Origin: Octopus sinensis
Taxonomy: Eukaryota
Direction: 5' to 3'
Length of the DNA stretch: 50,486 nucleotides
Assembly (NCBI RefSeq): GCF_006345805.1
Contig: NW_021835132.1
Location: 1-50,486, forward strand
Position numbers and translations under genes: made by a program. Under the pieces are notes generated by a model. It was not told the DNA's origin. It searched no databases and saw only the letters and a program-made list of their open reading frames with translations. Positions 1 through 50,486 of the stretch are shown here, one piece after another (position 1 is the stretch's first letter; each line of letters opens with the position of its first letter).

Positions 1-256
1 GAACAGCGGTAATGATGGTGATGGCGTGTTTTCAGAGGTTCTGAAATTTGATTGCTTGTGATAGAGCAGGTGTTGCTGGTTTTGTTGTTTTTAGCTTGAA
101 TTCTATTGTTGTTGTTGTTGTTGTTGTTATTGTTGCACTTGTGTCAGATTAATGTTGCTATTGTTTTAATTGTTTCCGTTTGACATGTCGCTCTTATTAT
201 TCAGTTCTTACTTCCACCTGTTGTGGAGGTGGCGCTGGCGGTATTACTTACTGAAA

Positions 257-671
257 GGCAGGGAGCTGGCAGAAACATTAGCACGCCGGGCGAAATGCTT
301 GGCGGTATTTCGTCTGCCGCTACGTTCTGAGTTCAAATTCCGCCGAGGTCGACTTAGCCTTTCATCCTTTCGGGGTCGATTAAATATGTACCAGTTTCGC
401 ACTGGGGTCGATGTAATCGACTTAATCCGTTTGTCTGTCCTTGTTTGTCCCCTCTGTGTTTAGCCCCTTGTGGGTAGTAAAGAAATAGGTATTTCGTCTG
501 CCGCTACGTTCTGTGTTCAAATTCCGCCGAGGTCGACTTTGCCTTTCATCCTTTCGGGGTCGATTAAATAAGTACCAGTTGCGCACTGATGTCGATGTAA
601 TCGACGTAATCCGTTTGTCTGTCCTTGTTTGTCCCCTCTGTGTTTAGCTCCTTATCGGTAGTAAAGAAATA
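257..671 (+). mobile_element. tRNA-head SINE family A, one head plus two ~184-bp body units, TSD-flanked
   Basis: A-box-like TGGCAGAAAC, B-box-like GAGTTCAAATTCC, body GGTCGAC..GCCTTTCATCCTTTCGGGGTCGAT and tail GTAAAGAAATA twice. TSD GGTATTACT(T/G)ACTGAA at 240-255 and 672-687. Confidence 0.9.
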
Positions 672-1074
672 GGTATTACTGACTGAACTTTAGACGGGGA
701 ATTCTCTGATCACGGAAAATAAAAGGGCGATGACAAGAGATGGCAAGACGAAACTTGCTCTCAAATTTACTTCCAGCTTCCCGTTGTTTGGTTAACTCGA
801 CATCATTTAAAATTAATATTCTGTTTTTCAAAACTATATTTTGAAAATATTTTGTTTCCAATTTCAGACACAATGGACATTAAAAGGCGAAAACCAATAA
901 TTCCTGATAGATCGGGATTAGTTTTACAGCAAATAGAACAATGAATGTTTCCACAAAACCATTCATTAAAAGAGTAAACAAACATTTATTGTTGAAGGTA
1001 TGGATAAGAAAACCATCCATAACTAACAGAGCTTACCAGATCAAAACAACTTATATTTGTAACAATAACTACGT

Positions 1075-1079
1075 ATATA

Positions 1080-1141
<62 letters not shown>

Positions 1142-1204
1142 TATATACCCAAATACACAGATATATACACATATGTACACTACATATATCATAACCACAC
1201 ACAC

Positions 1205-1236
<32 letters not shown>

Positions 1237-1952
1237 GTAGAAATATGTTACGAAAAGAAAATATAAAATACACGTGGAAATATATATATATATATCTTAT
1301 AAATGTATGCACACATATACACACACACATATATATACACTCACAAACACTCACACAGTTGCACATACATATGCATATACAGTATGTCTTCATAGTGAGG
1401 AAGCAGTATACCAGATAATTGTAATGCGAGTTCCAAACATGACACAACAGACGAACGGATATTATAATATATAGTACTGAAAGATTTGCTCAGTCTTCTA
1501 TTAACAATTACTTAATAAAACGACAGATACTCTTGTGATGGAGTGCAAATAGAAAATGGCGGCTTTGAGAAGTACGTGTGTTAGGTAGATATATATATAG
1601 CTATTGTAACAAAGATAGGAAATTTTACACATACATACTTACACGCGCGCACAGACATATATAAGAGAACGAATATAACTACATAAATATATGCATATGT
1701 ACATGTATATATGTATGTATGTATGTATGAATGTATGTATGTATGTATGTATGTATGTATGTATGTATGTATGTATGTATGTATGTGGTGTGTGTGTATG
1801 TATGTATGTATGTATGTATGTATGTATGTATATATATATATATGAATACAGATATATACATGTGAATATATGTAAATATATATATATATGAATACAAATA
1901 TGTACAAATATATATATGAATACAAATATATGTGAATATATGTATATATGTA

Positions 1953-2019
<67 letters not shown>

Positions 2020-2225
2020 ATATATATATATATTATATATATATATATATATATATGCGTCTGTGTGTGTAAATATATAGCTATATATCTATCTATCTAT
2101 CTATGTATAATATATATATGTATGTAAATATATAAATATATATCTGTATACAAACATACACATACAACACACGCACACACACACAAATACACACACACAC
2201 AAATACACACACACACACACACACA

Positions 2226-2255
<30 letters not shown>
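1075..2255. repeat. Compound (TA)n/(CA)n/(TATG)n microsatellite cluster with short unique spacers
   Basis: Directly visible simple repeats; they explain the IYIY/HTHT/MYVC ORFs. Confidence 0.95.
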
Positions 2256-2256
<1 letters not shown>

Positions 2257-2482
2257 TCGCTATATCTTGTACCATGTTTCCCAACAATGACAGCTATAGA
2301 TGTCGGGGTTCCGTTCGTGTTTTTCTGAACAGAATTAAACTGTCAATCTTGACATAAGCCCCAACTGTCACAAGTCGTGGTGATATCGTTTCTTTTCCTG
2401 TTAGTTTCTCTCGATACACGTAATAAGCTCTTCTTCACACAAACACAACGAACCGCTAACACTTTATCTCTACTACCACCAT

Positions 2483-2529
<47 letters not shown>

Positions 2530-2772
2530 TCACTACTAAAACTACTACACTCACACACACACACACACACACAAACAGAGGCACGCACACAGGCACGCAC
2601 ACACACATACGCACATTATGTCACTATTGATCTGCAGTATAGTCGAGATCGTTGCTTCGCAACAACGAGGACTCGCGCTTGCTCTTACTGCATGGTATCT
2701 TGCGCAATTATAATTTTTCATGTCCTCGAGGCGACCGATAACCTGTGCATGAAATAGGGCAATCGGAAACTA

Positions 2773-3337
2773 TTGGGTTGTCCGGAAAGTTCGAGCCGAT
2801 TTTTAAAGGAAAGGAAAAGGTCAATAAATACTTGCCATTACATTTTTAATCAACCAAATATGACCCATTTTGTTGCACAATGCGTCTCCATCTTTCCTTT
2901 AACTTGAAAATACCCTCTTCCCAGAATTGGGGTGGTTTCATGGCAAAGAATTCCTCAAGGTATCTTTTTACGTCATACAAGGAATTGGAATTTTTACCAT
3001 AAAGACTATTCTGCAGAGACCTGAATAAGTGGAAATCCGAAGGAGCAATATCTGGTGAATATGGAGGGTGGGTTAACACATCCCAGCCAGCTGCAGCAAT
3101 TTTTGTCTGGTTCCCAAATCATCAAGTGCCGAAAATGAACTTTCTTATCTTCCATTTTAAAGGGTTACAGAATTAACACAAGTTATAGGAACATAAACCT
3201 TCTTCCACGAAAAGATAGCTTAAACTGTGTTCTAAATGGAGATGTAGTCAAATCCTATTTTATGGATTCAACTATGTTCTAAAATAAGTCAAAAGGTAAG
3301 CTACTATAAATCGGCACGAACTTTCCAGACAACCCAA
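2773..3337 (-). mobile_element. Internally deleted mariner element (565 bp) with intact TIRs and TA TSD
   Basis: TIRs TTGGGTTGTC(C/T)GGAAAGTTCG(A/T)GCCGATTT, 28/30 match; TA at 2771-72 and 3338-39. ATG at 3155 (MEDKKVHFRHLM) is joined to the C-terminal HPPYSPDIAPSDFHLFRSLQNSL motif. Confidence 0.95.
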
Positions 3338-3659
3338 TACATACAAAACTGCTGGTTAGAGTGTTCTTGTAATTCACCCTTATTACATTTTGCAAGTTAC
3401 ACCCTTACCAAACACGGTATTTTCTTAGAACAAAGTCGAGCGGTTTACTCAGCTATTTAATCTTAATTTCAATTGATCGAACTACTAAATCATCATTACC
3501 AGACGACGGAGATTTACCACTGTGCATGAACACTGATGTACACGCATGCATATAAAAAAGAAAGAAAAGAAAATAATGCAATTCCGATAACGGACAGAGT
3601 CAACGAGTATTGAAAAGGTTGCAAGTCGCAGCGAAAATTTTCGTAATAATAAATAAGTA

Positions 3660-3770
3660 AATGGAGTTCTGTCTTTAAGAGTTGAGGAATTATGTACATT
3701 ATTTACATTTGACGGATATTTGTCCTCGTCTTGAGGACAAATACCCGTCGAATGTAAATAATGTAAATAA
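3660..3770. mobile_element. Fold-back (inverted plus direct) copy of the 3' end of repeat family F
   Basis: 3665-3732 is the reverse complement of 41366-41434, immediately followed by a direct GAGGACAAATACCCGTCGAATGTAAATAA, giving a ~30-bp-arm hairpin. Confidence 0.75.
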
Positions 3771-4148
3771 GTAAATAATTGGAAATCGGTGAGTGTGGTA
3801 AATTACTAAGGCACTAAAAGAGAATGACTCTCCCCAGATACAATAAAATATACTTCAACACACGAATTCACATAAAGACTCCTGCAAACCAAATACAAAA
3901 GCGAAATTTGTCTAATGAAGCTTTTATATAATACATTAGGGTAAGATCTATGAGGGTGATTTCGCTGGTATTTCTCAAGATGTAGCGAGCTTTTGCTACG
4001 GTGTTAGTGTCAGAGCAGGCATCAATTCCCGAATACGAAGTTGATACATGATAGCGACAGTAATGGTCAACGGCAACGGGAAATAGTGTCTATATTTTGA
4101 GATGTATTCGGGTTTTTGGAACGAAGTTTAAGTTTTTTTGTGGTCATA

Positions 4149-4268
4149 CTCTCTTTACTCTTTTATTTGTTTCAGTCACTTGACTGCGGCAGGTGTTTTC
4201 TTCTATAGCCTAGGGCCAAAGCCCTGTGTGAGTGGATTTGGTAGACGGAAACCAAAAACGCCGTCGTG

Positions 4269-4321
<53 letters not shown>

Positions 4322-4550
4322 TGTGTGTGTGTGTGTACCTTTGTATCTATCTTTGTCCTCCACCACCGCTTGTCACCCCGTGCTGGTGCTTTTATGTCCT
4401 TATAACTTAGCAGTTCGACAATTGTCCCGACAGAATAAGTAACAAGCTTTAAAAAATAAGTACAGGGGTCGATTTATTTGACTAAAAAATTCGTCAAGGT
4501 GGTGCCCCAGCATGGCCGTAGTCTCATGACTGAAACAAGTACAAGATAAA
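4149..4550 (+). mobile_element. SINE family B, 5'-truncated, preceded by an inverted copy of its own tail
   Basis: 4191-4550 matches the family B body/tail with an internal (TA)n(TG)n; 4149-4190 is the reverse-strand tail CTCTTTTATTTGTTTCAGTCACTTGACTGCGGC. Confidence 0.8.
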
Positions 4551-5019
4551 CATCATTAATCTTCCTTTTCTCATTAATGTCTACCTTTCTTGTTTTTCTT
4601 CTCTATTTTAATTTCCTCCATCTTTCGTTAATTTTCTTGACGTCTGATCCTTCTCTCGTTCTCGTTTGAATTCTTCTTTCTAAGTTCCCTCTTAAACGGC
4701 AATTCTTCTCTTTCTTCTGCTACTCCTAAGCCTCTCTCTATTCTATTTGTTTTATTTCACGTATTCGATATAAACAACATTCTACTTATTTCATTATCGT
4801 TTGGATATCGTAAACGAGAGACTAAGAAGGAAGATTTGTGAAGCTTGTGATTCCCGTGAAATATAGCCATACTTGAGGTAATGAGTCCTTCACTTTTTCA
4901 CCAACTTGTATGGATATTAGTGTTTATATTAACTTACATACATATATGCACACATGCATGCACGTATATATGAACACACACATATATATATACATGTTTA
5001 CATACGTACGTACATGAAC

Positions 5020-5065
<46 letters not shown>

Positions 5066-5066
5066 T

Positions 5067-5128
<62 letters not shown>

Positions 5129-5159
5129 TATATTTGGTGGTTTTCTACTCCTTATGCAG

Positions 5160-5700
5160 GGCTTGACCACCTCCTGTACCTATAACTTAGAACCATCATG
5201 GCATCTGATATGGCTTTTTAAAACAAAGTTTTGAAAAGACACACACATCGTTAGCATATCCGATTTCTTTTGTCAGTTCTCGATTGGTTTTACGTGTATC
5301 TCTCCCAATTACGATCTGTAGTTGACCATCCTCGATGAGAGATGGGCATCCACTACGCTTACGATCATGAAGGCTCAGGTCTCCACTACAAAATCGTTTA
5401 AACTATTTTCGAGCTGACCACTCTCTGCTCATTTCCTCACCAAACGTTTCGTTGATATCGCGAGCAGTTTCAATAGCAAAATTGCTCGAATATCGCGCTT
5501 CGACAATTTCATTTTAGATGATTGTAACAACTGTGAAAAATAAAAAATCAATTTATTGATGCATTTGGGAAAGTCTATGACTATATTATCAGACAATTGC
5601 AAAAAAAAATGTTTTAAAAGATTCAAAACTCTGCAAAAATCCGGTATAAATTCTTCATGGTTCAAAACGTTGTTTACTTTTTATTCAACTTGACATGTAT
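5160..5700 (-). pseudogene. Mariner transposase 5' remnant (HTH region)
   Basis: Minus-strand MKLSKRDIRAILL from 5512, then frameshifted FKRFCSGDLSLHDRKRSGCPS, which matches the mariner WF.RF..GD.SL.D..RSGRP motif. Ends are uncertain. Confidence 0.75.
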
Positions 5701-5713
5701 GTATGCTTGTATG

Positions 5714-5747
<34 letters not shown>

Positions 5748-5805
5748 TGTATGTATGTATGTATATATATATTCATGTATATGTAAACATACATATATGT
5801 ATGTG

Positions 5806-5853
<48 letters not shown>

Positions 5854-5863
5854 TATAACATAT

Positions 5864-6072
5864 TTGACCACGTGTCTATCGTTAGAGATTTTCTTTCTCC
5901 GTCTTCCCTTCCTTGGACCTTTCTTTTTTCTATGTTTCTGATGAAGAGCTCCGCTCGAAACGTTAAACCCTCCTTCTTTCTTTCCTTTCCTGAGCGTTCA
6001 ATAACACTATACTTGCTCCACGTCCTCGCGTTGTTGTGTTTTCTCTTTGTGTTTTCATGTTTGGATTAACTA
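5864..6072 (+). mobile_element. Repeat family E (~210 bp), hammerhead-bearing non-autonomous element in a (TA)n array
   Basis: Homologous copies at 6528-6736, 33334-33497(-) and 35874-36083, with shared ends and TA-rich flanks. Confidence 0.85.
5934..5968 (+). ncRNA. Minimal type I hammerhead ribozyme motif; predicted cleavage after 5964
   Basis: GTTT-CTGATGA-A-GAGC(TCC)GCTC-GAAA-C-GTT-AAAC: full core, stem I GUUU/AAAC, stem II GAGC/GCUC, loopless palindromic stem III ACGU. Activity is untested. Confidence 0.75.
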
Positions 6073-6203
6073 TGTATATGTATATATATACATACCATGT
6101 ATCCTATTTACATTCATACACATATTGCTCCCCATCTATGTATGTATGTATGTATGTATGTATGATGTATGTATGTATGTATGTATGTATGTATGTATGT
6201 ATG

Positions 6204-6249
<46 letters not shown>

Positions 6250-6485
6250 ACAAGCAGTATATCTATCTATTTATATATTTATATATTTGTGTGCGTGCAT
6301 GGATTGTAAATGAATTCATTATAAGTCTATCTGCATGCGTGTAATTAAATTCACAAAATTAACAAATTTGAAACACACTCACTCACACACACATGTATAT
6401 ATATAAGATGATGAATGTATATCTAATATGCATGTATCTATGTATTTGTATATAGAAATGTGTAGATGTATATGTACGTATATAA

Positions 6486-6527
<42 letters not shown>

Positions 6528-6736
6528 TTGACCACGTGTCTATCGTTAGAGATTTTCTTTCTCCGTCTTCCCTTCCTTGGACCTTTCTTTTTTCTATGTT
6601 TCTGATGAAGAGCTCCGCTCGAAACGTTAAACCCTCCTTCTTTCTTTCCTTTCCTGAGCGTTCAATAACACTATACTTGCTCCACGTCCTCGCGTTGTTG
6701 TGTTTTCTCTTTGTGTTTTCATGTTTGGATTAACTA
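6528..6736 (+). mobile_element. Repeat family E, second tandem copy
   Basis: Appears identical to 5864-6072, offset 664 bp. Confidence 0.85.
6598..6632 (+). ncRNA. Minimal type I hammerhead ribozyme motif; predicted cleavage after 6628
   Basis: Same motif as 5934-5968. Confidence 0.75.
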
Positions 6737-6872
6737 TGTATATGTATATATATACATACCATGTATCCTATTTACATTCATACACATATTGCTCCCCATC
6801 TATGTATGTATGTATGTATGTATGTATGTATGTATGTATGTATGTATGTATGTATGTATGTATGTATGTATG

Positions 6873-6922
<50 letters not shown>

Positions 6923-8076
6923 ACAAGCAGTATATCTATCTATTTATATATTTATATATTTGTGTGCGTGCATGGATTGTAAATGAATTCATTATAAGTC
7001 TATCTGCATGCGTGTAATTAAATTCACAAAATTAACAAATTTGAAACACACTCACTCACACACACATGTATATATATAAGATGATGAATGTATATCTAAT
7101 ATGCATGTATCTATGTATTTGTATATAGAAATGTGTAGATGTATATGTACGTATATAAATGTGTATATATATATATATATATATACATTCGTATCTATGT
7201 GTTCAAATAGACACACACACATACTTGCACACAAAGATACGTACATAGAAACACAGCCAAGCAGAGTAATGGATATAGTAGCGGTCGGTTGCAATTATCT
7301 AACGTTGAGTTTGCTAATGCAAGTAAAACAAATTAAATACTGCAGTGATAAACACTCCATAGTCAACAACGAACAACAATAGCAATAAAAACAACAACAG
7401 CAACAGAATATTTAACAATCTTAGTATTGTTAAAAGTGAACTTTGTGAGGAATTTTAATCAAAACTTTTTAACCGAACAGACAGATTGAGGCCAGAGCGT
7501 GTCGCAAATTGAATAACTAACAAGACGAGTGAAGTGAGAGAGAGACAGAGATAGAGGGAGAGACATGAAGAGAAAGAAGAGCGTGGGTGAGAGAGAAAAA
7601 CACAGTGAAACGGAGAGAGAGAGGGAGGGAAAGAGGGAAGGAGAGAGAGAGAGAAATCCTGATAAGGAAAGATTGAACGATTAACTTGTCTTGATGGCTG
7701 CCGGTTCTTTGCTTAGCTGAATCAATGAATGAGTGAAAATCACTAAACCAACCAACCAACCAACCAACCAACCAACCTACAAACAAATAAATGGAATTAT
7801 TATCAAATAACAATGACGGGATTAAAATGATATTGTTTTGTAACGTTAATTATATTTCTACGTTTTTATTATCGATTTTGAAAAAAAAAAAATTTTTTTT
7901 TGTTTTTTTTTTTTGAAACCAAAAACTGTTAATTAAATTTTATCATACCCATCAGTGACTTTTGATATCGTTGTTGCTGTTATTAAGCCCAGTAATGATT
8001 ATTCTGAACTCTCATCAAAGGTGGTTTTAGCCATAACCATCATGTCTTTTATACAGACAACGTATCTAAGACTACC

Positions 8077-8675
8077 TATTTCTTTACTACCCACAGGGGG
8101 CTAAACACAGAGGGGACAAACAAGGACAAACAAACGGATTAAGTCGATTAAATCGACCCCAGTTCGTAACTGGTACTTAATTTATCAACCCCGAAAGGAT
8201 TAAAGGCAAAGTCGACCTCTGCGGAATATGAATTCAGAACGTAGCGGCAGACGAAATACCTATTTCTTTACTACCCACGGGGGGCTAAACACAGAGGGGA
8301 CAAACAGGGACAAACAAACGGATTAAGTCAATTAAATCGACCCCAGTTCGTAACTGGTACTTAATTTATCGACCCCGAAAGGATGAAAGGTAAAGTCGAC
8401 CTCGGCGGAATTTGAACCCAGAACGTAACGGCAGACGATATACCTATTTCTTTACTACCCACAAGGAGCTAAACACAGAGAGGACAAACAAGGACAGACA
8501 AACGGATTAAGTCGATTAAATCGACCCCAGTTCGTAACTGGTACTTAATTTATCGACCCCGAAAGGATGAAAGGCAAAGTCGACCTCGGCGGAATTTGAA
8601 CTCAGAACGCAGCGGCAGACGAAATACGGCTACGCATTTCACCCGGCGTGCTAACGATTCTGCCAGCTCGCAGCC
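8077..8675 (-). mobile_element. SINE family A, one head plus three ~184-bp units
   Basis: Tails (TATTTCTTTACTACCCAC) at 8077, 8261 and 8445; head at ~8620-8675. Confidence 0.9.
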
Positions 8676-9171
8676 TACCTTTATCTTGTAAAAACTGTAC
8701 TGTATGATTTTAGTCCTGAGCAATACCTTAAAACTGTATTCGGCGGTGAGGTTCCAGCTCGGGTTCTCAGGGAATTTTGGTGAGTTATAGATTAACTCTA
8801 TGGTCACCGATACTCCCAGGCTCGCTCTAATCTGGGATGTCCATATTTTTCTTGTGTCTTAGGTATGGGTCAAATGGCAGAATACGTCCTTATGGCTAGA
8901 GCATGCAAGATTAGGAGTCAGGTTGGCTCATCAGCGTATGAATATGTTCTAATGTGATAAGAACCAGTTCTTCAGCTTAAAGAGTAAACGGGTTATGTTA
9001 GCTCAAGAATAAGCTCAGAAGAGAAGGAGATTAGTATAATATTCTGTAAATATATCGACAGAAGGCAATAGGAAACCAATGATGAATCTTTCTCAAGTAA
9101 AAAAGACATGACTCTTCAAATTTTGGTATAAATGTCTATATATCTATAAGCTAGGAATGCGAAGAAAGCGC

Positions 9172-9239
<68 letters not shown>

Positions 9240-9542
9240 AAGAGAGAGAGACAGAGACAGAGACAGAGACAGAGAGAGAGAGACAGAGAGCATAATTTAA
9301 AGGAATGACTTTATGGAAGAATCATGGGCATATTGTGGCCCGCAAGTTTTTCTGAATGGCCGGTCAACGAAATATTATCTTGAACCTTTTAATAGGGCGG
9401 CCCACCAGATGCCGAGAGCGAGAATGATAGGGAGATCTATTGTTTATGGTTTCCTTTCATTATAACTTTATTTCAGCTGTCTTAGTACCGGGCATCCTCC
9501 GAAGGCCGAGAGTAGCAAGGGCACTTTCGTTTTGCTATGCAT

Positions 9543-9932
9543 CTCTTTTACTCTTTAACTTGTTTCAGTCATTTGACTGCGGCCATGCTGGAGCACCGCC
9601 TTTAGTCGAGCAAATCGACCTCAGGACTTATTCTTTGTAAGCCTAGTACTTATTCTATCGGTCTCTTTTGCCGAACCGCTAAGTGACGGGAACGTTAACA
9701 CACCAGCATCGGTTGTCAAGCAATGTTAGGGGGACAAACACACACACACACGCATACATATATATATACATATATACGACGGGCTTCTTTCAGTTTCCGT
9801 TTACCAAATCCACTCACAAGGCTTTGGTCAACCCGAGGCTATAGTAGAAGACATTTGCCCAAGATGGCACGCAGTGGGACTGAACCCGGAACCATGTGGC
9901 TGGTAAGCAAGCTACTTACTACACAACCACTC
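9543..9932 (-). mobile_element. tRNA-head SINE family B, near full length
   Basis: Head with GGGTTCAGTCCC B-box, CORE-like (C)TTGGGCAA(A/G)TGTCTTCT, internal microsatellite, AAAAGAG tail. Confidence 0.9.
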
Positions 9933-9998
9933 TACATTTATTCCATTTTAGATGGATAGTACTTATTATTATTATCATTATTATTGTTGTTGTTGCTT

Positions 9999-10030
<32 letters not shown>

Positions 10031-10039
10031 ATTATTCGT

Positions 10040-10645
10040 GCGGCGAGCTGGCAGAAACGTTAGCACACCGGGCGAAATGCGTAGCCGTATTTTGTCTGCC
10101 GTTACGTTCGGAGTTCAAATTCCGCCGAGGTCGACTTTGCCTTTCATCCTTTCGGGGTCGATTAAATAAGTACCAGTTACGCACTGGAGTCGATGTAATC
10201 GACTTAATCCATTTGTCTGTCCTTGTTTGTCCTCTCTGTGTTTAGCCCCTTTGTCGATAGTAAAGAAATAGGTATTTCGTCTGTTTTTACGTTCTGAGTT
10301 CAAATTCCGCCGAGGTCGACTTTGCCTTTCATCCTTTCGGGGTCGATTAAATAAGTACTAGTTACGCACTGGGGTCGATATAATCGATTTAATCCATTTG
10401 TCTTTCCTAGTTTGTCTCCTCTGTGTGTAGCCCCTTGTGGGCAATAAAGAAATAAGAATCGTTAGCAGGTTGTACAAAACGCTTAGCGCCGTTTTTTCCG
10501 TCTTTTAACTCTGTAGTCAAATTTTCACCGAAATCTATTTTGCCTTTCATTCTTTCGGAGTTGATTAAATAAAGTCCCCGTCAAATTCTGTGGTTAACTC
10601 CTTCCTCTACAATTGCTGTGCATGAGCCAAAATTTGAAACAATTA
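10040..10645 (+). mobile_element. SINE family A dimer joined to an older diverged family A copy with the alternative tail
   Basis: Tails at ~10270 and ~10454, then AGAATCGTTAGC and a diverged body ending CCAAAATTTGAAAC. Confidence 0.8.
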
Positions 10646-11224
10646 TTACGATTGGTTAAATTAGCGGATTGACACTTTGAGTTCACAAACCCATTATAAA
10701 ATGGCTTGACAATTCATCCTTCAGTGTTACTCGAACTACATGTCTAACATGGAAAGAAGACCACACAATATGGAAAGAAGGGGTGTAATCCCAGGACTAC
10801 AGAATATTTTGTATTTGTAAGCTGCATTGAATTAAATGTAATCTAATAAATCCTTACTAAAGAATATTTTATCAAATATAACAGAAAAATGTAATGAAAT
10901 TGATTGTGGAAATCAAATTATGAATATTAAATTAAGAAATAAAAATTTAAGGAACTGACCTTTCAATGACGTTATTTTTAAATATTTAAGATCATTGGAT
11001 TAAATGTAATACTATGTAATTAAAGAAAATATGCCCAATCTTGATTTGTTTCAGAAGGCAGCACTTAAGTACCTCAAGCGCAGCAGGAACCTTAGCACCT
11101 GGTTTAAATTCTCTCCTCTACTTGTCTGGTTAAACGTTAACTCCAGTCAAATATGATGTGTGCTTCGTTTGTTCACTCCCTCATGCGTACATACGCACAC
11201 ATACATATATACGTACATACATGC

Positions 11225-11426
11225 TATCTATCTATCCGCTCAGTCGAAGTCAACTCTCGGTTACTCGATGGATCAGTGTCCTCCAGTCAGTTCTATCCTG
11301 GGCCGCTTCTTTCAGATTGGCTATGTCCATTGCGGTATCACTCTTGATGGTGTCAAGCCAGCGGGTTCTTGGTCGGCCTCTTCCTCTCTTGCCACTGACC
11401 ATTCCGAGCATGATGTCCTTCTCCAT
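11225..11426 (-). mobile_element. 3' end of an RTE/BovB-like LINE with (GATA)n tail
   Basis: MEKDIMLGMVSGKRGRGRPRTRWLDTIKSD...AAQDRTDWRTLIHRVTES parallels the BovB ORF C-terminus (EKTLMLGKIEG.RRRGRQRMRWLDGI...DREAWR..VHGV.KS). Confidence 0.85.
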
Positions 11427-11476
11427 GCATACATATATATGTGTGTGTGTGTGTGTTATATACGCATAAACACACA

Positions 11477-11707
11477 GGCGGCGAGCTGGCAGAAACGTTA
11501 GCACGCCGGGCGAAAGGCGTAGCCGTATTTCGTCTGCCGTTACGTTCTGAGTTCAAATTCCGCCGAGGTCGACTTTGCCTTTCATCCTTTCGGGGTCGAT
11601 AAATTAAGTACCAGTTACGCACTGGGGTCGATGTAATCGACTTAATCCGTTTGTCTGTCCTTGTTTATCCCCTCTATGTTTAGCCCGTTGTAAGTAGTAA
11701 AGAAATA
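11477..11707 (+). mobile_element. SINE family A monomer with ~20-bp TSD
   Basis: TATATACGCATAAACACACA at 11457-11476 and 11708-11727. Confidence 0.92.
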
Positions 11708-12149
11708 TATATACGCATAAACACACACACACACGTACACATATATATTAGTTCAAATTTATAGAAAAGCAAAAGATGAAGACAGGTGTAGGAACAAGAG
11801 GTAAGTGCATTGTAATATCGTTCAATCATAGAATCGGACAAAACGACATTACTTTTGGCTCTTTATATTCGGAGTTCAAATCCCGATGAGATCAACTTTG
11901 CTTTTCATGTCTTCAGCGGTAATAGAATAATGTATGTTTGCATGTCTGCCTATCTCTCTGTCTGTCTCTCTGTATCTCAATCTGTCTATCTCTGTTTATG
12001 TCTCTCTCTCTCCCTCCTTCTAATATAATGGACTCTCCCGTCATTAGACGACGTATGAGGGTTCAACAATTTCTTACCGAACAACCACACAGGTGATTTG
12101 TTTATAGTGGTTAAAAGTTTGTGTAGACATAAGCTCACTCCCTCCATCA

Positions 12150-12285
12150 AATTGACATTACCTGTACAGGTGCAACTGGGTGCCACATGTCAGATGTCGA
12201 AATGATCGCAGAGCAACGTGAAATGAAGTGCTTTGCTCAAGAACACAACGCAACGCCCGGTCTGGGAATCGAACCCACGATCTCT
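12150..12285 (-). mobile_element. SINE family C-related fragment
   Basis: GAAATGAAGTGCTTTGCTCAAGAACACAACGC..GGGAATCGAACCC is the reverse complement of the family C head/body. Confidence 0.7.
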
Positions 12286-12286
12286 A

Positions 12287-12350
<64 letters not shown>

Positions 12351-12353
<3 letters not shown>

Positions 12354-12502
12354 AAGACTGCAGGCAGGAAACGATCGTAGTGGGATATTAATTATATTTT
12401 TTGATAATTCGTTACATATTTAAATAATATAAATTAATCATATGTATTGGCTTAAGTCTTTCATTGTTTCATTTGCCTAATAGTGGTTTTGTCTCTAATT
12501 TA

Positions 12503-12551
<49 letters not shown>

Positions 12552-12712
12552 ATATTTGAAGACTGCAGGCAGGAAACGATCGTAGTGGGATATTAATTAT
12601 ATTTTTTGATAATTCGTTACATATTTAAATAATATAAATTAATCATATGTATTGGCTTAAGTCTTTCATTGTTTCATTTGCCTAATAGTGGTTTTGTCTC
12701 TAATTTAATATA
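12351..12712 (+). mobile_element. Repeat family H, two tandem copies (unit 205 bp) starting with a 5'-eroded hammerhead-like motif
   Basis: TTGAAGA-CTG(CAGG)CAG-GAAAC-GATC-GTA-GTGGG at 12351-12384 and 12556-12589; both copies are flanked by (TA)n. Confidence 0.65.
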
Positions 12713-12769
12713 ATATATATATGTATATATATATATATATATATACACACACTCACACACACATATATG

Positions 12770-12900
12770 ATCCCAAAATATACAAAAAGCGCAAAGACAG
12801 GCAAAAGAACAACAAACAGAGCGTGCTTGTTTAAAGCTCAAGAAAAACGGAAGAGGTCTTCAACGTTTCGAGCCTAGGTTCTTTTATAGAATAGAAGAAC
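12770..12900 (-). mobile_element. Repeat family G fragment with a degenerate hammerhead motif
   Basis: Minus strand reads CTATAAAA-GAAC(CTAG)GCTC-GAAAC-GTT; related to 22331-22525. Confidence 0.55.
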
Positions 12901-13679
12901 TGGTGTCGATATAATCGACCTGCTTACCTCCCTTAAAAAAATCGCTAGTCTTGACCCCTTCGACAGATCAGCGTCGCGTACAAGGTGAAGCATTGTAATC
13001 TCTTTCGCTCATACGCCATGGAAACCGGGTAACACGCCATGTGCGCTATGGTTCGAGACGCCCTTCACCTCCCAAAAATCTATTACTTTATTAGGTGAAT
13101 AGAGAATGTTCTTTATTCGAATTGGATTCCAGCGTTTACGGCGAAAAAAACCCAAACAAACTGAATGCTGTTTTCATTCCTACACAGTATTCCACACAAA
13201 TAACTAGTGTTAAAGGTGACTGATTCTCTTAATTATAACCACAACAGTATCACTAATCTACTAAAAATGTGGGTTACAAAGGTACAAGCAAAGGCGAGGA
13301 ACTGTTTGTTGGTATTTAATTAGATAATAATTGAAAATATAACCGCTAATTTCATTTTATGCAAATGATATGCTAACTGGATTATGTATATGCCTTTTTT
13401 GAGAATGAGAGAAAAATGGAAAAAAAAAACTTGGAAAAAGGAGTAGGAGGAGGAGGGGTGTGAAGAGGTGGACGTGGAAAAAAACGGGAGAGGGAAAGAG
13501 AAAATATACAGCAAAGACTGGAAGAAAGAAAGAGAGAGAAAGAGAGAGAGAGAGGGGGGAGAAGAGAAAGGTGCTGGGAGAAATTTAAAATGATGAGCAA
13601 AAATGGAAGAGAGTTAGAGAGAGAATAATATGTTTAGGATAGAGAGAGGGGAAGTGAGCAAAAGAAAGAGAAAGGAAAT

Positions 13680-13722
<43 letters not shown>

Positions 13723-13995
13723 GACGAAGCATGAAGGAGAGTAGGAGTAAGAGGAAGAAAGAAACATCAAATGAAAAGCATGAAATGCGCATACTCTGTT
13801 TATGTCTCTCTCTCTCTCTTTCTCTCTCTCTCCCGCCCTCTAATTTCTCTTACGGAGAAATGGGAGGGAAAGAAAAGGATAGAGCGGATGAGAGGATGAA
13901 ATGGGAACAAAACAAAGTGAAAAAATTAAAAGTAATGAATCGCTCTAAAAGAGAAAGAAGAAAGAAAGAATTAAACAACGACTTTATTACGTGAT

Positions 13996-14775
13996 GGTGG
14001 AGGCGCGTGGCTTAGTGGTTAGGGTGTCAGCATCATGATCGTAAGATTGTGATTTCGATTCCTGGACCGGGCGACGCATCGTGTTCTTGAGCAAAACACT
14101 TCATTACACGTTGCTCCAGTCCACTCAGCTGACAAAAATGAGTAACACTGCGATGGACTGACGTCCCGTCCAGGTGGGGAACACACGCGCCAGAGAAACC
14201 GGGAAACTGGGCCCATGAGCCTGGCTAGGCTTTAAAAGGGCGCAAGTGTAGCGCGTGGCTTAGTGATTGGGGTGTCAGCATCATGATCGTAAGATTGTGG
14301 TTTCGATTCCTGGACCGGGCGACGCATCGTGTTCTTGAGCAAAACACTTCATTACACGTTGCTCCAGTCTACTCAACTGGCAAAAATGAGTAACACTGCG
14401 ATGGACTGACGTCCCGTCCAGGTGGGGAACACACGCGCCAGAGAAACCGGGAAACTGGGCCCATGAGCCTGGCTAGGCTTTAAAAGGGCGCAAGTGTAGC
14501 GCGTGGCTTAGTGATTGGGGTGTCAGCATCATGATCGTAAGATTGTGGTTTCGATTCCTGGACCGAGCGACGCATTGTGTTCTTGAGCAAAACACTTCAT
14601 TTCACGTTGCTCCAGTCCACTCAGCTGGCAAAAATGAGTAACGCTGCGATGGACTGGCGTCCCGTCCAGCTGGGGAACACACGCCATAGAAACTGGGAAA
14701 CCGGGAAACCGGGAAACCGGGCCCATGAGTCTGACTAGGCTTTAAAAGGGCACATTTATTTATTTATTTATTATA
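13996..14775 (+). mobile_element. tRNA-head SINE family C, head-to-tail trimer (unit ~249 bp)
   Basis: A-box TGGCTTAGTG and B-box TTTCGATTCC three times, CTGCGATGGACTG(A/G)CGTCCCGTCCAG domain; (ATTT)n tail only after unit 3. Confidence 0.9.
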
Positions 14776-14995
14776 TTACTTGATGCGACAACTTAGACGT
14801 GTCGCTAGAGCAAACGGCAAAATTCTTTGCAGCGTTTATCCCAGTAATCTGTGTTTTGAGTTCAAATCCCTCCGAGTAAAGCTTTGAATTTCATTCTTCT
14901 GGGTTCGTTTAATATACTAACATTTAAATATTGAGATTGGTTCTTCATCATTTTTCTTCTTATCCGTTTCTTTCATTCATTCTTTTTCTCTTTAG

Positions 14996-15070
14996 CAATC
15001 ATTCTGAATCGAAACTTACACCAAGAGAAGGGTTTGAGAAGCAACTTATAGCGTCCTCTTCTCCAGAAAA
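14996..15070 (+). CDS. Candidate 75-nt exon of an unidentified gene (NHSESKLTPREGFEKQLIASSSPE)
   Basis: Long polypyrimidine tract plus TAG at 14994-95, donor AAA/GTAAGA at 15071, only one open frame. No homology recognised. Confidence 0.3.
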
Positions 15071-15591
15071 GTAAGAAAATTGAATAAAGAACTAACCTTT
15101 ACTAGTTACCTTTGTCATTTCCAGGGTTTAGACTGTCAGTACTATTGGAATGGAAGTCTTTGGAACCTTCTCTCGTTGTTGCTGTTCCTGCTTCAGTTCG
15201 CTGTCCGCCTGTTTGTCCCTATCTTCATCTCTCGAGACAGGACTCTCTCGAGTTATCTTCATAAGGGAGCTGTTATTTTATAAGGGGGCTGTCAAGCCTG
15301 CTTCACTAGTTTCATAAAGTTTGTTTGTGCGCTCGCGATCAGGCATACTTATGAAATGACCCTGTGGTATTGAAGGGAGGGATTTTGACATTTATATCGA
15401 CCCCTGCACTTGAAGAGGACTATATTTTGTAACATCAACTCCAAAAGGATGAAAGGCAGAGTGAACTACAGCGAGATTTGAACTCAGGATATAACGAATC
15501 GGAAGAAAGAGCGTTAAGCATTTTGTCCGACACTGTATTTGTATGCGTATGCATATATGCATGTTGCGTGCGTGTGTTTATGTGTGTGCAT

Positions 15592-15656
<65 letters not shown>

Positions 15657-16116
15657 TAAGAGAGAGAAGACATAGATAAAAATATGTGTGGACGTATGAA
15701 AATGCATGCATGTATATATCTGTAAATCATTGTATGGTTTTTTGCATGTATGTTTGTGAATATATGTACACACATACACACACACAAACACACACACACG
15801 CACACACACACTCACACACACACATGCACTCATATATAGGTATATAGATGGATAGATAGATTGATTGATAGGTATTGTATGATAGTATTTATGAGAAATG
15901 TATATGATTGTGCGTATGAATATAGACTTATAAGTATATATGTAAGCGGCAGGTGTGTGTATGTATATATATATATATGTGTGTATATATGTATATATGT
16001 ATATATATGAATATACATATATATACATGCAAACTCTCACATACACATACACACACATTTCTTCCTCAATAGTATCATGATTTCTAAGCAGGTTGTGGCA
16101 TCACAATTCAGATTCA

Positions 16117-16315
16117 AGACATCAACACCATCATCATCATCATCATCACAACCACCATCATCATCCTCATCATCATCATCATCATCACCACAACCACCAC
16201 CACCATCACCACCATCATCATGATCATCATAATCGTCATCATCATCATCACCACCACCATCATCATCTTCATCATCCTCATCATCATCACCATCATCATC
16301 ACCATCATCATCATC

Positions 16316-16347
<32 letters not shown>

Positions 16348-16595
16348 CATCATCATCACTATCAACATCATCATCATCATCATTATCATCATCACCATCA
16401 TCATCAACATCATCATCATCATCATCAATCATCACCATCATCATCATCATCATCATATCATCACTATCAACATCATCATCATCATCATTATCATCATCAC
16501 CATCATCATCATCATCATCATATCATCATCATCATCATCATCATCATCACCATCATCACCATCATCATCATCATCACCACCACCATCACCACCGC

Positions 16596-16632
<37 letters not shown>

Positions 16633-16730
16633 GTGGTCGTCGTCGTCGTCATCGTCGTCGTTAACAACAACAATAACTACAACAACAACTACAACAACAA
16701 CAGCAACAACAACAGCAGCAACAACAAAAT
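16117..16730. repeat. Large compound trinucleotide array (CAT/CAC)n grading into (CGT)n and (CAA)n
   Basis: Directly visible; source of the poly-H/I/S/D/M ORFs. Confidence 0.97.
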
Positions 16731-17562
16731 CATCTTCAGAAGCCATCAAAACCGGATGTTGATTTAATCAAAATTACATCACCTGGAGAAAACTAAGCTT
16801 AAGATTCCCATTATTAATTCCCACGTTCCCCGACACATTTAGTTCCAATTAACTACCCAACTCCCTGTAGCCTTAGACATTTCCATGAAAATGTGATGTT
16901 GCAGTGAAAATGCATCATTTTGAAAGGCTGAACGTTAGCGATTTGGTCAGAGGTGAGATTGTGAAGGAATTCAAAGTTAGTTCTGCATTATGACTTGATT
17001 CCTGTTTTTGTCACTTCCTGATGAGAGTTATGCTGCTGCAGGTATCAAATAATCTTTGAATGGTTTCGTTCAGAAGGAGACTACATCAGAAACTGACGGA
17101 CCCAGCACCGAATGTCACTGAGCAGTAATGGCGCCTAAGATATGGACAAACATACGAGAGTACATACAACTATACATATATGTGTGTATGTGTGTGTGTG
17201 TGTATAGCGAAAGAGAGAGAGAGAGAGAGAGAGAGAGTGACAGACAGACAGACAGACAGATAGAGAGAGATGCAGATAGACGTACATACACATGCATTAT
17301 ATTCGTGTATAGATATAAACCTACATATATACAGTCAATTTATAATTTGCTCAATATGTACGTATCAAATTACGTTATACGAATAAAAAGTAGAGAAGAA
17401 CACGGACACATAATATATATATATATATTATATATATATATATAATATATATATATATATATACATACATACATACATACATATATATGTATAAATATAC
17501 ACACATATATATATGTACACATACATAAATACATATACACACAAACACACATATATATATAT

Positions 17563-18175
17563 ACTCTTTTACTTGTTTCAGTCATATGACTGTGGCCATG
17601 CTGGAGCACCGCCTTTAGTCGAGCAAATCGCCCCCTTATTCTTTGTAAACCTAGTACTTATTCTATCGTAATCTTTTGCAGAACCGCTAAGTTACGGGGA
17701 CGTAAACACGCCAGAATCGTTTGTCGAGCGATGTTGGGGGGACAAACAGAGACACACAAACATACATAAATATATGTATATACACACACACATGCATATA
17801 TACATATATACATATATACGACGGGCTTCTTTCAGTTTCCGTCTATCAAATCCACTCTCAAGTCTTTGGTCGGCCCGTGGCTATAGTAGAATACACTTGA
17901 CCAAGATGCCACGCAGTGGGACTGAACCCGGAACCATGTGGTCCGTAAGCAAGCTACTTACCACACAGCCACTTATATTCTTTTACTTATTTCAGTCATT
18001 TGACTGAGGCCATGCTGGAGCACAGCCTCTGTTCGAGGAACTTATTCTTTGTAAGCCTTGCACGTATTCTGTCGTTCCTTTTGACAAACCGTTAAGCTAC
18101 GGTGACGTCAACACGCCAACATCGGTTGTCAAGCGAGGGTTGGGAGACAAGCACCGACACACAAATACATTCATA
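17563..18175 (-). mobile_element. SINE family B full copy (17563-17973) plus an adjacent older 3' fragment (17978-18175)
   Basis: Family B head, body and tail motifs on the minus strand. Confidence 0.85.
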
Positions 18176-18249
18176 CATACACACACACACACACACACAC
18201 ACAGCAACAACACACAAAGACGCATACACAAATACATATATATATATAT

Positions 18250-18553
18250 ATATCACCGTGATCACCGTGACCGACCAGGTTATCAGACGTTGCTACACAT
18301 CGCTGGTCACAATGCGCTTCGCATTGTTTTAACCTTCAAATGAAGCTTCCCCGCTGGCTAAGCGAGCAGGCCAACAGAAGAAAGAGTGAGAGAAAGTTGT
18401 GGCGAAAGAGTACAGCAGGGATCGCCACCACCCCCTGCCGGAGCCTCGTGGAGCTTTAGATGTTTTCGCTCAATAAACACTCACAGCACCTGGTCTGGGA
18501 ATCGAAACCGCGATCCTAAAACCGCGAATCCGCTGCTCTAACCGCTGGGCCAT
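18250..18553 (-). mobile_element. tRNA-head SINE family D, tail type 1
   Basis: Head TGGCCCAGCGGTTAG..GGTTTCGATTCCC; shares ~190 bp with 49556-49936; tail GCATTGTGACCAGCGATGTG..GGTCACGGTGAT. Confidence 0.88.
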
Positions 18554-18654
18554 TATATACATATAATTAAATAAGGGTAGAAATTGATATTAATCAATTA
18601 AAACCAGTGGCCTAGCATATTTAAAAAAATCCGAAGATTAAAAATATTTTTACA

Positions 18655-18871
18655 TACAAAATTTAAAGGACTGACCACTAAAAGTGGACAGTCCATATGC
18701 TAGACATAGACGTCAAAATCGCTATTTACACGAAGAATGTGTTCTCATTTTTACACTTTGGTTTTTTGCTGAGTTTTTACTTGAGAACATATTCTTCGTG
18801 GAAAATAGCGATTTTGACGTCTATATCTAGCATATAGACTGTCCACTTTTTGTGGTCAGTCCTTTAAATTT

Positions 18872-18875
<4 letters not shown>
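18655..18875. repeat. Long imperfect palindrome, ~93-bp arms and ~34-bp spacer (fold-back element or MITE)
   Basis: 18655-18747 is the reverse complement of 18782-18875 with a few mismatches; TA at both ends. Confidence 0.9.
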
Positions 18876-18932
<57 letters not shown>

Positions 18933-18959
18933 ATACGTACGTGATGTGTGTGTGTGTGT

Positions 18960-19240
18960 GGAGGTGTGTTGTACTCTCTATCGCAAGATCGTATTCTCGT
19001 TTACCAGAACCAGCGGTGCGTTGTATTGTTGAGCAAAACATTTCCTTCATGTTGTTCCACTCCACTCAGCTGTTAATGGGTGACTTGCGACGGGGAGGCG
19101 TTCCGTTCCGGAGCAATACTGGCCTACCCGCCCACTCAACGGGGTGGTATCATCCGCAAGCTGCGACAATGCAAGAAAAACGCATTGTGACCAGCGGTGC
19201 ATGTCCAGATCCCATAGTTTGGTCGATACAGTCATTCAGT
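18960..19240 (+). mobile_element. Old diverged SINE with a family C-type body and a family D type-1 tail
   Basis: GAGCAAAACA..TCCACTCAGCTG followed by CGCATTGTGACCAGCG. Confidence 0.55.
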
Positions 19241-19252
19241 CATATATATGTA

Positions 19253-19299
<47 letters not shown>

Positions 19300-19329
19300 T
19301 ATATATTATATATAGATATATATATTTAT

Positions 19330-19372
<43 letters not shown>

Positions 19373-19388
19373 TATTACATATATATAT

Positions 19389-19437
<49 letters not shown>

Positions 19438-19473
19438 CATACATTATATACACACACACACACACACCACACA

Positions 19474-19504
<31 letters not shown>

Positions 19505-19511
19505 ATAGATA

Positions 19512-19556
<45 letters not shown>

Positions 19557-20133
19557 CTACATACAAGCATGGAGATATATAAATGCGTGTTTTATCAGAG
19601 AAAGCGTTCACACAAATATTGATAATCGTACGTGTAGTCACATACATAAAAAAACATGATTAAACAGGCATATATAAATGTATGACTTCGTTATTATTAT
19701 TGCCTTCATCTTGTGAGACGAGGGTCGAGTTGGCGCAACTGACAATGAAAGTTAAGTACCAGGCGTTTTACCAGTGGAATTTTACCTTGGAGTGCTCACG
19801 GGCCGTTCTTTGTGCAAGGCCTATGGATCTGTGAGAATGACATGAATAGTCAGGTGAAGAGACCCATCAAAGACAACGATGAATCTGCTGAGAAAGCATC
19901 TGGGTGATTTTGTAAGAAAGGAGGTGAGCATAGGGGTCTGCAAAATTCTAATTGTGTAATTGGCTTTGGCTTGATCAGCTTAGCTCGGGGTCAACTGGGT
20001 TGAGATATATGTTACAAGACTTGAAACATGTTTTGACACGCCAGGATATAACGCTGATGTTGTGTCCAAATTTGCATCTGTAGATATAAGCTGAAATGTA
20101 TATATATATATATATATATATATATGAACCTTA

Positions 20134-20655
20134 GACGCAGGAGTGGCTGTGTGGTAAGTAACTTGCTTACCAACCACATAGTTCCAGGTTCAGTCCCACT
20201 ACGAGGCACCTTGGGCAAGTGTCTTCTGCTATAGCCTCGGGCCGACCAAAGCCTTGTGAGTGGATTTGGTAGACGGAAACTGAAAGAAGTCCGTCGTATA
20301 TATATGTATATATATATATATTATGATATGTAGAAAAATACAAACTGAGACAAGAACGCATAAAAACTTAGAAGACGATACAACAAACACAGACAGGACA
20401 TTCGAAGCCCTCAGTCTTCAGTCAAGAACCGGATCATCGTAGTAATTTCGGCTGGTGTGTGTGTATATGTTTGTATGTCTGCGTTTGTCCCCCAACATCG
20501 CTTGACAACCGATGCTGGTGTGTTTACGTCCCCGTAACTTAGCGGTTCGGCAAAAGTTGCCGATAGAATAAGTACTAGGCTTACAAAGAATAAGTCCTGG
20601 GGTACTCCAGCATGGCCGCAGTCAAATTACTGAAACAAGTAAAAAAGTTAGTAAA
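20134..20655 (+). mobile_element. SINE family B with a nested family I insert (~20330-20455) in its internal (TA)n
   Basis: SINE body is interrupted at the microsatellite by a sequence homologous to 26035-26145. Confidence 0.85.
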
Positions 20656-20934
20656 CTTATGTATTTGCACGTGTTTCTGCTGTAGACTGAATATATGTGT
20701 CTATATTGAGTGTGAATGTGCTGGCATTGGTACAGCGCGAAGGTTGATGACCTGTACCGTCCTAGGTATGTGTCTGTTATCTGAACATATTGAATATATG
20801 TGGGAGTCCGTTGGCTGTACAGTAACTGAAAATAAAAGGGTTACCTTCACTTAAACACTGTATCACGTTCATTATGATTGAGGATTAATTACCGGATGTA
20901 CTTGTTTGAAAACATTCAGCCACTCACATCATAC

Positions 20935-22175
20935 GGCATTGAGTCAAAAGTTTTCTTCCGTATTTCAAGTATTATTCAATAGTTCAAATTACATACGAAA
21001 AGCGCTTGCTCATCAAAATATAGCCTTTAATATTCTAATGTCTGTTGACATCGTTATGTTAGATATGCAATCCCATGTTTATACCATTTGGCTGGTTTCG
21101 TGGCAAAAAGCTCCATGCATACATTTTCAACCTCACCTACAGTTTTGAACCTACATCCGCGCAGGAAATGAACCATGGTTCGGAAAAGATGGTGCAAGGC
21201 TTCGAACTTATACTAGGTGAAGTGAGGCAGCACTATCAGCCCATCAAATTCCTCGAGTCTGCGCTTAGTCACATTGGCAATATGTGCTAGGACATTCCCA
21301 TGCTCTAGGAGTGCGGATTTTTGATTGACCAATGCCATGTAGCAGGCTATCAAAGTATAACATACTCGCTACAGTTGTTCAGTATAAAGGTTAGCGCTCA
21401 CAGCACGACCACCTGAGTCAAGCTCAAAATGCATCATCTCTTCCAGGTTCAAGTAAGCACACAACACGATCTTTTGCTCAAACGACCCTCATTTGACAAA
21501 ATGTCCAGAAGTCTGGCCAGAACAAAGCCACTGATTAACAAAACATATCTTTTTTTTTTTTATTCCCGTTTACAATTCAACGCCAAAAATGGACATCTCA
21601 GAAATTCGCTAATAGTTTGTTAATGTTCGAACCTCATTGGGCCTGGTCATTGGTCAGTTTATAAGGAGCTTCTCGACTGCGCGTGTTCACGAGGCCGAGC
21701 TTATGGAGGTGTTGATTGATGGTGCTTTTAGAAGGATCAATTTCTACTGACAATGTTACGTCAGTTCAGCCACTTCAAACAAAGCCTCATTGTCCACCAC
21801 AGAAAGTTTCCCTGACCTTGGTTTGTCTTCAAGTCTGTTATCATCTTCCTTGAAATGTCTGAACTAGTTTTGTCCACACGTTTGTTAACCATCCACATCA
21901 TTAATTTCTTTCGCAGCAGCTCTTGCACTCGGTTCTTTTCCACAATTACAACGTAAAATAGCTGTAATAGCAATTTTTTTCACAATTCCTTATCAAAACT
22001 GTAAGCTAAAGAATAAAAATTTACGTGGTTACGTGTCATATATGAAAATAAATAATGGACAGTTCAGTAAGTGTTGGACAAGAGGTTATATCAAATTAAT
22101 CATATAATATGAAGATACAAGCTGCTAAAAAAATTATTAGTAAAAATCTGAAAAGACCTTTGACTTCACATGATA
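20935..22175 (-). pseudogene. Near full-length decayed mariner element/transposase
   Basis: Minus-strand remnants: ARAAAKEINDVDG, FRHFKEDDNRLEDKPRSG, EAPYKLT (cf. WVPHELT), ANLYTEQL, LLEHGNVLAH (cf. LLHDNARPH), LPH..HHLFRTMVHFLRG, WYKHGI. Many stops; degenerate TIR-like ends near 20935 and 22145-22175. Confidence 0.85.
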
Positions 22176-22330
22176 CTTCAATTATGTCGTTCATTTTATG
22201 AAAAACTAAAAGATTACTTCCCACACCGACAAACGATCCATTTACTTGCACCCACCTCTCTCTCTCTCTCATATATATATGTGTGCGTGTATATAAACAC
22301 ACACACACACACACACGCACACATATATAT

Positions 22331-22525
22331 TTGAAGTTTACAGTAAAACAAAAGACGAAGGCAGCTGTATGAAGAACAAGCAAGTGTATTAGTCTGACAC
22401 TTGGGAAAAATGAGAGTCTTTTACTTTTCGAGCCTATGCTCTTTAACAGAGAGGAAATTAACAGAGAGAGAAATAAAAAAGAAACTTGTGGATTTAGCGA
22501 TCAATCATGGCGACTGTATATAACT
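22331..22525 (-). mobile_element. Repeat family G with a degenerate hammerhead motif (22417-22452)
   Basis: Minus strand reads CTCT-CTGTTAA-A-GAGC(ATAG)GCTC-GAAA-A-GTA-AAAG; TA-rich flanks. Confidence 0.6.
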
Positions 22526-22899
22526 ATATGCATACACATGCATACGCACACACATATATACGCGTGTGTGTATGCATCTAAGAAGATGACTTAGAGTTTA
22601 GTTTTAATAAGAGTGTAGGGCACGACGCTCTCATCAGATGTTAGGAGTCAACATTTTATTAAAGTTCTATAACTGCAACCAAATGTGTTCAAAGTTACTT
22701 TCTTTCGTTTCTAACACACTCGTATAAACACACATATACTCACACAAACACACACACATACTTATATATAAATACACAGATGTCTATATTATATTCATAT
22801 ATGCATATATACGCGTGTTAATTGTAATAAGAGAAAGACAACGCAAACATCCGCAATCGAGAGCGACCATACACTCATTTTAAAGAGAATATATGCATA

Positions 22900-24330
22900 C
22901 ATATACATACATATACACACACATACATGCATATACATATACATAAATATTTATACATTTATACATACATATATAAACACATACATGCATTCATACATAA
23001 ACACATGTATGCATACATACACACATGAATGCATACATACACGCATGCATGCATATATATACAAACGTGCACGCATACACACATGCATGCATACATACAT
23101 ACACACATTTATAAATACACACATGCAGGCATACACGCATACATATATACACACATGCATGCATACACACATATGCATGCATATAAACATTCATACATAC
23201 ATATATGAATACATACATACATTCATATATACATGCATGCATGCGTACATACATTTATACACACATACATACATACATACATACATACATACACGCGTAC
23301 ATACATACATACATACATACATACATGCGTACATACATACATTCACACATAAATACACACATGCATACACACATGTATGCATACATACATATACACATGC
23401 ATGCATTCATATAGACATTTATACATACATACACACACACACACATACATACATACATACATACATACATACATACATACATACATACAGACATACATAC
23501 ACACATACATACATACGCACATACATATATACAACAAAACGAAAGTAAGGCTGTTAGTGGTTGTGTTCCCTTCATGTCTGAGTATATTTGTAATTTGGAG
23601 TCGCTGGTAATAAATGGTCTTCACTCTCACAAAATAATTACAAAGTAAATATCATTCTTGTTTATCGAAAGTGTTTGGGAAGCTCTTTATCTTCTCTCCC
23701 TTTCTGAATACATACATACATACATGAATACATTCATGCATACATACATGCATACATACACACATGCATACATACATACATACATACATATATACATACA
23801 TACTTATATACATACATACATATATACATACGTACATACATACATACAAGCATACATACATACATACATACATACATACATACATACATCATACATACAG
23901 ACAGACATACATACATACATACATATATACATACACACATACATATATACATTCATGCATACATACATGCATACATACATACAGACATACATACATACAT
24001 TCATACATACAAACATACATACATACATATATACATACATACATATATACATACACACATACATATATACATTCATGCATACATACATGCATACATGCAT
24101 ACATACAGACATACATATATACATGCATACATACATGCATGAATGCATACATACACACATTCATACATACATACATGCATGCATGCATGCATGCATGCAT
24201 ACATACGTACTTACATACATACATATATACATACACACATACATATATACATACATACATACATACTTACATACATACATATGTGCGTGTGCATATGTGT
24301 GTGTGACTATGTGGGCATATGTGTGTTCAT
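22900..24330. repeat. Two long degenerate (TACA)n/(TGCA)n arrays separated by ~170 bp of unique DNA
   Basis: Directly visible; includes a ~120-bp higher-order repeat near 23920/24040. Confidence 0.95.
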
Positions 24331-24864
24331 ATATGTGTGAAGAGTATACATACAAACATGCACGTTCCCACGCAGTTTCTCATAAAAACACAGCAATACA
24401 TTTCAATACCCCCAATCACACATGTAATTTGATATCGCAAAACACTCACACACACACACACACACACACAAGCACGCACATTTATATACTATTATATATA
24501 ACTACACCCGTTGCATCCAATACTAATTTGGCAGCAAGTACCATGCTTTCGCTAATTGCTTCAGGTTTCCTATATAGTCGCGTGCAGAGATAAGCTCTCA
24601 AGTAATCCGCTCTAATGAACCCAAATATCTTGTCTGGTAGAGCTGGACAAACAAGGAACTGATCAGCGAATAGTTCGTACTTACTTCAGTAATGAAGATT
24701 AGAGCTATGTAAAAATGATGTGCCTTAAAAAGGCATACGCTTTCAAGAATCGAATCCAGGACGTAGGGTTTTGAGCCCAGTAACCTAACCACTAAGCTAC
24801 GTACTTATTTAAGGAATTGAGGTTGACAATGCACTTATATATATTTATGCTAACACACGCATAT

Positions 24865-25110
<246 letters not shown>

Positions 25111-25852
25111 GCTTGTCTGCTTGATGAATTTTTTTATTGCGGGACTTTCTATCAGGGGATATCAATACACGAACTCGAGTTTGCATCCCTCATCATGTAT
25201 GTGTGTGTATATATATATATATATACATATGTGTGTGTATGTATACATATTCATTCATGCATACATACACACACACAAACACACACATATATGTATATAC
25301 ACACATGTATGTATGTATGTATAAACACACGTATGTACATCAATTGAATTTGTACAACGTAGTTCTGTACGTGAGTGTGTGTGTGTAGTTGTGCTCACAC
25401 GCTTGTGTGTGTTTCAATGTTTCAATGTCTGCGTACGTACGTACGCATGCGTATTCGTCAGCTGAACCAGGTTAGGTGGGCAACCAAGAAAGTCACAGTA
25501 GTGGTATTCGACGAAGGCTGTTTTTGTTATTGTTAATTAATCAAATGATATTGAGGAGGTCGTGTGATAAATTATCGTATCGAATAATAATAATTATCCG
25601 ATCGTTTTGTTTTCGTTTATCACACGAGAAAATATTGAACGTCTTAAATATCCATTAATTCTGCCAATATTTGTCTTGAATAAACTACTTGAGATCGTTA
25701 TGTAGCTTGTTCGTGAAATGTATTGTTGTTGTATTCGCTATCGCCGTTGTTATTGTTGTTGTGGTTGTTGTAGTTTTTTGTAGATTGTTATATTTCATCG
25801 GCCACTCTGGATGTTATTATAGTAACTGTTACCGATGGAGATAGTTCTGTTT

Positions 25853-25982
25853 GCGTAGGAGTGGCTCTGTGGTAAGTAGTTCGCTTACCAACCACATGGT
25901 CCCGGATTCAGTCCCACTGCGTGCGTGGCACCTTGGGCAAGTGTCTTCTACTATAGCCTCGCGCCGCCCAAAGCCTTATATA

Positions 25983-26036
<54 letters not shown>

Positions 26037-26143
26037 GTAAAAGTAAAAAAGATATACAAACTGGGACAAGAACGTGAAACATTTAGAAGACGACACAAAA
26101 ACACGGACGGGACATTCGAAGCCTTCAATCTTCAATCAAGAAC

Positions 26144-26182
<39 letters not shown>

Positions 26183-26371
26183 TGTGTGTCTGTGTTTGTC
26201 CCCCAACATCGCTTGACAACCGATGCTGGTGTGTTTACGTCCCCGTAACTAAGCGGTTTCGCAAAAGAGACCGTTAGAATAAGTACTCGGCTTACAAAGA
26301 ATAAGTCCTGGGCTCGATTTTCTCAACTAAAGGCGGTGCTCCAGCATGGCCACATTCAAATGACTGAAACA
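25853..26371 (+). mobile_element. SINE family B with a nested family I insert (~26035-26145)
   Basis: Family B head and tail; the insert is homologous to 20330-20455. Confidence 0.85.
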
Positions 26372-26399
26372 TTTGGATATGACCATCAACGTGAATGAC

Positions 26400-26725
26400 A
26401 TCCTCATTGTTGTCTAAATTTTCATTTCCATTATCATCCTTATCGTCACTGTCGATGTCGTCATTATCACCATCTCCATCACCATGTAGTTGTCATCGCC
26501 TTCGTCGTCCGTCATCGACATCCGTCGTCGTCGTCCGACTTCTTCGTCCGACTTCTTCGTCGTCCGTCGTCGTCTTCGTCGTCATCATCATTATCGTCGT
26601 TTTTGTCATCCGTCGTCATCCATCGTCGTCGTCTGTCCTTGTCTTAGTTGTCCGTTGTCGTCTTCGTTCACCATCATTATTATCACCACCAACGCAGTGT
26701 TGTTGTCCTTACCATCGTCATCACC
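26400..26725. repeat. Degenerate (CGT/CAT)n array
   Basis: Directly visible. Confidence 0.85.
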
Positions 26726-26731
26726 TCCGAA

Positions 26732-27068
26732 AGGATAGCAGGTAGAGTCGGAATTTGAACTTAGAACGTAAAGATGCACGAAATAACACTAAGCATTTTG
26801 CCTGGCGTCCTAACGATTCATATTTATTTACTGCCCACAAGGAGCTAAACATAGAGGGGACAAACAGGGACTGACAAAGGTATTAAGTCGATTACATCGA
26901 CCCCTGTGAGTAACCGGTATTTAATTTATCGATCCCGAAAGGATGAAAGGGAAAGTCGACCTCAGCGGAATTTGAACTCAGAATGTAACGACAAGCGAAA
27001 TACCTATTTCTTTACAGCCCACAAGGGGCTACACACAGAGGGGACAAACAAGGACAGACAAATGGATC
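26732..27068 (-). mobile_element. SINE family A body array (26821-27068) joined to an older family A head (26732-26818)
   Basis: Tails at ~26821 and ~27005; the junction at GAATCGTTAG matches that at 10455. Confidence 0.8.
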
Positions 27069-27944
27069 AGCGCCAGTTTCAAGCCCTATTTTGAGTTTAA
27101 TTATTACCAGCGTAGCATCAGTTTCAAAGCGGTCTACACCAGGCCAGTCAGATTGGCAAGCACACACCTGTAGTCATAACTCTGGCGGTATCTACTAGTG
27201 TTAAGTATGGAATAGTTCTAGGTTCTGGGTAACTATTCTCTTCACTACTTCAGGGAGTGACGACCCTGCCTGACACGAGTCCCGGGCTCAGCTGGCTCCG
27301 GCTGAGAATACCCGGTATGGGCCCTATCCAGGGTTACGGAAAGGAGAGAACCTTCAAAGAAATCCGGATTGGAGCCACGTAGGCGGTTTAGTGTTCGACT
27401 CGACACTCTTACGGCACCTCCTGCAACCAAGCTGGTGCCAAACGTATTGCTCTTTGGACTACGTCAGCAAGGTCGACAAAGGAATCCTGACGATTGGGCT
27501 ACCAAGGATTTTCTTACATCTAGCCGAGGCCGGCGCAAAACTGGAGAGGACATGAAATGTAAAAACCAGATTGGATTAGTTTATGCGCAACTCCATTGTC
27601 TCCCGAGAGAAAAGGATGCCAACAATTTCTAGAGATATAACACCAACTTATTAACGTTTCCTAACAGAAAGGTCGATGTATAGAAATCTTATCTTCAAAA
27701 GCTATCGAATAAACAGCAAATGTATATTACAAACAGCTAAAATTCATCCTTTGTATGCTAAGCGCTGTTTTGCTGTCCTCCAGAGAACTTAAGAAAGCAA
27801 CATGAAATAATACCAGTTCCTTTGCATGTTAATTATAACATGAAAAATTCTTATTGATGAACAGTCGGCTTATTAATTATTGGAAATTTAAACTCTAATT
27901 CTTAAACAGATTTTCAGCTTGTCTACTTATTGCGCAGTCGCATT

Positions 27945-28066
27945 CTTTTATTCTTTTACTTGTTTCAGTCATTTGACTGCGGCCATGCTGGAGTACTGCC
28001 TTTTTAGTCGAACAAATCGACCCCAGGACTTATTCTTTGCAAGCCTAGTACTTATTCTATCGGTCT
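27945..28066 (-). mobile_element. SINE family B 3' fragment
   Basis: Family B tail and 3' domain. Confidence 0.85.
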
Positions 28067-28369
28067 CATTCCAGATCTGACCAACTGATAGGTTTGGGGT
28101 TATTTAAGATTAAAATATGTAATGTGACATATCCTTATGTAAGACGGTATAATGTAATTTAACTGCGATTTAGCTAGTGTTTCTACAATATCGACAAACT
28201 GCTTAAAAAGCTCACTGTCTATTTCTGGAATAAAGTCTTTAAACTGCAAAGAACAAATTTTTAAAGACCCCCTTCCCCTCTAAATTGTGGACTCTTCCGT
28301 CGCGGACGACCGATGTAGGTTCCGCAATTTCTTGTCGAACAACCTGTACAGAGATGTTTATAGTGGTAA

Positions 28370-28578
28370 GGCGGCGAGCTGACAGAAACGTTAGCACGCC
28401 GGGCGAAATGCTTAGCAGTATTTCGTCTGTCGTTACGTTCTGAGTTCAAATTCCGCCGGGGTCGATAAATTAAGTACCAGTTATGCACTGGGGTCGATAT
28501 AATTGACTTAATCCGTTTGTCTGTCCTTGTTTGTCCCCTCTGTATGTAGCCCCTGTATGTGGGCTGTAAAGAAATAAG
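28370..28578 (+). mobile_element. SINE family A monomer with a small internal deletion and 15-bp TSD
   Basis: ATGTTTATAGTGGTA at 28354-28368 and 28581-28595. Confidence 0.92.
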
Positions 28579-29344
28579 ATATGTTTATAGTGGTACTGCA
28601 CATTAGCTCGTTCCCTCGATCAAATTGTCCGGGTGCATTGTGTGCCACATGTTACATATGGAAGTGATCTCAGCAACTAGAAATGAAGTGTTTTGCCAAG
28701 AATGCAACGCAGTACCAGGTCTGATAAGCGAAAAGCGAACGTGAGTTCAAAAGCCTTAGCACTAGACTACGCGCCCACACAGCTTTACAAATAATCTCTA
28801 ATTAAACGGGTTCTCCCTAAATACTCTTTGAATAAGATGGTTAATAAACTTCGAAAAGTCGGCTAGTATTATTTGAAGTTCTTTAATTTAATAGCATTAA
28901 TTACATTAAAATAACAAAAAAAATTGGTTTTAAATAAATCGATTAAATTTTTTTTTTAAATGCCATGATTAGATTAAAAATAAAATGTAAAGTTAATAGC
29001 AACTATTTTGAATTTTTGCGTTATCTTCTAGACGGCACATCGTTATTCTGAATAATGATTTTAATAGGGTCGAGTAGAGGCCGCTGTATATGGGTTATTA
29101 TAACGAACGGGTTGGTAGTGTGAAGTAGTTTACAAACTTGATATTTGCGCAAACCAATGAAATACATTACTAGTACTAAAGATATCAGTTACGCAGTATG
29201 ATCATCGCCAGAAATTTATACACCGCAATATCGTGATATGAATAATCACAACTGCTACCATACAGCATTCGATAACGGTACAGTCGTTGTGATGTGGATA
29301 AGAAGTTCATTTCACAGCCGTGTGGTTCCGAGTTCGCTATTACC

Positions 29345-29575
29345 TATTTCTTTATTACCTACAAGGGGCTAAACATACAGGGGACAAACAAGGACAGACA
29401 AAGGGATTAAGTCGATTATATCGACCCCAGTGCGTAACTGGTACTTAATTTATCGACCCCGAAAGGATAAAAGGCAAAGTCGACCTCGGTGGAATTTGAA
29501 CTCACAACGTAACGACAGACGAAATACCGCTAAGCATTTCGCCCGGTGTGCTAACGTTTCTGCCAGCTCTCTGCC
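29345..29575 (-). mobile_element. SINE family A monomer with 12-bp TSD, inserted in what may be an old family B head
   Basis: TTCGCTATTACC at 29333-29344 and 29579-29590. Confidence 0.9.
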
Positions 29576-29915
29576 TTATTCGCTATTACCAGGCGTGTTA
29601 CCAACTCTGTCAGTTTTACTTCTTTAAATATTAAAAACAGTTCGCAGATCCTCAGCACTATTTTGTCGACCCTCAACTGATCCACGAATAACAGGAAACC
29701 GTTGCGCAAAGACAATGTGGTAATTGCGATAATTTTAGTTCACTAAGTGTATAACATGCACCCACTAATGATTCATATATGTACTTAATTGCATTTATAT
29801 CGGCTCGGAATGGGTTGATCCGGCCCCAATTAATGAACCTAGAGCATCATGAAAAGAACCCCAAAATACTTGATGATAACAGACGTCTAATGTGGACAAT
29901 ATTAAATAGTCATAA

Positions 29916-30311
29916 GGCGGTGAGCTGGCAGAAACGTTAGCACACCGGGCGAAATGCTTAGCAGTATTTCGTCTGCCGTTATGTTCTGAGTTCAAATTCC
30001 GCCGAGGTCGACTTTACCTTTCATCCTTCCGGGGTCGATTAAATAAGTACCAGTTACGCATTGGGGTCGATGTAATCGACTTAATCCGTTTGTCTGTCCT
30101 TGTTTTTCCTCTCTGTTTTTAGCCCCTTGTGGGTAGTAAAGAAATAGGTATTTCGTTTGCCGTTACGTTCTGAGTTCAAATTCCGCTGAGGTCGACTTTG
30201 CCTTTCACCCTTTCGGGGTCGATTAAATAAGTACCAGTTACGAACTGGGGTCGATCTAATCGCCTGGTTCCCTCCCACAAAATTTAGGGCCTTGTGCCTA
30301 GAGTAGAAAAG
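29916..30311 (+). mobile_element. SINE family A chimeric dimer (tail type 2 unit then tail type 1 unit), TSD-flanked
   Basis: AATATTAA(A/T)TAGTCAT at 29898-29913 and 30312-30327. Confidence 0.88.
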
Positions 30312-30447
30312 AATATTAATTAGTCATGGTTCATACAGTAGTTATCATTATCCCCACAGCACTAATCCGCGAGATTAAATCATTGTTGAACAATGATTAA
30401 ACTAACCAAAGTCAAAGTGAGTAGGTGAACATTTAAGGAAGTTTCCA

Positions 30448-31001
30448 GGCGCAGGAGTGGCTGTGTGGTAAGTAGCTTGTTTAGCAACCACATAATTCCG
30501 AGTTCATTCCCACTGCGTAGCATCTCGGACAAGTGACGTCTAATATAGTCTCGGGCCGAGCAAAGCCTTGTGAGTAGATTTAGTAGACGGAAACTGAATG
30601 CCTGTCGTATATATATAAATTTTTTTCTACCAGTTATATACATTATATTATTCTTGTAATTTACTTAATCTTTACTTTTTAATTGTTATTTTAATTTTAA
30701 CTTTTCTATTATATGTAATCAATTCATTTTGAATTGATAAAAGGTGGGTTTTTGTCTAATGTTATATATATATATATATATATGCTAGTATATGTTTGTG
30801 TGTCTGTGTTTGCCACCTCCCCAGCCCCATCGCTTGACAACCGATGTTGGTGTGTTTGCGTCCCTATAACTTAGTGGTTCGCCAAAAGAGGCCGATTGAA
30901 TAAGTACTAAGCCTATAAAAAATAAGTCCTGTGATCGATTTGTTCGACTAAAGGCGGTGCTCCAACATAGCCGCAGTCAAATGACTGAAGCAAAAGAGTA
31001 A
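30448..31001 (+). mobile_element. SINE family B with a ~150-bp AT-rich insert in its internal (TA)n
   Basis: Head at 30448, insert ~30620-30765, tail near 31000. Confidence 0.8.
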
Positions 31002-31737
31002 TAGATTTGCAAAGCTGAAACTCTGGAAAATACATCATTTCCTACACAGAGAGCCTCTTTGTTCAGATTGTGGATAAGCGCTAATAACAACCGTTGCTAT
31101 AGAAATAGTTAAAAAAAAAAGAAAAAGCTGAAATGTAGGAGGGGATTACTAAACTCCTCTTATAGAAAAACCGATATATTAATGATCCCTTTTTGTGTAT
31201 CACTTCACGTAACGGTAATAATAAAGGAAACAATACTTGTACAGACACAAAAACCCCGATTGAAACGCCTACTAATATATGACACTACGATCGGAGCTAA
31301 TTTATGAATACAAGAAAGACTCGATATAAATAACCCACAACAGCAATTGAAACCTGCCTTACAAGGCTCATATTAATCAAGTTTTAGTCACTGAAGGATT
31401 TACACACAAGCTGGTGGCACATTTTTCGATTTGGACATATATAACTGTAAATTTTCCGGGTTGACATGACAAATTAGGTCCGAAAACAGAGGTACACGCA
31501 CACGCGCACACACGCACGCACACATCAATGCAAACGCTCATATAGAGACATGCCCTAACATTCCAAAAATGTGACACTTTACACACACATAAATAGTATA
31601 CACTTATACATATACACATATTCACATACATACATAATTACACACACACACCCATATACACCTATTACTAGATATATATATATATATATATACGTATATA
31701 TAATATATAATATATACGCAAAATCTCTCTCTCTCTC

Positions 31738-31779
<42 letters not shown>

Positions 31780-31787
31780 TACATATA

Positions 31788-31905
31788 TTGGCCTGCTCGC
31801 TTAGCCAGCGGGGGTGGCGTCATTCGAAGGCTAAAACAATGCGAACGCATTGTGACCAGCGATGTGTAACTACATCTGATGGACTGGTCGGTCACGTGAC
31901 GTGAT
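31788..31905 (+). mobile_element. 5'-truncated SINE family D type-1 tail in a (TA)n array
   Basis: TTGGCCTGCTCGCTTAGCCAGCGGGG..GCATTGTGACCAGCGATGTG..GGTCACGTGA. Confidence 0.85.
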
Positions 31906-32205
31906 ATACATATATTTATAGATATTGTACATATATATTCATACATATATACGGTTGTGTGTGGTGTGTGTGTGTGTTTGTGTGTACAGACAATGAGGAG
32001 TTAGAGAAAGACAGAGACAGAAAACTAGATAGATAGATTTATTAATTATATATAATATATATATATTATTATATATATATATACACATATATATACATAT
32101 ATATATATGTGTATATATATATATATATGTGTATAATATATATATTTATATACATATATATATATCATATATACATATATATATATACATATATATAATA
32201 TATAT

Positions 32206-32248
<43 letters not shown>

Positions 32249-33283
32249 TGTGTGTGTGTGTGTTGTGTGTGTGGTGTGTGTGTGTGTGTGTGTGTGTGTG
32301 TACAGACAGTGAAAGAGTTAGAGAAAGAGAGAGAAAGAAAACTCGATAGATTTATTAATTTTATAATGTCTATGGAATCAATTATTTTCATTATTATAGT
32401 TTCTGGTTTGCCTTGTTTTGACGAACGAAAAATACACTCAGACAAGCACACACAAGCGCGCGCCCATACATGCATGAATACGTAGAGATGTACATTCGTA
32501 CATACATTCATACATAAATATATATAGACACGCATAAATACATATGTACTTAGACACATAAATATATACATATACAGATATCTTAATAAATGTCCACTGC
32601 CCCTATAGTATATTTTATGATCATACAACACACTATCTTCACCCAGATGTTCAACATGGGTTTAAGACAGAAAAAAAAAATATTGAAACTTTCACCTTTC
32701 GTTAAGTGTTTTCTTATAATATATATTTGTCGATATGGTTTTCTAAAATTTTCTGTTTATCGTTTGTGTACTTAAAGTTAGTTTTTGTCTAATTAAAACA
32801 TTTCCTCTTGTCAAACATAACATCGTTTGGTTCCCTTAACAATGTAGGACAGATTTGATTTCGTCCTAGTTACATTCTTGAACAGTAAAGTCAAGCAGTG
32901 ACTTTACTGTATTGTGTGTAGGTGTTTGCGTATATACATGTGCATAAGAACAACCTCTGTATGTGTGTGTTTGTGTGTATGTGTGTATGTGTGTATGTGT
33001 GTGTAAATGCACACATACACAAATGAATATACGCAAATATACACTAGTAATCTTAATATATGTCGCACATCTAATATACATACAGTTGCTTTCCAATATA
33101 GCCATATACTTATAGCCAGTCTCATAGCATACACATACACACACACACATACACACACACACACTCATACATGCACACACAAATACAGACACATGCATAT
33201 ATGTTTGTACAGATATACGCATTTATATGCATGTAAATATAAATGCAAAATATAATATGTGTATATATATATATGTATATATA

Positions 33284-33333
<50 letters not shown>

Positions 33334-33338
<5 letters not shown>

Positions 33339-33494
33339 ATCCAAACATGAAAGCACAAAAAAAAACACAACAACACGAGGAGGTGGAACAAATATAGTAT
33401 TATTGGACGCTCAGGAGAAGAGGAAAGAAGGGGGGTTTAACGTTTCGAGTGGAGAAGGAAAGATCCAGAGAAGGGAAGAGAGAGGAAAACAATC

Positions 33495-33497
<3 letters not shown>
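33334..33497 (-). mobile_element. Repeat family E copy with an internal deletion removing the CUGANGA half of the hammerhead
   Basis: Retains GTTTAACGTTTCGAGTGGAG, then jumps to AAGGAAAGATCC; pure (TA)n on both flanks. Confidence 0.8.
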
Positions 33498-33536
<39 letters not shown>

Positions 33537-33899
33537 GTATATACACACACATATAATTTATCATGTTCGTATGTATATATTTTATTCTTGAAAAGTATTT
33601 AGCAAAAAAAGAGACAATTTCTAATAAATTTTCTTGATTTATTAAGTAATTATATACACCTGTTACTCAACGTACGCAATGAGTTTACGGATCTTCTGAG
33701 ACTACAATTGTAATTTCAGCATGTTTTTTTTTTAAACATTTGGAAGCTGCTTGTTAAACATTACATAACTAATACAGCTAAAGTACACCAATGATCTTTA
33801 GCTCTAAATCTGAGCCTATAAACAGAACATAGAATCTCGAGGCTCTGAAATAACAGATCATAAAGGTTATCTTTCCGAAGGAATGTTATCGTTTAGTTG

Positions 33900-34250
33900 C
33901 TTCCATCCTCTGGACAGCTGTGATATACTATAGAGAAAACTTTCTTTCTTTTCGTCCATCCTTGATAACATCGTGTCTGCTGTACTTTGTTGGAAGATTT
34001 GATAGGTATTTTCCGCCCATATATTTTAAAGATGTGATGTGATTATATCCTGCAACTGTAGTAATTTCAACATTTGCCCCCCTCCCCCGACAATCCTTCG
34101 AATGTTATTTTTATTTTCGGACGCTATGAATGCAGATTGAGAATTGCTTCTTTTTTTTTTATTCTTAATGTTGAAATATCACGACTCATCGGAAAGTAAT
34201 AGCTTCGTTGGTATTATGTTTGTGGTGTGGCTGCTGAAAAAAAAAAATAT
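33900..34250 (-). pseudogene. Possible highly decayed Tc1/mariner-superfamily transposase fragment
   Basis: Minus-strand LLSDES*YF (cf. FSDES.F) and WAENTYQIFQQ (cf. W..FQQD.A) in different frames; weak. Confidence 0.3.
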
Positions 34251-34467
34251 ATAAATTATGTCTTTCTCAGAGGTGTGGCATTGTTGATATTTTCGGTTGA
34301 ACCTTGGATGGAATAATTTCAGGGATCAATATCTCATTTTACGTTTACATTATGTTAAAATAGTTATTTATTCTTGAATTGCAAAAATAGTAACCTTTAC
34401 AACATGAACTGTGTGCTTGTGTATGTGTGTATATGTGTGCGTCTGTATGCGTATGTATGTATATGTA

Positions 34468-34506
<39 letters not shown>

Positions 34507-34551
34507 TACATATTAATATCTGTGTGTATATATATATGTATATATAAATTA

Positions 34552-34596
<45 letters not shown>

Positions 34597-34720
34597 GTAT
34601 ATACATATATATTTATCTGTATGGATATATATATATATATATATATATTATATTATATGTATATATATATGGTATATATATGTAGATAGATAGATAGATT
34701 GATAGATAGATTGATAGATT

Positions 34721-34760
<40 letters not shown>

Positions 34761-35349
34761 TATAATAGATAGATAGATAATAGATAGATGGATATATATT
34801 TATGAACACTTTTTAATATTGGAGTTGAATGTTGGGAATTAGGAACAAGGGTATGGAGTAGTCGATGGTAAATATGAGTGAAGGTCATGTTGGTATAATT
34901 GAGGAATGGGTGTCAATAGGAAGTTGCACTGAGGAAGGACACAGTTCCCTGGGTTGTTATGGGAGGGAGAGGAAGCAGCAGGTGAAACTGTTACAATCCC
35001 TAAACTTTAATGTCATTCTCAAGTCTATATATGTATATATATGTATATGCGTATATATATAAGCATAACTCATAGTTACCATTTAACAGAATGATTCTCT
35101 TTCAAGTGGATCTGAGTAACTGTCGTATTACATATCACTAGGTTGGAATTTTTGAAAGGTGTGTGAGGGTTGACATAAGCTTAACTACTGTTTCGAATTA
35201 TAATTGATAATGTATTGGCAGTTACACCCATGGACTACATTACACTAATAACTCTCATAGAAATAATTCCTTCTGCTTTTCTCACGAATCTAACCTTTAA
35301 CTAAAGTTTGTTTCATGGCTTCCTCATTAATATCCAGATAATACACACT

Positions 35350-35460
35350 TATAATATTGGTTTCAAATTTTGGCACAAGGCCAGCAATTTCGGGGGGAAG
35401 GGTATTAGTCGATTACACTTATCCCAGTACTCAATCAGTACTTATTTTATCGACCTCGAA
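35350..35460 (-). mobile_element. SINE family A 3' fragment (tail type 1)
   Basis: GGTTTCAAATTTTGGCACAAGGCCAGCAATTT..GTACTTATTTTATCGACC. Confidence 0.75.
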
Positions 35461-35511
35461 AGATTTGGCCATGCTTAAAGATTTGGCCATGCTTAAAGAT
35501 TTGGCCATGCT
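35459..35511. repeat. 18-bp unit AAAGATTTGGCCATGCTT, three copies
   Basis: Directly visible. Confidence 0.95.
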
Positions 35512-35822
35512 GCACCTAATGAATTTCAATATTAGAATAAATTAAGGGAGCAAGCTGGCAGAATTTTTATGCACGCCGGACTAAATGCTTAGCGGCATTT
35601 CATCAGTAGATCTTCGGACATCTTACGTAAGTAAAATTACGTAATATGGTGATAGTGAAAGATGTATGTGAATAATCCATATTTTTACTACTTTTCTTTT
35701 GTCTTGCTCGATTACGTTTTGGTTGTTTTGCTGAATTTTTCTTGAGAACATTTCTTAGTGGTAAGACCATAGCGGATCTATTTCTAGCATAAGGGTGTCC
35801 ACATAGTGGTTTCCCTCTCATA

Positions 35823-35873
<51 letters not shown>

Positions 35874-35876
<3 letters not shown>

Positions 35877-36083
35877 ACCTCGTGAGTACCGCTGGCGATT
35901 TTTTTCCTCTGTCTTCCCTTCTCGGGATCTTTCCTTCTCTTATGTTTCCGACGAAGAGCTCCGCTCGAAACGTCAAACCCTCCTTCTTCCCTTCTTTCCC
36001 GAGCGTCCAATAATACTTTATTTTTGTTTCCACGTCCTCGCGTTGTTGTTTATTTTTGTGTGTTTTCTTTGTTTGGATTAACT
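35874..36083 (+). mobile_element. Repeat family E with a variant hammerhead (CCGACGA core, GUC site; 35944-35978)
   Basis: GTTT-CCGACGA-A-GAGC(TCC)GCTC-GAAAC-GTC-AAAC; (TA)n flanks. Confidence 0.85.
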
Positions 36084-36292
36084 TTATATATATAATACTA
36101 TATATATAATATATATTATATAGATATAAACATAATATAACATATGGAAGACGCCATAAATCTTTTAGCTACGAGTTTTACTGTCCTACAAAAGAATTAT
36201 TTCACAACTATTGCTATTATGTATAGTGTATAATAGTAGAAGTGATGATATATGTACACAGATAAGAATTATATTCTTCTTACTGTACACAG

Positions 36293-36359
36293 GCGGAGCT
36301 TTAGAAGATGATCCGTATCGAGTTGCTTTCGAAGCATTTCAAATGCTTCAGATGAATTT
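36293..36359 (+). CDS. Candidate exon of an unidentified gene (GGALEDDPYRVAFEAFQMLQMN)
   Basis: Pyrimidine-rich acceptor ..TACTGTACACAG, single open frame, less AT-rich than its surroundings; donor TT/GTATAT is weak. Confidence 0.3.
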
Positions 36360-36787
36360 GTATATGTTTTCAAGAATATTTTTATTTCGTTATTTTTAGC
36401 GTATATACACATGCGTTATTGGAAAGGAGATAATATATTACTTTGAGCGTTATGAGATTTATAGAAAATGACTAGGACTAGAAATAATACACAGAGAAGA
36501 GAAGAGGACAAGCATTGATGTGAATACAGTAAGAAGTAAAGAGAGAGATTAAGACGGGAAATGTCTTATGAAATAGTTTACATGATTAGTATAGAACTGC
36601 ATTTTCCAAGGTAAGGATGAGTCAATTTAATCGGCTCAAGTACGTAACTAGTACTTGTGTTATCGACACAAAATGATAAGAGGTAAAGTCGACTTTGGTT
36701 CATTTGAACTCAGAATGGTGGTGGTGGTGATGCTGTGGTGATGCTGCTGATGATGACGATGACGATGAATATTATGATTAACAACTC

Positions 36788-37193
36788 TCTCTTTTACTCT
36801 TTTACTTGTTTCAGTCATTTGACTGCGGCCATGCTGGAGCACCGCCCTTAGTCGAATCAAATCGACCCCGGGACTTATTCTTTGTAAGCCAAGTACTTAT
36901 TCTATCGGTCTGTTTTGCCGAACCGCTAAGTGACGGCGACATAAACACACCAGCATCGGTTGTCAAGCAATGCTAGGGGGACAAATGCAGACACACAAAC
37001 ATACACACACACATATATATATATATATACATATATACTACGGGCTTCTTTCAGTTTCCGTCTACCAAATCCACTCACAAGGCTTTGGTCGGCCCGAGGC
37101 TATAGTAGAAGACACTTGCCCAAGATGCCACGCAGTGGGACTGAAGCCGGAACCATGTGGCTGGTAAGCAAGCTACTTACCACACAGCCACTC
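36788..37193 (-). mobile_element. SINE family B, near full length
   Basis: Family B motifs; head abuts a Helitron. Confidence 0.9.
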
Positions 37194-37573
37194 CTTTATA
37201 TATATAAATCTAAAGTTGTCTGTGTATGGCAGGTTTGGTAGCCTTCAACTAACACTATCTCCTCCGAGACCCTGCGGCACAAGTTGACCAAAATTGAGAG
37301 TATGATAGAAGAAGGTTTGCTCTTTCTATCGTAGAAATCGGACCATGTTAACGCCAAAAACTATTTACATCAAAAAAGTACTTTTTTTCTATGAAAATCC
37401 CTATCTTTTACGATTTTTTGACTACTGTGTCGCCAGTTTTCGGTGTATTTCAACCAGAAAAATGTTCACTTAAAGAGAATAACAAGCTACATGATGCAAA
37501 AGTTTTACTTTTCAAAAATTCCAATTCTAAAGGGTCGAAACAAACCCGAGCAACGCCGGGCGATATTGATAGT
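37194..37573 (+). mobile_element. Non-autonomous Helitron
   Basis: 5' (C)TTTATATATATAAAT start; 3' hairpin CCCGAGC-AAC-GC-CGGG 10 nt before ATAGT (cf. CTAGT); no TIR or TSD. Confidence 0.7.
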
Positions 37574-38327
37574 CTTATTATATAATAACGACACTGTATA
37601 GCAAATTGTATTTGCTTGACAAAATAACTTATGCAAATGTATATTTGAACAATTCAGCGCATAGAGAAATGGATTTCTCTAGTGTAAATACGCAACTATT
37701 TGCTCACGTATATTTATTAATATACTTTTACTCTGGATATTTATGCATTTAATTCTGTATATAATTATCTATATAGTTTCTTATTTGGCCAATACATCAT
37801 GTCTTAGTCACTCATTCTGTTGCGGCTGCGTCCATTTTGTTTCATGTGTATAGATTTGTAAACGTAACATAAGCATCAATCTTTTATAAAATATTTCAGT
37901 AATTTTTTTTTACACCAAGTTGTAGTGTTTTTGTTTTACTTTCATATATAATTCAAAGAACAATGATGGATTTTTTGCTGACACTTTTAAAGGTCCTCTC
38001 TCTCGATTAGTTAGGTAATCAATTAAGTACAAGTTGTGTTTAAATTCATACAGCTAAGCAGCTTGAAGGAAAATCATGCCTCGGATGACTAGACTAGGAT
38101 GACTGACAAAGCTGGGATGCCTAACTAGGATGACTAGGTCAAGCGATTAACTAGGTGTCCAATATTGGGTGGCTGTTTATAGCAACTTTGAGGAAATTTA
38201 ATATAAATTACGAAACGGCAACCCTATTCAAAACAGGCAACAACCACATATTTGAAAAACTCAAATGATATTGCATAAAATTTACAAAATCTAACAAGAT
38301 GTATAGCATACTTCAGCATTCTTTTCT

Positions 38328-38705
38328 ACTCAAGGCACAAGGCCTGAAATGTTGGAGAAAGCGGCCAGTCGATTAGATCGACACTAGTACGCAATTTATC
38401 GCCCCCCCCCCGAAAGAATGAAAGGCAAAGTCAACCGCGGCGGAATTTGGACTCAGAACATATAGACAGACGAAATACCTATTTCTTTACTACCCACAGG
38501 GGGCTAAACATAGAGGGGACAAACAAGGACAGACAAACAGATTAAGTCGATTATATCGACCCCAGTGCGTAGATGGTACTTAATTTATCGACCCCGAAAG
38601 GATGAAAGGCAAAGTCGACCTCGGCGGAATTTGAACTCAGAACATTATAGACAGACGAAATACCGCTAAGCATTTCGCCCAGCGTGCTAACGTTTCTGCC
38701 AGCTC
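38328..38705 (-). mobile_element. SINE family A chimeric dimer (tail type 2 then tail type 1)
   Basis: Same architecture as 29916-30311. Confidence 0.85.
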
Positions 38706-39587
38706 TACAGATACTAACGATTCAGTTTTAAAAAATTGGGTGATAGTACTTTGCTATCTGCTAGCCTTATATAACATTGAAAGATAACAAAACAAAAAAA
38801 AATGACTTCTTAGTAAATCAAAATTGCAGATTAATATACGAACAGATATACGAATTGTAGATTAATATGCTATAACACACCGGTATTCTAATAATTAAAG
38901 AAACCCCGGGTTCTTTATTTAGGGAAAAACAACACTTCGGATATCTAAGAGTGTGGCATACAGTCTATCCATTTCGATTGAGTACAATGTTATCCGTCTG
39001 TTACAAAACTCATTCCTCTATAAATTTTATTTTTGTTTTCCCGATTAATGATTTTGACATTAATGTTATAATACATTTTAATAATTTCACTTCTACTATG
39101 AAATCTTTTAAATAAGAAGGTGAGAGCCCTTCAACATCAACATAACAAGCAATGATCTTGACTAAGAGTATGCTATTTGATGGTCCTGTACATCATGGCA
39201 ACAGCCCAAAAGGATCCGCGTCATAAGAAATAGTAATGTACAGAGATTATGGGTTGATAATCTCCGGTTATAAAAGCCGCCAATACATTCAAGAAACTTC
39301 TGGTAGTAATATACAGAGAATTAGAATAAAAAATTATCAGCAAAACTTACTTAAGTTTCGGAAATATTTCAAATATCATGTTATGTATTACGCATTCTAT
39401 ATACAATGTAGGAAGAAGGCTTCTTATTATACATTTAAACAATATACCTCCATAGCATTTCTACACAATAGAAATTATAACTAATCACATTCAGTAAAAA
39501 TACTTAGTCAAAAATATTGCAGAATGTATCCTTTGAAAAGAACATATCCAACCACGCTGTATATTTATACAAGGTTTATTCTATATA

Positions 39588-40085
39588 CCGTAAATCCTCG
39601 AGTATAGTCCGCCCTTGAGTATAATACGCAGGGGATTTTTAGCGGGCTGTACTTCTGAAAAACCTAAACCTTTTGTATAATACGCCCCCCTTCTCTAACT
39701 TAAATCGTGCGTAATTAAGCCAGCAGCACCTAGTCGAACAAACACTTCCGCACATGCGTAATACAATAATGGTGATGTTCTTAACTGTTATATGGGAATG
39801 TAAATATATTTGCAAATTGTTTTTGCTGAATACTTTTATTTTAATAAATGTTGTTTACTAAAAGTTATGGATGATTCTTTTATGACTTCATTGCTTTCAG
39901 GCTTAGCTTAAGGTATTTTCACTCCCGACATCACAAAATGCGTCTGAATAAACATTGCCGGGCAGGAAATAGAGACTCGGACATTGCTTAGGAAATATTT
40001 TTCATTTTTAACCTCGTATATAGTACGCACTATTTGACCTTTAAATTTTGAGGAAAAAATGCGGATTATACTCGAGGATTTACAG
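39588..40085. mobile_element. Tc2/pogo-type MITE (498 bp) with TIRs and TA TSD
   Basis: CCGTAAATCCTCGAGTATAGTCCGC versus reverse-complemented CTGTAAATCCTCGAGTATAATCCGC (23/25); TA at 39586-87 and 40086-87; subterminal GTATAATACGC repeats. Confidence 0.9.
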
Positions 40086-40857
40086 TATTTATACAAATGT
40101 CTATGCATAGTCGTCACTCCACTCGGAAGCGAGTACCGCCTAGCTGCGTGTATCAAACTGTTGCGTATGTTGTGGCAAGCGGACCCGCTCTTTCGGCCCT
40201 ACCGCCCTTGACCCTGCAGAAAATCGAAAATCTGACAGTTGGACGGAAAGATGCCTGTGCCAGTATTAGGTTGGCGCTCATTAGGACTATTGAGTATTAG
40301 GTCTACTGAGCAGAAGAAAGCAACTTGAAAGGATGTGCCTTACTCAAAGATACAAAGTATCGCCTAGGTCAAGAATCGAACCAGTGATGTTATGACTGTG
40401 TACTCCATACCTTACTCACTAGGTCACCTGTATTTTCACGTAGACACAGAATAGCTGCATAAAGAAGAAGATACACCTGGAATGCTTTTAATGAAATTCT
40501 TGTTCGGTAAAGACTGATCTCAGGCTAAACAATGATGGGTCAAAAGAAAAGGGAAATTAAAGAAAAACTGTAATGCAAGGAGAATCAAATATGACAAACC
40601 TTCAACGTCAGCAAAAGGGGAGAGAAAAAAAAATAGATGATTCAACTCATACCCAAATGACTAAGCGTCTAGTAATTGTGAAATATTGCCAATCATTTAC
40701 TGATGTTGATAAAAGGGCATTCCCTTCATGAACCACAAATATCACACACAGTTCAAATGGCACGAATCATAGTCATTTCGATATCAGTCACAGGATTAAC
40801 CATACAAATAAGAGCGATCGGTATTAACTACCTGGATGTCACATTAGCAATGACGCG

Positions 40858-41254
40858 TTTACTTAATGGCATAGTTCCGGGTTCAGTCCCACTGCGTGGC
40901 ACCTTGGGCAAATGTCTTCTACTATAGATTCGGGCCGACCAAAGCCTTGTGAGTAGATTTGGTAGACGGAAATTGAAAGAAGCCTGGCGTATATATGTAT
41001 ATGTATATATATGTATATGTGTATGTGTGTGTGTGTTTGTGTGTCTGTGTTTGTTCCCCCAACATCGCTTGACAACCGATGCTGGTGGGTTTACGTCCCC
41101 GTAACTTAGCGGTTCAGCAAAAGAGACCGATAGAATAAGTACTAGGCTTACAAAGAATAAGTCCTGGGGTCGATTTGCTCGACTAAAGGCAGTGCTCCAG
41201 GATGGCCACAGTCAAATGACTGAAACAAGAAAAAGAGTAAAAGAGTAGAAAGAG
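40858..41254 (+). mobile_element. SINE family B, eroded head
   Basis: Family B body, microsatellite and AAAAGAGT tail. Confidence 0.88.
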
Positions 41255-41258
41255 AAAC

Positions 41259-41434
41259 AACATTGAAAAAATACGTAGGAATGAGAACCCAGGTTCGAAA
41301 TTTCCCCCAAGACACCGGATGGAGGCTGGAGAGTATATCAGCCGAAACGTTGTGTTAACAACAAACAAGATGAGGACAAATATCCGTCAAATGTAAATAA
41401 TGTACATAATTCCTCATCTCTTAAATATAGAACT
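41259..41434 (+). mobile_element. Repeat family F with a mutated hammerhead (41312-41355)
   Basis: ACAC-CGGATGG-A-GGCTG(10 nt)CAGCC-GAAAC-GTT-GTGT: all stems intact, two core substitutions. Confidence 0.75.
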
Positions 41435-43085
41435 ATTTCTGTGTACTTTTTTTAAAATCTTAATTCAGTAGGATTTTAGCTTTCTAAAACTTCTTACCAA
41501 AACACAGTTCACTATACAACCAAACACTGTACTACACTTTATATTATTCTTGTCTCGCAACGAGTTTGAAATGCAAACTAACAACCAGAAAATAAAGAGC
41601 CTATAGATACCGGCTTTGTTCTATCAGATGCACGATTATAAAAGCCAAAAACAAAATAAACGTAAATATCCATAAATTTGAAAAGGAATAAACAGTTTCT
41701 TGTTTATATGTAAACCTAATATATATTCTATTATCTGACTGAAGATAATGTATTTATCTTTAGTCTTATTCACTACATCTGCGTAAATGCAATAACTGTT
41801 TTTCTTTATCGGTTTTGTCGTCCACACAATAAAGAAATGATATTTTATGATACTTGAGTAAATTCCACGATCGGAAATGTCTATCTACAGAAATTATCAA
41901 GGCTTTTGTGTCGATGTGCCTCAGCATAAATTCATTCTAGGAATAAAGTATAGCAATGTATTTACCGAAATCTTTTGGCAAAGTAAATAAAACCTTAATG
42001 TAGGAATATTACATTCTATAATGGAATCTAATACGAACAGAATTAAATAGAATTTCTCTTTATTGCTTTTCGCTGACACACATTGCGTAGGAAACATTTT
42101 TCTTACTGATCGCAACGATATTCTGAGAGAGAAGGACGTGTGCAATGCCTAAGATACCTCCTTTATGCTTACAGATTTCGTCGTCGATGGTGTCAGCTGA
42201 GATTTAAGGCGGTTCATATTTTAAATCCATCTGTTTTAACAGTAGTTTGGCAGCTTCGCGCTCTATACTGTAAATCCAAATGGCGTTCTCTCCGAAGTAA
42301 ACGCTTCTTTTCTTTTCTTTTCTTTTCATTTTTTCCCCCTCTTTACAAATCAGCGACAATATTAATCGATTTCCTGCCTATTTGTATTTATTTTTTCTAT
42401 TTTACTCGAAATTAGTTACCAATTTCGTTTAATCGTTTTCCACAGCTTAGTAAGCTAATACAGTTTCTGTGTGAATTGAAATATATTTCCAGAAAGATTA
42501 TTCTGTTAAATCCCACTTATGGAATGTGCCAGTAATCAATAGAAATAAGTGAAAAAAAATATAGAAGCAATAATAAAAATGAATAAAATATACAAAGAAA
42601 AGAAAAGGCATACATGCTTGGAATTGCATTTATCAAATTTCAAAAACCGTTTTTTGATAACTTTTTATTATTAAACACTTTTATTTTTTTTGTTTATTAG
42701 ATATCATCTTGCCGAAGCAATTTAGAAATCAACATTAATTGCCCTCGGTTAGAATTATCACATCTAATCAAATATAGTCACCTATTTCGTATTTTATCTT
42801 GGTTTTAGTAACTTTATCTTCGGCTTTCAATTGAAATTAAATGATATGAAATGGATGAAGTAAAAATATTATGAACCGAAATGGAATGAAAGATAATCTG
42901 AGTTTTAGATGTTTGCATTCAGTTAGCTTCTTTCTCTCTCTCTACTTTCTTCTCTTTCTTTTTTTCAACGTTTCTCTGTATATATATATCCATCGATCGA
43001 TCGAGCTATCTATCAATTTGCCATTAATCTGTCCATCTATCCCACAGATCGAACTGGTTGCTGGGTACCACATATAGAAACATAT

Positions 43086-43306
43086 ACTCTTTTTAACTCT
43101 TTTACTCTTTTACTTGTTTCAGTCATTTGACAGCGGCCATGCTGGGGCACCACCTTTAGTCGAGCAAATCGACCCCGGGACTTATTCTTTGTAAGCCCAG
43201 TACTTATTCTATCGGTTCTCTTTTGCCGAACGGCTTCGTGACGGGGACGTAAACACACCAGTATCGGTTGCCAAGCAATGCTAGGGTGACAAACACACAA
43301 ACATAA

Positions 43307-43339
<33 letters not shown>

Positions 43340-43504
43340 CATATATACGACAGGCTTCTTTCAGTTTCCGTCTACCAAATCCACTCACAAGGCATTGGTC
43401 GGCCCGGGGCTATAGCAGAAGACACTTGTCCCAAGATGCCAGGCAGTGAGACTGAACCCGCAACCGTGTGGTTGGTTAGCAAGCTACTTACCACACAGCC
43501 ACTC
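43086..43504 (-). mobile_element. SINE family B, near full length
   Basis: Family B motifs. Confidence 0.9.
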
Positions 43505-43530
43505 AAAATTATCAAAACTGTGACACACAT

Positions 43531-43562
<32 letters not shown>

Positions 43563-43584
43563 AACAAAGATAAACACGCATATA

Positions 43585-43893
43585 TACGAGTAGATCCTGG
43601 AAAGTTTCTGGAATTAAGGGTGTCGCGAAAGGCCTAGCTGGAGGCCCAACATTCCAAGTTCTTTCAAAGGGCTTAGAGAACCTGAAGGACCTCTGCAATA
43701 AGTGTATAAATCTTAAGGGAGAATATGTTGAATAAATTCATAATTAACTGATCTTATATATAGATCAACCGATCGATCGATCGCTAGCTAGAGATGTATA
43801 TACATACATGCATGCATACATACATACATACATACATACATACATACATACATACATACATACATACATACGTACGTACGTACGTACATACAA

Positions 43894-43926
<33 letters not shown>

Positions 43927-43933
43927 CATACAT

Positions 43934-43964
<31 letters not shown>

Positions 43965-44291
43965 CATACATACATATATACATACATACACACACATATA
44001 TACATATATACATACATACATACATAAATACACACACACACACATATACATATATACATATATATATATATATGACTATTCGGTGGTACAGAAGTATTTT
44101 TTGACTTCTATCATTAGCGATATAGGTACTCATTCCAAGTTCTTTCAACGGGCTTAGAGAACCTGAAGGACCACTGCAATAAGTATATGAATCTTAATTA
44201 AGGAAGAATATGTTGAATAAATTCATAATTAACTGATCTTCCTGTAACTTCTTTTACTCAAAAGCCAGGAACATTTCAACACCACTCCGTA
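43585..44291 (+). mobile_element. Mariner-derived miniature element disrupted by a tandem duplication
   Basis: TACGAG.. left end and ..CCACTCCGTA right end are degenerate TIRs. The C-terminal remnant (FQRA/KG)LENLKDLCNKCINLKGEYVE* (cf. mariner GI.KL..RW.KCI...G.YVE) occurs twice. Confidence 0.7.
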
Positions 44292-44357
44292 TATAGATCA
44301 ACCGATCGATCGATCGCTAGCTAGATAGAGATGTATATACATACATGCATGCATACA

Positions 44358-44760
44358 GGCGCAGGAGTGGCTGTGTGGTAAGTAGCTTGCTTACCAACCA
44401 CATGGTTCCGGGTTCAGTCCCACTGCGTGGCACCTTGGGCAAGTGTCTTCTACTATAGCCTCGGGCCGACCAATGCCTTGTGAGTGGATTTGGTAGACGG
44501 AAACTGAAAGAAGCCTGTCGTATATGGTATATGTTATATGTGTATGTGTGTCTGTGTTTGTCCCCCTAGCATTGCTTGACACCGATGTCTGGTGTGTTTA
44601 TGTCCCCGTTACTTAGCGGTTCCGCAAAGAGACCGATAGAATAAGTACTGGGCTTACAAAAAGAATAAGTCCCGGGGTCGAGTTGCTCGATTAAAGGCGG
44701 TGCTCCAGCATGGCTGCAGTCAAATGACTGAAACAAGTAAAAAGAGTAAAAAAAAAGAGT
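44358..44760 (+). mobile_element. SINE family B, full length
   Basis: GGCGCAGGAGTGGCTGTGTGG head through AAAAGAGT tail. Confidence 0.92.
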
Positions 44761-44761
44761 A

Positions 44762-44926
44762 TACTTACATACATACATACATACATACATACATTATTAT
44801 GGCTGCCCCCTCGTTATCGAGTATGGCCATTGCACGAAGCTTAACTGTTATTTGTGCTGTGATCGAATGTGACTTTTTAGCCCAGCTAAAGATCTACAAT
44901 GTCTTGTACAAAATTAGCAACTAAAC
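44762..44926 (-). mobile_element. 3' end of an RTE-type LINE with a C-terminal zinc finger and (TATG)n tail
   Basis: Minus strand FSC*FCTRHCRSLAGLKSHIRSQHK* plus a short 3' UTR; homologous to 47134-47375 and 49215-49303. Confidence 0.75.
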
Positions 44927-45229
44927 ATACATACATACATACCTAAATACACACACACACACATACATATATACATATATACATATATATATGACTATTC
45001 GGTGGTACAGAAGTATTTTTTTGAATTCTATCATTAGTGATATAGGTACTCATGTAGTACCCTTGTGTATAGAAGTACATATCTAATATTGTATCTATAT
45101 ATTTTATTAATTTGCCTGTACGGCTGATAATTCGCTTACCACTTATATTTATATATATATATATATATATATATCAAAGAAATATTGAATTTCTAAATCT
45201 CTCGTAGAGAGATGTACGGTGGTGGGACG

Positions 45230-45479
45230 ATAGAATGTGTTGTATACTGTCAATCTAACAAGAACGTGACAGTAGGGTGCTACACCACCGTTGTATAGCC
45301 CTAGGAGGCATCGAACGCCTCTGACAGCTTCGTCACATTTTTTTTCCCTGGGACACAGGGACACAGGGAAAAAATGTGTCCGAAGCTGTCAGGAGGCGTT
45401 CGATGCCTCCTAGGGCTATACAACGGTGGTGTACCCCCTACTGTCACGTTCTTGTTAGATTGACAGTATACAACCATTC

Positions 45480-45482
<3 letters not shown>
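45230..45482. repeat. Long imperfect palindrome, ~120-bp arms and 13-bp spacer, between (TA)n arrays
   Basis: 45230-45350 is the reverse complement of 45364-45482 with few differences. Confidence 0.92.
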
Positions 45483-45510
<28 letters not shown>

Positions 45511-45511
45511 G

Positions 45512-45545
<34 letters not shown>

Positions 45546-46102
45546 TGTATGTATGTATGTATGTATGTATGTATGTATGTATGTATGCATGTATGTATGT
45601 ATGTATGTATGTATGTATGTATGTATGTATGTATGTATGTATGTATGTGTCTGTGTGTATGTGTGTGAATATTTAACGGTGAATGCATGCGTGAATGTTT
45701 ATAGTGGTAGGCCTGAGCTTTGTGCCAAGTTCTCAGAAATTTTACGCAAGGTCATGTCTTTTCACGAAGAAGGTCACACTCTGTGACTTTTATGATACAA
45801 TCTATTAGCTTAGCGCTGTCGAGTAACGCTCGCAGTGCACAGTCACACAGGCACAGACGCGCACACATATAAACAGAACTGAATATCACAGACACACAAA
45901 TACACTCACACACACACACATGTGCGTCTGTATATGTGTGTTTATGTGTGCGTATATGTATATATGCTCATATATATGTGTGTGTGTGTGTGGATGCTTG
46001 CATCAGTGCGTGCGTGTGTGTGTACATGTGTGAGTGATCCTTTAATCGAAGTTACACGATATGAGCAACTCCAAAATCCGTATCTATTTATTTATTCATT
46101 TA

Positions 46103-46525
<423 letters not shown>

Positions 46526-46541
46526 TTGCTTTTCTTTTAAG

Positions 46542-46595
46542 TGGGATCAGCTCCACAAATGGAGAATTTCCTGAAAACGCGCGTAGTATTCGAAG
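46542..46595 (+). CDS. Candidate 54-nt symmetric exon of an unidentified gene
   Basis: TTTGCTTTTCTTTTAAG acceptor and AAG/GTAATG donor; two open frames (GSAPQMENFLKTRVVFE or GISSTNGEFPENARSIR). Confidence 0.3.
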
Positions 46596-46947
46596 GTAAT
46601 GTTGTACTATAAACGAGCGATCTTAACAGAAAAGCGTAAACGCGTGTAAAGTGGTGTGTTGCAAACTGGGATGAAAGTGGATCTCTTGGATGATTTATTT
46701 GGCGATAGTTAAACATGTCCAAAGTAAAACTTACATGCCTTTCGAAACCTGGATGTACGCCAAACTTTTATAAAACAACTTCCAACGTATATGTAGAAGT
46801 TGTTTTAAGAAATGGAAATAGATAATGTGTTCCAGCCAAGCTGTCATATTTTATCGATGCATGTATAAAATCTAAAATCCGAAACCTGAAATCTGAAATC
46901 TGAAACACTAAGTCCCAATTATTTCGAACGAAGGATTCTCAATTACA

Positions 46948-47095
46948 TATACCTACCTACCTACCTACCTACCTACCTACCTACCTACCTACCTACCTAC
47001 CTACCTACCTACCTACCTACCTACATACATACCTACCTACCTACCTACCTACCTACCTACCTACATACATACATACATACCTACCTACCTACGTA
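46948..47095. repeat. (TACC)n array
   Basis: Directly visible. Confidence 0.97.
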
Positions 47096-47133
47096 TGTAT
47101 ATACATGTATGGATATATATATATATATATACA

Positions 47134-47375
47134 CATACATACATACATACATGATGGCTGCTCCAACCCCATTTTCGAGTATGGCCATTGAACGAAGCTT
47201 AACTGTTGTTGGTGCTGTGATCGAATGTGACTTTTTAGCCCAGCTAAAGATCTACAATGTCTTGTACAGAATTGGCAGCTAAAACCTTTACTGGTAATAG
47301 CCGGCTGTAGTTGTAACTAGGCTTCATTTACCTTTGCATGCCGTTGAAGTCCTCCTGACATCCCTCCTCACTTTC
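47134..47375 (-). mobile_element. 3' end of the RTE-type zinc-finger LINE (longest copy)
   Basis: KGFSCQFCTRHCRSLAGLKSHIRSQH, a CxxC..SLAGLKSH.R..H finger; (TACA)n on both sides. Confidence 0.8.
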
Positions 47376-47399
47376 TCATATATACATACATACATGCAT

Positions 47400-47556
47400 A
47401 GTGGCTGTGTGGTAAGTAGCTTGCTTACAAACCACAAGGTTACGGGTTCAGTCCCAATGCGTGGCACCTTGGGCAAGTGAATTATACTATAGAATCGGGC
47501 CGACCAAAGCTTTGTGAGTGGATTTAGTAGACGGGGACTGAAAGAAGCCTGTCGTA

Positions 47557-47603
<47 letters not shown>

Positions 47604-47813
47604 GCGTGTATATGTTTGTGTCTGTGTTCGTCCCCCAACATCACTTGACAACCGATGGTAGTGTGTTTACGTCCCCATCACTTAGCGGTTCCGCAAAAGA
47701 GACCGATAAAATAAGTACTAGGCTTACAAAGAATAAGTCCTGGAGTCGATTTGCTCGACTAAACGCGGTGCTTCAGCATGGCCTCAATCAAATGACTGAA
47801 ACGAATAAAGAGT
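47400..47813 (+). mobile_element. SINE family B, near full length
   Basis: Family B motifs. Confidence 0.9.
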
Positions 47814-47832
47814 AACCCACGCCAATATACTA

Positions 47833-47883
<51 letters not shown>

Positions 47884-48372
47884 AACTACTGCTACTTCTA
47901 CTACTAGTTGTTTCTTTATAACTTCTACAGACTACTCTAAGCTTAGTGACTTCCAACAACTGGATCCTTTTTGTTTCAAATGTTCCTTTAACTTACTAAT
48001 CGCCGTATCTAACTAATCGCACATCATGTTTAAATATTTTGGGGAGAATTATACCCTTCTCCCGTTGTATAAAATTGTATAGTTATTATTCCCTAAACTC
48101 CCAGCTGTTGATATTTTCCATGGTATCTTCCTTTACTATGGATTTATTGATAACGTAGGCTCCAACATTCAAATACTGCATCAGAAAAACTCTTTCGCAT
48201 TCTCTGAAGAGGTTTCATAATAATCGAAAGGAAATTGCATTCTGTAAAGATATTGTATACAAATATGCAAGCGTAAATGCGGACATACTTACATGCATAC
48301 ATACATGTATACATACATATATAGAAAAAACATATATCTATCAATATACGAATATATAAACATATATATATG

Positions 48373-48403
<31 letters not shown>

Positions 48404-49084
48404 ATATATATTATATATATATATAATATATATATATATCTATATTAATATATATATAATATATATATATACTTATATATTATATATATATATATATATA
48501 TATTCTATATATATAAATATATACACCCATATAATTATTATCAGTGAGTTCCTCTGACTAAGAGATATCCTCTCTTCTTTACAGTGTATGTATATTAGTT
48601 TTTTATCCGCCTTGTTCATAATACACACACACATATTTACATTTAGCAAAACATCTACACAAATATACCCACATGCATGTATATGTATATATGTATATAT
48701 GTATATGTATGTGTTTATATATATTTATGCACATATATGTATATATATTATATATTGTGAGACACACACGGCTATATGTGCGTGTATATTATATATATAT
48801 ATCATATACGAAAGAATATGCATATATAAATATATTGATAGTATATTTAAGGTACATACATTCATGCATACAAGCACACACGTATTTTATATAGTATACA
48901 TATTATGATATATTATATATATATATATATATAGTATAGTATATATATATACATATGTAATATATGACATATATATATATTATATAGGTAGAAAATAACT
49001 TTTTGCATTTTGATTATGACTACCTATTATATACGTTTTTATTATTACCTTATTATCGTTATTATTATTATTATTTTAATTGCC

Positions 49085-49117
<33 letters not shown>

Positions 49118-49214
49118 TATGTGTGTGCGTGTGTATTTATGCATGCATGTGTGTGTGTCTGTATATATATATATATATACCCATTCTTACGTAAATGCAT
49201 ACGTACATATATAC

Positions 49215-49300
49215 ATGATGGTGATGGCTGCCCCCTCGTTATCAAGTATGGCCTTTGCACGAGGCTTAACTGTTAATGGTGCTGTGATCGAACGTGACTT

Positions 49301-49303
<3 letters not shown>
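49215..49303 (-). mobile_element. Short 3' end of the RTE-type zinc-finger LINE
   Basis: KSHVRSQHH* plus the same 3' UTR as the other two copies. Confidence 0.75.
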
Positions 49304-49332
<29 letters not shown>

Positions 49333-49555
49333 CATACATACATACATACATAGATGTACACGCTCTCGGATGTTTAAGAAATACAGGTTGTGCAAGCTGT
49401 TCCATGAAATAAGGATTTAATATAGTGAAGTGATAATGATGATACAAGAACTGTAAGAGGAAGAAAATAGCAAATCATTTCAGATAGTAAATTTGGCACA
49501 AGAAGTACAATGGATAACGTGAGAGAAAGTGTCCTCTGAATGCATCTCAGCTTGT

Positions 49556-49936
49556 TGGAAGCACTCCGTCGATTACGACGACGAGGGTTCCGGTTGATCC
49601 AATCAAGGAACATCCTGCTCGTGAAATTAACGTGTAAGTGGCTGAGCACTCCACAGACACGTGTACCCTTAACGCAGTTCTCGAGGATATTCAGCGTGAC
49701 ACAGAGAGTGACAAGGCCGGCCCTTTGAAATACAGGTACAACAGAAATAGGAAGTAAGAGTGAGAGAAAGTTGTGGTGAAAGAGTACAGTAGGGATCACC
49801 ACCATTCCTGCCGGAGCCTCATGGAGCTTTAGGTGTTTTCGCTCAATAAAAACTCACAACGCCCGGTCTGGGAATCGAAACCGCGATCCTACGACCGCGA
49901 GTCCGCTGCCCTAACCACTGGGCCATTGCGCCTCCA
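49556..49936 (-). mobile_element. tRNA-head SINE family D, tail type 2, 13-bp TSD
   Basis: CATCTCAGCTTGT at 49543-49555 and 49937-49949; head TGGCCCAGTGGTTAGGGCAGCGGACTCGCGGTCG. Confidence 0.92.
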
Positions 49937-50218
49937 CATCTCAGCTTGTATAGCATGTGTCACATGACCGTCTTTGGTTTAGTTTGATGCATAGATTTGT
50001 AAATGATACCCTATCCTCGATGGCGAGCTTGGATAAATGGGAGAAAATAGGTAATCTTGCGTACCCGTTCTGCGAGAGGGAACGTGTTCTGGTCGTTGGC
50101 AAAACGGTTCCTGCTTAAGGGACGTATATATGGTTGCAGAAACAGAGGATTAAAAATATGGTACAGATGAGATAAACTGCAAAAGACCGTGCTATCAGAA
50201 ATTCCAGCATTGTTCTAT

Positions 50219-50366
50219 ACTCTCTTTTACTTTATTTACTTGTTTCAGTCATTTGACTGCGGCCATGCTGGAGTCGAGCAAATCGCCCCCCAGGACTTAT
50301 TCTTTGTAAGCCTAGTACTTATTCTATCGGTTTCTTTTTGCCGAACCGCTAAGTTACGGGGACGAC
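50219..50366 (-). mobile_element. SINE family B 3' fragment
   Basis: Family B tail and 3' domain. Confidence 0.85.
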
Positions 50367-50486
50367 ATAAGCCCAAGCAAGAATGCCCACACGTGTGTGT
50401 GTGTGCATATATATATAATATATATATTATAATTAAACAATTCATATATGTATTGTGGTGTGTATATATTATGTATGTGTAGGCGC

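What the first reader, a model, noticed from the sequence alone, without database searches (positions are those of the whole stretch)
5864..6736. Tandem pair of intact minimal hammerhead ribozymes: candidate dimeric retrozyme
Seen: two identical motifs GUUU-CUGAUGA-A-GAGC(UCC)GCUC-GAAAC-GUU/AAAC, same strand, 664 nt apart, in a non-coding ~210-bp repeat family. Established: type I hammerheads with a loopless palindromic stem III (ACGU) cannot fold as monomers, but such Penelope-associated variants cleave as dimers. An extra A between A9 and G10.1 is tolerated (CChMVd hammerhead), and tandem hammerhead repeats (retrozymes) release monomers that circularise. Inference: a transcript across this locus could form a double hammerhead in cis and excise a 664-nt RNA (5965-6628). 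If the locus is intronic and sense to a host gene, it could also cut the pre-mRNA. I cannot confirm whether this family is already described in cephalopods.
Basis: partly seen in the sequence, partly recalled or inferred. Interest (0 to 1): 0.9.

Follow-up and report, generated by a model that had tools for sequence, protein, structure and literature searches.

The report
Duplicated hammerhead-bearing octopus repeat
The two hammerhead-ribozyme motifs are real, but they sit in two copies of an old, very abundant non-coding repeat of a known kind (Penelope-type minimal hammerheads), placed side by side by a recent local duplication rather than forming a mobile "retrozyme" unit.

Summary
Two identical 35-nt motifs (5934-5968 and 6598-6632, + strand, 664 nt apart) carry every conserved hammerhead core nucleotide, 4-bp helices I and II, a loopless palindromic helix III (ACGU) and an extra A between A9 and G10.1. 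These are the published hallmarks of minimal hammerheads of Penelope-like elements (PLEs).

The motif belongs to the consensus of a ~210-230-bp non-coding dispersed repeat, which I call E. E has more than 11,000 copies in this 2.72-Gb genome, and an estimated ~2,100 still carry a complete motif.

The 664-nt tandem itself is not a mobile unit:
- Its spacer includes 154 nt found nowhere else in the genome.
- The two units show no substitution outside microsatellites, yet each E copy is about 5-8% diverged from its subfamily consensus.
- The unit is bounded by (TA)n tracts.

It is therefore a recent local duplication, or possibly an assembly artefact on an unplaced 50-kb scaffold.

Catalysis is unproven, and several results urge caution. 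A large E subfamily has G17. A fivefold more abundant sister family (E2) has U at core position 6. Predicted folds favour inactive pairings. No PLE partner was found.

Verdict: a new cephalopod member of a known kind, of modest interest.

The parts
5864..6072 (+). Copy 1 of dispersed repeat family E (short form), from GTGACC-like start to GGATTAACTA end
   Evidence: homology with 30 genomic copies is confined to about 5860-6094. About 92% identity to the subfamily-A consensus.
5934..5968 (+). Minimal type-I hammerhead motif 1; predicted cleavage between 5964 and 5965
   Evidence: all core nucleotides, helices I and II of 4 bp each, loopless ACGU helix III, bulged A5945, U17.
6528..6736 (+). 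Copy 2 of family E, 100% identical to copy 1
6598..6632 (+). Minimal type-I hammerhead motif 2; predicted cleavage between 6628 and 6629
5864..7185 (+). Local tandem duplication: unit 1 at 5864-6527 and unit 2 at 6528-7185 (phase arbitrary within the (TA)n). Each unit is E + microsatellites + unique DNA + (TA)n.
   Evidence: the only differences are a 9-nt indel and one substitution inside the (TATG)n/(TATC)n tract. Homology ends inside the (TA)n at 7185.
6247..6400 (.). Locus-specific spacer (repeated at 6920-7073), not part of any repeat family
   Evidence: in the whole genome only these two full-length matches. Other hits cover 47 nt or less.
5695..5863 (.). (TATG)n/(TA)n microsatellite upstream of unit 1. 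Equivalent (TA)n tracts at 6479-6527 and 7106-7185 bound the units.
   Evidence: Microsatellites flank 13 of 26 upstream and 14 of 24 downstream ends of family copies, against about 13% background.
35875..36091 (+). Decayed copy of family E with a broken core (CCGACGA, U4 to C)
33311..33454 (-). 5'-truncated copy of family E starting inside helix II; no hammerhead
22345..22509 (-). Decayed copy of sister family E2 (hammerhead-like motif with U at core position 6)

Best explanation
The locus holds two copies of an old, non-autonomous, non-coding retroelement-like repeat (family E). E exists as a short form of about 210-230 bp and a long form with a CA-rich 5' extension of 450 bp or more. Its consensus carries a Penelope-type minimal type-I hammerhead motif. 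One E copy inserted long ago next to or into a (TA)n microsatellite. Much later a 664-bp segment (E + microsatellites + 154 bp of unique DNA + (TA)n) was duplicated in place, most simply by unequal exchange or slippage between the flanking (TA)n tracts. The two hammerhead motifs are therefore identical by recent descent, not because the pair is a functional unit.

Inferred mechanism for the family: in source copies the motif, which cannot close helix III alone, pairs with a second copy through the ACGU palindrome. This happens in read-through or multimeric transcripts. It cleaves after U17 and gives unit-length RNA that a PLE reverse transcriptase/GIY-YIG endonuclease copies into microsatellite targets.

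At this locus a transcript spanning both copies could do the same and release a 664-nt RNA (5965-6628), but that would be incidental. Shown here: the motif, the family, the copy numbers, the uniqueness of the spacer, the identity of the units and the microsatellite association. Inferred: PLE mobilisation, cleavage and any transcription.
For: Motif and chance.

Family extent and forms.

Abundance:
- 14,004 matches within 2 mismatches of the 24-mer.
- 11,767 exact matches of the 16-mer.
- 3,068 exact cores with N7 free, of which 70 of 100 sampled are fully hammerhead-compatible.

The window's U7 is the minority state. 85% of exact cores have C7 in a CpG, which fits a decayed old copy.

Spacer unique. 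Units identical outside microsatellites. W1 is 92.3% identical to the subfamily consensus, and other copies average 89.4%.

A second array elsewhere (L033, period about 566) also consists of E plus a locus-specific TA-rich spacer, with units 98.5-99% identical.

PLE-type hallmarks, dimer requirement and dispersed single copies are described in PMC4209133 and PMC6765202. Microsatellite targeting by PLEs is in Craig et al. 2021 and is seen here.

PLEs are abundant in this genome: at least 4,846 GIY-YIG candidates and ORFs up to 883 aa.

There are 41 tight head-to-tail E dimers (period 216-277), against about 1.6 expected from the density of the 16-mer.

Helix I is supported by A-U/G-U/G-C variation within E and by a G-C to C-G swap in sister family E2.
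Against: - No PLE carrying an E-like terminal repeat was found. The one intact PLE examined (L071) has no hammerhead and no similarity to E. PLE fragments beside E in L002 and L010 prove nothing.
- Target-site duplications could not be discerned.
- Copies do not conserve the hammerhead better than the flanks. In a sample not chosen on the motif, only 3 of 32 are fully compatible.
- The long-form consensus has G17, which the NUH rule (established knowledge) predicts to be uncleavable.
- Sister family E2, about five times more abundant, has U6 in 99 of 100 copies. Amplification therefore does not obviously need a canonical core.
- ViennaRNA prefers an inactive GUUUC/GAAAC hairpin for the monomer (-6.0 kcal/mol) and an extended duplex for the dimer (-21.7 kcal/mol).
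- Gene conversion could also make the two units identical.
Confidence: 0.72

Rival explanations
1. True dimeric retrozyme: the 664-nt cleavage-to-cleavage unit is itself a mobile element, inserted as a multimer by rolling-circle reverse transcription of a circular RNA or by PLE-style tandem insertion.
For: Two intact same-strand hammerheads lie 664 nt apart. Non-LTR retrozyme consensus lengths of 51-972 bp are reported. Tight E dimers and a trimer exist elsewhere. Two pairs of the sister family E2 lie 632 and 662 nt apart.
Against: The 154-nt spacer core occurs nowhere else in 2.72 Gb. None of 30 family loci shares the spacer. There are zero substitutions between the units, although each E is about 5-8% from consensus. 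An insertion-time dimer of that age should differ at roughly 10% of sites.
Confidence: 0.05
2. Relic or non-catalytic module: the hammerhead-like sequence is inherited from a PLE-type ancestor but no longer cleaves in this superfamily. It persists by descent or serves another role, for example dimerisation or recognition by the reverse transcriptase.
For: G17 is the consensus of subfamily B. U6 is the consensus of the larger family E2, with canonical A6 in only 166 of 15,159 copies. Competing folds are predicted to be more stable. PLE minimal hammerheads show low activity in vitro even as dimers. Naiad PLEs proliferate without hammerheads.
Against: The dominant intact E subfamily keeps a fully canonical core with U17 and 4-bp helix I (72 of 100). 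Helix I shows a compensatory swap between E and E2. In E2 the two positions the consensus leaves free (N7, H17) vary, and G17 is never seen (0 of 100).
Confidence: 0.3
3. Assembly artefact: the tandem is a mis-joined pair of alleles or reads on a small unplaced scaffold, and the genome holds one copy.
For: The window is the whole of a 50,486-bp unplaced contig. The units are identical except for microsatellite length. Another unplaced contig duplicates chromosome sequence at 100% identity.
Against: The units differ in (TATG)n length and the junctions are clean (TA)n tracts, as expected for a real slippage or unequal-exchange product. A similar high-identity array sits on a chromosome-scale contig.
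Confidence: 0.15
4. Family E is mobilised by a LINE (a SINE-like element with a microsatellite tail) rather than by a PLE, and the hammerhead merely trims read-through transcripts.
For: E has a defined 5' end, some 5'-truncated copies and a 3' (TA)n/(TATG)n tail. Hammerhead-bearing SINE-like elements exist in schistosomes.
Against: No tRNA, 5S or other pol III head was found. The hammerhead has the PLE-specific traits. Seven of nine 3'-truncated copies end 12-47 nt after the cleavage site, reminiscent of the 30-40-bp PLE 'tail'. Head-to-tail dimers are in excess.
Confidence: 0.15

Closest known systems
Minimal hammerheads (min-HHRs) of Penelope-like elements, dispersed as single motifs in metazoan genomes (Cervera & De la Pena 2014, PMC4209133; Lunse et al. 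2017 as cited in PMC6765202)
   Same: Type I topology, no helix III loop with palindromic 15.2-16.2, an unpaired nucleotide between 9 and 10.1, G10.1-C11.1, a 4-bp helix I with no defined loop 1, thousands of mostly solitary copies grouped in consensus families, and an expected need for dimerisation.
   Different: Helix II is only 4 bp with a 3-nt loop, whereas the schistosome PLE motifs have 7-8 bp. No flanking RT/GIY-YIG ORF was found for this family. The host is a cephalopod, for which I found no published description.
Non-LTR retrozymes of animals (Cervera & de la Pena 2020, PMC7229834; Li, Clavereau & Pollet 2026 preprint)
   Same: Non-autonomous, non-coding, AT-rich, type-I hammerhead per unit, monomers plus some head-to-tail multimers, co-existing with PLEs and proposed to derive from PLE terminal repeats.
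   Different: Over 98% of E copies are solitary. The classical retrozyme hammerheads are canonical, with loop-loop contacts, and cleave efficiently. The 664-nt unit of this window includes unique DNA and is not a family unit. No RNA evidence is available.
Sm-alpha / Sj-alpha SINE-like elements of schistosomes with hammerheads (Ferbeyre 1998; Laha 2000, cited in PMC6765202)
   Same: A short, abundant, dispersed non-coding repeat with an internal hammerhead.
   Different: Those carry a pol III promoter and a canonical hammerhead. E shows no tRNA-like head.
CChMVd (+) hammerhead with an extra A between A9 and G10.1 (De la Pena & Flores 2001, cited in PMC4209133)
   Same: An extra unpaired nucleotide at the same core position, tolerated for catalysis.
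   Different: A viroid type III ribozyme with stable helices. The resemblance is limited to that one position.

Membership tests
Hammerhead ribozyme (type I, minimal/PLE variant) | Conserved core C3 U4 G5 A6 N7 G8 A9 / G12 A13 A14 / A15.1-U16.1 / H17 | tested here: met
   CUGAUGA, GAA, A15.1, U16.1 and U17 are all present in both copies.
Hammerhead ribozyme (type I, minimal/PLE variant) | Helices I and II with G10.1-C11.1; palindromic 15.2-16.2; unpaired nucleotide between 9 and 10.1 (PLE hallmarks, PMC4209133) | tested here: met
   GUUU/AAAC, GAGC/GCUC, ACGU and bulged A5945.
Hammerhead ribozyme (type I, minimal/PLE variant) | Covariation supporting the helices | tested here: inconclusive
   only pair 2.4/1.4 varies on both sides (AU 31, GU 22, GC 16). 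Helix II has no compensatory change. Between families, helix I swaps G-C to C-G. These are few independent events.
Hammerhead ribozyme (type I, minimal/PLE variant) | Match to curated covariance models (Rfam Hammerhead_1 and others) | tested here: not met
   no hammerhead hit even at E<=10. I attribute this to the missing helix III loop, so it is weak evidence against.
Hammerhead ribozyme (type I, minimal/PLE variant) | Site-specific self-cleavage | not testable with these tools
   Thermodynamic folding favours inactive alternatives only. The kissing-type double hammerhead cannot be evaluated by nested-structure programs.
Penelope-like element terminal repeat (pLTR) | Direct repeats flanking an RT + GIY-YIG ORF | tested here: inconclusive
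   PLEs are abundant. The one intact PLE fetched has no E or hammerhead. E lies next to PLE fragments in L002 and L010 without a pLTR arrangement.
Penelope-like element terminal repeat (pLTR) | Insertion bias for microsatellites / tandem or adjacent insertion | tested here: met
   (about 50% of ends in microsatellites against 13% background). (41 tight dimers against about 1.6 expected). (E abutting E2).
Non-LTR retrozyme | Head-to-tail tandem repeats whose whole unit is the family sequence | tested here: not met
   For this locus the unit contains unique DNA. For the family, tight dimers exist but involve under 1% of copies.
Non-LTR retrozyme | Expression as linear and circular unit-length RNA | not testable with these tools
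SINE (pol III, tRNA/5S-derived) | tRNA-, 5S- or 7SL-related head with internal promoter | tested here: not met
   ARAGORN finds nothing. Rfam at the E-value threshold on three long-form loci gives no tRNA or 5S hit within the element.

The most novel reading that the evidence does not exclude
E and E2 form a cephalopod superfamily of PLE-parasitic, retrozyme-like elements. Its most successful branch (E2, at least 15,000 exact copies) uses a hammerhead with U instead of A at core position 6. If that variant still cleaves as a dimer, it would be a new natural core variant of the hammerhead. If it does not, the module has been kept for a non-catalytic role such as RNA dimerisation or recognition by the reverse transcriptase. 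Under this reading, tandem pairs such as the one in this window would be sporadic sources of excised or circular RNA.
Probability: 0.12. Interest if true: 0.6.

Novelty: new member of a known kind. Interest (0 to 1): 0.3.

Why it matters
The result extends the known, massive spread of Penelope-type minimal hammerheads to a cephalopod genome. It gives a concrete, countable family: about 12,000 copies, roughly 2,000 of them with a complete motif. It also comes with internal natural experiments: a G17 subfamily and a larger sister family with U6. These bear on a long-standing question, namely whether these weakly active motifs are needed for the amplification of their elements. For this particular locus the practical message is negative. 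The tandem is a local duplication, so it should not be used as evidence for a 664-nt retrozyme.

Tried and rejected
- **Rfam.** Gathering and E-value thresholds on the window and on three family loci gave only microsatellite-driven miRNA false hits and no hammerhead.
- **PLE partner.** A GIY-YIG Pfam scan of the genome gave at least 4,846 candidates. One intact PLE was fetched (L071) and shows no hammerhead and no similarity to E.
- **PLE protein against all DNA in hand (tblastn).** Fragments lie near E in 6 loci, compatible with background density.
- **Target-site duplications.** The longest shared flank words are no longer than in mismatched controls, because microsatellites confound the test.
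- **Metagenome scan for the 24-mer.** No hits.
- **Energy of the double-hammerhead structure.** It cannot be evaluated as a nested structure because it is a kissing-type complex.
- **Window ORFs.** Only microsatellite translations, so no host gene could be assigned.
- **Lunse et al. 2017.** The paper is not held in the library, so I cite it through the review PMC6765202.
- **Rejected idea:** that the flanking (TA)n is internal sequence of a circularly permuted unit inserted as a 1.x-mer. No partial E fragments lie beyond the (TA)n in 29 of 30 loci.

Full report
**The observation.** The sequence at 5934-5968 reads GUUU-CUGAUGA-A-GAGC(UCC)GCUC-GAA-ACGU-U|AAAC, and the identical 35 nt recur at 6598-6632 on the same strand.
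- In hammerhead numbering this gives helix I (GUUU/AAAC), C3-A9, an extra A, helix II (GAGC/GCUC, with G10.1-C11.1), G12-A14, a loopless palindromic helix III (A15.1 C15.2 G16.2 U16.1) and U17.
- The 24-nt core occurs twice exactly, and once in decayed form, in the window, against none in shuffles.
- A generic minimal-hammerhead descriptor that I wrote hits only these two places in the window. All 16 of its hits in about 200 kb of other loci are family copies, and it hits nothing in about 20 Mb of simulated sequence.
- Rfam reports no hammerhead even at permissive thresholds. I attribute this to the absent helix III loop.

**The repeat family.** Comparison with 30 genomic loci retrieved through the core shows that homology is confined to about 5860-6094.
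- I call this element E. It starts at (CAATAT)GTGACCGCGTG and ends at TTGGATTRACTA followed by (TA)n or (TATG)n.
- A long form adds a CA-rich 5' extension of 450 nt or more.
- E has no ORF, no tRNA-like head and no Rfam match.
- The genome (2.72 Gb, 13,516 contigs; the window is an entire unplaced 50-kb contig) holds 14,004 matches within two mismatches of the 24-mer. It holds 11,767 exact copies of the 16-mer GAGCTCCGCTCGAAAC and 3,068 exact cores when N7 is left free.
- Among 100 of those exact cores, 85 have C7, 83 have U17, 13 have G17, and 70 are complete (ACGU, H17, 4-bp helix I). That extrapolates to roughly 2,100 complete motifs in the genome.
- The window's U7 is the minority state. 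It is what a C-to-T change at the C7-G8 CpG would give (inference).
- In 32 copies not selected on the motif, 14 keep the invariant core, 7 of those have G17, and only 3 are complete. The hammerhead segment is no better conserved than its flanks. Individual copies therefore decay neutrally, as expected for transposon copies.

**The tandem.**
- The two 664-nt units (5864-6527 and 6528-7185) differ only by a 9-nt indel and one substitution inside the (TATG)n/(TATC)n tract. There are no substitutions elsewhere.
- Homology ends inside the (TA)n at 7185, and an equivalent (TA)n precedes unit 1.
- Only about 210 nt of each unit is family sequence. The 154-nt core of the spacer (6247-6400) is found nowhere else in the genome, and none of 30 family loci shares it.
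- The E copy is 92.3% identical to a subfamily consensus, with about ten substitutions within the element proper. Other copies average 89.4%.
- A dimer made at insertion would by now differ at roughly one site in ten. Zero differences mean the duplication is far younger than the insertion. The alternatives are gene conversion or an assembly artefact.
- A trimer on a chromosome-scale contig (L033, period about 566) has the same make-up: E plus a locus-specific TA-rich spacer, with units 98.5-99% identical.
- I conclude that the pair is a local duplication between microsatellite tracts, not a mobile 664-nt retrozyme.

**The family's tendency to tandem copies.** Tight head-to-tail pairs with a period of 216-277 nt occur 41 times, against about 1.6 expected from copy density. 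E also abuts the sister element E2 directly in L014.
- Microsatellites flank about half of the element ends, against 13% of random positions.
- Seven of nine 3'-truncated copies end 12-47 nt after the predicted cleavage site.
- These traits recall PLE biology: insertion bias for microsatellites, tandem or adjacent insertions, and a 30-40-bp 'tail' (Craig et al. 2021; PMC6765202).
- PLEs are abundant here, with at least 4,846 GIY-YIG candidates and an intact 883-aa RT-EN ORF.
PLE mobilisation therefore remains an inference.

**Comparison with the literature.**
[quoted passage not shown] They report thousands of mostly solitary copies per metazoan genome, activity only as dimers, and low activity in vitro. 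The present motif fits all four traits apart from a short helix II.
- Animal non-LTR retrozymes are tandem, are expressed as circles, and are now argued to derive from PLE terminal repeats, with monomer fractions from 0 to 1.
- I found no paper describing hammerheads of this kind in octopus or other cephalopods. The giant squid genome paper lists only 235 Rfam Hammerhead_1 hits. I could not consult Repbase or Dfam.

**Cautions about catalysis.**
1. The long-form or subfamily-B consensus has G17. The NUH rule (established knowledge) predicts this to be uncleavable.
2. A sister family, E2, is homologous to E over its length and about five times more abundant (15,159 exact motifs). It has U at core position 6 in 99 of 100 copies, and canonical A6 in only 166 copies. 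It nevertheless keeps helix II, the bulged A, GAAA and ACGU. H17 is A 63, U 36, C 1 and G 0; N7 is freely variable; and helix I (CUUU/AAAG) is a compensatory G-C to C-G swap relative to E.
3. ViennaRNA predicts an inactive GUUUC/GAAAC hairpin for the monomer and an extended duplex for two copies.

Within-family covariation is weak. I therefore put the chance that E-type motifs cleave as dimers at about one half. I treat any excision of a 664-nt RNA at this locus as possible but incidental.

**Verdict.** The class assignment (Penelope-type minimal hammerhead in a non-coding repeat) is supported. The 'dimeric retrozyme' reading of this locus is not. This is a new cephalopod member of a known kind. 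The most interesting by-product is the E/E2 contrast: a canonical core against a U6 core.

Noticed in passing
window 22345-22509 (-); genome-wide; loci L008, L014, L020, L025, L028: Sister repeat family E2, homologous to E over about 190 nt. Its hammerhead-like motif is CUUU-CUGUNGA-A-GAGC(GUAG)GCUC-GAAAC-GU-H-AAAG. There are 15,159 exact copies. Core position 6 is U in 99 of 100, N7 takes all four bases, position 17 is never G, and helix I is compensated relative to E. Canonical A6 occurs in only 166 copies.
   Followed up: partly
loci L037-L065 (long-form copies) and genome sample: A large E subfamily (ATTT...GAAACGTG|AAAT, mostly the long form) has G at position 17 in its consensus, which should block cleavage, yet it amplified to many copies.
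   Followed up: partly
L002, L003, L004, L005, L009, L038, L062: Seven of nine 3'-truncated E copies end 12-47 nt downstream of the predicted cleavage site. This is reminiscent of the 30-40-bp 'tail' described for PLE insertion units. Some may instead be interrupted by other insertions (L009, L002).
   Followed up: partly
L014 (E 3' end directly followed by E2 5' end); L008 (E2-(TA)n(TG)n-E): E and E2 lie head to tail or share a microsatellite. 8 of 30 E loci hold an E2 copy within 1.5 kb, suggesting shared target preference or insertion next to earlier copies.
   Followed up: no
G000:C10:27566500-27574500 (L071) and one search list: Canonical-order Penelope-like element with an uninterrupted 883-aa RT + C-terminal GIY-YIG frame, ending in (TA)n. 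Many other loci have 775-781-aa open frames, so PLEs may have been active recently in this genome.
   Followed up: partly
L036 (G000:C9710:74786-75246) against L037 (G000:C1:154165199-154165659): An unplaced contig is 100% identical to chromosome-scale sequence over the 461-nt query. This shows assembly redundancy, which is relevant to the artefact question for the window's own unplaced contig.
   Followed up: no
window 8073-8627: Three tandem copies of a 184-nt unit (93% matches), apparently another interspersed-repeat-derived array.
   Followed up: no
window 1-50486, e.g. 16037-16767, 22772-24593: The scaffold is dominated by microsatellites and low-complexity tracts. Every ORF of 130 aa or more is a repeat translation, so no host gene is visible.
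   Followed up: partly
L035 1059-1096; G000:C1:14476432/14477094 and 14514174/14514806: E2 also forms same-strand pairs 632-662 nt apart, close to the 664-nt spacing in the window. Whether these are long-form tandems or local duplications was not examined.
   Followed up: no
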